A stretch of DNA of 64,000 nucleotides from NCBI GenBank assembly GCA_000002435.2, contig CM018789.1; one strand, 5' to 3'. Below are positions 1 through 64,000 of this stretch, one piece after another. The position numbers and the translations under genes were made by a program. How positions within the stretch are numbered: position 1 is the stretch's first letter; every line of letters starts with the position of its first letter. This DNA is from Giardia intestinalis (lineage: Eukaryota). The notes beneath the pieces are model-generated. The model was not told the origin of the DNA. It searched no databases and saw nothing but the letters and a program-made list of their open reading frames with translations.

Positions 1-843
1 AGAGGAGGACGATCCTCTCAAAAGCTCTTGTATAGCTAAGTCTAGTGACGTGCACTTGTGTAAATACACATGTTCTAATGCAGTGGCTAGTGTCCGAACA
101 TCGCCACTCACCGCTGTCAGCGCAGTAGCAATAAAGCTCCGCATGCTCATCCCGGCTTGTATCTTGAACCTTTTCTGAAAGGCAATAGCAACCTTGTCCG
201 CTGCGGGCATTGCTAGATGTACAACGGCAGAAAGCTCCCGAAATTGTCGTACATTACGCGCATATGCGTCGGTTGCTAGCAAAATGACGGGATGCTGTCT
301 TCTGATGAACTTGGAGAGTTGGCCTGTTTTAACCTTTTTATCATAAGAAAGCAATCTTCGAAATAAATTATTTTGATACTGTTGAGTACTAAAGCAATCT
401 ATATTATCAAGAATTAAGATGTGCCTGGGCATTGAGGGCTCCTTCCCTGCTGCCCGCATGAGCAATGGGTTAAGCGACGAACTCTGAACCCCGAAGATAG
501 ACTCATACAGGCGTGGATCCTCCTCGTCGATGCAGTCAACAAGTAAGGGATCATACCCAAAGGCCCGAGAAACATACTTTGCTAAACTAGTCTTTCCCAC
601 TCCTGTGGGCCCATATATAAGCAGACACCGTCTGTACGGAAGGCCATTCTGAAGTGTCCGAAAGTGGTCAGACCAATAGCGCTGACCTTTTGAAAAGATT
701 GCCGGGCCTTGTGTCAAACGTTGTCCACCTGTACTTTTGGAAAAATAGAGCTCCCATAAATGCATCCATCCATAGATAAGCTCTAGCGAGTCATCATCCA
801 TCACAAGGTCTGTGTAGCTCTCTAGGAGCACAGTGGAAGTCAT
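1..843 (-). CDS. Partial CDS (N-terminal 281 codons; 3' end beyond window start): RFC/Rad17-like AAA+ clamp-loader subunit
   Basis: Absent from the ORF track because it runs off the window edge. The reverse complement from ATG (plus-strand 'cat' 841-843) is stop-free to position 1. It contains Walker A 'IYGPTGVGKTSLAKYV', a Walker-B-like 'HILILDNID' and a sensor-2-like 'GDVRTLATALEHV' (cf. RFC 'GDMRxxLNxLQ'). Family-level call only (Rad17/RFC1/Ctf18 not distinguishable). Confidence 0.55.
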   Translation of the reverse strand, partial: MTSTVLLESYTDLVMDDDSLELIYGWMHLWELYFSKSTGGQRLTQGPAIFSKGQRYWSDHFRTLQNGLPYRRCLLIYGPTGVGKTSLAKYVSRAFGYDPLLVDCIDEEDPRLYESIFGVQSSSLNPLLMRAAGKEPSMPRHILILDNIDCFSTQQYQNNLFRRLLSYDKKVKTGQLSKFIRRQHPVILLATDAYARNVRQFRELSAVVHLAMPAADKVAIAFQKRFKIQAGMSMRSFIATALTAVSGDVRTLATALEHVYLHKCTSLDLAIQELLRGSSSS

Positions 844-869
844 TCTATTTATTATTAAAAAGCATCTCA
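844..869. promoter_or_regulatory. 26-bp AT-rich divergent intergenic region (putative bidirectional initiator/promoter)
   Basis: Sequence 'tctatttattattaaaaagcatctca' lies between a minus-strand ATG (843) and a plus-strand ATG (870). Giardia promoters are short AT-rich elements immediately 5' of the ATG (established knowledge). Confidence 0.4.
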
Positions 870-2093
870 ATGTCAGCAGAGCCCGCTGATTATCCGCACA
901 ACATTGGGGTCTCTGAGCGAGTTTTTCAAGAGTACATAGATTGCACAAAAAAGAACGACGCTCTAAAGTTTATAACGATCACCAATCAGGCGAATTTACC
1001 TCTGTCCAAGTACAAAAAGCACTCCTTAGATGAATACATGGCCATGGAAGAGACACAATTAACAATCTCGTACTTCTGCCATAGAAGCTTAGTCGAGGGC
1101 GCGCAGATCACTGTTGACGAAATCAACCTGGAAGGGGAGGCGTCATCATACCTTTGCTTCCGGAACAGTCGAACAAGCATGGAGATATATTTTCCCATTA
1201 TATCAACTAGTACTCTTACTGTGATTTTATTGCAGAAGCTCACTGTCTATGGATTGGGGTCGCAGCTCGAGCAAGCGATTAAGCAACATGTTAATGATAG
1301 AATTATCAGCAAACTATACAGTTACTTTTGCATGGGGCAAAACGATTCTCTAAACGCTCCCAAGAAATATGGGTCTATCTGCAACTTCTTTTTCAATATC
1401 GTTAGGCAGTGTTTGCGAATAAATCCTGTTGGTCCGTGTCTATACTGTGGATCTCCAATCTATGGACTCCCTGGTCGCGTTTCAGCTGCAACCGGAGACA
1501 TTCATTCGGATATTGCAATTGCCGTCAACCTGAACTTTCCCTTAGAACTGTTCGGCTCGGACACGTTGGAGAAGTATTACCCATCGCTTGAGAGCTCGTT
1601 GCCGAGTCGCCTGTACGCATTCACGGAGATAGGAGACTCTGGGGCATACACCCTCCCATTCTATACTCATCCCACCTTGGTTTTGTGCGATAACTTTGTG
1701 GATTTGATGAATGTGGTTTACGCTGAACAAGGAGATTTTGTTCCTGTCGTGAAGTCCAAGTATAACACTTTCACGGACGATGATGCTGCCATGGACCTTG
1801 TAACCTATGAATTAACTAAGACCAAATCCGGGCTTTCCGTGGAATTAAAGGGAGAACAGACCAATATTCCCCGTCCTAGTCACAGCACTTCGCTGTTTTA
1901 CCCTTACCACAATGCATGTGCTGACACCATCAGAGCCGTCCACGATAGGATTAATAAGGATGCAGTTTTGGGAGAAAACACAGAGGAGCTGAAAGAGCGG
2001 GTGAACTCAATGAATACTTATTATACCAAAGTTATCAGGGAGGTACGAGATAAGCTTAAGGTGTTTGCAGCGCAAAATCGCACTGGAGCATAG
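870..2093 (+). CDS. Hypothetical protein, 407 aa; possible Pol-beta-like nucleotidyltransferase motif
   Basis: ATG start with AT-rich upstream, TAG stop at 2091-2093. Segment 'CGSPIYGLPGRVSAATGDIHSDIAIAV' loosely fits the NTase signature hG[GS]x(n)D[hx]D. Otherwise no recognisable domain. Confidence 0.55.
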   Translation: MSAEPADYPHNIGVSERVFQEYIDCTKKNDALKFITITNQANLPLSKYKKHSLDEYMAMEETQLTISYFCHRSLVEGAQITVDEINLEGEASSYLCFRNSRTSMEIYFPIISTSTLTVILLQKLTVYGLGSQLEQAIKQHVNDRIISKLYSYFCMGQNDSLNAPKKYGSICNFFFNIVRQCLRINPVGPCLYCGSPIYGLPGRVSAATGDIHSDIAIAVNLNFPLELFGSDTLEKYYPSLESSLPSRLYAFTEIGDSGAYTLPFYTHPTLVLCDNFVDLMNVVYAEQGDFVPVVKSKYNTFTDDDAAMDLVTYELTKTKSGLSVELKGEQTNIPRPSHSTSLFYPYHNACADTIRAVHDRINKDAVLGENTEELKERVNSMNTYYTKVIREVRDKLKVFAAQNRTGA

Positions 2094-2148
2094 GCCACAG
2101 CACCTTTCTATTCCTTGCTTATTTTATTTATGCATTACCGAGGCTGTT

Positions 2149-3153
2149 TTATTCACTGTGTATGGCCGCGACTTTCTGCTTGTGCTCTGTAACTTTTTTA
2201 AAGAAGAGCATTCGATTCAGGGCAGTAGTCCCGCCACATGGTGCGTTAGAGACTAGACTAATTCCTTCCATGAGCCTATCGTCAGTGAGTGGTGTAGTCG
2301 TTGCTAGTGGTATAACGTATAGCTTGGATCGTCTAATTGGCTCCCCTAGATCAAGAATTGACGAGATGATATCGGGAAATGGATGGATAACTGATCGGTA
2401 TTTCCAAGTATTGCTCACACTGACACATGCAGCCTTCTTATTAGAGAGGCGTGACTCGTTAAACAGCTGGAGATTCAATGCTGGCTTCAAGACTACTCGG
2501 CCGTTTGTTGGAGAGCACTCCGGGAAGAAGAGAACAGATGCATCTTCTCCTAGTTTTTCTAGTCTGCTGAGAATACGCTTGAAGCTATCAATTGTGGCTG
2601 CCGATGAAAAGTCTATGGAACTGACGTTAGGTGGTTCTTTGACATTTCTGCAACGCTGATCATAGATGCATAGAAGAATAAATGCCTTGACCGGTGTCTC
2701 AATCCTATGAGTCAGGCCTCCTCTGTCTTCTGATGTATACCAGGGAACATGCACGTACGTTGGAGAGAGATGATAAATGTATATGAGTAGGTCTGTCGGG
2801 GTAGTAAGATTACCAAACAACAAAGAATACTTTTCTGCAAAGACCTGTTGGGCACGGTTAGTCTTTGTGGACTTGAATGCTGGCACACGATAGAAGCCGT
2901 TCAGGATAAGCAGCAGTCGAGCAAAGTACGTGTTTATACACCTCATCCTTACAATGACAGCTGATAGGTACCACAGGAAAAGAACTTGAACAGTAAGAGG
3001 AGCTCTTACTGTAATCAAAAGGGGCGCCAGAAGGTAAGCTCTAAGGAAGGCCCAGGATCTCTCAAGCATCCCCCAATCAGAGGTTGCAGGGACACGCTCG
3101 TCAAATGGACATCTCCCCGTGATCTGATCGGCCAGCCCGTGGTATTTTTCCAT
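2149..3153 (-). CDS. Hypothetical membrane protein, 334 aa; lysophospholipid-acyltransferase (LPLAT/AGPAT)-like motifs
   Basis: ATG = rev-comp of 3151-3153, AT-rich 5' context. N-terminal hydrophobic segment 'LLAPLLITV...VLFLWYLSAVIV'. 'VLFFPECSPTNGR' resembles acyltransferase motif III 'FPEGTR', and 'LLCIYDQRCRN' resembles motif II 'FIDRxN'. Putative motif I reads 'NLTTPTD' (N-x5-D but lacks the catalytic His). Confidence 0.5.
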   Translation of the reverse strand: MEKYHGLADQITGRCPFDERVPATSDWGMLERSWAFLRAYLLAPLLITVRAPLTVQVLFLWYLSAVIVRMRCINTYFARLLLILNGFYRVPAFKSTKTNRAQQVFAEKYSLLFGNLTTPTDLLIYIYHLSPTYVHVPWYTSEDRGGLTHRIETPVKAFILLCIYDQRCRNVKEPPNVSSIDFSSAATIDSFKRILSRLEKLGEDASVLFFPECSPTNGRVVLKPALNLQLFNESRLSNKKAACVSVSNTWKYRSVIHPFPDIISSILDLGEPIRRSKLYVIPLATTTPLTDDRLMEGISLVSNAPCGGTTALNRMLFFKKVTEHKQKVAAIHSE

Positions 3154-3165
3154 TTAATTAAAGCA
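3154..3165. promoter_or_regulatory. 12-bp divergent intergenic spacer between head-to-head ATGs
   Basis: Sequence 'ttaattaaagca' lies between the minus ATG (3153) and the plus ATG (3166). Confidence 0.35.
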
Positions 3166-3618
3166 ATGTCTTTGTACAGTAGCCGGTTTAGCATTGCGTC
3201 CTTCGACCCCGAGTGCGTCAAATACTACGACAATATAGGAAGGGTGCTACTAGAGTCCACTGATGACCCTGATGTTTTTCTGACCCTCGATTACAATCTC
3301 GAGCTTTATCCCAAGTTGAACAAAAACGCGCGGTCACTGGAGGTGCAGATACTCTCCAGTATCTCATATCAGGACTTCAATGTTAGTGCAGACTCTCCTA
3401 ACTATGACCCAAAACTCTCCGAGATCCTTCACGACGCCTACCCAGACTTAGATTATGCTATGCACGGCACTGTATTTGAGTTTCGCGCCGTTGGCGATAA
3501 AGTCGACATGTTCATATCTTTTGGGGGGCTCATCGCCAAGCTCCAGGCGCCAGCATTCAGGCTTGAGCGCTTCAAGTTCGGCATGAAGCTCTATCTATTG
3601 TGCTGCAATACTATGTGA
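3166..3618 (+). CDS. Hypothetical protein, 150 aa (track ORF 2986..3618 trimmed to first ATG)
   Basis: The track ORF starts with TTG at 2986 and overlaps the upstream minus-strand gene. The first in-frame ATG (codon 61, 'MSLYSSRF...') sits 12 bp from the divergent gene's ATG in AT-rich context. No domain recognised. Confidence 0.4.
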   Translation: MSLYSSRFSIASFDPECVKYYDNIGRVLLESTDDPDVFLTLDYNLELYPKLNKNARSLEVQILSSISYQDFNVSADSPNYDPKLSEILHDAYPDLDYAMHGTVFEFRAVGDKVDMFISFGGLIAKLQAPAFRLERFKFGMKLYLLCCNTM

Positions 3619-3664
3619 ACTGAGAGTCTAACTGATTTACTTTCACTGGAATACGTATCGATGC

Positions 3665-6600
3665 CTATGCAGAGGGAATGATGGTGGAGATCGTGCGAAC
3701 TACTGCCTCCTTCTTCTCAGGGGTTACGATAGATGAGCAGTGAGTTGCGTAGTACATGGCTGTACGATTGTTGCTATCACGGAGCTCTGCCTCCAGAGAA
3801 ACAAGACACATCACAGCGTCCAAGGATCCATTGTAGCAGGCGTGCATGAGCGCGGAGCACTGATTGCCGATTGAAATGCCAGTCTTATCCTGGAGACCTC
3901 CCTCAAGAGGCATGAGAAGCCGCACCACTTCAGGTTTGTTGCTGCGTGCGGCGTACATAAGGGCGGTCATTCCATTGTTTGACCTGAGCCTGCTCTCACG
4001 TTTCTTGAGCATATTAACAAAGCAGGTATTGCCTTTGTATGCCGCGTACATAAGCGCAGTCTTGCCATCCTTGTCCTGCAAACCAGATTGAACCTGGAAC
4101 AACGACCAGCCAAGCAGATAGTCGTCGGCTATGATGGCGTCCATTAACTCTGTCCGTCGTCCTCCTGCTGTGCTGAAGCTAGAGACGTCTGCACCCTCTA
4201 GCTTAGTCAGTAACTGCGCCACCTTAAAGTCTTCCCGTTTGAGGGCCAGGTGCAGGGCCAGTTTGCCATCTTTGCGCCGTAAGCCTCCTTCCAATGGAGC
4301 AAGAAGCCTAATCATGTCTTGGTTTCCTTTATTAACTGCCAACATAAGGGCTGTCGTGCCGTCCTTTAGCTGAGCTTTGGCGTATTGCAGAGCACGATGA
4401 GCAGCGTCAATATTATTGACTAGAACGGCCTGCATTAAGGGCGTGTGCTCTGTAGCCTTGCGTTGCGGTGATTGTGTACCATCGATAATTGTACTGGGCT
4501 TACTAAACCTAGGGCTGCTGCTGGGTCCACCGACAAGGTTAGTCTGGTTCTTGATCGTACTTGAACTGCGGCCGGGACCGGTTTGTGACTGGGGCTGTTG
4601 GGCCTGTTCTCTCGTCAATAGCATGACAGCATCCTGTAGCTGGTTCATCTGTCTCTGAAGATGGTCCAACTTAGCAGAAGAAGCCCCCCTGTCTCCAACA
4701 TATGGAGAAATAATAGAGGGAGAGTCGTGTCGCAGCTGCTGATCATTGACTCGGCCAGAGAAGGGACTTGACTGCTCTAACCTTACTTCAACCCTATCCG
4801 CATCTGTCTCCAACTTATGAATCTTTCCTTTTAAGTCCGTTATGTGGCGTCTGAGTGTCTCTATGTCGCTGAAAGCATCTAGAATAGCATGGTATGTGAG
4901 ATCGGTCATTGTTTCCCCGTCACAAACAGCACTCCGCTTCTCTAAAAGTGATACTAATCTTATATTCTCAGACTGGACCTCATCAATCAGGGCCTTTTGA
5001 TCGTCATTTGCCTTCTTAAGGACACCAAGCTCGTGCCTTAGTTCACCCTGATCATTAAGATCGGCTAACAATTGGTCAACCCTGCCAGTTAAAGATGTGC
5101 ACTCGTTATTCAGATCCTCGATTAACTTGTCCTTCTTATGGTGCTCTTCAGCACCTTTAAGAACTTCAGAAAGCTGTTGTAGAAGGTCCTCCCTTTCATT
5201 TCTTAGAAGCACAAGCGCACCTTTGGATTTGTCCAACTCATCCGAAAGAAGCTTGTTCTCGTTGTTGAGCTGCTTGACTTTGTCTGTGTTACGTTGGTTC
5301 TGAGAAGCGAGCTCTGCACAATTGGGACAGTTCCCGGCGTAATCATACGGGTGATCTTCCCAGCCGTCGTCCCCTCGTTGCTTCTGCTTCCCCCGAGCCT
5401 GTGACGGTGATGATTGCTTTGTTGCTTCAAGAATATCGTTCTGCTGCTTTATGCGCGCTTGCAGCACCTGAATTAAAGACTGGTCGTTTTTCTGGACTTG
5501 TTCTGCATGGTCTCTATAAGAGTCGAATTCCTGTTGTAAGCGGTTCAAGTCTGTATCACTAGATAGAGCAGCTGGTTGTTTTGTAGGTGAAGAGTGTCTA
5601 GGGAAGCGTTGGTGCCTGAGTGTATTTTGCAGAGAAACGATGGCTTCATCCTTCTGTTGAATACGGTTGTTTAGCTCTTGTAATTCGCCTCGTAATTGTT
5701 GAATAATTCGCGAAGCTTCGATATTAGCGCTTAGAGCATCATAGTCATTAGCAACAGACATCCCGGCGTGGGATTTGGCCGCATTTTCCTGTGCCTCAGA
5801 AAGAGATGCGCGCAAGAGAGATATTTCGCGAACCAAGCGGGCTATTTCTTCATCTTTTTCGATCATGCGCCCTGCAATATTCCGACTTTCTGCAGCAAAA
5901 GCCTGTACTTGGTCTGAAAGAGACTGGGCGAGATTATTTTCAACAGCCCCGACAAAGTCCATGTGCTTCTGAAAACGCTCCTGGGCTAAGGTGTATTCTG
6001 CCAACAATGCGTCATAGTCGGCCCTAGGGACAACATCTGCTAAATATTCGTCTGATTCCTGTTCCATAGGATAGAGAGTCTTAGGCGGAAGGATTGCAGT
6101 GGGAATTTGAACTGGCTGCCCATAAGGAGCATATCCATCAGCAGAAAAGTTGATGTCTTGCTGCGCGCTTCGTGATCTCAGAGGAGACGCAGTTCTGCTG
6201 GTCTGCGCACTACGCACCTCATCGAGCTCGGCGTATAACTGGCTTATCTCTTGATCCTTTTCTTCTAAAAGCTTTTGCGTGCGGTGCTGCCCAGAGACGA
6301 ACAAGTTGATCTGATTGCTTACAGTGTCTGCCAAATTGCGCTCCACGGTCTTCGTGAAATTGACGTGATTCTTGAACTTGTTCTGAGTATCTGCTAGAGT
6401 CGTCTCCAGCTCGTGTATCCTCTGCATCAAAGTGTCTATCTGTTTATTTTTCTGGTCCATGAGCTGATGAAGCTTAGCAGTATCAGAGCTGAACGGCCCC
6501 ACAGGTATCTCAGAAATCGTGCTTATTGTGCTCTCCTCCAACTTCATGTGTTGCCCTGGTCCAGAAGTGGCGGTACTGGAAGTAGAGGTAGGGCCAGTCG

Positions 6601-7957
6601 CCCTCTGCGCTAAGGCTGAATGCTGGGCCTCGGTCCGATCTGTCTTCTCCTGAAGCAAGAGTTGCAAGGAAGCAATTATGTTATCCGGTTGGTAGGCGTC
6701 TTCCCTTCCGTGATAGTGAAACGCAATAATCCCTTTGATATTATCTAGCAGCGCTTCTAAGCGCCTTATATTGTGAGTTTTCTCATCCAGTTTTTCTAAT
6801 AGCTTCAAGTTCTCTGCTCTGTAGGTCTTTATCTCCTCAGCAGACGGGGATACATCCATGTTCGGGGAGACACTCCGCAAATCATCAAAGACCCTAGTGT
6901 CACAAGGAGAAATAAGGGGAGCATAGACCTTTGTGAACTCGCAAAGAGAATAATAAAGTAGTTTGGACTCTCTACTTGCGATGTCAAGTTGGTACTTCTT
7001 TAGCGACCGAAAGATGTGAGATAACACTTGAGATTCTGCGTACAAGGATTCATAGGTCAACGAAGCGGCTCGAACATCTGCAGTGTGTAACAGCAAAGAT
7101 TGAAGACGCTGTATCTCATCGTCTCGGTCTTGCAAAAGTCGTTCCCAGTGGTTGGAAGTCCTTGGCCTAAATTCGGTCTTAGGCGAAGATGAAGCTGACA
7201 TTACATTTAGGCTTACTTCGGGAGCAACTGTTGTGCTATATCTGTCGTATCCATCGGTTGATTCCTTCCGACTTCCTGAGGGAAGGTAGTTGCCACGAAA
7301 GTCAGGCTTACTTGATGATATGGGAATAGGCTCAGATTCTATAGATAGTACAGGGGGAGAGCCTTGGAGGGTAGGAGGTCCAGGACTGTTGAGCTCTGCC
7401 TTCTTGTCACAGCGTACCTCACGCAGAAGGTCGACAAGATCGAACTTCTCGCTCTCTTGCGCAAGAGCACTAAGTCGATTGCGTTCATCATCATCTAGTG
7501 GATTGCTCGATAGCAGAATGTGCAGAATTTCCGCATTGCCAATGGCAATGGCAAAGTCAAAGACAGAATGTCCGTCCGCGTCTTTTCTAAGAGGATATGC
7601 GCCGCTTAGATACTCAACCACATCTTTAGCCTCGTAGCTCACGGCAATCATAAAGACATCCTGGTCATTGGCGCCGATAACATTCTTCTCGAGTGGACCC
7701 AGATATGCGCAAATGGGCAGATGGTCCTGCATGGCTGCGAGCATCATGGCTGTGTGGCCTTCTGAATTTAGCATCCCAGACTCCTTTGGGGCGAGCAGCT
7801 CAACAATCTCTAAACTTCCGCGCTTTGCAGCCAGCATAAGGCCTGTTGTCCCAGTTGAATCAGTCCGCCGAGCACAGCCCTCCATTAGTTTCTTTACTGC
7901 AGGGACGTTCCGTGCAGAAATGGCCTGAATCCAGTCATCAGGCGCATCACTACTCAT
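3665..7957 (-). CDS. Ankyrin-repeat / coiled-coil protein, 1430 aa (Giardia 'protein 21.1'-like architecture)
   Basis: ATG at 7955-7957 (rev-comp). N-terminal ankyrin repeats ('GTTGLMLAAKRGSLEIVELL', 'GHTAMMLAA'), a ~800-aa heptad-rich central region, and C-terminal ankyrin repeats ('GTTALMLAVNKGNQDMIRLL', 'GKTALMYAAYKGN', 'GMTALMYAA'). Confidence 0.85.
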   Translation of the reverse strand: MSSDAPDDWIQAISARNVPAVKKLMEGCARRTDSTGTTGLMLAAKRGSLEIVELLAPKESGMLNSEGHTAMMLAAMQDHLPICAYLGPLEKNVIGANDQDVFMIAVSYEAKDVVEYLSGAYPLRKDADGHSVFDFAIAIGNAEILHILLSSNPLDDDERNRLSALAQESEKFDLVDLLREVRCDKKAELNSPGPPTLQGSPPVLSIESEPIPISSSKPDFRGNYLPSGSRKESTDGYDRYSTTVAPEVSLNVMSASSSPKTEFRPRTSNHWERLLQDRDDEIQRLQSLLLHTADVRAASLTYESLYAESQVLSHIFRSLKKYQLDIASRESKLLYYSLCEFTKVYAPLISPCDTRVFDDLRSVSPNMDVSPSAEEIKTYRAENLKLLEKLDEKTHNIRRLEALLDNIKGIIAFHYHGREDAYQPDNIIASLQLLLQEKTDRTEAQHSALAQRATGPTSTSSTATSGPGQHMKLEESTISTISEIPVGPFSSDTAKLHQLMDQKNKQIDTLMQRIHELETTLADTQNKFKNHVNFTKTVERNLADTVSNQINLFVSGQHRTQKLLEEKDQEISQLYAELDEVRSAQTSRTASPLRSRSAQQDINFSADGYAPYGQPVQIPTAILPPKTLYPMEQESDEYLADVVPRADYDALLAEYTLAQERFQKHMDFVGAVENNLAQSLSDQVQAFAAESRNIAGRMIEKDEEIARLVREISLLRASLSEAQENAAKSHAGMSVANDYDALSANIEASRIIQQLRGELQELNNRIQQKDEAIVSLQNTLRHQRFPRHSSPTKQPAALSSDTDLNRLQQEFDSYRDHAEQVQKNDQSLIQVLQARIKQQNDILEATKQSSPSQARGKQKQRGDDGWEDHPYDYAGNCPNCAELASQNQRNTDKVKQLNNENKLLSDELDKSKGALVLLRNEREDLLQQLSEVLKGAEEHHKKDKLIEDLNNECTSLTGRVDQLLADLNDQGELRHELGVLKKANDDQKALIDEVQSENIRLVSLLEKRSAVCDGETMTDLTYHAILDAFSDIETLRRHITDLKGKIHKLETDADRVEVRLEQSSPFSGRVNDQQLRHDSPSIISPYVGDRGASSAKLDHLQRQMNQLQDAVMLLTREQAQQPQSQTGPGRSSSTIKNQTNLVGGPSSSPRFSKPSTIIDGTQSPQRKATEHTPLMQAVLVNNIDAAHRALQYAKAQLKDGTTALMLAVNKGNQDMIRLLAPLEGGLRRKDGKLALHLALKREDFKVAQLLTKLEGADVSSFSTAGGRRTELMDAIIADDYLLGWSLFQVQSGLQDKDGKTALMYAAYKGNTCFVNMLKKRESRLRSNNGMTALMYAARSNKPEVVRLLMPLEGGLQDKTGISIGNQCSALMHACYNGSLDAVMCLVSLEAELRDSNNRTAMYYATHCSSIVTPEKKEAVVRTISTIIPSA

Positions 7958-7966
7958 GCAGAGAAT

Positions 7967-8563
7967 TTATTCAATTCTGGGTGTGAATATCTTGAACGGT
8001 ATGTCCTGTTCGTAGAGCCTAGCAAGGAGCTCATTCGTGGATGTGTCTTGTGAAGGAGAAACCTTGTAGCTACAAAGCTCGATTGGCCGGGTCGTGCCGT
8101 GGGGTAGAATGAACAGGCTGTAGTGACATTTCAAGAACAAGTCGTCCGGATCATGTCCAAGGGACCGCACAATTTTATTATGCAGGTCCCTAAGATGGTA
8201 GTTCCGTGTCAGATAAAGACCCCTGTGTGGTGGAGGATAAGGGGACAGCTCGGAAATCAATCTTTGTAGCATTGAAGCCACGGGTAAATAATTGCACAAG
8301 GCCGTAAGAAGCCCAAAGGGAACGTGCGTATATGGGTGCACCGGCTGAATGTTGGTTATGAGTTCAGGAAAGGTGGCGTCTCCGTTGTAGATGTTACTTG
8401 TCGGTCTAATAGGATAGAAAAACAGAAGAATGGGATACTGCTCTACATGTTCTGGGGCAAGCTGTGCGGCCGAAATCTGCATCCAGGAGCAGCTGACGCC
8501 AATACGTTCAGATGCCCGGTTCAGATATTCCACAGATGGAGGAACCGGCAGCCAATCTTCCAT
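7967..8563 (-). CDS. Hypothetical protein, 198 aa
   Basis: ATG (rev-comp 8561-8563) with A-rich 5' context. Its stop at 7967 lies only 10 bp from the ATG of the downstream ankyrin gene on the same strand. No domain recognised. Confidence 0.55.
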   Translation of the reverse strand: MEDWLPVPPSVEYLNRASERIGVSCSWMQISAAQLAPEHVEQYPILLFFYPIRPTSNIYNGDATFPELITNIQPVHPYTHVPFGLLTALCNYLPVASMLQRLISELSPYPPPHRGLYLTRNYHLRDLHNKIVRSLGHDPDDLFLKCHYSLFILPHGTTRPIELCSYKVSPSQDTSTNELLARLYEQDIPFKIFTPRIE

Positions 8564-8636
8564 TTTTAATGCATGGACCAGAAAAACGTTTACTTCTACC
8601 CATTAGGGCAATGGTAGCTATGTATGAAGACAGGCG

Positions 8637-9548
8637 CTAGTCAAGATATACAGCATAGATTTCATCCTCTATCCTGCACTCATTGACTCCGCGGACAATC
8701 CGGAAGTACCCGTTTTCGCCCCAATCGGGGCCCCAGGAGTTCTTTATAATCCAGTAGTCCGTCCCGTCATCAGTGGTCCCGTAGCCAACTATTTCCAAAG
8801 CATGGAACCCAAGATTGATGGTTCCATAGGTGTGTTTATAGACACCGCTTTCATAGTACGACAGGTCAGCGTACACGACGATCATGGTCTGCAGCGGTCC
8901 GCCAGCGACGAGCATTCCCATTATGGCCGGAACACTCTTGCTCACCTGTCCATATCCATGTGCCTTGTAGAGCTGTATCGGAGATCCGTCGTCACAGACC
9001 GCAGGGCACGGAGACGCTACGGTGTGACCATAGTCAACGTACTTAACGCATTCAGCTGTGGTTGCTCCTGTGAAAGTTAGAAAGCTCCATGTCGGTTGAA
9101 AATCGCCTCCATCACAGCCAAAGTTCTCTAGTGAGCAGGATATGAGGTGTTGCTGCGAGTAGGAGACGGCCTCCTTATCGATGCCCATCGCACAGCGCCT
9201 GTCCCCGAACACTCCTATAGCTGAGAATGCCCAACATCCCCCGCAACTTCCTTGGTCCAGCGCTGGTTTCACGCACTGAGGGTACTCATCACGGAAGTCG
9301 AACTGAGGCGGAATAGGATCTACGAGTTCCTGGACTTCTGTTATCGAAATTGGTGGTAGAGAGCCAGATCTTGCTCTAAGACGGTCGGGACGGATCAGCA
9401 TGCTACGAAATTCATCTTCTGTGACGTTTTCAAACCTTTTTGGCATCCCTGCTTTCCATGGAGGATTGAGAGCCTGAATCCGCCTTAGCTCGGCGCGGCT
9501 CACCAGGGGCTTTGCACAAACTACAGCCAAGAGCAAAGATAAAGCCAT
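8637..9548 (-). CDS. Cathepsin B-like cysteine protease (papain family C1), 303 aa
   Basis: Signal-peptide-like N-terminus. Active-site Cys block 'QGSCGGCWAFSA', His block 'HALEIVGYG' and Asn block 'WIIKNSWGPDWGENGYF'. Collinear with Giardia CP2/CP3-type cathepsin B ('LNPPWKAGMPKRFE', 'DFRDEYPQC'). Confidence 0.9.
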   Translation of the reverse strand: MALSLLLAVVCAKPLVSRAELRRIQALNPPWKAGMPKRFENVTEDEFRSMLIRPDRLRARSGSLPPISITEVQELVDPIPPQFDFRDEYPQCVKPALDQGSCGGCWAFSAIGVFGDRRCAMGIDKEAVSYSQQHLISCSLENFGCDGGDFQPTWSFLTFTGATTAECVKYVDYGHTVASPCPAVCDDGSPIQLYKAHGYGQVSKSVPAIMGMLVAGGPLQTMIVVYADLSYYESGVYKHTYGTINLGFHALEIVGYGTTDDGTDYWIIKNSWGPDWGENGYFRIVRGVNECRIEDEIYAVYLD

Positions 9549-9970
9549 ATATATTTGATTCGTAATTACATGACTCGTGTATTATGAGAAGGGCACATTA
9601 ATTGGTCAGTTCATAGCAAGGGACTGCACCAGCTTGCTATCACTGTGGTGAATGAACTTCAAAAAATCACTTTGGTTGGACTGTTTAAACTATGTACCAC
9701 ACGTAGACGATAAACTTACGAGAAAGCTATGCTGCTGCGCCACGTGTGGTACCCAGCCTAGTACCCCGGGGGACGGTGCCCGGGTGCGCCCATCGCCGCC
9801 TGGCCACGGACTGCTCCAGCCACTACAGAGCCAGGCAAGCCAGGCATCTGGCCCTGCTGAGAGCGCGCTCGGCTGTCTCTGCAGGCCTCAGTGGAAGGGA
9901 CACGGGTGCCCGCTGCTTGTCGGCATTCCGGTGCCACCCCGGGGAGCTGCCACAAGGATCGTCTTGACGC

Positions 9971-9985
9971 GTTTACTATCTAAGT
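9971..9985 (-). terminator. VSP-type extended polyadenylation signal (ACTTAGATAGTAAAC)
   Basis: Minus-strand sequence 13 nt downstream of the VSP stop matches the conserved Giardia VSP 3' motif ACTYAGRTAGTRAAY, which contains the general poly(A) signal AGTRAAY. Confidence 0.75.
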
Positions 9986-9997
9986 ACACAGCTAAGT

Positions 9998-12900
9998 CTA
10001 CGCCTTCCCGCGGCAGAGGAACCACCAACACAAGAAGCCAACAAGACCACCTACAACGATGACAGCAGCCACTGCGATACCTGCGATGGCGCCTGTAGAA
10101 AGGCCGCTACTCTTGTTTGTGTTGGGAATCACGCACGCGTCGCCCTGGAGCTGGTAGCCATTACCATCGTCGCACTTGCAGGCCTTCGCCGAGCCGGCAG
10201 CCGGGTCTATTACCTCTTCCGGGGCAGTGCAGGCGGCCTTGCAGCTCTTCTTGTTGGCCGCGACGTATTGCGCTTTATCCTTGCATGTAAGACAGGTTTC
10301 CCCGCCGCTCAAGTCGCACGTCTCGCACCCGGCCCCTTCCAGCGTCGGGCACGCGTTGGCCTGTCCCTTGACGCACGCGTCGCCCTGGAGCTGGTAGCCA
10401 TTACCATCGTCGCACTTGCAGGCCTTCGCCGAGCCGGCAGCCGGGTCTATTACCTCTTCCGGGGCAGTGCAGGCGGCCTTGCAGCTCTTCTTGTTGGCCG
10501 CGACGTATTGCGCTTTATCCTTGCATGTAAGACAGGTTTCCCCGCCGCTCAAGTCGCACGTCTCGCACCCGGCCCCTTCCAGCGTCGGGCACGCGTTGGC
10601 CTGTCCCTTGACGCACGCGTCGCCCTGGAGCTGGTAGCCATTACCATCGTCGCACTTGCAGGCCTTCGCCGAGCCGGCAGCCGGGTCTATTACCTCTTCC
10701 GGGGCAGTGCAGGCGGCCTTGCAGCTCTTCTTGTTGGCCGCGACGTATTGCGCTTTATCCTTGCATGTAAGACAGGTTTCCCCGCCGCTCAAGTCGCACG
10801 TCTCGCACCCGGCCCCTTCCAGCGTCGGGCACGCGTTGGCCTGTCCCTTGACGCACGCGTCGCCCTGGAGCTGGTAGCCATTACCATCGTCGCACTTGCA
10901 GGCCTTCGCCGAGCCGGCAGCCGGGTCTATTACCTCTTCCGGGGCAGTGCAGGCGGCCTTGCAGCTCTTCTTGTTGGCCGCGACGTATTGCGCTTTATCC
11001 TTGCATGTAAGACAGGTTTCCCCGCCGCTCAAGTCGCACGTCTCGCACCCGGCCCCTTCCAGCGTCGGGCACGCGTTGGCCTGTCCCTTGACGCACGCGT
11101 CGCCCTGGAGCTGGTAGCCATTACCATCGTCGCACTTGCAGGCCTTCGCCGAGCCGGCAGCCGGGTCTATTACCTCTTCCGGGGCAGTGCAGGCGGCCTT
11201 GCAGCTCTTCTTGTTGGCCGCGACGTATTGCGCTTTATCCTTGCATGTAAGACAGGTTTCCCCGCCGCTCAAGTCGCACGTCTCGCACCCGGCCCCTTCC
11301 AGCGTCGGGCACGCGTTGGCCTGTCCCTTGACGCACGCGTCGCCCTGGAGCTGGTAGCCATTACCATCGTCGCACTTGCAGGCCTTCGCCGAGCCGGCAG
11401 CCGGGTCTATTACCTCTTCCGGGGCAGTGCAGGCGGCCTTGCAGCTCTTCTTGTTGGCCGCGACGTATTGCGCTTTATCCTTGCATGTAAGACAGGTTTC
11501 CCCGCCGCTCAAGTCGCACGTCTCGCACCCGGCCCCTTCCAGCGTCGGGCACGCGTTGGCCTGTCCCTTGACGCACGCGTCGCCCTGGAGCTGGTAGCCA
11601 TTACCATCGTCGCACTTGCAGGCCTTCGCCGAGCCGGCAGCCGGGTCTATTACCTCTTCCGGGGCAGTGCAGGCGGCCTTGCAGCTCTTCTTGTTGGCCG
11701 CGACGTATTGCGCTTTATCCTTGCATGTAAGACAGGTTTCCCCGCCGCTCAAGTCGCACGTCTCGCACCCGGCCCCTTCCAGCGTCGGGCACGCGTTGGC
11801 CTGTCCCTTGACGCACGCGTCGCCCTGGAGCTGGTAGCCATTACCATCGTCGCACTTGCAGGCCTTCGCCGAGCCGGCAGCCGGGTCTATTACCTCTTCC
11901 GGGGCAGTGCAGGCGGCCTTGCAGCTCTTCTTGTTGGCCGCGACGTATTGCGCTTTATCCTTGCATGTAAGACAGGTTTCCCCGCCGCTCAAGTCGCACG
12001 TCTCGCACCCGGCCCCTTCCAGCGTCGGGCACGCGTTGGCCTGTCCCTTGACGCACGCGTCGCCCTGGAGCTGGTAGCCATTACCATCGTCGCACTTGCA
12101 GGCCTTCGCCGAGCCGGCAGCCGGGTCTATTACCTCTTCCGGGGCAGTGCAGGCGGCCTTGCAGCTCTTCTTGTTGGCCGCGACGTATTGCGCTTTATCC
12201 TTGCATGTAAGACAGGTTTCCCCGCCGCTCAAGTCGCACGTCTCGCACCCGGCCCCTTCCAGCGTCGGGCACGCGTTGGCCTGTCCCTTGACGCACGCGT
12301 CGCCCTGGAGCTGGTAGCCATTACCATCGTCGCACTTGCAGGCCTTCGCCGAGCCGGCAGCCGGGTCTATTACCTCTTCCGGGGCAGTGCAGGCGGCCTT
12401 GCAGCTCTTCTTGTTGGCCGCGACGTATTGCGCTTTATCCTTGCATGTAAGACAGGTTTCCCCGCCGCTCAAGTCGCACGTCTCGCACCCGGCCCCTTCC
12501 AGCGTCGGGCACGCGTTGGCCTGTCCCTTGACGCACGCGTCGCCCTGGAGCTGGTAGCCATTACCATCGTCGCACTTGCAGGCCTTCGCCGAGCCGGCAG
12601 CCGGGTCTATTACCTCTTCCGGGGCAGTGCAGGCGGCCTTGCAGCTCTTCTTGTTGGCCGCGACGTATTGCGCTTTATCCTTGCATGTAAGACAGGTTTC
12701 CCCGCCGCTCAAGTCGCACGTCTCGCACCCGGCCCCTTCCAGCGTCGGGCACGCGTTGGCCTGTCCCTTGACGCACGCGTCGCCCTGGAGCTGGTAGCCA
12801 TTACCATCGTCGCACTTGCAGGCCTTCGCCGAGCCGGCAGCCGGGTCTATTACCTCTTCCGGGGCAGTGCAGGCGGCCTTGCAGCTCTTCTTGTTGGCCG

Positions 12901-15847
12901 CGACGTATTGCGCTTTATCCTTGCATGTAAGACAGGTTTCCCCGCCGCTCAAGTCGCACGTCTCGCACCCGGCCCCTTCCAGCGTCGGGCACGCGTTGGC
13001 CTGTCCCTTGACGCACGCGTCGCCCTGGAGCTGGTAGCCATTACCATCGTCGCACTTGCAGGCCTTCGCCGAGCCGGCAGCCGGGTCTATTACCTCTTCC
13101 GGGGCAGTGCAGGCGGCCTTGCAGCTCTTCTTGTTGGCCGCGACGTATTGCGCTTTATCCTTGCATGTAAGACAGGTTTCCCCGCCGCTCAAGTCGCACG
13201 TCTCGCACCCGGCCCCTTCCAGCGTCGGGCACGCGTTGGCCTGTCCCTTGACGCACGCGTCGCCCTGGAGCTGGTAGCCATTACCATCGTCGCACTTGCA
13301 GGCCTTCGCCGAGCCGGCAGCCGGGTCTATTACCTCTTCCGGGGCAGTGCAGGCGGCCTTGCAGCTCTTCTTGTTGGCCGCGACGTATTGCGCTTTATCC
13401 TTGCATGTAAGACAGGTTTCCCCGCCGCTCAAGTCGCACGTCTCGCACCCGGCCCCTTCCAGCGTCGGGCACGCGTTGGCCTGTCCCTTGACGCACGCGT
13501 CGCCCTGGAGCTGGTAGCCATTACCATCGTCGCACTTGCAGGCCTTCGCCGAGCCGGCAGCCGGGTCTATTACCTCTTCCGGGGCAGTGCAGGCGGCCTT
13601 GCAGCTCTTCTTGTTGGCCGCGACGTATTGCGCTTTATCCTTGCATGTAAGACAGGTTTCCCCGCCGCTCAAGTCGCACGTCTCGCACCCGGCCCCTTCC
13701 AGCGTCGGGCACGCGTTGGCCTGTCCCTTGACGCACGCGTCGCCCTGGAGCTGGTAGCCATTACCATCGTCGCACTTGCAGGCCTTCGCCGAGCCGGCAG
13801 CCGGGTCTATTACCTCTTCCGGGGCAGTGCAGGCGGCCTTGCAGCTCTTCTTGTTGGCCGCGACGTATTGCGCTTTATCCTTGCATGTAAGACAGGTTTC
13901 CCCGCCGCTCAAGTCGCACGTCTCGCACCCGGCCCCTTCCAGCGTCGGGCACGCGTTGGCCTGTCCCTTGACGCACGCGTCGCCCTGGAGCTGGTAGCCA
14001 TTACCATCGTCGCACTTGCAGGCCTTCGCCGAGCCGGCAGCCGGGTCTATTACCTCTTCCGGGGCAGTGCAGGCGGCCTTGCAGCTCTTCTTGTTGGCCG
14101 CGACGTATTGCGCTTTATCCTTGCATGTAAGACAGGTTTCCCCGCCGCTCAAGTCGCACGTCTCGCACCCGGCCCCTTCCAGCGTCGGGCACGCGTTGGC
14201 CTGTCCCTTGACGCACGCGTCGCCCTGGAGCTGGTAGCCATTACCATCGTCGCACTTGCAGGCCTTCGCCGAGCCGGCAGCCGGGTCTATTACCTCTTCC
14301 GGGGCAGTGCAGGCGGCCTTGCAGCTCTTCTTGTTGGCCGCGACGTATTGCGCTTTATCCTTGCATGTAAGACAGGTTTCCCCGCCGCTCAAGTCGCACG
14401 TCTCGCACCCGGCCCCTTCCAGCGTCGGGCACGCGTTGGCCTGTCCCTTGACGCACGCGTCGCCCTGGAGCTGGTAGCCATTACCATCGTCGCACTTGCA
14501 GGCCTTCGCCGAGCCGGCAGCCGGGTCTATTACCTCTTCCGGGGCAGTGCAGGCGGCCTTGCAGCTCTTCTTGTTGGCCGCGACGTATTGCGCTTTATCC
14601 TTGCATGTAAGACAGGTTTCCCCGCCGCCGTCCGCCCCCCCCCCCCGGCCCGGCCTGTCCTGACAGGTCGCCACGGTCCTTCCATCGGCACCACCCGCCG
14701 GCCGGCACCTCTTCCCAGGGCCGGCTCCGGGCCGCGACGTATGCGCCGCTGTGCGCCCCCGCTCAGTCCACGCTTGGACGCACGCGTCGCCCTGGAGCTG
14801 GTAGCCATTACCATCGTCGCACTTGCAGGCCTTCGCCGAGCCGGCAGCCGGGTCTATTACCTCTTCCGGGGCAGTGCAGGCGGCCTTGCAGCTCTTCTTG
14901 TTGGCCGCGACGTATTGCGCTTTATCCTTGCATGTAAGACAGGTTTCCCCGCCGCTCAAGTCGCACGTCTCGCACCCGGCCCCTTCCAGCGTCGGGCACG
15001 CGTTGGCCTGTCCCTTGACGCACGCGTCGCCCTGGAGCTGGTAGCCATTACCATCGTCGCACTTGCAGGCCTTCGCCGAGCCGGCAGCCGGGTCTATTAC
15101 CTCTTCCGGGGCAGTGCAGGCGGCCTTGCAGCTCTTCTTGTTGGCCGCGACGTATTGCGCTTTATCCTTGCATGTAAGACAGGTTTCCCCGCCGCTCAAG
15201 TCGCACGTCTCGCACCCGGCCCCTTCCAGCGTCGGGCACGCGTTGGCCTGTCCCTTGACGCACGCGTCGCCCTGGAGCTGGTAGCCATTACCATCGTCGC
15301 ACTTGCAGGCCTTCGCCGAGCCGGCAGCCGGGTCTATTACCTCTTCCGGGGCAGTGCAGGCGGCCTTGCAGCTCTTCTTGTTGGCCGCGACGTATTGCGC
15401 TTTATCCTTGCATGTAAGACAGGTTTCCCCGCCGCTCAAGTCGCACGTCTCGCACCCGGCCCCTTCCAGCGTCGGGCACGCGTTGGCCTGTCCCTTGACG
15501 CACGCGTCGCCCTGGAGCTGGTAGCCATTACCATCGTCGCACTTGCAGGCCTTCGCCGAGCCGGCAGCCGGGTCTATTACCTCTTCCGGGGCAGTGCAGG
15601 CGGCCTTGCAGCTCTTCTTGTTGGCCGCGACGTATTGCGCTTTATCCTTGCATGTAAGACAGGTTTCCCCGCCGCTCAAGTCGCACGTCTCGCACCCGGC
15701 CCCTTCCAGCGTCGGGCACGCGTTGGCCTGTCCCTTGACGCACGCGTCGCCCTGGAGCTGGTAGCCATTACCATCGTCGCACTGCGCGGTCTTCTCGTTG
15801 TGCTTTGCCAGCACTGTTACACAAACTAGGAGAAATCCTACCAACAT
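9998..15847 (-). CDS. vsp: Variant-specific surface protein (VSP) with ~23 tandem 80-aa cysteine-rich repeats, ~1949 aa
   Basis: C-terminus '...[31 protein letters not shown]' (TM helix plus invariant CRGKA tail). Body rich in CXXC (CETC, CLTC). Signal peptide '[14 protein letters not shown]'. The track ORF begins at GTG 15868; first ATG is 7 codons in (15847). VSP poly(A) motif follows the stop. Confidence 0.92.
10131..15783. repeat. 240-bp tandem repeat array (~23 units) inside the VSP coding region
   Basis: Identical 73-aa antisense ORFs recur every 240 bp from 10176 to 14256 and 14823 to 15543, so units appear 100% identical. Unit encodes '[80 protein letters not shown]'. Confidence 0.95.
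14629..14776. repeat. Aberrant repeat unit: ~148-bp GC-rich segment with a poly-C tract replacing 61 bp of the canonical unit (net +87 bp, in frame)
   Basis: After 'ggtttccccgccgc' the unit diverges into 'cgtccgcccccccccccggcccggcctgtcctgacagg...' and rejoins at 'gacgcacgcgtcgccctggag'. It encodes the G/R/A-rich '[52 protein letters not shown]' and lacks the Cys pattern. Confidence 0.8.
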
Positions 15848-16059
15848 TAGCCGGAGTACACGTGCCACTGCTCTTCTGTCAGACTTGTGTGTTGCCGCGA
15901 GCAGTGAGAGACAGCCGCTCTCGCTCTTCCTGATCAGTTAGACTGGAGAAGGACGAGATGATAGCATGCCCATCGAAGGCCAGCTGATAGTGCGGTTCCC
16001 CCTGGCTTCAATAGAAACAGGACCAGTGAGGGCCAGGCTCAGATCGCACCTCTCTTGTG

Positions 16060-16136
16060 GAATGATCGTTCGGGGTGCACTCTTGTACATTGCTGTCAGT
16101 ATGTTTGTCGGCTTCCTTTGCAGAGGTAAGGTGTAG
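16060..16136 (+). pseudogene. VSP C-terminal relic (TM + 'CRGKV*' tail fragment)
   Basis: Plus-strand frame reads '...VRGALLYIAVSMFVGFLCRGKV*' ending at TAG 16134-16136, followed by 'atttaaatagcaaac', a degenerate VSP poly(A) motif. The open frame upstream (from 15942) has no CXXC content, so only the tail survives. Confidence 0.6.
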
Positions 16137-19100
16137 ATTTAAATAGCAAACGCGTCCCTTGTACAACCTGCTCTCCCCATCAGGCACGGACTCCGAGATC
16201 TCTGTGCATGCGGGACCAAGAAATCCTAAGTGAGCAGCGATGCTCCTCCTGCTCCAGTAGCCCAGCCGCTAGCAGCTCCTCTCCAGGCTCCTTTGCTCCC
16301 TGGCCACAGCCTTCTGTGCTCTCTTGCAGTCCCTAGAGGAGATACCGGGTCCGTGGAAGTGCGGACCAACAGAGGTAAGCCCATGAGACGCTCTCGCCTG
16401 GTGTGTGCATAGCTCTGATCTTGTGTACTAAATGCTACTAAGGCTCCCCATCGCATAACAAGGTGCCAGGTGGGGTTCGGAAGGCAGCCAGCCCTCCCAG
16501 ATCTGGACAGGAGGGAAGCACTGCCCAAAGCGTGCTGCCTCCTGAGTTGATAGGCCGGGACTCCTGTTACCCCAGATCATCATAGTGCTACCGCTGTTCA
16601 CTATGGAGGCACTCTGACCCACAGTGCCTGAGGTTGTTGGTGCAGGCGGCAAAGGGCTCTTCATAGTGGGCTACCATCAGTGGAAGGAACGGGAGCCTGG
16701 GTGTCTTGTCCTTCTGCCAGTGGTTGGCCGGGCTCATGATCAGCACCCTTTGCTGTGGGTACTGGGGTGGCGGAAGTTCCCACTTGCTGACAAGGAGCCG
16801 GGCGATGCTCGCTTGTCATCGTCAACCCGGACTGGGCTGGTCCTGGGCAGATAGACAGTGAGTACGGGGATCCCGTCCCCCGTCGTAAACCACGCCACAC
16901 GGAGAGGGTGTGGTAGCTCGATGCATTTTCCTACGTTACACGACGCAAAGAAGAACGGCCTTTTGATGCGTAGCTCTGGAAGCCTGCAGAGCCCAACCGA
17001 GGGGACTACATCCTGGTGTTGACTTCTGATACGGTTCGGTAGAGGCCAGCTCGATGCTCGCAAGCTTGTGGGAAGCACCAGGGCCGGCACATGCACCTGG
17101 ACAGCAACGCAGGCACACATCTCGGATGCAACTCCGCTGAGGATCTTGCGAGGGGTCGGCTTGGGTCAGTGGTGGAAGGACTTTGCGCAAGCGCTCCATG
17201 CATCAGGGGCCCCTCGAGACCACAAAAGCTCGGCGGCGCTGGCGCACATGTGGACGCGAGACGGTGGGAAAGAGCTGCGTGGTGACTTATAGATGGAAAG
17301 GCTGGGCGCGCATAACAATACGCCCAGGAGAGCTATGCACAGCGCAGTGGCCCGGCTGGCTCCTCTTGTAATACGGAGCATCGGCTGCGGGCATGTGCTC
17401 TTGAAGAGTGGGGGCATCCAGATGAGTAGTGCAGACGTGAGTGAATTGACGGCGCTCAGAGTATGCATCGGGTGGACAAGTAGGGGACAAGAGCTTATGG
17501 CACCACCTGGTCGACGGATGGCTCAAGATGTGTAAGGTACAGCAATCATTCGACCAAAGGTGATGATTGCCCGACAGATGCCAGAGCAGCTGTGTAGATT
17601 GGGCCCTGGTGGTGGTTTGCCACAGGAGGACGCAGGCAGTATGTTTGGATAATAGATACGCTGACTGCCACCGGTTTGCACAATACACCTCTACAATCGA
17701 TCATCTCACCGTGTGTGAGGAGGAGATGAGGCTCCTCGACTTCAGAAAAAGTGGACCTTCAGTAAACTCTGCTCTGCTGCAAATGCATAAAATCAAAAAC
17801 CAGCCTCCAACTCATCTGCAAGTTCTACGGCCTTTCCACGCTTAGGAGCCGAGGAGGCACTACAGGTGTCCCTGCTGTAATCCGGGCTAATGGCTAGTCT
17901 CTGTAGCCCCAGCCCTACCCCGCCAGCCCGCCGGGCACATCTACACTTTCTGTGCGAACCGACTCTCTAGGAACCGTCATGCACAGATAGTCTTCCGAGT
18001 ACTTAGAAGACACCATCCTCTGCTGAGGCGTGTCATCAAGGGCCAAGCACTAAGGCGAGGATGGCCAGAGACAGACCCCTCGCAGTTCTGTTCAACATTA
18101 GCAGCGAGCATGCAAACGAGTGTGCGGTCTTGACGTGCACTGTGATCCAGGTGCCCGGCAGACTGGGCCCATAGCAGCTGGTGCGCAGGCCCCGTCGCTA
18201 GCCTGTGCACAAGCCGTGGTCCACCTCGAAGGACAGCGGAGGATTCTGCGACCCCTTCTGGGTGTACAGCCGTCACTATGGAGCGCGGCGAACAGGCATC
18301 TGCACAGAGGTCGCGGGCTCGCTTAGAGGCGTGTAGACAGCCGACGCCCCGCCTTGTTGCAATGAGAGCTCTGAGATCAGGCAGCCGCTCCACCCATCGG
18401 CCATCATGTGAATATACATGCACCGTCCGAGAAGACCACTACAGTGCCTAGACGACACTATAAGCGTATGCGCCCCCCGCTATAATAAACAAGTGGCAGA
18501 CAGACCAGCAGCGGAAGCAGCAGGGGTATGCCGAGCCGGTGTAGGGCGCATGGTTAGAACCACAGCTCTCTGGGACAATGACAGTACACTGCTCGAACAC
18601 CCCGTTGCATCCGTCCGTGCTATTCGTAGGCTGCAGCGCCTGGCAGGCCCGCAACTAGCACAGCGCGCCCCCAAGCCGCGCACCCAGCATGCAGGGCCAG
18701 GACGGCTGACCCTGTGCGAAGAGGCGCCCTCCCAGGAAGACGACAGTCGCCATCGCTGCCCAAGTTTTTTAGCATTCAAACGCGGGCCCGATGGTCACGC
18801 TGGCTTCCCTGGCTTTTGCACTGCCTGTCGAGCCTGGCTTCTGACCGGCCTGGGATGGCTGACGGGAGCGTGCAGGTCGGCGCCCTGGTTGCCGGGCCCA
18901 GCCTTCCATCCGCACTTGATGCTGAGCGATAACCCGAGCGGCGCAGGTGGTCTTCTTCGCTCTACATGCAGTGAGCTGCCTGGACGGATGCACGACCGGC
19001 CGTCTGCCTCTGCTCTGCTTCTGGCCACCAGGAGGCGCTGGCTCGAGTGCGTGCCACGGGGCGCTGCCCGCGATGACAGGGGCAGCGCATCACTTCTCGG

Positions 19101-19838
19101 GCCTTCCGGTCCATCAGCAGGTGATCCTCAGAGCGCACTTGGAGCCCGGACAGACACACCAGCACGGACCCAGCCACCTTGCGATGCCGCGATCTACCAC
19201 GGACACTGCAGCCTCCGCAATCATCCACTCTGCCTGTCTTTTGCTTAAGAAAAGAGACACTGTATTTAGCAGCCCCCGTGACTTACCGCAACGGGCCAGT
19301 TTCCCAGCATCTTGCCGGATGCCTCCCTTGCACCGCACTGCCCTATTCTTCCCTGCGACAGAAAGAGCTCTGGGGCCCTGGCCCAGACGGAGCCCATTCC
19401 CATAACCTTGCTGCACTCCCCGTCAGGCCCGTCATCACAGAGCACACGCGCACAGGGTCATCCACGCTGCATCACCCTGGGCCTCGTCACCGAGGTAGCC
19501 CCAGCTGGCAGGCCAGACGCCTATGGGCTCACAAGCCCCGCCTCCTGCATGCTCTAGAGACGGCCGGTGCCCTGTCCCGTCGCCTGGCGCGCCGTCGGGT
19601 TCCATCAAGCGCGGCTGAAGAGGCCCGGGCCATAACACTGCCGAAGCCACTGCATTGTCACCAGCAATCAGGTGCACCTCATTTCTCAGGAAATCTTTCT
19701 CTGCCCTAAAAAACGTCTGCTGCCCGATAATTCTGGTAATTACTACGATTGCTTCTGAGACCAAAACGACCTGTGTGTACAGCCGAAGGCATCTAATAGA
19801 GAAAGAATCCCCTAATAAATTAAATTTACCCTGAATTT
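16137..19838. other. ~3.7 kb GC-rich region without credible coding potential (gene desert / degenerate sequence)
   Basis: Only short overlapping ORFs (60-276 aa) in all six frames, with R/A/P/G-rich low-complexity translations. Base composition is visibly GC-richer than flanking genes. No start context or domain is recognisable. Confidence 0.6.
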
Positions 19839-21167
19839 ATGATTGATGTTTTTGTAGATGTTCTTGGCAAACTAGCTGCAGACGGAATCTACAACAAAGC
19901 CATCGATCCAGCTATTGCATTTTCAACGTTCTATACCATATTAACAGATCAACAATTAGTCGGGAACATCCTTTCTCTTTATTTCCACAAACACCCCCAG
20001 CACCCCACAAAAACAGCCATTTTCTGTCTTTGTGAAGAACTATTCGGTGAGAAGGTCGCCACCAACCTAGTTAAAAGCTGGCCTATAGCGTCTTCTAAGG
20101 TCGCGGACCTGGCTGAGCGTCTTCACGCCAGGATCTGTGTAGGCAATACACCTATTTTAAACACAAACACACAGCCAAATGCACGGCAAGGAGCACTCCT
20201 CTGGCGCACTGACGAGTCTCCTACCTTGAGCCATCTTAAACGGCAGCTTGATGAATTGTTAGAATGTTGTAACAGCCCCAAAGATGCTGCACAACAGGTC
20301 TCCTTTCAATCAATCTTGCCAGTAATCAAAGACATGGCAGAGACAATTGCTAGACTATCCACGGAATGGCATGAACAGAGTAGAGCCGCTCTAACGGAAA
20401 AAGACGCTCAAATCAAAGACCTGAAGCATCGCATCTGCGAGTTGGAGGCAGGCCTATCGGACATGTGCGTTAAGATAGAAGTCTATATGGGACAGATGGA
20501 GGCATATTCTCATGAAATGGCCGCCAAGAATGAGCAAATTCTCATCCTGCATCAACAGCTAAAGGAGGTACGGACCGAGTCTAGTGATCGCGAGCTAAAT
20601 GCACTGAAGGAGCTACTGAACGAGAAGGATTGTCTGATAACAAACATTCGCGCAGATCTAACGGAATCCACGACCACTGCTGATCGCCTGGCGCACGAGT
20701 GTATACACCTGAATCAAAGAAGCGAGGAATTATCTCTTTACAAATCTCTGGTTGCTAATACAATAGATGCCTTGAAAACCCTATCAGAAAGAGATGCAGA
20801 ACTATCATACTCACCTCCGGCGGACGATACCTATCTGAGGCTTCCGGAATACGTTGCGTTTGTTATAGATGTAATCCGGACAAAAGCCCACTGGCTTGTG
20901 ACAGAAGAACCTGGCCAGAGTCTCCCCCTTCCATCGCAAGATACAAGCCCGTTGCTTCACTCCGTTCGTGGGGGATCAGTGGCGCCCTCGGTAGTTGAGT
21001 CTACAACAGCGGCAAATAATTCTTCTCTAGCACCAGATAGCAGCCACCTCAACCCACCCTATTCCTACCGTTCAGCTAGCAATTCCAGCAGCAGTATACT
21101 AGGAAGATTGGCAATGATTGGAAGAGATAAGGATGACGTCAGATCTCATCCACGAGGAGCTCAATAG
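19839..21167 (+). CDS. Hypothetical coiled-coil protein, 442 aa
   Basis: ATG with strongly AT-rich 5' context ('cctaataaattaaatttaccctgaatttATG'). Central heptad-rich region ('KDAQIKDLKHRICELEAGL', 'NEQILILHQQLKEVR'). Confidence 0.65.
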   Translation: MIDVFVDVLGKLAADGIYNKAIDPAIAFSTFYTILTDQQLVGNILSLYFHKHPQHPTKTAIFCLCEELFGEKVATNLVKSWPIASSKVADLAERLHARICVGNTPILNTNTQPNARQGALLWRTDESPTLSHLKRQLDELLECCNSPKDAAQQVSFQSILPVIKDMAETIARLSTEWHEQSRAALTEKDAQIKDLKHRICELEAGLSDMCVKIEVYMGQMEAYSHEMAAKNEQILILHQQLKEVRTESSDRELNALKELLNEKDCLITNIRADLTESTTTADRLAHECIHLNQRSEELSLYKSLVANTIDALKTLSERDAELSYSPPADDTYLRLPEYVAFVIDVIRTKAHWLVTEEPGQSLPLPSQDTSPLLHSVRGGSVAPSVVESTTAANNSSLAPDSSHLNPPYSYRSASNSSSSILGRLAMIGRDKDDVRSHPRGAQ

Positions 21168-24100
21168 TACAAGCAGACCTAGGAAGCAATCTACGAGTGT
21201 CATCTATATTGCAGTCCCTGCTTTTCACAATAATAACCAAATCCTCTAGAGTTGATGGGCATCCAAGCTTATTAAACTGCCCAACCGTCATAAACTTCAC
21301 GGGAATACGCGCCATAACTTGGGAAACGAACGGCTTCATTGTTGTCACTAAATAACTCAGGTTCCTCTTCGCTTCCGAGGCGAACTTCAACGCTATCTTA
21401 GACGGCTTTTTATCAGCATAATCCTTCTCTGTCGTTTCCTTTATAAGTTCTAAGTATTTCCACGTTCCACCGACCAAGCGGCCTGTAGATGTTTGCTTCC
21501 TCTCACTCACATCTGCCTTAATGATCTTCTCATTCAGTTTCTCAAGAAGGACTTTACCGAAGTTCGGATCTATAAGGGACAGAATAACATGGAAAACTTT
21601 GATAAGAAAATGCTCTTTAGGTCCAATTCCATCGAAGACATCTGTTATACAGGCCAAGTTAGCCCCTAGTTGCTCACACATTCGCAAAATCTCATATGAT
21701 AATTCGCTATAGTGAACCACAAAGAAATTTGGACTGTCTGCCAATATCCATAAGGATGGTGGGACAGAGTCTGGCACCGAGGACGCTTCACATCCGGCCA
21801 TACACTCGTCGAAGGCCGCTCTCAGTGGAGCAGTCAGAGTAAGCTTATTGAAGATATCTTTACCAGGCCTGAAAATACTCTTCATGGCGCATTGACAAAT
21901 TATCTTTGAAAGATCTGCAATCCCATGTTCTTGGAGGCGGATTCGTAGATAGCGTTCCTCTGAATAGATCGAGCACACGGACCTGTTCATCTCCAGGCCC
22001 TTCAATTCAGACTCACTGTAGACCTTGCTGCCAGAAGAGACAAAGGAAATGGATGCTCCGCTGCCAGATGGAGCATTAGAAATAAAGAAGTGTCCACTGG
22101 ACTGGAGCATAGAGATAATATCTTTGTTACTTGAGCACAGCCTGTCTAAAATAGCATTTCTAAACTGGAAGAGATCCAGACCCTTGTCTTCTTGGGCAAG
22201 GTGAACAAGACGCTTGAAGAATATATTGTGAAAGTCAGTGAGAGGGGCCACCAACTGCCTCGTATCTTTGAGGTTATTTTGCACCTTATCTCTCCCATGA
22301 TAAATTGCCTCTTGAATTCTACAAAATTTGCACTTATCCAAGTTATAGTAAGATCTGCCGTTGCAGACCATTTCTAAAGAGCCTGTATCGGGAACAAAGT
22401 CGCCGAACAAGGAATGTGAGGCTGCATGTTCAACTGAAGAGGCAAAGACGGTCACTTCGTTGATTCTAGAAGAGAGCAAATCTGAGTCTTCGTCAGTCAT
22501 GAGTGCTATTAGCGCAGAGTCTGTCAAGTAAAAAACAGAATGGGCATCGGTGAAGATGAGGGATCCGTCCTTCTCTCTTGTAAAGAGAAGCGCCAGCCCA
22601 TACCTGCTTGGTGAGCAAATGCCCTGCAGCTTTGCCAAATCCAGTGGTGACTGTATAAGAGCTGAAGCTACGGAATCTGTGTGCAGATCCCCGACCTGAA
22701 GAAGGAATATCCCCGTAGAGATACAAGAGACTTTAGCAATACGTTTCAACGATGATCTGATGTCCGGTATCATTAGATAGTTGCGAATGGCCTGAGTAAT
22801 ATACCATTCTGGACTATTTCTATAAACGCCTCCTATGTAGCTGCGTTTAATCATTGAGTTTCTTGTCTTCAGTGCCGAATGGGCCGGAAGCCTGTACGCC
22901 TCCATCACTGATGCCATATCCTTATACGTCTGAGAGGAGTATGAACATATATCCTGAAGCGTGCGATATAAGATATCGTACTTGCTCTCAAATAAGGTAG
23001 TTTGCTTGGAATATTCGCTTTCAGGCCACAGTGCGTCGACACTCGCCGGATTCTCCTCTAAGAACTTCCGAAATATCTCAGTAAGGAGGCTGGCTTTCTC
23101 AGTGACCACTTCAAGGACGGTTTGATCCACCGACGTGTCAGCTTTCGCCTTGGCAGCACTCTTAGCACTCTCAGGAGGATCAGACTGAAAACAAGCATCC
23201 ACAGGACACGCTGTGAACATTAAAGTAGCCTCCTTCGGAGCCTTCTGAGATACAATATTGGTAGTAAATTGCAAGTTCTGGACGGGCTGCTCTAGCAACT
23301 GCGTAGTGACAGATATGTGGCGTTCAGTGCGGCGATAATACATAGCGTCTATCTCTGTGATGGTTGATAAGAAGAAAGATGACACGACCGAGTGAATATA
23401 ATCTGTCTTGCTCTTATCCTTCACGGAAATGATATCGTCCAACGTTTTACGTAAGAGTGTCATAAAATCCTCCGTTTCTGTTTGCAGACCAAACGCATTG
23501 CATACTATCTGCAGCACATCATCGTGGTTAAGAAACATATATGTCTCTCGGTATATCTCATGATCTTCTGGGCCAACAGAGGGAATATAGACTGAGGTTG
23601 CCCGTAGAAGGAACACAACATACTCAAGACCGGTGAGAAAGAGATACATGACATCCGAATGCATGTAGTAATAGTGTTCCGAAAACATGTCAATAGGAGA
23701 CCTAACAGAGCCAGCGTTACACCCATTTGCAATGGCCAGAGAAAGAGATCGATAGACCGGGTCACTAAGCGTTAAGTTGTGCATGCCGAGAGCCGCCAAA
23801 AACCCTGCCTCAATCCTGGTATGTTGAACAGTCAAGTTAACGAACTTGGAGAAAAAGTCCATGAAGTATTGCTCGTCCCCTTCCAGAAGTTTAGATGCCA
23901 ATTCCTGAGCAGAACTGGAAAGCACAAGCTCATCATCTGTATCGCCCATGGGCTCCAAATCCACATCGTCAATGCTGTCAATTTGGCCATGGAAGAACAC
24001 CGTCATAAAGCAAAGGTCCAACAACTTTTGGCTTGTAGCCATTATTGTTTGACAGTACTTTCTTGTAATATCCGTATAAATTGTCGAATACGAATTGGGA

Positions 24101-25254
24101 TCTTGTCTCCATCCATAGAGCGATGCATACTCGTGGAAAAGAGACGGGAACTCCATTAGATACTCAATGATTGCTATGATAATGCTTCGGCTGACATCTA
24201 TATCCCTCCTATCTAGGACAGCAACTACCTTTTCAATCAAATCGAATACGAGGCAGCCAAACGTCTTGTTGGAGGTATTCCGCCGTCTATGCATCCCATC
24301 CACAGCAGAACACTGATAGGAATAGGGCTCAAACGTAAAGCTACTCTTGTACTTCAAGAAGAGGTCACTTAGACCACTGCTGAGGATCAGGCTAGGAACC
24401 ATAATGGGTTCTAGTCCAGCAGACTCTGTGATATCAGAAATATTAATAAAGGGATACTCCTTCTTCCCATTATTATTATCACAAACGAAGAACAAGGGAA
24501 AGTCTGTCACGGGTTTGGCCGTCATGCTGTACCTAGTCACTGCCAGAATAGGAAAAAGTATAATGGAAAGAAGCTCAATACTGACAAGCTGGTGGAATTT
24601 CTGTGGTCCGATGGTAGCCGGATTATCATCTAACTCCCTCAAACTCATGTTAGTTCCTTTATCTTCATTCTGTTGGAGGATCCTTTCACGCAGAGTATTA
24701 GTCAGAATTGGGCCGCTAAGGTTATTGTCTACCATCCAGCGAGCCATATAGTAGTAGATGGATCTCAAAACTGTTCTGTCTCCCATCACATCAAAGAGTA
24801 GAACGGAAGCCTCTGTAATGCCTATGTATGTGGCTGGCATAATAGGGCAACCAGAATTAGTAACTCCCTGACCCTTAGGGTTGAGTTTCCCGGGCTCCTT
24901 ATCATCTAGGTTGAATGTCGGGATGCCACACTCTGCAAAGTACATCTTTTGAAGAAGCCCTTGTCCCTCAAGAAGATGTTGCTCTCCCTTAGAGGACTGG
25001 TCATAGTCACAGAAGATGTCGAGGATGTAAAGAAGATTTAAAACCATATCCATATTATAGGACGGGGGAGAAAGCAGGAGCTGAAGCATCATAATTATGG
25101 TGCAGTACTGGTCTTGGTTCTCAGGAGAAACCGGTCCTTGCGGCACGGAATTACAAAGGTTGACTAACTCCGAAAACCAAGTACTGCGCATTTTAAATCG
25201 TGTAATGAAAGGCTCAGTTTTTATGGATCCAATTTTACTTGGCAGGAGCCACAT
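21139..25254 (-). CDS. Large hypothetical protein, 1371 aa (alpha-helical, no domain recognised)
   Basis: Uninterrupted 4.1-kb ORF, ATG = rev-comp 25252-25254. Its 3' end overlaps the convergent upstream gene by 29 bp. Function unknown. Confidence 0.7.
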   Translation of the reverse strand: MWLLPSKIGSIKTEPFITRFKMRSTWFSELVNLCNSVPQGPVSPENQDQYCTIIMMLQLLLSPPSYNMDMVLNLLYILDIFCDYDQSSKGEQHLLEGQGLLQKMYFAECGIPTFNLDDKEPGKLNPKGQGVTNSGCPIMPATYIGITEASVLLFDVMGDRTVLRSIYYYMARWMVDNNLSGPILTNTLRERILQQNEDKGTNMSLRELDDNPATIGPQKFHQLVSIELLSIILFPILAVTRYSMTAKPVTDFPLFFVCDNNNGKKEYPFINISDITESAGLEPIMVPSLILSSGLSDLFLKYKSSFTFEPYSYQCSAVDGMHRRRNTSNKTFGCLVFDLIEKVVAVLDRRDIDVSRSIIIAIIEYLMEFPSLFHEYASLYGWRQDPNSYSTIYTDITRKYCQTIMATSQKLLDLCFMTVFFHGQIDSIDDVDLEPMGDTDDELVLSSSAQELASKLLEGDEQYFMDFFSKFVNLTVQHTRIEAGFLAALGMHNLTLSDPVYRSLSLAIANGCNAGSVRSPIDMFSEHYYYMHSDVMYLFLTGLEYVVFLLRATSVYIPSVGPEDHEIYRETYMFLNHDDVLQIVCNAFGLQTETEDFMTLLRKTLDDIISVKDKSKTDYIHSVVSSFFLSTITEIDAMYYRRTERHISVTTQLLEQPVQNLQFTTNIVSQKAPKEATLMFTACPVDACFQSDPPESAKSAAKAKADTSVDQTVLEVVTEKASLLTEIFRKFLEENPASVDALWPESEYSKQTTLFESKYDILYRTLQDICSYSSQTYKDMASVMEAYRLPAHSALKTRNSMIKRSYIGGVYRNSPEWYITQAIRNYLMIPDIRSSLKRIAKVSCISTGIFLLQVGDLHTDSVASALIQSPLDLAKLQGICSPSRYGLALLFTREKDGSLIFTDAHSVFYLTDSALIALMTDEDSDLLSSRINEVTVFASSVEHAASHSLFGDFVPDTGSLEMVCNGRSYYNLDKCKFCRIQEAIYHGRDKVQNNLKDTRQLVAPLTDFHNIFFKRLVHLAQEDKGLDLFQFRNAILDRLCSSNKDIISMLQSSGHFFISNAPSGSGASISFVSSGSKVYSESELKGLEMNRSVCSIYSEERYLRIRLQEHGIADLSKIICQCAMKSIFRPGKDIFNKLTLTAPLRAAFDECMAGCEASSVPDSVPPSLWILADSPNFFVVHYSELSYEILRMCEQLGANLACITDVFDGIGPKEHFLIKVFHVILSLIDPNFGKVLLEKLNEKIIKADVSERKQTSTGRLVGGTWKYLELIKETTEKDYADKKPSKIALKFASEAKRNLSYLVTTMKPFVSQVMARIPVKFMTVGQFNKLGCPSTLEDLVIIVKSRDCNIDDTRRLLPRSACTIELLVDEI

Positions 25255-25328
25255 TGCTTCTTAGGAATGCGTATCCCGGGTCTTTTACTTTCTACTCATT
25301 GCTGCCAGCCCCAAATATAAACTAAAAG

Positions 25329-26171
25329 ATGCTGTCTTTCTGGGTTTATCTTCTTTTGCTTTTTACAACCGTTCTGCTAGCGCGGATCTCTAGGCTAGCT
25401 AGTGAACGCAAATCCGCGCGTAGATCTCTGCTAACCGGTGATAGTGGGCTCTGCGTGATAACTGGGGGAGGCTCTGGCCTTGGCGAGGCCTTAGCACATG
25501 AGTATGCTGCTCTGGGGCATCCGCTGCTTCTGATAGGAAGAAAGCATGAAAATCTAGAGCGTGCTAAGCATGCACTAATTGAGAAGTTCGGAGAAAAGGC
25601 CTCCGTTACCGTTCTTGCCGCAGATCTAGAGGTAGAGTCAGAGTGCATAAAGGTGGTGGAGTATCTTCGCGACAAGAGCGTCTTCCACCTTGTTAATAAC
25701 GCTGGTGTCGGGCAGGTATCTGCCGATATAAGCGTAAGTGATGCCCGCTCTATCGCATCGATCAATTTGACTGCCCCTGCTGTGCTTTCTGCTGGCATCC
25801 ATGCAGGTCGTTACATATTCATTTCCTCTCCACAGGGCTTGCTTCCGATGCCGAACAGATGTGTGTACGCTGCATCAAAGGCTGGAATACACAACCTCGC
25901 CGAATCCATGCGGCTCGACGGAATGAATGTAACGACTGCTTACCCTGGCTGGATTGCAACCAGACTCCGGATGAACGCTCGTGGCAACGGCCTTCCCAAT
26001 CCTCAAGCACGGACTGCCCGCTCTGCAGAAGACGTAGCCAAGGAAATCGTCTCTGCCGCTCTGTCAGGCAAGCGCGCGTGCTGCTTGGATGCAAAGACAC
26101 GGATAGTGGCTATCCTTTACTCGGTATGGCCAGAAGCAGCAGAGTTCCTAATAAAGTGTGCTCTTAAGTAA
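25329..26171 (+). CDS. Short-chain dehydrogenase/reductase (SDR) family oxidoreductase, 280 aa
   Basis: N-terminal TM, Rossmann motif 'VITGGGSGLGEA', 'NNAGV' and catalytic 'YAASKAG' (YxxxK). AT-rich 5' context 'ccaaatataaactaaaagATG'. Confidence 0.85.
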   Translation: MLSFWVYLLLLFTTVLLARISRLASERKSARRSLLTGDSGLCVITGGGSGLGEALAHEYAALGHPLLLIGRKHENLERAKHALIEKFGEKASVTVLAADLEVESECIKVVEYLRDKSVFHLVNNAGVGQVSADISVSDARSIASINLTAPAVLSAGIHAGRYIFISSPQGLLPMPNRCVYAASKAGIHNLAESMRLDGMNVTTAYPGWIATRLRMNARGNGLPNPQARTARSAEDVAKEIVSAALSGKRACCLDAKTRIVAILYSVWPEAAEFLIKCALK

Positions 26172-26218
26172 AGCTAAAGTAAGTATAACTCCCCGGTATT
26201 TATGGCTCTAAAAATTGA

Positions 26219-28075
26219 ATGGAGGAAGAGCGCGAGTCTAGCATCTCACTCACTCCGGAGACGCGCAACAACGTCGAGGCATGTCACTATTACCTTCAAC
26301 AGATGTACCGCCGCCTGCAGCCACGACTTATTCAAGTGTTTGGCACAAGTGTCTCCATTGTTAACGAACATCTCAACGAGCTCAGAAAACTTCCAGCAGG
26401 TGCCCAACAGTCTGACTTGTGTATCCTATGCTCTAATCACAAGTGTGAGCTCATTGAAACAGGTGGTGACTGGATACAATGTGATCTTTGTAAGGAGTGG
26501 CTCCATCAACAGTGTGATGGTATCTACAACGCATTGCTAGCTGAAAAGATTCACTACACTTGCCCACGGTGTAGGGTAATCTTTTGTAGGCCACATCCAG
26601 GTATTCAGTATCCACAACTCCTACATGACCCTGCAGCACTACAGGTAACAGAAGTAGTGCTTGACAACAAAAGGAAGTTATCTCGAGACAAGAAGATGAT
26701 AGCTGGTAAGAAGTCGTCCTCTCGACGCCGGACAAAAGGCGAAGACAGCGAATCATCGGCCGAGAACGTTAAGGCCAGCACCATAGACGTTCCTCCTGTT
26801 GAGGAGATACATGTAGCCAGAAAAACAGACACGTTTGTATTTCAGATACCTGTCGCCGAGTATTATCCTCGTACGCAGCGAGACGGTCAGACCGGTGGGC
26901 GGCGCTCAAAACAAGGAAAAGAGACCAGCATGACGCCACAGGTAATAGATAGCTATGTCAATGCTGCATTCAACTCCTTGAGGATAGGCAACTCTACCCC
27001 ATACACTACTGTGCAGGATTTGTATCTTGCTGCGCAAGTAGCCGATCCGGATCTACCCTCCCTCCCCCTCGGTAAGCTCAAGAATACTCTCATAAGTGAC
27101 ACTGTGCATCCTGGCAACTTTGCGTCCCTTTTTCTAAACTGCTTCTATGAACTCACAAAGTCGGGACGTGCCGTTGTCCAGAGCCCAGACAGTACAAGGA
27201 GCGAAAACTCCAGACGGGAGGAACTGATCACCGGTCTTCTCGAGACCCTCCTCCCTGCAAATCAGATCTTTTACACGACCCTCTTCCCCATCCTCCCCAT
27301 GGACCACGACCTACGCATTAATGTAGCCATTTCCATCTTCGACAACTTACTACTAAGCCTAGAGCGGCAGAGGTTTCGTTATCTTCGGATGCTTATTCCA
27401 GTTGCGTTAAATTGTCTTCTTGTGTTCTACAAGACCACACTGCTTCCCGGTGAGGGTGAGCCAAAGTGGTCTTTTCCTGCAGACACAGATGCCATCATTG
27501 AAAGGGTTGTCGAAAGATTACAGCAGTGTGACCTGACAGACGTTGAGCTGTCGTTATCAAGCTACCTACCCTGGGAGAAACTGCTGTGTGAGCCGAATGA
27601 AATTGACATAAATAGTAATGAGGTACCAGATTTGCTGACCAAGCGTCAATGGTACGACTTGAAAATGAGGGGAGTATTGCCATTCAAGAACGTGGGAATT
27701 GTTCGTGCAGCTCTCCTGCATGCGATAGTCAACGCAAACTTAGGGATAATAGTTCTCGATAAGGCATTTGGACGTGAAGTGACGGATCACCTTATCCGTT
27801 TCGGCGTGAGCAGTGGCAGGGCTATGATTGTGTCTTACGCATCCAACTCTTCTTTTGATGCCATGCTGGAGACTGGCTGCGTATATGAAACCACAAGCTT
27901 TCGGCCTGCAAGCAATCTGGCCACCATTCAGGACGCACTCAAGGATGACGAGAGCATCATGGACTGGGATGTTCTAGAAACCCCAACGTCTGTAGTCTGG
28001 GCTCTCTCTTTTATTGGAGACGAGCTTCAAAGGTTAGAGGACGCCAAGGTAATTGAGCCATCAACCTTTGTCTGA
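26219..28075 (+). CDS. PHD-finger protein, 618 aa
   Basis: C4HC3 signature 'CILCSNHKCELIETGGDWIQCDLCKEWLHQQCDGI...HYTCPRC' near the N-terminus. The remainder has no recognised domain. Confidence 0.75.
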   Translation: MEEERESSISLTPETRNNVEACHYYLQQMYRRLQPRLIQVFGTSVSIVNEHLNELRKLPAGAQQSDLCILCSNHKCELIETGGDWIQCDLCKEWLHQQCDGIYNALLAEKIHYTCPRCRVIFCRPHPGIQYPQLLHDPAALQVTEVVLDNKRKLSRDKKMIAGKKSSSRRRTKGEDSESSAENVKASTIDVPPVEEIHVARKTDTFVFQIPVAEYYPRTQRDGQTGGRRSKQGKETSMTPQVIDSYVNAAFNSLRIGNSTPYTTVQDLYLAAQVADPDLPSLPLGKLKNTLISDTVHPGNFASLFLNCFYELTKSGRAVVQSPDSTRSENSRREELITGLLETLLPANQIFYTTLFPILPMDHDLRINVAISIFDNLLLSLERQRFRYLRMLIPVALNCLLVFYKTTLLPGEGEPKWSFPADTDAIIERVVERLQQCDLTDVELSLSSYLPWEKLLCEPNEIDINSNEVPDLLTKRQWYDLKMRGVLPFKNVGIVRAALLHAIVNANLGIIVLDKAFGREVTDHLIRFGVSSGRAMIVSYASNSSFDAMLETGCVYETTSFRPASNLATIQDALKDDESIMDWDVLETPTSVVWALSFIGDELQRLEDAKVIEPSTFV

Positions 28076-28090
28076 ATAGAATAAATTCCA

Positions 28091-28408
28091 ATGCTACGTG
28101 TACTGAGCGAGAATCGCTTTCCTTTGTCGTTGGTTGCCGGCGTGGTAGCGGGGTTTTATTCGTATTTACGGAAAGACCCTAGAGTCATTGTGACTAGTCC
28201 TCCAAGGAGCTGGAAGGGGGAGATTAGCTCTCCTCTAAGTTCCCATGAAGCCAGGCTGGTCCTAAACACATCACGTTTTAGTACCGATGCAGAGGTCACC
28301 AAAAACTATCGTTCACTTTTGGCCAAGGCGCACCCAGACCGTGGAGGGTCTAAGTACATAGCAGCCATTATAGGGGAGGCGCACGAGAAGCTCAGGAACA
28401 GATGCTAG
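28091..28408 (+). CDS. PAM18: Pam18/Tim14 (DNAJC19-type J-domain subunit of the mitosomal presequence-translocase motor), 105 aa
   Basis: N-terminal TM 'LVAGVVAGFYSY' followed by a J-domain ending in 'LAKAHPDRGGSKYIAAIIGEAHEKL' (cf. Pam18 '[24 protein letters not shown]'), including the HPD motif. Confidence 0.8.
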   Translation: MLRVLSENRFPLSLVAGVVAGFYSYLRKDPRVIVTSPPRSWKGEISSPLSSHEARLVLNTSRFSTDAEVTKNYRSLLAKAHPDRGGSKYIAAIIGEAHEKLRNRC

Positions 28409-28859
28409 ACCTCAGGGTATCGAACACACGTACGCGTTTTCTACGAGGATGGGATGGCACAGCATCCTCGGAAGGCCTAGACATGTCCACGTGTTGTGTC
28501 GTAGATGCGCAATGCGAGTCAGGCTCTATGTGTGGTTCGGGCAACCTTTGTACATCCGTTTGGGACTTCTCTTCAGAGGTCTTTGGCACGTGCATGTACG
28601 GCCCTTTTCTAGCTACTTGGACTCGAAGGTACGTTCCATTCCAGTAGCATTTATTGTACGCTAGGACCTTGGCCAATTGGTCCTCGTCACAGACACAGTC
28701 CAAAAAAGCAAATACAGGAGCCTTCTCTATGTCATTGAAGACCCTGACGTGCTTTCTGTTTAGTTCCACGCTTTTGATCTGTACCCGCCGACTAAATAGC
28801 TCCCGCAGGCTTTCCTCTGTTGTGTTCTTTGAAAGTCCACCCACGTACACGACCACCAT
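28392..28859 (-). CDS. RRM-domain RNA-binding protein, 155 aa
   Basis: RNP2-like 'VYVGGLSKNTTEESLRELF' at the N-terminus. Its 3' end overlaps the convergent PAM18 gene by 17 bp. Confidence 0.6.
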   Translation of the reverse strand: MVVVYVGGLSKNTTEESLRELFSRRVQIKSVELNRKHVRVFNDIEKAPVFAFLDCVCDEDQLAKVLAYNKCYWNGTYLRVQVARKGPYMHVPKTSEEKSQTDVQRLPEPHIEPDSHCASTTQHVDMSRPSEDAVPSHPRRKRVRVFDTLRSSICS

Positions 28860-28961
28860 TCACTCCCCACTGTAAACCACCGCTACAAGGGGCCTAATCG
28901 CTATAACTTTTAAATTGTAAAAGTATGGTTTTAAGGATTTGTGGCAAGAATAATAAGAACC

Positions 28962-30533
28962 ATGGATGGTCAAGCCAAGAGGGAGCAGAGGATCCGGACA
29001 GAAGCAGAGGCTACCTTAGCGGAGCATCTAGCGAGACTGGATGCATCACCAGATTCATTGGAAAGTGTCATGGAGCAGCTGGAAGACCTGGAGCGAGGGG
29101 CCAGGCTGACGTCCGACGCTGTAGCAACTCCAATTTACGCAGCTGGGCTTCTTCAAGCTCTTCTGGAGGTGGGAAAGGTCGAGGACGCTATCAACCTCTT
29201 TGGGAACCTGATCAGACGGCGCTCCCAGACCAACGAGGCCATCGTCCGATGTGGGACCGTGTTGGAGGAGTACCTACAAAAGAACTACGACGACCAATCT
29301 GACTATTCTACGCTAGAGCCATTACTACAAAAGTTTACTGGGATCATCGGGCATTTGATTGTTGTTGAGGCCATAAATGTGAGACAATCGATCAGGTTAC
29401 TTCGCATGTACCGTAGAGCAGGAGAGCGTAACGGTGCGCTAAAGATAGCTGAGACTCTGTCAGCGGATGTCGCCGCTACTCTTGCATACATTGAGAGAAT
29501 AGAGTACACCCTTGAGCAGCTAGATGTTGCTCTTTACTTTAGAGAGCTTGTACTGGCCGAGATAATTGTGAATCGCATTAAGGAAAAGACACTGAAGGCT
29601 ACAACAGCAGCGGTGTACCGTAAAGGTGATTTGGACCTGGGAGTTCGTCTTAGTCTTGCTCAGCGACGATACTACATAGCGAGATACCTTATTGCACTCG
29701 GAGACAAGCGAATGGATGCACTCTGCGAGGCGGCATGGGCAGCTGCATCAACGTATCTAGCGGTGCTAGACAGACCCGAGTTAAACAAGGATTCCCAGCT
29801 CTCAAATGATGACCTCATGAAATGCTCTACACTCCTTTCGACTGCCGCTATTGCAGGTCTTCTTGCTGGGTTCTCTAAGGTCTCCGGTGTCGTGAAGCAA
29901 ATGAGGGCTTCGACCCTCTATGCCGAGAATATCTTTTACTGCACGCGGGCTCACAGGTGTGTTTCCTCCCTCATACATCCATTTGCAAAGTCTATCTTCA
30001 GGTCTCCCCTGCATCCCTGGCAGAAGATTGAGGAAGACTTTAAGGAAGGCCGGGTCTGTCCTGCCACGGCATATATTCCGCTTCCTCAAGACCTAGCCTA
30101 TGATGCTAGTAATCTAAAGCAGGACACCTACACAGCAAAGATAGAGTTATTTTCGCCATCATTGTTTTCCAGTGTCTACGAAAGCGTTTGTTCTGATTAT
30201 GAGGCTATGACAGATACCGAAATAGAACTCACATGGGGGCTATGCAAGTCCTCTTACATAGAGGAGTTTGTGGCTCAGATAATGCGCTTTTATAACAACA
30301 CAACGATTGATAACCTTGCACAATTGGTTGGCTGCGATCCCATAGACGTTGAGCTTGCTCTGGTTAACTATGATGGGTACTTGGCCATTGACCGTCCACA
30401 GAGGACCATCCAAATGAGCAAGCCCCTTTCTAACAACGAACAGCTCTCCCAATGGCTTGAACATACCCGCAAAGCTGTCATAAACATAGCGAAGATCTCA
30501 CAGCTGCTTGAGATGGACATTCGTCTCAGTTAA
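28962..30533 (+). CDS. PCI-domain protein, 523 aa (probable proteasome-lid/CSN/eIF3-type subunit)
   Basis: The track ORF starts with GTG 28941; first ATG is at codon 8 in AT-rich context ('gcaagaataataagaaccATG'). The C-terminal winged-helix-like segment 'TIDNLAQLVGCDPIDVELALVNYDGYLAIDRPQRTI' after a long helical region fits a PCI domain. Confidence 0.55.
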   Translation: MDGQAKREQRIRTEAEATLAEHLARLDASPDSLESVMEQLEDLERGARLTSDAVATPIYAAGLLQALLEVGKVEDAINLFGNLIRRRSQTNEAIVRCGTVLEEYLQKNYDDQSDYSTLEPLLQKFTGIIGHLIVVEAINVRQSIRLLRMYRRAGERNGALKIAETLSADVAATLAYIERIEYTLEQLDVALYFRELVLAEIIVNRIKEKTLKATTAAVYRKGDLDLGVRLSLAQRRYYIARYLIALGDKRMDALCEAAWAAASTYLAVLDRPELNKDSQLSNDDLMKCSTLLSTAAIAGLLAGFSKVSGVVKQMRASTLYAENIFYCTRAHRCVSSLIHPFAKSIFRSPLHPWQKIEEDFKEGRVCPATAYIPLPQDLAYDASNLKQDTYTAKIELFSPSLFSSVYESVCSDYEAMTDTEIELTWGLCKSSYIEEFVAQIMRFYNNTTIDNLAQLVGCDPIDVELALVNYDGYLAIDRPQRTIQMSKPLSNNEQLSQWLEHTRKAVINIAKISQLLEMDIRLS

Positions 30534-30581
30534 CCTTTAATTATAAATTGGTCAACAAAATAATTATAAAGACGATTGTAA

Positions 30582-31475
30582 ATGATACTAACTATTTTAG
30601 CTGTTGATCTTATTAAAATAATGAGGGTCCCCAGATCTCTGTGTGAAGGCCTTGTGGAGGCCATTCCCAAGCGATGCTCCTGGAGAAGATACACGGGGGA
30701 GGATCTCTCCGAACACCAAAAAGAAAGCTTGAAGGCTTACAGTGCCGACCTGAACAGGGTATTTAAACATGCACGACTTCAGATCCTTGAAGGGGAAATG
30801 GCAAAGACGGCCATGACGAGTCCGATAGGGATAGGGGTGATCCGCGGAATCGTTTTCTGCTCTGCTGTAATTGTAAACAAGGACAGCCCGCGACCAGAGG
30901 CCGACATAGAGGCCGGCATGATAGGCCAGCTGTTCATCTTAAAGGCTATTTCACTGGATCTACAGAATGTGTGGATTGGCGCCGTCAACATATTTGGACA
31001 GAGCAAGGTGCTTAAGAAGAACGGACTGATCAACTCTGAGACCGAAAGCGTCGTAGCATTCCTCCCTGTAGGCCACGCCGTGAATCCTGAGTACGGCCAG
31101 ACGCGACGACCTCCATTAGAGAAGTTTCTGGTTTGTCCACCCTCCATACAGAACACCCCTGATGTCCAGACAGTGGCTAACGCCGTTCTTCGTTCGCCAA
31201 GTGCCCTAAATCGCATGCCCTATAAGTTGATTGTCAGGCCGACTGAGGGCATGAACGTTGGAGGACCATCTATCGCCAGCATTCACTTGACGGTGTCCAG
31301 TCCAACGGTGTCTGGAAACTACTTGTCACATTGGTTGGACGCGGGAATCGGAGCAGTGCACGCTCTTTTGGCTCTCCAAACATTAGATATTTGTGCAGAC
31401 AAGGATGCCATAGAAATATCGCATCTGCTTGGAGAGGAGAATGCTATAATCTTGAGGCTACAAGCACATAATTAA
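30582..31475 (+). CDS. Nitroreductase-fold family protein, 297 aa
   Basis: 'CSWRRYTGEDLS' (RRSxRxF-type N-terminal motif), 'AGMIGQLFILKAISLDLQNVWIG' and 'SVVAFLPVGHAVNP' (cf. NfsB 'SLVVVPVGHHSVED'). Confidence 0.55.
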   Translation: MILTILAVDLIKIMRVPRSLCEGLVEAIPKRCSWRRYTGEDLSEHQKESLKAYSADLNRVFKHARLQILEGEMAKTAMTSPIGIGVIRGIVFCSAVIVNKDSPRPEADIEAGMIGQLFILKAISLDLQNVWIGAVNIFGQSKVLKKNGLINSETESVVAFLPVGHAVNPEYGQTRRPPLEKFLVCPPSIQNTPDVQTVANAVLRSPSALNRMPYKLIVRPTEGMNVGGPSIASIHLTVSSPTVSGNYLSHWLDAGIGAVHALLALQTLDICADKDAIEISHLLGEENAIILRLQAHN

Positions 31476-31513
31476 CAGTGAATAGAACTGAGCTTTTTTA
31501 AAATTTGTCAGAC

Positions 31514-32410
31514 ATGGCTGAATCAAATTCTGACCTGCAGGGCGAAGTAGAGCGCCTAACGCGAGAGCTTGCAGCAAAAGATGAGAAAATCCACGAGCTA
31601 GAGCTTACTATTAGTAAGACAGAACCAGATAGAACGTGTGACGCTAGTGATAAATCAGCTTTATGCATCAGCAGAAACCAAGAAGGTGAATATGACGATA
31701 TCCTTGTATCCTCAGATCGGGCTAATTTTTCATCTACTGCGCTAGATGTCGACTCTTCAGCGAAGGGGGAGGCCTGCCTGTCTTCCCAATCCTCTGCTCA
31801 AATACAGAGGATGAAGAAACGCATGATAATGTCAACTGCGAATATAGAGGTCCCAGAAGAGGATTTGCAGCAGTTGCGCAGCATCTGTAAGGACCTCATC
31901 TACAGTAGGATTCAGGGTATGTCGGTGATCTCTCAGGCCTGTGTGCTTTTAGAAGAGTACAAGCAGCTTCTTGCTGCACACATGGTCCACGAAGCAACCA
32001 AGCCCGATGACCACTTGACCAAGTTGAATAGCATACTGGCTTACCAGCAGGCAAGGGTACAGCGGTGTAATGCCCTTCTTATGGACATTGAGCACAGTAT
32101 GGATTCTCTTTGCGAGTCAAAAAGCATGCACTTATCATACCTTGCTCACGGACCTCAGACTCCCCAGTCGCTACCGAGTTCTCACAACAGTTGGAAGCAG
32201 CGAGGGCACTGCAACTATGATTTGGAACATAGTAAAGATCGCAATGTGCGATTTAAAATATCACAACAGTCCAATGTTCCTTCACCAACTGATAATAGGT
32301 GCAAAGAGGTCAAGATAGGATCGGTTTACTTTGCCCTTCCGACCCTGTTTGTCTTAGCAAGCATTTTATTAGTGTTACTTATTTATCTAGTCTCATTCGT
32401 GATCCGTTGA
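31514..32410 (+). CDS. Hypothetical coiled-coil protein with C-terminal transmembrane anchor, 298 aa
   Basis: The track ORF starts at TTG 31505; first ATG is 3 codons later in AT-rich context. Heptads 'EVERLTRELAAKDEKIHELELTI', C-terminal 'VYFALPTLFVLASILLVLLIYLVSFVIR' (tail-anchor-like). Confidence 0.55.
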   Translation: MAESNSDLQGEVERLTRELAAKDEKIHELELTISKTEPDRTCDASDKSALCISRNQEGEYDDILVSSDRANFSSTALDVDSSAKGEACLSSQSSAQIQRMKKRMIMSTANIEVPEEDLQQLRSICKDLIYSRIQGMSVISQACVLLEEYKQLLAAHMVHEATKPDDHLTKLNSILAYQQARVQRCNALLMDIEHSMDSLCESKSMHLSYLAHGPQTPQSLPSSHNSWKQRGHCNYDLEHSKDRNVRFKISQQSNVPSPTDNRCKEVKIGSVYFALPTLFVLASILLVLLIYLVSFVIR

Positions 32411-33541
32411 TTGCATCGGGTCTACTCCCAAATAAATAGCTCCTGAAGACACGGACATTTGCTTTCCCCTTTTCCTTGATCTTTTTTTTGTGCGGCATTG
32501 CTCCAAGAGGAGCCCAGGACGAATAGCGCTTCTAAAACGGGCTGGCCTATCTACCCCGGGGGGCTCAAACCTAATCCCGTTCCCAATTGGTGTTATTTTC
32601 GTTGGAGTGAATAACGCAAGCTTCCACTCGGCGCCAAACACTTGCTGCATGTTGAATCTTCTGCCATAGTCATATGGTCTCTGGAATCCTTTGCTAGTAA
32701 TACCATAGAATGTGCGATAGTCTTGATTCAATTGTCTCTCCACCATTGTCTCATTGGTCAACACAGATGATATAGAGCTACTGAACATGGCAGCAGTCAA
32801 AATACATGAGATCAAAATAAATATAAAGCCTATCGGACACAGTACTATAGCGTACATCTGGATATCATTGTCAAAGAAAAATATTCTTACAAACGCATGT
32901 ATAAACATAGAGAATGACATAATAGAACATATAAAACCAAACATCAGGAACCGAATGAAGTAGCCGAAGTTGTGAAACCCTACACAGGAGCCTATCCAGG
33001 GACAGTGGTGGTCACGTTTCAAAACACACCCCCTGCAAATTTTGCAGTGGTAGGCACGTTCTGTTCGGACCCTATTACATGTTTCACAGTAGCCTTTGTC
33101 TAGCACTTCATCTTCAGACGCTTCATGGCTGCATGTCTCTTTCTCGACATTCAACGCCTTTGGGGCATAGCCCGGAGAGGTGAAGATTGCTTTAAAGTAG
33201 GACGACCCGTAGCAAAAGACGCCATAGAAGAAAACCAACAAGAAAACAGCACGGGTATATGTCCATCCAAAGTGCAATGTGCAGACAATTGGGCACGAGA
33301 AGGTGACAGTCGTAAGAAGAAGATTGAAAGACATTGCAGATGCATGCTCACAAAAGGCTCCACCTTCGCTACGAATGCGCTTCCCCTCCTTCTTCCGTTG
33401 TTCAATTTTCGCTATTCGCACAGCCTGCTTTCCTGCTTCTACCATCTCATAGTATTCTACAACACTTACAGGCTGGGCCTCCTCGGTGCTAACAGGCTCT
33501 ACCCCGTGTGTCTCGAGACTATTTCCATCGGGGACTTTCAT
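32393..33541 (-). CDS. DHHC-type palmitoyltransferase (zDHHC-CRD), 382 aa
   Basis: 'CETCNRVRTERAYHCKICRGCVLKRDHHCPWIGSCVGFHNFGYF' (DHHC-CRD) flanked by multiple TM helices. Its 3' end overlaps the convergent upstream gene by 18 bp. Confidence 0.9.
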   Translation of the reverse strand: MKVPDGNSLETHGVEPVSTEEAQPVSVVEYYEMVEAGKQAVRIAKIEQRKKEGKRIRSEGGAFCEHASAMSFNLLLTTVTFSCPIVCTLHFGWTYTRAVFLLVFFYGVFCYGSSYFKAIFTSPGYAPKALNVEKETCSHEASEDEVLDKGYCETCNRVRTERAYHCKICRGCVLKRDHHCPWIGSCVGFHNFGYFIRFLMFGFICSIMSFSMFIHAFVRIFFFDNDIQMYAIVLCPIGFIFILISCILTAAMFSSSISSVLTNETMVERQLNQDYRTFYGITSKGFQRPYDYGRRFNMQQVFGAEWKLALFTPTKITPIGNGIRFEPPGVDRPARFRSAIRPGLLLEQCRTKKRSRKRGKQMSVSSGAIYLGVDPMQSTDHE

Positions 33542-34035
33542 TATTTTAATTGCATTAGATGAATTGCGAAAAGTGATTGATAAACATCTTATAGGCTTTA
33601 ATCATTAGACGTTTGATTTTTGATAGACATATGTTTACAGTAAAGTTAATCTGGAGTTGACCTGGAGTTGGCCCGGAGTAATGACTGATGCTCTGTAGAC
33701 TCCTCGGAACGTAGAGGCCACTGAGTGAGGCCATTGAATATCTCTTAGGATTTGACAATCTTCGAACTTTCCTACTAGAAGCTTTTCTACTGGAGTTTAT
33801 GCCAATGGTACAAATAGAAGTCGGCATATAGACATGATGCAATTTTCCAGTGTAGGTGTCAAAGTAATGCAGAAAGATATCACGGCAGCAGATGGTAATA
33901 TGGTATAGAAGCTTGGAGGTCTAAACGTTCAAAGGTTGTCAGGCAGGAGGTGGAACCAAAGGGCACACAGACCAGTCTATGACGCTTAGAAGGAGGCCCA
34001 GAAACGTGTTCTATTTATACTCCAGCATTAGAGCA

Positions 34036-34650
34036 CTAATACTGGTAGTTTGGTACATCGTAGTAATCATAGCATAACTGAGGAACAACAGGAAGGCGGC
34101 AGGGAACGGCAACAGGTTCTCTGTAAGTGGTAGTAGACCGGATAAAGAGGTTATCTTGCCTCTGGACAGGAGCGTCTGCTAATCTGTTCTTGAGAATAGC
34201 CGCACTCGTGTATATGATGCCCGATGATGCTGGCCGAGGAGCCATGGTGGATGGCATCTGCGGCACCTGGTAAGGGGTAGCCGACGCAGACCTCTGTGAG
34301 AAAATGGGTTGACTATGCTGTGCATAAGGCAGCGGGTACTGAGGATAGAATTGAGCTGCACCAGAAGTTGGCCTTTTAGGCCTGAAAGCTACGTTAGATT
34401 CTTTGTGCTCAGAGGCTCGGGAAAACTGGTGACTATGATCTTGTTGGTAGTCTACAGGCAATCTAGCCCCGGGAGCATATAGAGGAGGCGGCGGATGAGG
34501 GTGCAGAGTGGCGGCTTCCTTCTGTGTGTTTACAGCCGTCCGGCGGGCGATAGAAAGCTCGTCCAATCCCAGATACAGCTTGGCATCATACTTGGATAGG
34601 TCATCAGTAAACGACTCTAAGTCATTTAAGTAAATTCCCGAAGGGTCCAT
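34036..34650 (-). CDS. Hypothetical proline-rich protein, 204 aa
   Basis: ATG (rev-comp 34648-34650) overlaps the divergent PIG-A ATG by 2 nt (CATG). Contains 'PHPPPPLYAPGARLPVDYQQ', 'FYPQYPLPYAQHSQP'. No domain recognised. Confidence 0.5.
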   Translation of the reverse strand: MDPSGIYLNDLESFTDDLSKYDAKLYLGLDELSIARRTAVNTQKEAATLHPHPPPPLYAPGARLPVDYQQDHSHQFSRASEHKESNVAFRPKRPTSGAAQFYPQYPLPYAQHSQPIFSQRSASATPYQVPQMPSTMAPRPASSGIIYTSAAILKNRLADAPVQRQDNLFIRSTTTYREPVAVPCRLPVVPQLCYDYYDVPNYQY

Positions 34651-36013
34651 GAAAGTCTTGATTATTTCGGATTTTACCTATCCTCAGATAGGAGGTGTCG
34701 AAAAGCACATTCATGACTTGGGAGAAGCACTGGCAAAACACGGCTGCGAGGTGCACATAGCCACAGGAATAAAGCTGTCTGCCCCAATCTCGACACCGCA
34801 GATTACATACCACACCATCCCCGTCTATGGTCTTTCTTGTGGTGTCTCGCTTCCGTGCTACAGCCTAGAAATCCTCTGGCTCAGCAAGCTTCATCGAGAG
34901 CATAGTTTTACTATCGTTCACTGCCACCAAAGCTACTCAGTATTAGCATTAACAGGTCTACTGTGGGCACGTGCTGTGGGACTCCCTGCCATTCTCACCG
35001 AGCACTCTATGGCTCGAGGAGATGTATTCTATGAGATGCTGCTTTCTCCCATCAGACAGTGCTCCCTTGCATTGGCCCATCGGGTGATATGCGTGTCCCG
35101 TGAGTGCGAAGATAACCTGCGGTTGCTCCGCCACATATCCTTCCAGAACCCTGTAGACATAATTCCTAACATAGTTCCTGATAGAACGAGATTGCTATTG
35201 CCAAAGGATATGTTATTTAGTTGCGAGAAGTTCCGGCATTGGCCTCCAAAGCGTCTGAGAATAGCGTTTGTACAACGCCTTGTACAGCGCAAAGGAGCGG
35301 ACCTTATTGGACCCCTGCTCGGGTTGTTAGCAGCAAGTGGCATGGAGGCTGATGTATATGTAGTCGGATCTGGTCCAATGAGTGCACAAGTGAAGAAACT
35401 CCCAATGTATCAAAAGGACATACGACTCCTCGTTCTCGGGCCCCTGCCGAATGAAGAAGTTAGATGCCTTCTATCCACTTGTCACATAGGAGTTATACCA
35501 TCGTACCTTGAGGCTTTCTCGATGGTGCTAGTCGAATCCCTCCAAGAGGCGTGCATACCTGTAGCAAGCTGGGTTGGGGGCACTGATTCTGTATACAAGA
35601 GCATCTCTCCGTGGCTAGCTTCACGTTGCCTTTGCAGCCCCTCCGTACAAGAGCTCTATCAGCGCATCACCAATCTCCAGCATATCCCGCGGAACGCTCT
35701 TCTACAAGAGCTGACGACTGCCTCTGAGATTGCCCGCACGAAGTATACACCAGAAAGTGTCTCAAAGAGGGTATATGGTGTCTATGAAGAAGTTCGCTCC
35801 CAGTCACACCCAACCTGGGTAAGCGGCATTTTGGATATATGTAGGGCGAAAGTGGACTACTTCATATTTAAAGTCTGGTTCCTCGTTGTATTTACCTCAG
35901 TCGCCATCTTTCACAAAGTATACTCAATAACTCAAAGACTTTGGTGCCATGGCAAACAGAGTCAAAACTCAGTTTTGCGTATTCAGGTTGTCCAAGTTCA
36001 TTCTATTGACTGA
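34649..36013 (+). CDS. PIGA: PIG-A/GPI3 homologue: phosphatidylinositol N-acetylglucosaminyltransferase catalytic subunit (GT4), 454 aa
   Basis: 'MKVLIISDFTYPQIGGVEKHIHDLGEALAKHGCEVHIATG' (cf. PIG-A '[35 protein letters not shown]'), GT4 'EAFSMVLVESLQEACIPVAS' region, and C-terminal TM 'VWFLVVFTSVAIF'. Confidence 0.88.
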   Translation: MKVLIISDFTYPQIGGVEKHIHDLGEALAKHGCEVHIATGIKLSAPISTPQITYHTIPVYGLSCGVSLPCYSLEILWLSKLHREHSFTIVHCHQSYSVLALTGLLWARAVGLPAILTEHSMARGDVFYEMLLSPIRQCSLALAHRVICVSRECEDNLRLLRHISFQNPVDIIPNIVPDRTRLLLPKDMLFSCEKFRHWPPKRLRIAFVQRLVQRKGADLIGPLLGLLAASGMEADVYVVGSGPMSAQVKKLPMYQKDIRLLVLGPLPNEEVRCLLSTCHIGVIPSYLEAFSMVLVESLQEACIPVASWVGGTDSVYKSISPWLASRCLCSPSVQELYQRITNLQHIPRNALLQELTTASEIARTKYTPESVSKRVYGVYEEVRSQSHPTWVSGILDICRAKVDYFIFKVWFLVVFTSVAIFHKVYSITQRLWCHGKQSQNSVLRIQVVQVHSID

Positions 36014-36083
36014 GTGTCTAGGTTCCAAAATTAAAAAACGCTATAGGCCAAAATTCAAAAATTCCCTTGAATTTTAAAATATT

Positions 36084-37772
36084 ATGAGTACAGCGCAGCA
36101 GGGCTCTGCGGCCCCCCAGCCAGTATCCATCGTAGAGTCCATTGTAGTCGATGAGAACGGTAAAAAGAAGAAGATCATTCGGAAGGTATATGCAAAAAAG
36201 CCAGGGGCGGAAACATCGGGGACTCAGCAGGTTAGTGTGCCGGGATCCAAGGGCGACCCGCTCTCTCACTCCATGATTGCCAATGCGACGGAGGAAGACA
36301 TCGCTCGTATTGCCCAGTCTCTTATAGATCGCCTGGATGCTCCCAGTGCGCCTGGGACGCCGAATCGCACCACCATGCAGCCCCCGCGCACCTCAACATC
36401 GAGGTCTGGCTCCAGGCAAAATAATAGAATGACATCAATGATGGCCGATCGCCAAGAGAACTCTTTCATGCGCAGCCAGGCGGATGCGTCGGGGTTCTAT
36501 GAGGAGCCAGTGGTCATGGCTCAAACATCGAGGAAGTCTCCATCTCCGCCCCCGGTGCCTGCGAAGTCCCCCAGTGGGGTGGGAGGGTCGACTCCTTCTA
36601 GGTCTCCACGCGGGTCCCAGGTTTCTCAGTTCGGAGGAAAGTCTCCCACTTCCCATCGCTCCCCTGCGGCTAGTCACCGAGACGCTTCTGTCCGCAACCA
36701 ATCCTTCCGTGATCAATCTGTCCGTATGAATGAGAGCATGACCAGGGATCGCCTCGACGAAAGCACAAGGGGGTCTGTCTCTGGGAGACCGAGATCCCGC
36801 GGTGACATGTCCATGAGAACCAAGCAGAGGTCGACGTCTGCCACACCCAACCTTGGCGGGCAGAGCACTATGCGCTCCACTTCTCGTGGTGGTGCTGTGG
36901 GTGCTCCTCAAACTCCTGGGCGCAGTCGCTACGATGACAGCGAGATGTTCACTACGATGACAGCGAACGACCAGGACATGGTCAATCGTCTACGAATACA
37001 GCTTATGAATGAGCGCAAGATGACTGAGAAGTACAAGAAGGACTTGGACCTCTTGACTAACCGTGAAGAATTGGAGAACATGCGCTATCAGATAAATGAA
37101 CTGAGGAAGCAGCTCAAGGAGAAGGACCACGAGCTTTCTTTACTTAAAAAGACCAGCGCCAGCAAGGAGCGCGCCTTCAAACAGGCCTTCGATGCAGACG
37201 CAAACGGACAGACCTCCATTGATCGCTTGAGAAACGAGCTCCAAGGGGCCGAAACGCTGATTACCGGGCTCAGGCGTGAAAAGCAGGCTCTGCAGGAAAA
37301 GAATGATGAGATGGAGCGCCGAGAACGTCGCCTTTTGAAGGTCCTGCCGACCGTGTACTATCGCATCACCGGTCAGCAAAATGGCAACTCAGAGGACCCT
37401 GCCACGCTTATTGAGTTGGTTTACAATCAATTTAATTCGATGGCTATCGATTTGCGCGACTCCCTGCTGGCACGCGACAAGCTTCACCAGAAGGTAGACT
37501 CATTGACCAGTGAGCTGCAGCGATGTGGGAAGGACCTAGAAGTTGCTGTTAAGTCTATTGAAAATAGCAGAAGGCGCAGCGATGGGGAGGTTTCGAAGTA
37601 CAAAGAAACGATATACGACCTTGAGAATCGCATCATGGGCTTCGCTAAGGAGTACGAGAACCTGCTGAAACAGTATAAGTCAAACGTATCCAGTGGTGAC
37701 GCTGTCCTCAATGCTCTCAATACAGGGGACTTCTCTATGATGAACTCCCAGACGGGCGCATATAACTCATAA
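36084..37772 (+). CDS. Hypothetical protein with Ser/Arg-rich disordered N-half and C-terminal coiled coil, 562 aa
   Basis: ATG in AT-rich context ('gaattttaaaatattATG'). Residues 80-280 are S/R/P-rich. C-terminal heptads 'EELENMRYQINELRKQLKEKDHELSLLKK'. Confidence 0.7.
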   Translation: MSTAQQGSAAPQPVSIVESIVVDENGKKKKIIRKVYAKKPGAETSGTQQVSVPGSKGDPLSHSMIANATEEDIARIAQSLIDRLDAPSAPGTPNRTTMQPPRTSTSRSGSRQNNRMTSMMADRQENSFMRSQADASGFYEEPVVMAQTSRKSPSPPPVPAKSPSGVGGSTPSRSPRGSQVSQFGGKSPTSHRSPAASHRDASVRNQSFRDQSVRMNESMTRDRLDESTRGSVSGRPRSRGDMSMRTKQRSTSATPNLGGQSTMRSTSRGGAVGAPQTPGRSRYDDSEMFTTMTANDQDMVNRLRIQLMNERKMTEKYKKDLDLLTNREELENMRYQINELRKQLKEKDHELSLLKKTSASKERAFKQAFDADANGQTSIDRLRNELQGAETLITGLRREKQALQEKNDEMERRERRLLKVLPTVYYRITGQQNGNSEDPATLIELVYNQFNSMAIDLRDSLLARDKLHQKVDSLTSELQRCGKDLEVAVKSIENSRRRSDGEVSKYKETIYDLENRIMGFAKEYENLLKQYKSNVSSGDAVLNALNTGDFSMMNSQTGAYNS

Positions 37773-37852
37773 GGGACAACCAGTTGGTTGCTGCGCTGTG
37801 TGTATTACCGTGTAAACAGCCTTTGGGGGTGAGTGGCGTACCGCCGGACACG

Positions 37853-40408
37853 TCATAGCATCTTCTCTGTTAGAATTCGATGTAGCTCGGCGGATAGCTC
37901 ATCGGGTAGGGCTACTGGAGATGAAAGCAGTTCGAGCAGCAAGACATGGAATTCGGCAGAAAGGCCGGATGTCACAAGAGCCTGAACAATATCAATGCAG
38001 CTATAACAGGTGCTTATCAGAGCGCGGCGGAAAACTCTAAGTGCAGAAGCATCTTCATGCTCCTTTGCAAAGAGAGAAGTATGATCAAGCTTTGTCTCCA
38101 TTAGAGACTGCCGTAGAAATGTGGAAATGGCACCGCAGAGTTGACCATCAAAACGTCCATTGTAAATTGCTGCTCGCAGTAACAGCAAGCTATTGTTAAT
38201 TATATATGATCTAGATGCCAATCTATTAGCAAATTTTTGGAGCTTAGTTTTCCATTTCAGCCCAGCAAAGGACCGTGCCTGGTTCGGGTCGTCCACGTGC
38301 CTTGCAGTGAGACCTGACCGTAAGGACAGTTCTTCTTCTATAAGCAAGCTGAGAGCTGTTAGGACAAACGGGTGTACCATACTGTTTGAAAACAAAGCTA
38401 ATGAAATGCAATGGAAGAGAATGGGCCGTGATGAGCAAAACGTAATAACGATACCGTTGTTGATCATATAGTAGTGTCTATGTAGCAATGAACCCAATAG
38501 CACCATAAGCAACCCAATGGATCTTTGGGTGGGCTCGACCAGAAAGTTATTTGTGATAGACTCCAAGTTTCCAAGGTGCTGACTAGAAAGTGTAAAGTAA
38601 ATATTATCCGGAGAGAGATTGGGATTGGTGCCCAAGTTCAACCGCGGAAGGACAGTAGAAAATATGTAGGTAGAGCATGTCAAAATATTGCAATATATTC
38701 GAGTGTCAATAGCCGAGATTGTCATCCGCAAGGATAAAGATTGTACCGGGTGTTGGCAACCAGTTCTAATAAAGCTGGCAACAAAAGAATCGATCTCATC
38801 AGACAAGATGGAGTACAATAGAAAAAGGCACGCTGGAGAATCGAGGATCAGAGTCTCTCCCACGCCAGTCAGACAGTTATCACATAGAAACAAGTTGTAT
38901 AGTTCTGTGATATGTAACTCGAGTAGCTCTACCAATGCCAGCTTGGTTTTGCCCTGCCATTCGGCACAGTCACTGTACTGGACATCAAGCAGAGAACAGA
39001 TCAACTGCGACGCTATATGCGTATGCTTCCTGATGGCCAGGTCCAGCAAGTGTTGATCAACAAGTGGCGCATGCATCTTGAGATTGCCTAGGAGGTGCTG
39101 CTGATTAAGTAAGTTTGTGCCTGGAGGAAATGCGTGATAATATGCTATTCGGATGGGATCTGATATGAACTTATCTTTAAGTGTCAGGCGTGACTCTGAT
39201 GACTCTTCTATGGCCAAATCATTGGGGGTAAGACGCCACGATGAGCTTAAGATAATATCAAGACCGCGTCTTCGGAGCATGCAGAGCTCCTCCTTCTGGT
39301 ACACTCGCTGGCCTTTGATGGAGCTTGTGTCTGTCATTGGGACTGCGTGCTCGTTGTAAGTGGGAATTCTAGACTGTCCAAAGTTATAGCATGACAGTGA
39401 CGTGATTTGATGAAGATGGTATCCCGTTCTGTTATAGTTTGTGACAGGTGCAGAGGCCGTAGGGTTTGGCACTGCCACACTAACGCAGGTGTGTATGTCG
39501 GGTAGAATATTACAAGCGTAAGAGGCGCCCTTGAGAATAGCAGGGTCTTCATCCCTGAGAGCTGCCAGGGCGGACAAAGGTCTGTTCCCCGACTGGCTAT
39601 CTTGTTCCTCTTCCTTCTCCGGTACAGCTGCTTCATGTAGGTCTGCTGCTATCTCTTCTACATTCAATTTAATATCCGGTTCCTTAAGAGGTCCCACTGA
39701 CTCTTTTCCCTTTTTAGTCTTCGCAAGCTTGGCCTGTCGTCGTTTTTGTGCCACTCTTGGGTCTTCCTCCTCTTCGCGGTCTTCTTGCTCCTCTTGCTCT
39801 TCCTGCTCCTCGATTGGGGATGGTACATCTGCAGTGTTGTCTACCTCATCGAGAAAGTCAAGTGATGCTAGCGAGCGGTCAACTCCAATGTATGGACGAA
39901 GAAATGCGCCTTGCCAAGCAGCGTAGACGAGATAAATGATACGGTTAGACACTGTGTGCGACTTGCTGAGATATACTTGCTCATAGATAAGAACGTATCG
40001 TATGTAGGTGTCTATAAAGGCATTAATGAAACTGGAATTAGTTAAAAGCTCCACATTGTCCCATTTCAGAATGGTAAACAGGTCGGCAAGATTCTTCCGA
40101 GGAGTGACTGGTAGGACGCAAACGTGCTCTAAAACACCTTTAAGTGCGTCATCGTTGAACAGAACGCTGAAGATACCCCCAAGTTGAACTGCAGCATGGA
40201 AGATGGCATAAATGTCGGCGTAATTACCGCCAAGAATGGGCCAATCACTGGTATAAACACCAAGTAAGCTGAAGTTCAGACGAAATAGGTCAGAATAGAA
40301 CTTGGCCTTAGCAGCAGACTGGTCACCGCCTAAACTTTCAGACGCTATTTTCCAAACTGTGGAGGATGCACATCTGTGGCCTTGGAGACTTGTAAAAAGT
40401 TGTTGCAT
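37853..40408 (-). CDS. Hypothetical protein, 851 aa; possible N-terminal ARID/BRIGHT-like domain and acidic E/Q tract
   Basis: N-terminal 'FYSDLFRLNFSLLG...PILGGNYADIYAIFHAAVQLGGIFSV' resembles the ARID helix pattern ('LDLYxLYxxVxxxGGxxxV'). It also has 'EEQEEQEEQEDREEEEDPR'. ATG is 7 bp from the divergent neighbour's ATG. Confidence 0.65.
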   Translation of the reverse strand: MQQLFTSLQGHRCASSTVWKIASESLGGDQSAAKAKFYSDLFRLNFSLLGVYTSDWPILGGNYADIYAIFHAAVQLGGIFSVLFNDDALKGVLEHVCVLPVTPRKNLADLFTILKWDNVELLTNSSFINAFIDTYIRYVLIYEQVYLSKSHTVSNRIIYLVYAAWQGAFLRPYIGVDRSLASLDFLDEVDNTADVPSPIEEQEEQEEQEDREEEEDPRVAQKRRQAKLAKTKKGKESVGPLKEPDIKLNVEEIAADLHEAAVPEKEEEQDSQSGNRPLSALAALRDEDPAILKGASYACNILPDIHTCVSVAVPNPTASAPVTNYNRTGYHLHQITSLSCYNFGQSRIPTYNEHAVPMTDTSSIKGQRVYQKEELCMLRRRGLDIILSSSWRLTPNDLAIEESSESRLTLKDKFISDPIRIAYYHAFPPGTNLLNQQHLLGNLKMHAPLVDQHLLDLAIRKHTHIASQLICSLLDVQYSDCAEWQGKTKLALVELLELHITELYNLFLCDNCLTGVGETLILDSPACLFLLYSILSDEIDSFVASFIRTGCQHPVQSLSLRMTISAIDTRIYCNILTCSTYIFSTVLPRLNLGTNPNLSPDNIYFTLSSQHLGNLESITNNFLVEPTQRSIGLLMVLLGSLLHRHYYMINNGIVITFCSSRPILFHCISLALFSNSMVHPFVLTALSLLIEEELSLRSGLTARHVDDPNQARSFAGLKWKTKLQKFANRLASRSYIINNSLLLLRAAIYNGRFDGQLCGAISTFLRQSLMETKLDHTSLFAKEHEDASALRVFRRALISTCYSCIDIVQALVTSGLSAEFHVLLLELLSSPVALPDELSAELHRILTEKML

Positions 40409-40415
40409 TTTTTAG
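40409..40415. promoter_or_regulatory. 7-bp spacer ('tttttag') between head-to-head ATGs
   Basis: Minus ATG ends at 40408 and plus ATG begins at 40416. Any initiator elements must lie inside the partner coding sequences. Confidence 0.35.
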
Positions 40416-41498
40416 ATGGCGCAGAACTTCAAATGCATCGATCTCTGCCTTCTACTGCACAATATACTAAAGATTGAAGATATTGAATTGGCAGTTGAGG
40501 TCACAAATCGCTCTGTACAGCGTTCATTCTCTTTAAGGGATGCAGCGACTGTCTGGCTCAACTGCCTGCAGAACCCTTCATATGCGAGATATCTTTTGGT
40601 ATCCATTCTTCAGGAGCTTGAGAAAGGAACCTTACAAGCATCAACACTCCCATCTGAGTTTGTAATGAGACGGTTATGGACTCTGCCCCAAATTCTTCTC
40701 TACCTTTATAGTCAGTTCCATATAGTGACCGCACAGCAAAATGCACCAAACTTCTTGCACTGCCTGCCGGAGTTTTCCTCTCACGAGAATATCTCTGACC
40801 GGTGTCTACTCATGATCAAGCAATACTTCAAGCGTAACATGGCCCAGTTAGGCGGGAGTGAGTGGCTTACCCTGGAGCAGCTTACCCACCCGTCTCTAAC
40901 TGGAAAAGAGGCACTTCATTCACAGCAGAGTGTGATGTTTTCCAACCAGGTCAATATCGTGTTAGTAGACTCAATAGGTTCTCGTGACGCAAAGCCGACA
41001 GATCCTAGGTCACCGCTTATATCTGCAGCCATGGAGTCACGTCTTGCAAAGCACAATACACTCCAATCTTTGTTTGACGAAGCATCCATAGAATTGGATC
41101 TTTTGAAGTGTTTCAGGCCCTCGCTCTCCGACCCAGGAACGGTTGTTATAATCAGCTGCGCAGGAACCGCCATTTTTTCCCCTAAAAAGGGAGATTCTTC
41201 ACTTGTGATTGGCACCTCCAAGAGCGCGAATATTTCCTTGCGCACAGTTTGTCCAACTGCGGCCCTGCAGCACCTTATTCTCACCTTTGACGCCGATAAG
41301 TGTTCATCTTTAATATCCAACATTGGCTATGAGCAATCTGTCTTCTATATGATCTATAAACCCGGGTTCAAATCCACCGCGGTTGACCTTAGACCTGGTG
41401 GCAAGCTGTTTTTCAATCTCACGCACAATTATGAGTCCAGACCTGTTATGGTTGCTGTTTACATTTATGGTTTTCCTCTCCTTATGTATGTCTTTTAA
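40416..41498 (+). CDS. Hypothetical protein, 360 aa
   Basis: ATG 'ATGGCGCAGAAC', TAA stop. No domain recognised. Confidence 0.6.
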   Translation: MAQNFKCIDLCLLLHNILKIEDIELAVEVTNRSVQRSFSLRDAATVWLNCLQNPSYARYLLVSILQELEKGTLQASTLPSEFVMRRLWTLPQILLYLYSQFHIVTAQQNAPNFLHCLPEFSSHENISDRCLLMIKQYFKRNMAQLGGSEWLTLEQLTHPSLTGKEALHSQQSVMFSNQVNIVLVDSIGSRDAKPTDPRSPLISAAMESRLAKHNTLQSLFDEASIELDLLKCFRPSLSDPGTVVIISCAGTAIFSPKKGDSSLVIGTSKSANISLRTVCPTAALQHLILTFDADKCSSLISNIGYEQSVFYMIYKPGFKSTAVDLRPGGKLFFNLTHNYESRPVMVAVYIYGFPLLMYVF

Positions 41499-41514
41499 TG
41501 CACAACACCCTCAC

Positions 41515-43029
41515 CTAGCTATACTGGGGAGCCCGCAAGTCTCTTCTGTTAACGTCCACGGTTATTCCTGCTCGATTGAGGATATTGACGGCCTCTGCTA
41601 TCTGGCTCTGCATCTTCTCCAGTTTCTCCTTCTTCGCACTTAGCTCTAAATCAGCAATATGGTCGGCTGTTTCTTTCGGTATGGTGTAGTCTATGGAGTT
41701 GGAGCGCGATCGTCTCGTAGACTCAGGTGTCTGGCTCGCTCCAGAGACACCAGAGTGATACCTTTTGATAAGGTCTCCGACAGACATTAGAGCAGGCTCT
41801 TGTGGGCTCTGTGAAAATGAAACACTAGATGCCGAATCACGTGGCCGATGCTCCACGGTTCTCACTCCGCCCAGATCAGAGTGTGAGAAGCTTCCTCTAG
41901 TGTCTTCAGGTACGTAGCTTTCATCGTACAGCTGCTGATAGCGAACACTTCCTGGGCTTTGGGCAGCCGACCAATGACCGTCCTGGTTCCGTACTTTGCT
42001 CCGTGATGTGGACTGTACGCTCGACAAGGCATAGTCTGATGGGACATCGCTTTCGCGGAGAGACGGACATTTGGGTGGCTTGAGGCTCTGGTAGGGGCGT
42101 AAACTCTCGCTGTACGGCTGAGATTCCTGGATCATGCTGACAGGGTCGTAGGGAGCAAAACTTTCATTTGAACGCAGCCTATCATCCATCGGCCGCAAAG
42201 ACTCGTCATAACAACTAAACCTAGTACTGCCGGGTCCATCGTTGTATGAGCGCTCGTACTCTCTATAGGTATCCTGCATTCTCTCTGAGAAGGAATGCCT
42301 GGGTGAGAGTACCGTGTTCCGTGGACGTGCAGGGCCCTTCGAGTTCGCGTATCCTGAAGAGCTAGCTCCTGCACTCATGGACCTTCCAAGGGTTGATTTC
42401 CCCATGCCCTTATCCATGCGGCTGCTGGTAAGATTGCTCGCATTTTGAGATTTGTTTAGCGGAGCACCATAAGACTTAGTCACAGAGAAGGTTCGCGAAT
42501 TCTGAAGCATGTCCTTCAGTTTGGAGTTATTTTTCTCGGCTACCGTGCGCAGCTTCTCCGCAGCTACAGCCTTGTACTCTGCATTCTTGACGGCCCGGGT
42601 AGTGTTCCGGAGCTCAGTCTTGTGCTCTTCACGTTCAGTGCTCAATGTTTTTTGTAGAGTGCGGATTTCTTCTTTCAATTGTGCGTTTTCGTTTTCCCGA
42701 GCAGTTACTTGTGCAGAAAGAGCCTCGTACTTATTTTTCAGTGAAATGAAATCCTGTCTAATACGGACGTCGTTGCTCTCTGCCATGTCAATGACTTTAA
42801 TGAATGCATCCGCGATATCGTAGTAGTTACGTTCTGTTGGGTTGATAAAGTTGATGGTGTACATGACTCCCAGCGTGCGGAGACGCCTGGTTATATTTCG
42901 AGCTGCAGAGGCCAGCTGCGAGTCGATAACATCGGTGGTTAGGCGCCTGGACACAGAGTACCTATCCGAAGAGACAACTTCATAGAGGCCATCCTCTCGT
43001 GGCTCTTCATACATGCTAAACTTGCTCAT
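41515..43029 (-). CDS. Hypothetical coiled-coil / Ser-rich protein, ~504 aa
   Basis: The track ORF starts at GTG (43038); first ATG is codon 4 ('MSKFSMYEEPRED...'). Heptads 'ALSAQVTARENENAQLKEEIRTLQKTLSTEREEHKTELR' followed by an S-rich C-half. Confidence 0.65.
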   Translation of the reverse strand: MSKFSMYEEPREDGLYEVVSSDRYSVSRRLTTDVIDSQLASAARNITRRLRTLGVMYTINFINPTERNYYDIADAFIKVIDMAESNDVRIRQDFISLKNKYEALSAQVTARENENAQLKEEIRTLQKTLSTEREEHKTELRNTTRAVKNAEYKAVAAEKLRTVAEKNNSKLKDMLQNSRTFSVTKSYGAPLNKSQNASNLTSSRMDKGMGKSTLGRSMSAGASSSGYANSKGPARPRNTVLSPRHSFSERMQDTYREYERSYNDGPGSTRFSCYDESLRPMDDRLRSNESFAPYDPVSMIQESQPYSESLRPYQSLKPPKCPSLRESDVPSDYALSSVQSTSRSKVRNQDGHWSAAQSPGSVRYQQLYDESYVPEDTRGSFSHSDLGGVRTVEHRPRDSASSVSFSQSPQEPALMSVGDLIKRYHSGVSGASQTPESTRRSRSNSIDYTIPKETADHIADLELSAKKEKLEKMQSQIAEAVNILNRAGITVDVNRRDLRAPQYS

Positions 43030-43119
43030 TTGCCGCACAGGCTCAGGTTTTGGCTTTAATCTTGATGCGTATGAATCCTACCTTTAAAACTTAAATACTT
43101 TTGCCACAGTCGCTGAAAA

Positions 43120-43440
43120 ATGGCAGAGACGGCGGATCAGAACGTAGCCCAAAGGCTTGCGTCTGCAGAGAAGAAGGTGGACGATCTGACAGAGATAGTG
43201 AAACACGCGTCGTCGGAGAAGGATAAAGCACTCATGCACGAGGTCTTGACCTTCTTGAGGGAGCACCATGCACATTTGATAGAAGCCAATGCAAGGATTG
43301 TGGCAGCAGAGGCACGGGCCTCTGAACTGGAAGCGCGGAATAAGGGACTAGAAGAAGCCTTAGAGAAGCGCGACTACCAGATCGAGCACCTGTCCCGAAA
43401 TATGGCTAGTGTTCTAGACAAAAAGGTTTACAGATGTTAA
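43120..43440 (+). CDS. Small coiled-coil protein, 106 aa
   Basis: ATG after 'cgctgaaaaATG'. 'ASELEARNKGLEEALEKRDYQIEHLSRN'. Confidence 0.5.
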   Translation: MAETADQNVAQRLASAEKKVDDLTEIVKHASSEKDKALMHEVLTFLREHHAHLIEANARIVAAEARASELEARNKGLEEALEKRDYQIEHLSRNMASVLDKKVYRC

Positions 43441-43712
43441 TACACAGGCCTGTAATCACCAGAACAAAGGAGTAGACGGTTTTCTCTGTCGCTAAGCATG
43501 GCTATATCTCCTTCTTAGACTGCCAGCCTGTAAACTCTTAAATTGACTTTGTGGACCGAGGCATACACCGATGCGTGGACGCGCTGGAGCCGCTCTTACT
43601 GACACGTGACAGGATGGCTGTCACATGGTAGCAGGACACTTCTACATCAAGTGAGCCCAGCAATCCTCTGCACATGTGTACCTGAAAAGATATTTGTATG
43701 AAATCTCACAAA

Positions 43713-44888
43713 TTAAAAATCACTTCCAACAGTACTAAAGCTACTCTCGTCCTCTACATCCTCTCCTCTATGATGCTTATAGTGGACAGGGTACTTCGTA
43801 AGTCCTATGGCGTTTCCATATTTAGCAAGCTGCTTCCCGGGCTCTGTTTGGGTCTTCACCTCAATGAATTCTATATAGTTGCTATGCTGCGCCATGTATT
43901 CTTGGATTTGCTTGCGTATAGTCAGGTCTCTCCCCTGAGAAATCACCGTACTAACGAGTACAGTGCTCAGAGCTGTCGGGTTGGTCTTCAAAATTTCCAG
44001 GACATCGTGGACAGTATAGTGTGCCAAATCCTCGTTCTTCGCGAAGTTTATCCTGAAATCCTCAATAACCTCTGATGCTCGACGCCACCGACAATCGCCT
44101 ATGACGCTGGCAACCTCCTTGTTTGTCATAGCCTCCAGAATCGCCTTGTGAAGAGTCGGCTGGCTTGTCTGAATGACCACATGATGAATCAACTTGAAGG
44201 GCTCTTTACCACCTAACTCATCTCTGTAATACTGTGCAAACTTCGCCGTCACTTCTTGGAGCCCACAGATCAAAAGGAGCTTGATGGTTCCCTTAACGAT
44301 CTCTGTTTTAAGAGCAGTGCATATGGCTTTAAAGAATGATGCGAATGCCGTTGTTACCTTAGACTCATTGTATCTGGTCTTTTTAGGAATAGTGCATGTG
44401 ATGGAAGGACACGGTACAACCATCAGCTCATTGACGAAGCCTATCTTCGCTGTTCCGTCACGGAGAATGAGGAGAGCCAGGGTATCACATCCCCGCACCG
44501 CATTGCAAGATTCTTCGAGGTCTTTGAGCTGCTGATTGGTCCAGTGCTCCTTGATGATAGCCACTGCCTTATTGATTTGCAACCATAATGAATGTGAGGA
44601 GCCTCGCATGATATCCTCTACCTCTGTTACCACCGTTCCGCGCACATGGAGGGTTTCAGCCCCATCGTAGTCTATTTCTTGAACCGCTATGGTAAGTGTA
44701 AGAGCCTTCCTCACCGTTGTCGTCCCTGCGTCTCCTTTCTCTCTGATGATCTTTCGGGTTGTGTGGCATGAGACCCGATCTCCACGACGAATGAGTTCCG
44801 AAAGAAGGTAAAGGTCTACCTCCTCTGTCGGGCACACCTTAATATATCCCCCACTGTTCTGGTCGAGATCCCTTTTAATGATTTTCAT
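43713..44888 (-). CDS. DOM34: Pelota/Dom34 (eRF1-like mRNA surveillance factor), 391 aa
   Basis: 'MKIIKRDLDQNSGGYIKVCPTEEVDLYLLSELIRRGDRVSCHTTRKI' is collinear with Pelota 'MKLVKKDIEKDNAGQVTLVPEEPEDMWHTYNLVQVGDSLRASTIRKV'. eRF1-like central and C-terminal domains follow. Confidence 0.9.
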   Translation of the reverse strand: MKIIKRDLDQNSGGYIKVCPTEEVDLYLLSELIRRGDRVSCHTTRKIIREKGDAGTTTVRKALTLTIAVQEIDYDGAETLHVRGTVVTEVEDIMRGSSHSLWLQINKAVAIIKEHWTNQQLKDLEESCNAVRGCDTLALLILRDGTAKIGFVNELMVVPCPSITCTIPKKTRYNESKVTTAFASFFKAICTALKTEIVKGTIKLLLICGLQEVTAKFAQYYRDELGGKEPFKLIHHVVIQTSQPTLHKAILEAMTNKEVASVIGDCRWRRASEVIEDFRINFAKNEDLAHYTVHDVLEILKTNPTALSTVLVSTVISQGRDLTIRKQIQEYMAQHSNYIEFIEVKTQTEPGKQLAKYGNAIGLTKYPVHYKHHRGEDVEDESSFSTVGSDF

Positions 44889-45030
44889 TGTGTGCTATCG
44901 ACGACAGGTTTGTCTACAGGAACCAACCCCGAGGTTTAAAATTTGCAGGAGAGCCAGCTGCCATTTAAAGTAGAAATTCATTTAAATTTTGTGTCATAAG
45001 CAAGGTAAAAAGCGTAGGGCGTATCGCAGG

Positions 45031-48000
45031 ATGATAAGTCTTTGCCTAGCCGCCGGAAGCCTGCTTCTGGCCAGCTCCATCCTTGTGAGGCTCTGTTCGC
45101 ATTCCTTTATAGTCAATGTACACAATCTCAGCACTATGATCCTCGGCCTTTTTTCTCTACTGTTTCTAACGGGCTTCTTGTTTCTCTCTACAGATATTCA
45201 TATTTATCTAGGAATTTCGGTTATAACAGCAGGTCGTGCAACGTCCATCTTAGCCTGTCTTCATCTCTTATCCTTTTGGTGCCTTATTATTGTAACCTTT
45301 CAGACCCGCCTTTACTTCTTGTTGCTAAGCAGCACCCTTAAGCTTCTTCCCATTGTAACGCTTTTTGGTCTGATGACTCCCATTCTCTTACTTTCCGTTG
45401 GAGTTGTTTCGGTCTTAGACAGCATGTTCAGATTTATGTGGGTGCCTTTCTTTCTGATCTTGTGCATTGAGACCGCTAATTACTTTCTGTTCAAGTATCC
45501 TGATAGGATCATGTGGGCCATTATGCAGAGAATTGTCAGAACAACATCGTTGCAGACCTCTTCTGAGAGGCTATCTGTCGTTGCTTTACTACTGCCACCA
45601 GAGGCGGGTAAGGAATGTTTATTAGAGTCTGGCTCAGAGTCCGGCATTCAGAGATCTGCAGCAGGAGGGTTATCTGGCTTAAATACCCGGCCTACACACG
45701 TAAAGCTGAAGAAGACCATCGTGGATGGCCTGCCTGACTATTCGCCAGTTGCAGCAGATTGCGAGCCCACATATCAAAGCGTGTGGAAGCAACTAAATGA
45801 GAGTATTAATCTGAACGCTCCAACTACACGATCTTCCTTTGCTGCCATTATCTCTACTATCAAAAAGCATCGCTTTGCAGAAGCTCCACCTATAAATTTC
45901 TTTCCGCATATAGAGCCCACTATGTTCTACTTGGTGACTGTTTCTCTACTCTTTATCACTGCATTGGGTTTGAATGTATGCTATAAGTATTTGCTGCGTG
46001 GAAAGCTAATGGAGATACTCCCTCAGCTTATCCATTTCACCCACAAGAGCACTGAGTCCGAATACATGAGCTCGAGCGCTTCCATATACGCGACCTTCTT
46101 AGAGTTCATCAATAATTATAATATATTTCCTGCTATGCATGCCATTCTTATTCTGCAGATGATTTTTATAGTGCCTCTCTGCAATGGAAATACGGTAGAT
46201 GTGATGATGGTATTCACAAACCCCGTCATCTTTCAGGTCTTTGCACGCTGGCTTGAATCAAATCGATTTGGTGCACCGCTAGCCTTCTTAATAGATTGTT
46301 ATTTTTATCGCCAACGGCCCAGCTATGAGAGAATGATTGTCAACAAAATCTATGTTAAGTGGATTGATATGCTCGCAAACGGCATGCTTCCGTGTACTGG
46401 GATAGCTCTTTCAGAGGTAGAATTCCTTGTATCAAGAGTGATGTCCGCAGGACTGAACAAGCACTACTTCAATGATATGACCTCTTGCGATAACATGCTC
46501 TCAATACTCGATAGTTTCGGTACCACCTCTTCGGAGAAGCTACTGAGCAAGATCCGCGGGAAGCGAGGCCCCACTGGAGTAAGCTCAGCCTTCTGCTCCA
46601 CTAATACCTCAAATTATCACCTTAACAGATCTCTAAGTACAGACTTCGTGATTAATATGGATGTCTTCACTGCGATTGAGATAGAGCTCAGCATCATTGT
46701 CTATATATGTGCAATAAAGTTTGTATATTCTCTCGCTCCAATCTACTTTAGGACACTGGCATACCTCTCTACACTAGAGAATCATGCTACTATGCCGTGT
46801 GTTTTGTTTCGACTGGACAACATGGAACGTCAGGGACTCATGAAGGGTGTCTTCTCCAATCACATAACTGTTTCTGACCCTTTTCTCCCCAAGGGTGGCG
46901 AAAAGGCTCTCAGCAAAGGCGTTTCCAGTAAGAGCTATTGTAACATTTATTTGAAGATGCTGTTCAAATCGTTGTGCAACTATGCCGAAGCCGACCTGCG
47001 TTTAGAGCTAACTTTATTAGCGGTCCTGAACAAGTGTAGTCCAAACATCTTGTTTTCTGCAGTGACACCCAGAACGATTGCCAAGCTGTCTGAAGCACAT
47101 AAGAAGAGTCTGCTTCTGGATCAACTCACATTATTATCGAACATATCTGCATATAACATGAATTTAGATCCAAGGCAAAAGTTGGGTTCTACGCTACTTG
47201 CATCACAGAATTTAATTCTCAAGAATTTATCCCACACTAGAGCACGCAGGAACTCTCTCATCGGTCCTAAGATTCTATCATCAGGGAAGAGGGGCGCAGC
47301 CTCGGAAGCAGGCGAGGGCACCAAGGACAAGTCTCATATACCTGATAGCACCCTTTTTTCATACTTTGATTCATCAGAAGAGAAGCTTGTTACCCTCCTC
47401 AAAGAAATACTCCGGACGCGGAGGCTCGACACCGCCATGCAGTCCCGAATACTCACCGTCTGTCAGCTCTTGGATCCAGACTTGCATGTCAGCTCCGCTA
47501 TCCTGCAAGACAGCAAAGACCCATCTGCCAAGTCGGAGGACTGGGGAAAGCTTCTTAACGACATTAAAGGCATGAAATTGATGAATTTGACCGTAGATGA
47601 CAAGTCTGAGATTAGCGAGCAGCTGAGGACCCTGGACGAAGGAAGGTATGAGATAGAAAGACCGCAGAGCACACGGACTGTGTTGTCTTACAGCTCTTCT
47701 ACAAACATCTCTAAGCAATCTGTAGAGAATATGTTGCAGCTCTATTCCAAGCGATACCCAGAACATATACGGATGCCTGATGTTTCTCAGCGTGAATTTC
47801 GCGTGAATAACACATATTATAGACTCGACCAATCTGGAGAACTTGTACTTACTCTTCAGCAGCGCATTCTCCAGGCTGTGTTAAACATAGCGGTCATACG
47901 CACCTTGGAATATTTTGAAACTGGCGATGAGAGTGCCATGACATTGACCGTCACCTCAGAATTGGCAGAGAAATATGGAGTGGATTGTTCAAATATCAAG

Positions 48001-49146
48001 TTGGCGATAGAGTACAATTTGGACAAGATTTCCAAGTATATCTGCCAGAACATTGAGTCGTCTTCTTTCGATGTCAGTGCCATGAATACATATACACGCA
48101 CTTATGGACTGACGGCCGTTGGCTACATCCTTGCAAAGCTCCTGGGCATAACCACTTATTTTTCGATCCACGACAACGTGCTTTTGGCTGTTCTTATCGA
48201 GCTGGAGTCCTCTTATACAAGCACGCTGTATCACAACAAGCTTCATGCAGCAGACGTGGCCCAGATGTCCATGTACATGCTCAGTACCGTGTACTGTTCT
48301 CTCATCAGCGAATCCCCCAAGCATCCATTTTTATGTGTGTATAAAGCCATGCGGCAATACAAGGAGAGTGACTATTCTAGGCTCATAACAGAACAGCCCA
48401 GGCAGGCCCTTATCCGACCAGTTGATTTCTTGGCACTCCTATTTGGGTCTCTGTGCCATGATCTTGGCCACACAGGGATCGACAATCTCTTCTGTATTAA
48501 TACGGAGAATGCCTTAGCCCTCCTCTACAACGACGAGGCGCCCTTAGAGCATGCCCATGCAACGCTGTCATGGCACATCATCACACAGATGGCAGTCTAT
48601 TTCAAGCACTTCACACCATGTCAGTACCGCGAATTTAGAGCACTGTTTTTAGAAATTATTTTAGCAACCGATATGTCTACTCACTTCAATTTTCTCCGCC
48701 GCTTAGAAAGCCTCGACGAGGATTTAATTATTAAAATACTTGAGCACCACAATGATTCGGAGATTGCTTTGCTCAGATGGTACATTCTGAAAGTGTGTAT
48801 CAAGTTTGGAGATCTGTCCAATCCATGCAGGCCAATAGAAATAAGCACACGGTATGCAGTGGCCCTGATGAACGAGTTCTGGTCACTGGGTGACCTTATG
48901 CTAGAGTGTGGTCTGGAGCCAGACAAGATCAAGACCCGTCCACAGAAAGGTGAAGAGTCACTTATCATTGCCAACTCGCAAATTGGATTTACGCAGAGCA
49001 TCGTGAAGGGCTTCTGGACCGTTGTGGAGCGGTTTTGGAAAGCCTTGGCAGGTGTAGAGTTTAGCGACTTACAAGCGAATCTAAATGCAACCGTCGAGCA
49101 CTGGCAAAATGTGCGCTCAGAGATTGAGCTGGACAAGAAGGAGTAG
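45031..49146 (+). CDS. PDE: Membrane-bound class I 3',5'-cyclic-nucleotide phosphodiesterase (GlPDE-type), 1371 aa
   Basis: The track ORF starts at TTG 44989; first ATG is codon 15 (45031). Five or six N-terminal TM helices. C-terminal catalytic domain with 'YHNKLHAADVAQ', 'LCHDLGHTGIDNLF' (HD-x2-H-x3-N signature), 'ATDMSTHF', 'KFGDLSNPCRP'. Confidence 0.92.
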   Translation: MISLCLAAGSLLLASSILVRLCSHSFIVNVHNLSTMILGLFSLLFLTGFLFLSTDIHIYLGISVITAGRATSILACLHLLSFWCLIIVTFQTRLYFLLLSSTLKLLPIVTLFGLMTPILLLSVGVVSVLDSMFRFMWVPFFLILCIETANYFLFKYPDRIMWAIMQRIVRTTSLQTSSERLSVVALLLPPEAGKECLLESGSESGIQRSAAGGLSGLNTRPTHVKLKKTIVDGLPDYSPVAADCEPTYQSVWKQLNESINLNAPTTRSSFAAIISTIKKHRFAEAPPINFFPHIEPTMFYLVTVSLLFITALGLNVCYKYLLRGKLMEILPQLIHFTHKSTESEYMSSSASIYATFLEFINNYNIFPAMHAILILQMIFIVPLCNGNTVDVMMVFTNPVIFQVFARWLESNRFGAPLAFLIDCYFYRQRPSYERMIVNKIYVKWIDMLANGMLPCTGIALSEVEFLVSRVMSAGLNKHYFNDMTSCDNMLSILDSFGTTSSEKLLSKIRGKRGPTGVSSAFCSTNTSNYHLNRSLSTDFVINMDVFTAIEIELSIIVYICAIKFVYSLAPIYFRTLAYLSTLENHATMPCVLFRLDNMERQGLMKGVFSNHITVSDPFLPKGGEKALSKGVSSKSYCNIYLKMLFKSLCNYAEADLRLELTLLAVLNKCSPNILFSAVTPRTIAKLSEAHKKSLLLDQLTLLSNISAYNMNLDPRQKLGSTLLASQNLILKNLSHTRARRNSLIGPKILSSGKRGAASEAGEGTKDKSHIPDSTLFSYFDSSEEKLVTLLKEILRTRRLDTAMQSRILTVCQLLDPDLHVSSAILQDSKDPSAKSEDWGKLLNDIKGMKLMNLTVDDKSEISEQLRTLDEGRYEIERPQSTRTVLSYSSSTNISKQSVENMLQLYSKRYPEHIRMPDVSQREFRVNNTYYRLDQSGELVLTLQQRILQAVLNIAVIRTLEYFETGDESAMTLTVTSELAEKYGVDCSNIKLAIEYNLDKISKYICQNIESSSFDVSAMNTYTRTYGLTAVGYILAKLLGITTYFSIHDNVLLAVLIELESSYTSTLYHNKLHAADVAQMSMYMLSTVYCSLISESPKHPFLCVYKAMRQYKESDYSRLITEQPRQALIRPVDFLALLFGSLCHDLGHTGIDNLFCINTENALALLYNDEAPLEHAHATLSWHIITQMAVYFKHFTPCQYREFRALFLEIILATDMSTHFNFLRRLESLDEDLIIKILEHHNDSEIALLRWYILKVCIKFGDLSNPCRPIEISTRYAVALMNEFWSLGDLMLECGLEPDKIKTRPQKGEESLIIANSQIGFTQSIVKGFWTVVERFWKALAGVEFSDLQANLNATVEHWQNVRSEIELDKKE

Positions 49147-49184
49147 CTTGTGTGCCTGGCTATGGTGTAGCTGCGGTGGTAGTC

Positions 49185-49191
49185 AGTAAAC
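49185..49191 (+). terminator. Putative poly(A) signal AGTAAAC
   Basis: Matches the Giardia AGTRAAY consensus 39 nt after the PDE stop. Somewhat distal, hence low confidence. Confidence 0.3.
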
Positions 49192-49225
49192 CCCTGTTGT
49201 AGTATTCTCCGGAACAAAAAATCGA

Positions 49226-52000
49226 ATGGCGGACTCATCCTCTCAGTGGTTCGACGCCGTCCATAACAGAGACTACGAGCTTATTCGGGACCTGATCGGT
49301 CATTGTGCCTGTACTAGAAACATACACGGTCAGACAGCCTTGATGGTGGCAGCCATTGCAGACGATGAAAAGATAGTGAATCTTCTTCTCCCTCACGAGG
49401 CAGGCCAGCTGGACCCACAGAACCGTACTGCACTAATGCTTGCTACGCTAGCAAGTAGTCCGGGATCGGCACAGCTCTTAGCACAGAAGGAGAAAGGTAT
49501 CCTCTTGCCAGACGGCCGAAATGCCATGATGATGGCGGCAGGCTACGGGGCGCATGCCGTGGTGTTAGCATTATTACCATTCTTTAGTTATGAAACAGAC
49601 AGAGAAGGCAACACAGCTCTTGACCATGCAGCCATCGGGGGGCATCTCGAGGTAGTGAAAATTCTCGTCCAGCACCTAGACTTCTCTGTAAAAGACATTT
49701 CTAGAGCCCGCAAACATGCTTCCAAGAATTCATTCACTCATGTGGAAGACTTTCTTACATTAGCTCTTGATGAAAGGTACGGAGCCAAGAACACAGTAAC
49801 CACCATGACCCCGTACACACCAGGCCGCAGCCAAAGCCTTAACCGTGGTTTCTCATCAGAATATCGAAGCACTCAAAGCCATTCTCATCAAGCATCTAGT
49901 TCCTATCGCTCTCCTCTCACCACCTTTAACAAAGTGAATGCACCGTGCTTCAACACAGCTGATGTATCCTCGACTTATTCTCTTCAGGAGCTTATTCAGG
50001 AACGTGAAGATCAAATCATTCGACAAAACGAGCTGATTGATCAGTTAACCTCAAAGATTAGTCAGAAAGACGCAGAGATCGCACATTGGCAAGATATTAT
50101 GTCAAAAGTTAATGCCTCTGCTGCCCAGTACGAGCTCGAGGAGGAAGAAGCTGCAACGTGCAATCCGGAGGAGGACGTTAATGTTCTTAAGGCTACCATA
50201 GAAGTGAAGAACACAAATATTCAGAGATTACAGAGTAAGTTAGATGAGGAAGCATTTCAACACAGACTTATGAGAGCTGAGCACGTGGAGCTCCAGGATA
50301 AGCACGAGCGCCTTATTATGCGAATACGAAAGCTACAAGATGAACTCTTTCAGCGAGATTCCAGTGGTATCAATATAGGTAATGTCTTGTATTTGCAAGA
50401 AAAGATAGATCAACTCGAGAGCGAGCTTGCTGATGCAAGGTTTATTTTGGGAAACATAGTCGACGAAAACAAGTTTTTGGCGGAAGACGCCCATTTGCAG
50501 GGAAATGAGACCGTAGAAGATATTTTGAGACTGGAAGTGAAGCTCTTGAAGCATAAGTACATTCAGCAGCACCTTAAGCATGGAGCTGCCATCAAAAAGG
50601 TACAAGACATGTGTGAGAGGCTGCATGGAAAGTTTAACGAGAAAGAACGAGAAGTACAAAAAGAGAGGACTGCACTACGTAACGAAAAGATGTCTAACGA
50701 CCGCACCATGCTGTTAAATGAAATTGATGAAAAGGATGCAAAGATCAGGAGACTTGAGGCATCTCTTGCAACGGCACGCCAGTGCTCATCATCGATGGCG
50801 GATACCCTCTCAAGTGGTGGGGATCTAAGCACCCTCCTGGCAGAAATAGATCGTCTTAAGCAGACCATAACGGCAAAGGATGAGCAGATGCTTTCTTTGT
50901 TGAAGCAACTAGAGGATAGAAACAATCTCCAAATAGTCACAGAGGTATTTGATATTGATAAGAATCAACAAGATGAAGTTCTTATTACGCAATTAAAGGA
51001 AGACCTAAACAGTGCACGGGCCACTATAGCGCAGTTACGAGCGGATGCTCATAAGAATAAGGTGCACAATAGTAGTATGCAGCTAACCGAGACAACTCGT
51101 CATATTGCGTACACTCCAAAGCAGTCTTCATCTCCTCAGTATTCTCCGGTCCGTCTGGCACAACAGGAGTCCAAAGGAATCTCACCTCAAAGATCGGGCA
51201 AAACTCACCAAGAACTGATGGCACTATTAGTCGAAAAAGACCAAAGAATCGCTGAACTGCAGAAGGAGCTTGAAGATCGCACGATCGAACTTACTAGCGA
51301 AAGAGAAAATACATATGTACAGGCAACTACTATAGCTCGAAAGCTCTCTGATGCCACAGACAGTCCCAAGGACACGATACAAGTTTCTCACTCGGACCTT
51401 ATTAGTTTCAAGAACCTTATATATACTCAGCAGCAACAGCTATCAACCAAGGAAGCTGAAATTGTGACACTTAAGAACGCTAACCGACGTCTTCTCAATG
51501 AGCTTTCTCATGAACGTGCAGAAGCTCTGTCGCGCATAAAGACGAAAGTCTCCGCTCTTGAATTCGAAAACAGAGACTTGCAACATGATGTATCTTTAGC
51601 TCGAGACACAGCAAGCAGTTGCATGCGTGAGCTGCAGAGAAACACTAAGCAGCCGTCATCCATCAATCCGGACTATGCGCTATCTCCTAGTCTGCCGTTT
51701 CATCTGACAAGTCCTACTCAGATGATGAGCCATTTGAAGGAGGACAGTGCACCTGCTGAAAGTGTGAAAAGCATGACTCCCTATGCACCGGTCTCCATGC
51801 CAACGGGCCTCACAGCATCAGAAGTACCAATATGCTCTGACGATGCGCCATCATATGGAACACCTGGCTCTGATGACATCTTGGGTATGTCGCGCTGGTC
51901 AAGTGATTCATTACCCGTTCATACCACAAAGCCAGCAAATGCTCTAGGAGTTATTACAACGACAGCAGGAATTAACGGGGGCTCGAGCGGAAAGATGTAA
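49226..52000 (+). CDS. Ankyrin-repeat / coiled-coil protein, 924 aa ('protein 21.1'-like)
   Basis: N-terminal ankyrin repeats ('GQTALMVAAIADDEKIVNLL', 'NRTALMLATLAS', 'GNTALDHAAIGGHLEVVKILV') followed by ~500 aa of heptad-rich sequence. Confidence 0.85.
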   Translation: MADSSSQWFDAVHNRDYELIRDLIGHCACTRNIHGQTALMVAAIADDEKIVNLLLPHEAGQLDPQNRTALMLATLASSPGSAQLLAQKEKGILLPDGRNAMMMAAGYGAHAVVLALLPFFSYETDREGNTALDHAAIGGHLEVVKILVQHLDFSVKDISRARKHASKNSFTHVEDFLTLALDERYGAKNTVTTMTPYTPGRSQSLNRGFSSEYRSTQSHSHQASSSYRSPLTTFNKVNAPCFNTADVSSTYSLQELIQEREDQIIRQNELIDQLTSKISQKDAEIAHWQDIMSKVNASAAQYELEEEEAATCNPEEDVNVLKATIEVKNTNIQRLQSKLDEEAFQHRLMRAEHVELQDKHERLIMRIRKLQDELFQRDSSGINIGNVLYLQEKIDQLESELADARFILGNIVDENKFLAEDAHLQGNETVEDILRLEVKLLKHKYIQQHLKHGAAIKKVQDMCERLHGKFNEKEREVQKERTALRNEKMSNDRTMLLNEIDEKDAKIRRLEASLATARQCSSSMADTLSSGGDLSTLLAEIDRLKQTITAKDEQMLSLLKQLEDRNNLQIVTEVFDIDKNQQDEVLITQLKEDLNSARATIAQLRADAHKNKVHNSSMQLTETTRHIAYTPKQSSSPQYSPVRLAQQESKGISPQRSGKTHQELMALLVEKDQRIAELQKELEDRTIELTSERENTYVQATTIARKLSDATDSPKDTIQVSHSDLISFKNLIYTQQQQLSTKEAEIVTLKNANRRLLNELSHERAEALSRIKTKVSALEFENRDLQHDVSLARDTASSCMRELQRNTKQPSSINPDYALSPSLPFHLTSPTQMMSHLKEDSAPAESVKSMTPYAPVSMPTGLTASEVPICSDDAPSYGTPGSDDILGMSRWSSDSLPVHTTKPANALGVITTTAGINGGSSGKM

Positions 52001-52033
52001 ACATCTCCGGGCATTTACACGAATTAGAATGGC

Positions 52034-54121
52034 TCAGTATCTGCGACTGGAGCCAGGTCGTTTGGCATCACCCGTTAACATGGCAATTCGCTTGGAGTCG
52101 GAGCGGAGCCGATATGCGAGGTTGTTCAATGATATGTCGTCGTAATCTCCTGAATACTCATACTCGCTGTTACTGGATCTTCTAAACCGGTCACCATAAT
52201 CTCTGCCTCGGCTACTAGTGCGTATGCTGCGATCCAGGCGCGTGCTCCTCATAAGCCCACTACTTGTTAGAAGAGGATCACGGCGCGTTTCATCTGCCCT
52301 CTTGTTCTGCTGATTGATCTGGCCCTCGAGCTGTGAAAGTCTCCTTTCAAAGGCATCTTTTCCAGACGAAAGTTCCTGGACAACAGCTCTGAGCCGCTCA
52401 TTCTCTCTCTCAACCGACGAAGTCCCGTGCAAGTAGCTTGCTGAGTGCCCACGGCCTCCTCCGCCAAAGCTCTTGTCAAATGTTTCGCTGAAACGCCTGT
52501 CTTGGCTTGTCTTTTCCTTCTGGATCTTTGTAGATGAAGCTTCCACTGCCTTTCGGGCAAAGTCATAACACTTATCACGCATCAGATGATAGAAGCTGGA
52601 GAGGAGCTCCAGTGCGTCTCTGCCGGTGGGATTGCATGTAAGATTGCTATCCTCCACTGCATATTCTCGTATACGTTGCTCAATGGAACGTAGCATCGTC
52701 CGCAATTTATCACATTTTACCATTAGACTCTTGTGCTTCTCTTCCAGCTCTCTAAAGTCTGTGACTGATAGGCTTGACGCCCGCGTAAGCTCAGAAATCT
52801 GTGCTCTGAGCTCCATAATTGTCGATTCTCGTTGCTTTAAAGCAAGCTTTAGCTCATTTATCTTAGTAGTTGCAGAGAGCGTCGGCGTACTAGGCTGAGG
52901 CTGACAATAGCTGTTATCGGTAACATGTCCTCCTCGTCTCTGATGCAGAGAAGATCGGAGGTCGTTAGATTTTTGTGACATGGCCCTCGGGCGGCTACCG
53001 GGCCTGGGTGCCTTGGCATTATCTGGAGTTCGAATGTAAGTCCGCCCAGGTGTAGCTGACTGAAGAGCAGCAGGAGACGACTTTTCAGTTGTAGTAATAG
53101 AGGACTGAGAGAAGTCGGGCCTCGAAGATGCCAATTTGCTTTTCAGAACATCGCATTCACGAGAAAGATCACTAAGCTTTCCTTTGTATACACTTACTTC
53201 GTCGCTGAGATTATTCACAAGAACCTGGTAGCGGCGATTCTCTTCCCTTGTCTCTGTAAGGACACGAATATGTGCATTTGCATCTCCGACATACCTTCCT
53301 CTCTCCTCCTGCTGTTCATTGTATGCTTTAAGAACAGATGTTATCCTCTGGATGTTATCTTGAAGCTGCGCTATGCGCTTGTCATCGGTTGTTGTCAAGG
53401 GACCTTGCGCTGCTCCCGAGTAGGATGCGGAAGGCGATGACAGCTCATCGATTGTAAGCTCCTCTATTTCCTCATAATAACCATCGGTTTCGTTGACAAT
53501 GCTACGGGTCTTATCTTTGGAATCGGCAAATGTGACCGTTTGGCGCTGCTTCGTAGCTTTCTTGGACGTATCACACTTAAGCAGCAGATCAGCTATCTCA
53601 GAAGACATGGCCTGAACAGCATTCTTCAATTCGCGCTGCTGTGCATAGATGTCTGCCTCGACGACTTCCAGCGCCTCAAGCAAAGCATCCTTGCGCTGCT
53701 GGCATGAATCAAAGGCAGCGAGGGTGTGATACACGTTCTCTTGGGAAGTTTCGTCCGGGCTGCGGCCGGTCTGGGTTTTCCTCAGAATTCTTTGATTTAG
53801 AAGAGAAACTGCATCTTCGAACAGCTCTTCCCGTGCGAAAACGTCATCAATCGTAATGCTCTTCTCGCCTGGCATAAGAGTGCGCAGAAGCGTGGGCAGT
53901 ACGGCAGCCCCAGTGACATCTATATTATAAAGGTGACGAAGAAGGTTAGACATCAGCACTGAAGACGAGAGATATACCTTGAGGAGTGAGCGACTCGTGG
54001 TAGAGGCCCTTGGCTTTAAGTCCGTCTCTATCCATGACAGGAGACGCTGCTCCGAATTCATGGCTTTTTTGAATTTTGCTTCCAGTCCTGCTACACACGA
54101 CAGATGCGCCACACAGGACAT
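52034..54121 (-). CDS. Hypothetical coiled-coil protein, 695 aa (alternative start 54061 gives 675 aa)
   Basis: Long heptad regions ('ELKLALKQRESTIMELRAQISELTRA'). A second in-frame ATG ('MNSEQRLL', rev-comp 54059-54061) is preceded by a very A-rich 'gcaaaattcaaaaaagcc' and may be the true start. Confidence 0.65.
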   Translation of the reverse strand: MSCVAHLSCVAGLEAKFKKAMNSEQRLLSWIETDLKPRASTTSRSLLKVYLSSSVLMSNLLRHLYNIDVTGAAVLPTLLRTLMPGEKSITIDDVFAREELFEDAVSLLNQRILRKTQTGRSPDETSQENVYHTLAAFDSCQQRKDALLEALEVVEADIYAQQRELKNAVQAMSSEIADLLLKCDTSKKATKQRQTVTFADSKDKTRSIVNETDGYYEEIEELTIDELSSPSASYSGAAQGPLTTTDDKRIAQLQDNIQRITSVLKAYNEQQEERGRYVGDANAHIRVLTETREENRRYQVLVNNLSDEVSVYKGKLSDLSRECDVLKSKLASSRPDFSQSSITTTEKSSPAALQSATPGRTYIRTPDNAKAPRPGSRPRAMSQKSNDLRSSLHQRRGGHVTDNSYCQPQPSTPTLSATTKINELKLALKQRESTIMELRAQISELTRASSLSVTDFRELEEKHKSLMVKCDKLRTMLRSIEQRIREYAVEDSNLTCNPTGRDALELLSSFYHLMRDKCYDFARKAVEASSTKIQKEKTSQDRRFSETFDKSFGGGGRGHSASYLHGTSSVERENERLRAVVQELSSGKDAFERRLSQLEGQINQQNKRADETRRDPLLTSSGLMRSTRLDRSIRTSSRGRDYGDRFRRSSNSEYEYSGDYDDISLNNLAYRLRSDSKRIAMLTGDAKRPGSSRRY

Positions 54122-54135
54122 GGACAGGAGGCCCC

Positions 54136-54142
54136 ATTTACT
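54136..54142 (-). terminator. Poly(A) signal AGTAAAT for the RPS9 gene
   Basis: Minus-strand AGTAAAT begins 10 nt downstream of the RPS9 stop codon and matches AGTRAAY. Confidence 0.5.
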
Positions 54143-54151
54143 TGTATCTCT

Positions 54152-54721
54152 TTACTCGTTATCCCCGCTACTCTGCCTCCTTGCAGCTGCACGCTTTGTT
54201 CTGCCCGGCTTGCCGTTTGGTGCAAGGCTCGACGTGTCAGCTATCGCAACGCGGCTCGTGTTAGAAATGCGAACCATGTAAGACGGTATGTTGACTATCT
54301 GTCCCCCGACGCTGATGTGGCGGGCCTTGATCATGTTCCTCGCGTGGTGGACGGACTTTGCGAGCTTGCTCTCTACGATGACTGACTGAAGACGGCGCTT
54401 AAAGATATCTTCAATCCTCAAACCGAGAACATAGTCCAACTGGTCCTTTTCCTCATCGAGGATCCCGAGCATGTGCAGGCGACGAAGAAGAGCAGCGCCC
54501 TCGAACCTGCGCTTGATATCGTTCTCGTCAAGCGTGAGGAGGTTACGAGCCGTTCTGCGGATCTTCGCAAGCATGTACCTCGCGCGATAGATCTCGCGCT
54601 TGCACTTGAGGCCGTACTCCCCGCAGAGTTTGAGTTCGGCGTCCAAGCGAGGCTTCGTGAAGGGCTTCTTTGGGGTGCTGTATGTCTTTGACGAGTTCCT
54701 ATGGCGGCTAATGCGGGGCAT
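54152..54721 (-). CDS. RPS9: 40S ribosomal protein S9 (uS4), 189 aa
   Basis: Near full-length identity pattern with eukaryotic RPS9: 'MPRISRHRNSSKTYSTPKKPFTKPRLDAELKLCGEYGLKCKREIYRARYMLAKIRRTARNLLTLDE...'. Confidence 0.95.
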   Translation of the reverse strand: MPRISRHRNSSKTYSTPKKPFTKPRLDAELKLCGEYGLKCKREIYRARYMLAKIRRTARNLLTLDENDIKRRFEGAALLRRLHMLGILDEEKDQLDYVLGLRIEDIFKRRLQSVIVESKLAKSVHHARNMIKARHISVGGQIVNIPSYMVRISNTSRVAIADTSSLAPNGKPGRTKRAAARRQSSGDNE

Positions 54722-54813
54722 GGAATCGTCAGGGGAGAATTGGCGAAAGCCAAATTGAATTTAAAATAATTCAATGTTTATAATTCCATTTATAATTTTA
54801 CACTCTGTTTATA

Positions 54814-56823
54814 TTATGCACAGAAAACCCACGAGCTCGTATCAAGCTTCCTGGCTATATCTAAAACCTTGTCTGGACAAAGTGGCTCAAGACCCTTGAG
54901 CCCCTTCAGGGACTTGCTAAGATAGCACATGATATTTTTGATGCTCTGTTCTTTGAAGTTATGCCTTTTAAGATAATATTTGCACAACCTGCCACACGTC
55001 TCCCGAAGCGTGGCTAACCGTGCATCAGTCTTACTTTCCTTTTGATGAAGCATCTTCTGAACTATGAAATTCCCATAAGAATCGTCCATGAGATTGGGGA
55101 AATTTGGGTTCATGAATAAGGACATGGAAAAATCTATTCTTTCTTTGACAGTGCAACACTCTAGAAACTTCTCAATGACGTGTGAGCCGAACTTGTGCGT
55201 ACAGAACAGTATAGCGTTTCTAGTTAGCTGCTCAACAACTTCCTTCCGAATACTGCTGTGGATTAACCTTTTATTTTTTATAAGCCCCTGAATACAGAAA
55301 TTTGCCCACTGGTTATTGCATAGAAACACAAATTTTTCCAGCAAAACACTGCGGATGTTGATTAGCTCACCTTCGTCTATCAGTAAAGGAAAAAGCTTCT
55401 GGTAAATTCTGCAGCCACACATCTGGTCACTAAGGGCCAGGAAATCGGATGGATCCTTGAGGATGATGGCGGAAATCCTGTTGGCAGTCTCCCTGTGCCT
55501 TTCCGAAACGAACGCTTTGCTCTCGAGTATGGATATGACCTTCTGTACAACGTGGTTTGCTTGTCGATGATAGCAATACGCCATGCAATCTGGTTCTATG
55601 TAACTGCAGAAGTACAAAAATTGTTCATCTGGCAAGTCATCTAAGAGAGACTGTAGTAGCCAGATAGAGTGTTGGTTGTTCATTAGGAGCTTAGCACGAC
55701 TGAATAGTGCATTCAGTAGATTAAAGTACAGATCTTCATTGCCAACTTTCTTCACAAAATCTACTATCAATAATGAGCCTTTTGGGGACTTTGCAAGGTT
55801 TAGAAGATTTTCAATGATTATGTTATATAAATTAATATAAAAGTCTTCAAAATGAACGAGATCTGTGGCGTTAAGAGTAGCCTGTAGCTTTTCTAATGCT
55901 GTGTTGCTAACAGAAGCGTTAGAGTCTAACAACTCTAGCACATATGAAGATAGCCCAGATGGTGATAGAACAGATAAATTAGTAATGCTTACATTAGGGC
56001 TCGAACAAAAGCGAATGGTCCTTTGCTCTCCAAAAGACAGCGCCTTGTTGGCTTGAGTCCGAAGAGGAATAACGGGTGGATACATAGAGTGGCTGTGGTT
56101 CTCTTTTGGAGGAAGGACTGGCAAGGAGAAGGACAGGAGCGGGGGAAGTGCATCAAGTGGGGCTAAATCCTGCTGCAGGCATGCATGTGGCAGCTGGAAA
56201 GACTGAGAGTGAGAAATAGAAGCATTTTTGTGCTTGCAATCTGATGATCTATTAGATGGACTGCTGAGTATAGGGCTTTGTTCTTGGTTTCGGTTTTGGT
56301 TAGTGGTATGATTGGAATCAGGCAAAAGCAGTGAGGGAAAATACTGTTGATATGGAAGTGGAACGGACAAGCCTTTGCCAGATGTAGAACACTCAAAAAC
56401 TGGGTAGGCGATTGGAGGAGGCAGAGCAGAACCGCTGACACACGGCTCTAGGGTCGAGAAAGGGGATGTTGGAGTTGTGGGTAAATCGCCAGTGTCTTCA
56501 TAGCCCAGTGGTGACAGGCCAGGTACGGTTAGAGGACAATAAGCCATGGGATGTCCTACAGCTTGTAAATTTGGGTAGAGAAAGGAAGCCTGGAGTGTTG
56601 CTGGAAATGAGTAGGATGTCGGGTCAGCTCCAGGAAACATATCCGTATTGAACCGCTCGAAGAGCTCGTCTTCTTGCAGATCTGTGTATTCATTACTAGT
56701 AACACTCTCCGGCACACTCTCTTCATGGTGTGCGTTAGGCTCTACGCTACAACTTTCACTGGGGCCCGACTGGTGCATACTGCGTCGGAAAGCTGTGCTG
56801 TCGGCATCGTCCATATGCCTCAT
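54814..56823 (-). CDS. Pumilio-family (PUF) RNA-binding protein, 669 aa
   Basis: C-terminal Pumilio repeats with characteristic motifs 'ANHVVQKVI', 'QWANFCIQGLI', 'KFGSHVIEKFLE', 'SYGNFIVQKMLH'. N-half is S/P-rich low complexity. Confidence 0.88.
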   Translation of the reverse strand: MRHMDDADSTAFRRSMHQSGPSESCSVEPNAHHEESVPESVTSNEYTDLQEDELFERFNTDMFPGADPTSYSFPATLQASFLYPNLQAVGHPMAYCPLTVPGLSPLGYEDTGDLPTTPTSPFSTLEPCVSGSALPPPIAYPVFECSTSGKGLSVPLPYQQYFPSLLLPDSNHTTNQNRNQEQSPILSSPSNRSSDCKHKNASISHSQSFQLPHACLQQDLAPLDALPPLLSFSLPVLPPKENHSHSMYPPVIPLRTQANKALSFGEQRTIRFCSSPNVSITNLSVLSPSGLSSYVLELLDSNASVSNTALEKLQATLNATDLVHFEDFYINLYNIIIENLLNLAKSPKGSLLIVDFVKKVGNEDLYFNLLNALFSRAKLLMNNQHSIWLLQSLLDDLPDEQFLYFCSYIEPDCMAYCYHRQANHVVQKVISILESKAFVSERHRETANRISAIILKDPSDFLALSDQMCGCRIYQKLFPLLIDEGELINIRSVLLEKFVFLCNNQWANFCIQGLIKNKRLIHSSIRKEVVEQLTRNAILFCTHKFGSHVIEKFLECCTVKERIDFSMSLFMNPNFPNLMDDSYGNFIVQKMLHQKESKTDARLATLRETCGRLCKYYLKRHNFKEQSIKNIMCYLSKSLKGLKGLEPLCPDKVLDIARKLDTSSWVFCA

Positions 56824-57218
56824 AAAGGTGGTCCGACGACAGTACTTTTCAACAATGACTTATCATTTTTTGACTGAATCAGAAGTACTCTAGTTTGAAA
56901 GTGAGTATGTGAACTACGGACTTTGAACTGTGCTATCATCGATTCACTAAGGAAAACACGGGTGAGGTTGCTGTAATGGTCCGTGAATCTTAGAGGAGAT
57001 TCTACAGAGCAAGACCTTCAACCTCAACCTATTTAGTAGCAGACATAGCAAAATGGTACTCTTCCATCGCCACTTTGGACGATAGGGTACATTTAAATCA
57101 AGGCATAGCAAGTTGTAAAACAAAAAGGTCTGGCCCAATCTTTAGCTGGTGGTCAGTACTGCTGTAACCGTTAGTTGAAGAGAACTCCAGTCTGACTCTG
57201 GCAGAAAGCAGAATTTAA

Positions 57219-58106
57219 ATGTGTGCAATGGTTTTTCTAACAGCAAATGACTCCCGTACACGGTACACTGTGATGAAAACATTGCCAGACTCTGTTACTG
57301 TCTATACCGCCGATACACGGAAAAACGTTCTTCGACTAAATAAGTATGGAGGAGTGGAATTGACAACCTTTAATAACGTTGTAACAGCGATGGATACTAT
57401 AACATCCGATAGTGTCGTTACACTAGGATGCCACAACGGTTCACTAATTATATGGGACACACGCTCTAAGGCTCACTCTATCGTCGAAGGTCACAAGGCG
57501 GCGGTGACTGTTCTCTGCAAGCATCCAGTGTATGAAGTAATCTCTGGCTCTGATGATGGGCTTATCGCAATCTGGGATATGCGCAGCTTTCGCGTGCCCG
57601 TCACGACCCTTTCTCACAGCCACGCGGTGACGTCGCTGCACGTCGCCGACAGCGCGCTGGTTTCCACCAGCATCGACGGGTCTGTGAAGGTCTGGGATCT
57701 GATAAGGAACGCCCTTCTTCACACACACGCCCAGCTGGCCCCCTCGTATCCCATTTTCGACTCCGCGCTCACCTGCAAGCAAGTGCTCTACACCGTCGGA
57801 ACCGACGGGCTCAACCTCTTGGCCATGAGAGGCAGCCTGCAGCCGCTGAGGGTGCAGAGGGTTGAACAGTTGAACAGCCAGCTGTGTCACCAACCCCCGT
57901 TTACACGATTACTCAACGCCCGTTCTGCCCTCTTTCTTGCAAACCACTACACGATCATGAAGGTATCTGATCAGTTAGAGATTGTAGACCAGTATTGTAG
58001 AAGCACAATGCCCATCTCTGAAACAGAGCCGCCTCCCATTGTACAGCTGTATAGCGACCACCTTCTGTACTCCTTGGATGATAAGATAATGGTCAGGCAG
58101 ATATAG
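57219..58106 (+). CDS. WD40-repeat protein, 295 aa
   Basis: 'GCHNGSLIIWDTRS', 'GSDDGLIAIWDMRS', 'TSIDGSVKVWDL' (WD repeats). AT-rich 5' context 'cagaatttaaATG'. Confidence 0.75.
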   Translation: MCAMVFLTANDSRTRYTVMKTLPDSVTVYTADTRKNVLRLNKYGGVELTTFNNVVTAMDTITSDSVVTLGCHNGSLIIWDTRSKAHSIVEGHKAAVTVLCKHPVYEVISGSDDGLIAIWDMRSFRVPVTTLSHSHAVTSLHVADSALVSTSIDGSVKVWDLIRNALLHTHAQLAPSYPIFDSALTCKQVLYTVGTDGLNLLAMRGSLQPLRVQRVEQLNSQLCHQPPFTRLLNARSALFLANHYTIMKVSDQLEIVDQYCRSTMPISETEPPPIVQLYSDHLLYSLDDKIMVRQI

Positions 58107-58124
58107 GCCCGCGGACTCTCTGCT

Positions 58125-59543
58125 TTACTTCGACTGGAGGCTTGCTTGAAACGTTCGAGCGTCATGTAATTGTTGGACAGTACTCTTCCGAACAATCTTG
58201 TCCTGCCATCGACTAGCTGACTCGTTTCTAGAATCAATTGGAAGATTGTCGAGTACCGTGCCTCGTCGAAGGAGGTCTTTGCGAGAGTATTCCAAGATGT
58301 CTAGCTGGCTGACATCAGCATCATTCTCCGTGCTATTAAGAATGACATTTTCTGCGTTTGACGTAGCCAGTTGCTGTACTGCAACCTTTTTAAGACTAGG
58401 TTCAGAGGACAGTATGAGCTCTGACAGGGTACATGCATCTGGCTTCTCAGCAGAATTCTTCTTATCGCCGTGCTCACTTGCATGACTGGATTTGTTTGCG
58501 ACTAGCTTTTCGAAGAACCAAACTTCTCTGCCCCCGGAATCAAGAATGCAATTAGTTGCTTTCTTATAGCATAAAAGCCACTCCGAAAAGAGTCTGTGAT
58601 CATCCAGAACAGCATAGGCCTCCTCACATAGCCTTCTGATCATCGGGATGAGTGGGCACTTGGTCTCGATAATAGAGACATTCTTTTCGGCAAGACTTCT
58701 CCACTTGTTACTCAAGTTGTGGAATCGAGGGGTTTCTCGCACGGTGTCATGAACCCAATGGATAAGCTCTTCAAACACATAGACGCTTGGGGTGAAAGGG
58801 TGAATAAGAAGTCGGTGCATGGCCTCTGCTCGTAGGTAATTCCCTACTCCGTTGAACAATTCCTGAGACAAAAGAAGCCGGCATATGGGTTGTGAAAATA
58901 TCGACTTGGGTGGCACAATGAAAGACCCGTCAAGACCTATAGGAATATGTGACAGTTTGGACAGTATCTTGGACACATAGTCTAGGTACTGTGCCACAGG
59001 ATCAGGGGACCGTGCATGGTCGAAGTCTCCTACTCGCCAGTACATGGTCTCTGGCCGTGGCGAGCATACTGCTAACACAGCATCAGATGCCTCAAACAAG
59101 AGATGTGCGTTAGACTTCAAAGCTTCCTCTGGGGTTAAGAAGGTGTTGATACAGCCTGCTAATCCCAGGCCAATCACGATACTGGTTGGTATGGTAAGCG
59201 CCACAGCGTGATCTGAGTGTTCCCAGGGGCGGCTTAAAGCGGTTGTTTTGCACAAATCATAGGGTGTCTCTGAGGTGTCAGATGTATTTCTTTTCAGACG
59301 CACAAAAATACTCTTTGCCTCATTCCTAGGTGGATCAGCTGCCCGAGCCAGGTCAACTCGGAGCTGCTTGCCTCGAGATTCGCACCTTATGGTAAATGCT
59401 ACTTTTATGGAATCATCAAGGAACAAAGGTGGGAGGGCCTTATACACACACGCCCTCGAAGTAGAGACGTTAGTAAAGAGAGTGTGCTCTGCCTCAAACG
59501 TTATGCGTTCTGCGAAGGCTCGAACCTCAGGATGCTCTGGCAT
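58125..59543 (-). CDS. Fpg/Nei-family (NEIL-like) DNA glycosylase/AP-lyase, ~472 aa
   Basis: The track ORF starts at TTG; the first ATG yields 'MPEHPEVRAFAERI', i.e. the Fpg/Nei N-terminal catalytic signature (Pro2, Glu3, Glu6; cf. 'MPELPEVE', NEIL1 'MPEGPEL'). H2TH motif 'LLSQELFNGVGNYLRAEAMHRLLIHPFTP' (cf. Nei '[21 protein letters not shown]'). No C-terminal CxxC zinc finger was seen (NEIL1-like 'zincless'). Confidence 0.85.
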   Translation of the reverse strand: MPEHPEVRAFAERITFEAEHTLFTNVSTSRACVYKALPPLFLDDSIKVAFTIRCESRGKQLRVDLARAADPPRNEAKSIFVRLKRNTSDTSETPYDLCKTTALSRPWEHSDHAVALTIPTSIVIGLGLAGCINTFLTPEEALKSNAHLLFEASDAVLAVCSPRPETMYWRVGDFDHARSPDPVAQYLDYVSKILSKLSHIPIGLDGSFIVPPKSIFSQPICRLLLSQELFNGVGNYLRAEAMHRLLIHPFTPSVYVFEELIHWVHDTVRETPRFHNLSNKWRSLAEKNVSIIETKCPLIPMIRRLCEEAYAVLDDHRLFSEWLLCYKKATNCILDSGGREVWFFEKLVANKSSHASEHGDKKNSAEKPDACTLSELILSSEPSLKKVAVQQLATSNAENVILNSTENDADVSQLDILEYSRKDLLRRGTVLDNLPIDSRNESASRWQDKIVRKSTVQQLHDARTFQASLQSK

Positions 59544-59547
59544 AAAA
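59544..59547. promoter_or_regulatory. 4-bp spacer ('aaaa') between divergent ATGs of the glycosylase and SprT genes
   Basis: Sequence reads CAT-AAAA-ATG. Both genes must use initiator elements that overlap the partner ORF. Confidence 0.4.
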
Positions 59548-60072
59548 ATGGATAGCAACCCCCTCCTGGACTTTTTTGCTGCCCCACCACCTACCTCTCA
59601 GGAACTAGAAACACAACACTGGCCTTTTGGTGATGTGCACGCGCTCTTTAGGCATTTCAACGAGGCTTTTTTCGACAATTGCCTGAGAGATGTTGTGGTT
59701 CATTGGAGCAATAGGCTAACACGTTCTGCAGGTCTATGCAAATACAGAGGGACGCGAACAGAAGAGCATAGTCCTATTGTAATTATCCTATCTGCACCTC
59801 TACTCCAATATCGTTCACAACACGACCTGCTCGACGTGCTGGTGCATGAGATGATCCACGCCTACCTTTTCAGACTGAAGGTGTTCGAGCGAGTGCATCA
59901 CGGGCCCGTCTGGCACGCACAAGCGCACCGAATTAACCAGGCCGCTGGACTTACAATCCGTGCCTGCCACAACTACTACCAAGAGGTAAGATACATTGCG
60001 CACCAACGGGCTCTGAAGCGGGTTCCAGTCATTGATCTTAGCAATAGCACTATTGATCTCACCGATGATTAG
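59548..60072 (+). CDS. SprT-like zinc metalloprotease domain protein (Spartan/SPRTN-like DNA-protein-crosslink protease core), 174 aa
   Basis: The track ORF begins at GTG 59275 and overlaps the glycosylase. ATG at codon 92 gives 'MDSNPLLDFF...'. The domain is collinear with human Spartan: 'VHALFRHFNEAFFDNCLRDVVVHWSNRLTRSAGLC' (cf. 'LQALFVQFNDQFFWGQLEAVEVKWSVRMTLCAGIC'), 'LLDVLVHEMIHAYLF' (HExxH), 'HGPVWHAQAHRIN' (cf. 'HGPEFCKHMHRIN'). Confidence 0.8.
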   Translation: MDSNPLLDFFAAPPPTSQELETQHWPFGDVHALFRHFNEAFFDNCLRDVVVHWSNRLTRSAGLCKYRGTRTEEHSPIVIILSAPLLQYRSQHDLLDVLVHEMIHAYLFRLKVFERVHHGPVWHAQAHRINQAAGLTIRACHNYYQEVRYIAHQRALKRVPVIDLSNSTIDLTDD

Positions 60073-63000
60073 AGGTCTTGGGCGTGACGCCAACCACGAA
60101 GCTGTGAAGGTGTGCCACAACATGAATCTTCATGCATGGTTCCACGTGACTGCCTGTATATGATAAAGGCGATTTGCAGCTCTGCCTCTAAGTGTGTTAT
60201 GCTTTCAAATAACTTATACGTCATTCTTAGCTCCAAGTCGTGAATGCATGCTTCTTGAAATAATGTAAGAGCTTATTTTGCTTGCCAATTATCCTCCTCA
60301 TTCTTAGTGAGTCTGTGCACACCGCTTCTTATATATGAATTGCTTCTACACACCAGTATCACTGGTAGATTCTAGGGTACACAACGTGTTTCTGTACATG
60401 CTGGGACATCTTTCAACATTGCAGGTGGTACATACCATCCTGCATAGCCATCAGGGAATCTATTATTAGCCTATTATTAAAGTACTGTAAGAGCAATCAT
60501 GGACGGATATTAGTACTTTTCACGTAGGCCCTTAAAGTCGCCAGCTGTATACACGCTCCTCGGGGTTGTGGCCATCCTCCCTTGGGCTTCGTGCTTTTTG
60601 TAAGCATAGAGTGAAAGCACTTGCATTGGCAAACTAGGCAAACGCCAGATATGTCATGCTATGAACACGTTGAACGACGATGAATATCTTACAGAATAGG
60701 AAGATCTGCATCCAGCTATCGGTAACATAGACTTTCATAAGACATGTGAGCCGCACAGAAATACCACTGTAAATGTACTGAAAATCCACATGAGCATCGT
60801 CACATGGAGATAGAAAGCCATCTGAATGAACACTTTTGCGGGCTGCTTTGGTGCTTTGAAGAGACGCGAATGACTTTACGTCACTGTATGTTACAAACCC
60901 AACTGACCTTTCATGCCTTCCATGATGTAGTCTAGTCAGAACGAGCTGATTGTAGTCTTCCGATATATGCTTAAGGGCGCAAGGTGTAGATCAAATAGAT
61001 TGCTTTATTGCCTTCGAGAAAAGGACGGGCCTTGCTTTGCCAATACATAGATATGTGATAATAGACCAGGCAATCAGCAGTAAATGGAATACACGGCTAA
61101 TAGCTGCAAGACGCAGTCGTAAGCCTGGTTCTGCATGGGCAGCATCCAAATAGGGCCGTTGTCATGTCGGCTCTTTGCAGACGCATTGTGTACAGCAGTT
61201 ACGAGCTGCGCAACGGAAGGTCATAGGGGGTGAGGTTGTCTACTGCACCACGCCGCATAGAGGACAAATCAAGACCGACAGCACGAGAAAAGCGACAAGA
61301 ACAGTCGCTTTGTGTGCCTACTGGCAAGGACTTCGTGACAAACCCATATGGCGCAGAGCCTGGGATTGGCCTTGTCCACGTTCATGTTAGGGAGCGTGGG
61401 CCTTCAAGAGTTAGCCAGAAGTTGCACCAATTCTCAACTGGTACATGCCTTTATCCAGTGATGTCCAACGCGATGCTTTACATCCGTGCAAGCTTTGAGA
61501 TACTAATTTCACCGACTCGTTGTGACTCAAGGCGTCCAACTCGTTATAATATTGAGGCAAGGATTGAACTGAGTAACTGATTGCTAGGGAAATTATGCCA
61601 TCACTATCACAACTAGCTTGAATCGTGAGAGAAGTTTGTACTGACAAGATTAAGCGGCCCAACCAGCACATGAGAAGAGTCTGTCCCTTATGATACTTTG
61701 ACCACCAAAGGGAAGGTAATGGATCCACGGTCATTGTTTCTGATGTAGCAAGTAGCGCCTGCAATAGATGGCTAGATCATAAATGATATTATGGTTATGG
61801 CGTGTCACGCAATTGAGCACGAGTAAGATTGCAGACTGGCCCAACCTTAACTAGAGATCCAAACAAACAGACAACCAGCAGAGTAAAGATTGTAAGAGCA
61901 ACTAAACGTCAAATCTGTAAACGGCTTAAGTTTGGTGAGTGGCATGAAAAATGGTCACTGAGCCTATCGTTTTTAGCTAATGTGGAACTTTTAATCTTGT
62001 AAGGCTAAGGTTGTTTTATCTCTTGTTGCTGACAACAAGCCCCTGCATAAGCTACGTAATAATCATCTATACTACTGCCGCGCTACTGTTCTCTGGATAA
62101 GTATCGATTGACTAAAGACAGACCCGTTGTCATAGATACATTGTGAGAAGGCTGATACTAGAAGCTTGTCTGTCGAGTTTGCATGTTCTATTTATGGAGA
62201 CTTCCGATGGCAACCTTTATGTAGAGATATGGATGGTCTAGGAAACTGAGCCATTAGCGCTTCAGTCGCCGTCTTACAAAAAACAGATTGCAAAAAGTAG
62301 ATGCGAAGTAGGATATTTGGTAGTTGCTGATTAGTGGGCATGATACCCAAGAATCCATGGAGCCGTTACCCAATTTTCCAAATTACAATAAGCAGCTTGC
62401 TTTGTTGACCCGGGACTGGTATCAAAAGATGTCTGGTAATCACAGAATGCTTTTAAAGTGATCTTGTGTGGCAAAATGCTTATGACGTGAATGAAATGAG
62501 CTGTAGGTTAAAGCAGGCAGCTTCCTATACTCATAAAATCGTCCAGCAGAGTGTCCTACAGCCTTGTACGGTTATACTTGACCATCTATTATTTCCCAGC
62601 ATAAGCACAACAAGTCCTCATTACAAAAGTGGGCGCTTTATTCTTCATTCAATACCAGATTGCATATTATGCCAGACAATTATCATGCAACGGCTGATAA
62701 AGATTTATATGACCTGGCAGGACATACGAGTGCCGTTAACATTAAGGTGCGCGTAGATAGTGCATATTTGACCCAGCAAAGATAAAGTCAACCAGAGTCA
62801 GAAAAGGGGAAAGAGAAAATGGAAGCCACCATACTCCACAGACTTCTATCATGTTTTATACGCGTGGATGCTGAATTAACCAGGTGCTCAGACGCAAGGT
62901 ATTTGCTGTAAGACACTTAGGAGCTGTAGCTTGACGCATACAGGTGACATACTATAGTTATGCTGAATAACGCGGAGGTATCGATGAGTGGACGCACAAG

Positions 63001-64000
63001 TATTGAAGGCGATGAGCCACAGGGGCTTCTATGAACTGCTCACGGTGAGTGGAAGTACCGTAGATACCTTCACTACCAGGCACGCTTAACCCAATCTAGA
63101 ATTAGTATAAAGCATAGAGTTGGACGGACCTAGGTTGCGTCTAGTAAAACGTAGGACACTTCTAAGAGCTCAACTTAAGGATGGCGAGGCGGCCCTGTAA
63201 CCCTGCATAGCTGGCCTTGCATCCAATAAAGACTAGGGGCTGAGTGGCACATATGTTCGTCATCCAGCATGGCGAATAGCCCGTGGAGCGGCAAGATCAA
63301 TCTTTCCTAGACGAGCAACACGTAGTGAGTGTTCGACCAGTACCAATGGGCAAGGGTTAATTCTCGCCATAACTGACGCCCGGACGGCAGAAGCCAATAG
63401 GAAAGACAGCTCTTACCGGAGCGGTGCTGGGGATGCTCTGCAAGTCAGAGCCAGAAGGGCCTGGTAGCCATACTGGTGCCTGCTGTCGTCGGGCAACCCT
63501 GTTAAAGAAGCAGCGGCTCCTCGAGCGGGGCAGCTTAGGGGCCCACTACGTTCTCCTATTCTGCAGCGCATATTGTCTACTGGCAGGGAGCTGATGTCTT
63601 TCGTGGTTGCATGGTCCTGCTCACACCAGAGACAGAGCCAGACGACGGAGAGTAGGAGACTGACTCCCAGTTGAGATCTGCTTATTCCAGGCCCAACCAC
63701 ACCGCAGTATGCATCCACATCGATCTACGGTAGGTGGCGGGCAGCTTGCAGGGTGGAATTGGCAGCCTGGGCGAATTAAGGGCGGCGGATGTATTGCTGC
63801 CTCATTCCATCAATAGCATGGTTGGCTTGCGAGATGGAAGCAGTGGTTGCGGCGAAGGCACGTGAGGCGTCCAGATGAAGCGGACTATACAGATCGCTTA
63901 ACAGCATTAAAAGTTGAAATGGTTACACTGCCCGCTTGCAAAGGTACATGGTTCGGCCTGCGAACACTGCGTGTTTACTGACGCAGACTGGCCTATTGGC
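60073..64000. other. ~3.9 kb terminal region without credible coding potential
   Basis: Only five short ORFs (71-117 aa) with no AT-rich start context or domains. All six frames are closed by stops within ~100 nt of position 64000, so no gene runs off the window end. Confidence 0.55.

Follow-up and report, generated by a model that had tools for sequence, protein, structure and literature searches.

A head-to-head pair of NEIL1-type glycosylase and SprT-like protease genes with start codons 4 bp apart in Giardia intestinalis

Layout of the locus and positions of the start codons

The locus lies in a 64-kb stretch of Giardia intestinalis WB DNA (contig CM018789.1), called here the window. It consists of two genes transcribed away from each other and the short sequence that separates their start codons:

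58125..59543, minus strand: NEIL1-type gene, 472 aa, exact match to KAE8301637.1 ('Endonuclease VIII-like 1')
59544..59547, no strand: AAAA spacer of 4 bp between the two start codons, from direct reading
59548..60072, plus strand: SprT-like gene, 174 aa, exact match to KAE8301638.1 ('SprT-like family protein')
59542-59549: AT-rich patch ATAAAAAT, composed of the spacer and its flanking bases
59572..59578, minus strand: A-rich run reading AAAAAA on the NEIL strand, which precedes the NEIL ATG by ~29-34 nt

The initial annotation of this DNA had described a head-to-head pair with start codons separated by 4 bp (CAT-AAAA-ATG), and direct reading of the sequence confirmed this arrangement, with CAT at 59541-59543, AAAA at 59544-59547 and ATG at 59548-59550. 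Both translations are identical, letter for letter, to annotated proteins of G. intestinalis WB. All motifs on which the two gene assignments had been based were found: the NEIL ORF begins with MPEHPEV and contains GVGNYLRAE at residues 232-240, and the SprT ORF contains HEMIHAYLF at residues 100-108 and HGPVWHAQAHRIN at residues 118-130. The 4-bp junction (CAT-TTTT-ATG in the NEIL orientation) is identical in four lineages of the G. intestinalis complex (WB, P15 [L009], L011/L012 and L013), whose NEIL proteins are just 71-90% identical. Rfam and tandem-repeat scans of the region between 56 and 64 kb gave no match. GenBank holds two accessions for each protein (KAE8301637/642 and KAE8301638/641), implying a second copy of the locus; no inverted or direct repeat representing such a copy was found within the 64-kb window.

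The start of the NEIL gene is robust, because no in-frame ATG occurs upstream of it before a stop codon. The assignment of the glycosylase had presupposed that Pro2 is exposed at the true N-terminus, and this holds: the initial Met-Pro-Glu is invariant and there is no alternative Met upstream. The start of the SprT gene is less certain. No in-frame ATG was found between 59548 and the conserved SprT domain, thus the start must be either at 59548 or upstream, never downstream. We consider it highly unlikely that the start has been mis-assigned and that translation begins at an ATG 16 codons upstream (~59500) or even beyond, in which case the two coding regions would overlap in antisense instead of abutting. 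A longer protein would agree with the open reading frame upstream of 59548, in which the ATG 16 codons away is conserved in 4/4 lineages, and with the 227-aa model (GL50803_115695) of the 2007 annotation. However, this upstream stretch runs antisense to the codons of the conserved NEIL N-terminus, and the third codon positions of the two frames coincide; hence its conservation is unable to separate the two starts. The ATG at 59548 stands in an initiator-like context (AAAAATG), whereas the upstream ATG is embedded in GC-rich sequence; moreover, the protein is 174 aa long both in the present reference annotation and as called in other assemblages, and the homology with SPRTN begins only at residue 26.

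The two encoded proteins

The proteins have the following features:

NEIL1-type protein, residues 1-70 and 111-324: N-terminal domain and H2TH
NEIL1-type protein, residues 71-110 (64-118 in the comparison with human NEIL1): lineage-specific insert, ~45 aa in that comparison
NEIL1-type protein, residues 315-343: zincless finger
NEIL1-type protein, about residues 345-472: C-terminal tail of ~130 aa, low-confidence
SprT-like protein, residues 26-148: catalytic core with H100, E101, H104 and H118
SprT-like protein, residues 161-165 (VIDLS) and 169-174 (IDLTDD): tandem SIM-like motifs at the C-terminus, motif match only

The proposed membership of the first protein in the Fpg/Nei family was borne out by its similarity to human NEIL1 in sequence (phmmer, 1.3e-14), profile (3.8e-33) and fold, and by the intact catalytic residues. 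When the AlphaFold2 model was compared with the PDB by Foldseek, human NEIL1 accounted for every one of the top 50 matches, the best having E 4.5e-18; TM, when normalised to the target, was 0.7-0.79, and the two-domain overall fold of Fpg/Nei enzymes was present. The Pfam search, which had been suggested as a check of both assignments, gave a divided answer. The SprT-like domain scored above its gathering score (1.3e-25) and was the sole Pfam domain in the 174-aa protein, whereas none of the three glycosylase profiles, H2TH (3.6e-5), Neil1-DNA_bind (3e-3) and Fapy_DNA_glyco (0.026), reached the curated cut-offs. The H2TH profile was matched by all seven members of the Giardia lineage, and so was the zincless finger (PF09292), with values of 3e-3 in WB and 7e-8 in G. 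muris; the AlphaFold2 model is of low confidence in the zincless-finger segment. M1, P2, E3, G58, the H2TH motif (N231-G-x-G-N-Y-L-R-A-E240), R339 and W342 are invariant across nine aligned NEIL sequences. K59, which is replaced by E in the distant homologue P0035, is present in the other eight; it belongs to the sequence SRGKQL, which aligns to the ARGKEL motif of NEIL1, the equivalent human residue being K54.

The Giardia enzyme shares with human and metazoan NEIL1 (PDB 1TDH, 5ITQ, 6LWx) the Met-Pro-Glu N-terminus, the catalytic Lys of the RGK motif, the collinear domains, the NGxGNYLRAE sequence of the H2TH motif and the Arg of the zincless finger (R339 in Giardia, R277 in human). It differs from human NEIL1 in that the identity is only ~20-26%, and the G. 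intestinalis proteins carry in addition the ~45-aa insert, a second insert of ~10 aa and, at the C-terminus, an unrelated tail of ~130 aa. The G. muris form is shorter, 349 aa. As judged from the sequence comparisons, the glycosylase is a eukaryotic NEIL1-type enzyme and not a recent import of a bacterial Fpg/Nei gene. Recent lateral transfer from bacteria was rejected on the profile result, in which human NEIL1 stands ~28 orders of magnitude ahead of bacterial Fpg/Nei; the other Fpg/Nei structures each gave profile values of 1e-5 or worse. The enzyme would be a bifunctional glycosylase/AP lyase, in which Pro2, exposed by the removal of Met1, would be the nucleophile that forms the Schiff base, assisted by Glu3 and Lys59, and DNA would be bound through the H2TH motif and the zincless finger (Arg339). 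Its homology suggests that it most likely removes oxidised bases.

The assignment of the second protein to the Spartan-like family was upheld by the Pfam result, by the match to human SPRTN (1.3e-22) and by the fold: the AlphaFold2 model (pLDDT 80.7) matches 6MDW with E 2.6e-10. The G. muris orthologue came to light only in an exhaustive search of representatives; a word-indexed search had returned just four SprT relatives. H100, E101, H104 and H118, i.e. the HExxH motif and the third His, are invariant in the alignment. The HEMIHAYLF sequence is identical to that of the SprT domain of human SPRTN/DVC1 (PDB 6MDW/6MDX), the third zinc ligand is likewise in an HGP motif, and the folds of the metalloprotease subdomains agree with an rmsd of 3.0 Å over 143 columns at 36-38% identity.

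Unlike human SPRTN, the Giardia protein ends 26 residues past the catalytic subdomain. In the alignment the zinc-binding domain (human residues 151-215; HWWxCxxC...NRxP...CGG) is missing in WB, P0043, P0046, P0047, P0048 and P0052, whereas the corresponding block is present in full-length SPRTN-type homologues. The Giardia protein has no Cys beyond residue 140, and its tail is disordered in the AlphaFold2 model. The basic region, the SHP box, the PIP box and the UBZ are also absent by alignment and Pfam, the protein stopping at residue 174. The gene would encode a minimal SPRTN-type HExxH zinc protease, which has kept the catalytic subdomain and lost the DNA-binding and regulatory modules. In human SPRTN the zinc-binding domain and the basic region are required for activity, that is, for DNA-structure-specific activation (PMC7534798); because the Giardia protein is without both, its DNA-dependence and its action on DNA-protein crosslinks are putative.

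The C-terminal [VI]-I-D-L-[ST] motifs, which are followed by acidic residues, are kept in four G. intestinalis lineages, in G. muris and in P0046 and P0047. Judging from these motifs, the protein may be targeted through SUMO in the manner of Wss1 and ACRC/GCNA, for which targeting is through SUMO-interacting motifs and not through a ubiquitin-binding zinc finger (PMC6463212). SUMOylation exists in Giardia (PMC4030834). Yeast Wss1 and ACRC/GCNA are small or modular metalloproteases, and the Giardia-clade proteins, which end in tandem SIM-like motifs, may resemble them in their targeting; they differ from yeast Wss1 in having a catalytic domain which is, by sequence, SPRTN-type and not WLM.

Probable transcription from a shared AT-rich initiator

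In Giardia, transcription starts inside an AT-rich initiator beside the ATG (PMC3792122, PMC1885649). The 5' UTRs can be as short as 1 nt, and the AT-rich consensus of the start site has variants including AAAATAAAATG and ATTTTAAAATG (PMC3792122). Short bidirectional AT-rich promoters have been described, one mapped 5' UTR being ~3 nt long, and promoters contain an AT-rich element that precedes the start site by ~30 bp (PMC1885649). The initial annotation had stated that each gene must initiate transcription inside the ORF of the other. This is not necessary: since Giardia leaders can be 1-3 nt long and transcription starts within the AT-rich initiator on the ATG side, a start inside the neighbour's ORF is not required. 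It is the upstream promoter elements of each gene that must lie inside the neighbouring ORF.

The patch ATAAAAAT is likely to be the shared initiator of the two genes. Most likely both are transcribed divergently from this single patch, with leaders of 0-5 nt, in the mode usual in Giardia, and the rest of each promoter would be within the first codons of the opposite gene. The A-rich run at 59572..59578, which is embedded in the SprT codons Phe9-Phe10 and is kept in 4/4 lineages, may serve the NEIL promoter as a TATA-like element. The arrangement resembles ran/phd and other bidirectional Giardia pairs in its divergent orientation, single short AT-rich region and very short leaders (PMC1885649, PMC3792122). 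The spacer of ran/phd is 153 bp, whereas here it is 4 bp, thus all of the promoter except the initiator is coding sequence of the neighbour. The persistence of the exact 4-bp spacer at 71-90% NEIL identity points to some constraint on the junction, which would be expected if the spacer patch is the initiator of both genes.

Tight spacing recurs in the window. Of three other divergent pairs of long ORFs, two have ATG-to-ATG distances of 12 and 7 bp and the third overlaps, the starts of these comparison pairs being those of the longest ATG-initiated ORFs and not annotated gene starts; altogether, 4/10 of the divergent pairs have a spacer of <=12 bp.

Conservation and meaning of the pairing

Fpg/Nei enzymes form covalent intermediates with DNA, and the removal of DNA-protein crosslinks is the task of SPRTN-type proteases. 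The initial annotation suggested that the pair is co-regulated, and the gene arrangement could be seen as a repair module, in which the glycosylase would be expressed from a common bidirectional promoter together with the protease that removes the Schiff-base DNA-protein crosslinks in which it becomes trapped. We consider it more probable, with a probability of about 0.8, that these are two independent, probably functional repair genes, which have come to lie side by side by chance, the genome being very compact. The module would agree with the biochemical complementarity of the two enzyme families and with the invariance of the 4-bp junction in the four lineages of the G. intestinalis complex. 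In a SAGE analysis the expression ratios of neighbouring Giardia genes were widely scattered, and the authors allowed that head-to-head pairs with a common promoter region, which may be co-expressed, could be an exception (PMC1885649). Outside these closely related and broadly syntenic genomes, however, the adjacency is not kept. The G. muris genes are on different chromosomes (NEIL on CM016927.1, SprT on CM016925.1), each tightly paired, head-to-head, with an unrelated gene: NEIL (L008) is still accompanied on the 3' side by WD40-PUF-S4 in synteny and has a GINS/Sld5-family gene 57 bp away on its 5' side, and SprT (TNJ29992.1) is head-to-head with a helicase gene at a distance of 27 bp. The NEIL neighbourhood of the muris-like L014 is the same as that of G. 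muris. In the Giardia-like P0046 lineage the two genes are likewise unlinked, SprT being located between GDPD and MutS genes. Against the module stand also the frequency of tight divergent pairs in the window and a rough estimate (~5000 genes, ~2% of them in DNA repair), by which chance alone would put two repair genes next to each other in ~2 cases. Since closely packed genes are common in this genome and G. muris does not have the two genes side by side, a functional coupling is unsupported, and nothing in the evidence shows selection for joint function acting on the adjacency; we regard the module as distinctly improbable. The adjacency would have arisen through rearrangement in the G. intestinalis lineage.

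Two G. muris genes on the 5' side of NEIL, encoding 213 and 176 aa, were considered as diverged SprT candidates and were rejected: they match GINS/Sld5 and, weakly, Rrp15, and BLASTP of the two against WB SprT was non-significant.

A more far-reaching interpretation would combine a hitherto undescribed minimal SPRTN of Giardia and its relatives (core and tandem SIMs, no DNA-binding module) recruited to SUMOylated crosslinks with co-expression of the NEIL1-type gene in the G. intestinalis complex under one 8-bp initiator, as a lineage-specific repair unit. This seems to us unlikely. In our assessment the locus is an ordinary compact-genome adjacency of two annotated, uncharacterised repair genes, in which the minimal architecture of the protease is the sole mildly new point. 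A search of the literature for Giardia NEIL1, SPRTN, SprT-like, endonuclease VIII and GL50803_115695 returned nothing relevant, so the statement that neither enzyme has been characterised in Giardia stands for the searchable literature; both genes are, on the other hand, already named in GenBank and UniProt, and little is added here on their identities because public annotation already has them.

The tight spacing illustrates known traits of Giardia, namely its extremely compact genome, its AT-rich initiators and its mRNAs with almost no leader. A diplomonad NEIL1-type enzyme with a zincless finger bears on how the Fpg/Nei enzymes of eukaryotes have evolved, and it is relevant to the tolerance of oxidative and nitro-drug DNA damage in a microaerophilic parasite. 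The points concerning NEIL1 evolution and the minimal SPRTN are of modest value, and both are independent of the head-to-head layout. The Giardia-clade SPRTN homologue could be a natural minimal model for the targeting and activation of the Spartan core.

Gene identities at the locus

The head-to-head layout reported in the initial annotation, with 4 bp between the start codons and with the motifs quoted there, was borne out by direct reading of the sequence (CAT 59541-59543, AAAA 59544-59547, ATG 59548-59550):

58125-59543, minus strand: NEIL ORF, 472 aa, N-terminus MPEHPEV, GVGNYLRAE inside
59548-60072, plus strand: SprT ORF, 174 aa, HEMIHAYLF and HGPVWHAQAHRIN inside

Exact-sequence look-up identified the source as Giardia intestinalis WB and the products as KAE8301637.1 'Endonuclease VIII-like 1' (NEIL) and KAE8301638.1 'SprT-like family protein' (SprT). 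Both genes carry names in the current reference and their identities are already public; our search of the Giardia literature found no paper on either protein. An older SprT gene model, GL50803_115695, is a 227-aa 'hypothetical protein'. The genes adjoining the pair encode a WD40 protein and a Pumilio-family (PUF) protein. Several short-read assemblies call, in place of SprT, a 102-aa antisense ORF lying within the gene (59815-60123, minus strand), which is likely an annotation artefact in those assemblies.

The Pfam domains of NEIL all scored below the gathering threshold (H2TH 3.6e-5, Neil1-DNA_bind 3e-3, Fapy_DNA_glyco 0.026). In a phmmer search of PDB sequences human NEIL1 was matched at 1.3e-14 and the next family at only 0.03. 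A profile built solely from Giardia-lineage homologues matched human NEIL1 at 3.8e-33, followed by mimivirus Nei (1.2e-5), plant Fpg (5.6e-5) and bacterial MutM (7.9e-5), and still more weakly by NEIL2 (4.6e-3), NEIL3 (0.02) and E. coli Nei (0.05). The H2TH and NEIL1 zincless-finger models were both matched by all seven Giardia-lineage members. M1, P2, E3, G58, N231-E240 (H2TH), R339 and W342 are invariant in the nine aligned sequences, and K59, the equivalent of human K54, is kept in eight, the exception being one distant member. The AlphaFold2 model (mean pLDDT 63.5) has a confident core, the 71-110 insert and residues 325-455 being not confident; its top 50 PDB matches were all human NEIL1 (best E 4.5e-18, TM 0.70-0.79 on target). 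The human NEIL1 matches of sequence, profile and model, together with the conserved H2TH and zincless finger, support the proposed Fpg/Nei membership, and we conclude that the minus-strand product is a NEIL1-type enzyme, probably an active one. There is no in-frame ATG upstream of Met1, thus Pro2 would be exposed, consistent with what had been proposed.

Protease core and C-terminal tail

The assignment of the plus-strand product to the SprT/Spartan family was upheld by a Pfam SprT-like match above threshold (1.3e-25), by human SPRTN matching residues 26-148 at 1.3e-22, and by superposition of the model (pLDDT 80.7) on the human SprT-domain structures 6MDW/6MDX (rmsd 3.0 A, 143 columns). The zinc-site and catalytic positions H100, E101, H104 and H118 are invariant in the alignment. 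Exhaustive search yielded 1144 relatives, the nearest being a 271-aa protein (56% identity), a 346-aa protein (55%) and G. muris TNJ29992.1 (203 aa, 49%).

The HWWxCxxC...NRxP...CGG block, i.e. the SPRTN zinc-binding subdomain, is present in the aligned full-length SPRTN-type homologues and is absent from the Giardia clade and one other sequence; the Giardia-clade proteins also lack all regions C-terminal to it. Because these modules are missing, and the DNA-structure-specific activity of human SPRTN requires the zinc-binding DNA domain (ZBD) and the basic region (PMC7534798), the Giardia protein falls short of a full SPRTN; judged by its sequence, it is an SPRTN-type catalytic core.

Its final 14 residues hold two copies of the motif [VI]-I-D-L-[ST], with acidic residues after them. 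This tandem tail is kept in four G. intestinalis lineages, and two to three copies occur in G. muris and in the homologues P0046 and P0047. At the motif level the tail matches the SUMO-interacting motif (SIM) pattern of Wss1 and ACRC/GCNA, which are targeted through such motifs (PMC6463212), and SUMOylation exists in Giardia (PMC4030834). The motifs thus fit as candidate SIMs. An SPRTN core that lacks the ZBD and ends in putative SIMs, as predicted for the Giardia clade from these alignments, is the sole feature for which we found no description.

The 4-bp junction and the pairing of the genes

When long ORFs beginning with ATG were roughly mapped across the window, using longest-ATG and not annotated starts, ten divergent pairs emerged. 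Three of them, besides NEIL/SprT, have start codons at most 12 bp apart:

3153/3166: divergent pair, CAT-TTAATTAAAGCA-ATG, 12 bp
40408/40416: divergent pair, CAT-TTTTTAG-ATG, 7 bp
34650/34649: divergent pair, overlapping CATG, -2 bp

The three other tight pairs, two with an AT-rich spacer, serve as internal controls for claims built on close head-to-head spacing. Giardia promoters are described as short AT-rich sequences that are inherently bidirectional and whose transcription starts fall within an initiator adjoining the ATG; one mapped 5' UTR is about 3 nt, and expression ratios of neighbouring genes are scattered (PMC1885649). Transcription start site sequencing found AT-rich consensus sequences such as AAAATAAAATG, leaders down to 1 nt, and adjacent genes sometimes initiating bidirectionally at the same nucleotide (PMC3792122). 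The AT-rich patch ATAAAAAT (59542-59549) agrees with these descriptions, therefore both mRNAs can start within the spacer or at its edge. Initiation of each gene within the ORF of the other, claimed as a necessity, is thus not required; what stands is that upstream promoter elements must be the neighbour's coding sequence. An A6 run, conserved in 4/4 lineages and lying 29-34 nt before the NEIL start codon, coincides with the SprT Phe9-Phe10 codons.

Upstream of 59548 the SprT frame stays open, and every lineage has an in-frame ATG 16 codons before it. Conservation of this stretch carries no information on the SprT start, since its opposite strand codes for the conserved NEIL N-terminus and the third positions of the two frames coincide; 59548 is favoured by its AAAAATG context, by the current annotation and by how the gene is called in other assemblages. 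Residues 1-25 are missing in G. muris and modelled poorly, consistent with an N-terminal extension lying over the NEIL promoter. This G. intestinalis-specific extension (59548-59622) contains [SN]-x-x-L-L-[DN]-F-F, at the motif level loosely like a PIP-box (Qxx[LIM]xx[FY][FY]) with the Gln missing; its Phe-Phe codons double as the A-rich element upstream of NEIL.

Both the order of the genes and an unchanged CAT-TTTT-ATG junction (read in NEIL orientation) are shared by WB, P15 (assemblage E) and two other lineages whose NEIL identities are 75% and 71%. Because these genomes are broadly syntenic at the locus, this says little on function. G. muris NEIL retains WD40-PUF-S4 synteny on its 3' side, and its 5' neighbour, 57 bp off, is a GINS/Sld5-family gene, thus synteny breaks exactly at the NEIL 5' end; a muris-like contig has the same NEIL neighbourhood. 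G. muris SprT lies on a different chromosome, 27 bp head-to-head with a DEAD/Helicase_C gene, and in the P0046 lineage SprT is flanked by GDPD and MutS genes. The comparison confines the pairing to the G. intestinalis complex. On contig L019 (SRR31929897, 617-11057) P0046 lies directly upstream of the MutS-family gene, with a Rad52 gene within about 5 kb; this repair-gene neighbourhood in a Giardia-like lineage is probably coincidental.

It could be argued that NEIL and SprT form a dedicated repair module. By a rough estimate, not a computed one, about two adjacent repair-repair pairs are expected by chance (~5000 genes, ~2% in DNA repair), and this expectation, together with the lack of conservation outside the G. 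intestinalis complex, makes such a module unlikely. The proposed co-regulation from a 4-bp bidirectional promoter is unsupported, the pairing being absent from G. muris and tight divergent pairs recurring in the window.

Duplicate accessions and surrounding sequence

NEIL and SprT each have two GenBank accessions in the WB assembly (KAE8301637/KAE8301642 and KAE8301638/KAE8301641), whose numbering suggests an inverted second copy with two genes between. No second copy was found inside the window. Many WB short-read contigs run continuously through SprT, NEIL, WD40 and PUF, and this continuity speaks against a duplication ending at the 3' side of NEIL; the second copy may be genuine or a product of the assembly.

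The ~3.9 kb downstream of SprT (60073-64000) contain no ORF of at least 120 aa, no Rfam match and no tandem repeat, which is unusual for such a gene-dense genome. Identity to P15 is 73% over the initial ~600 bp, and the P15 and assemblage-B-like contigs end 600-700 bp beyond the SprT stop. Independent WB short-read contigs all end at 63008 or 63031, suggesting a repeat boundary there.

Elsewhere in the window, a perfect 240-bp tandem repeat (10130-15796, ~23 copies, nearly all 100% identical) sits within a 1949-aa ORF (9998-15847, minus strand), which would thus encode a protein with an 80-aa repeat array.
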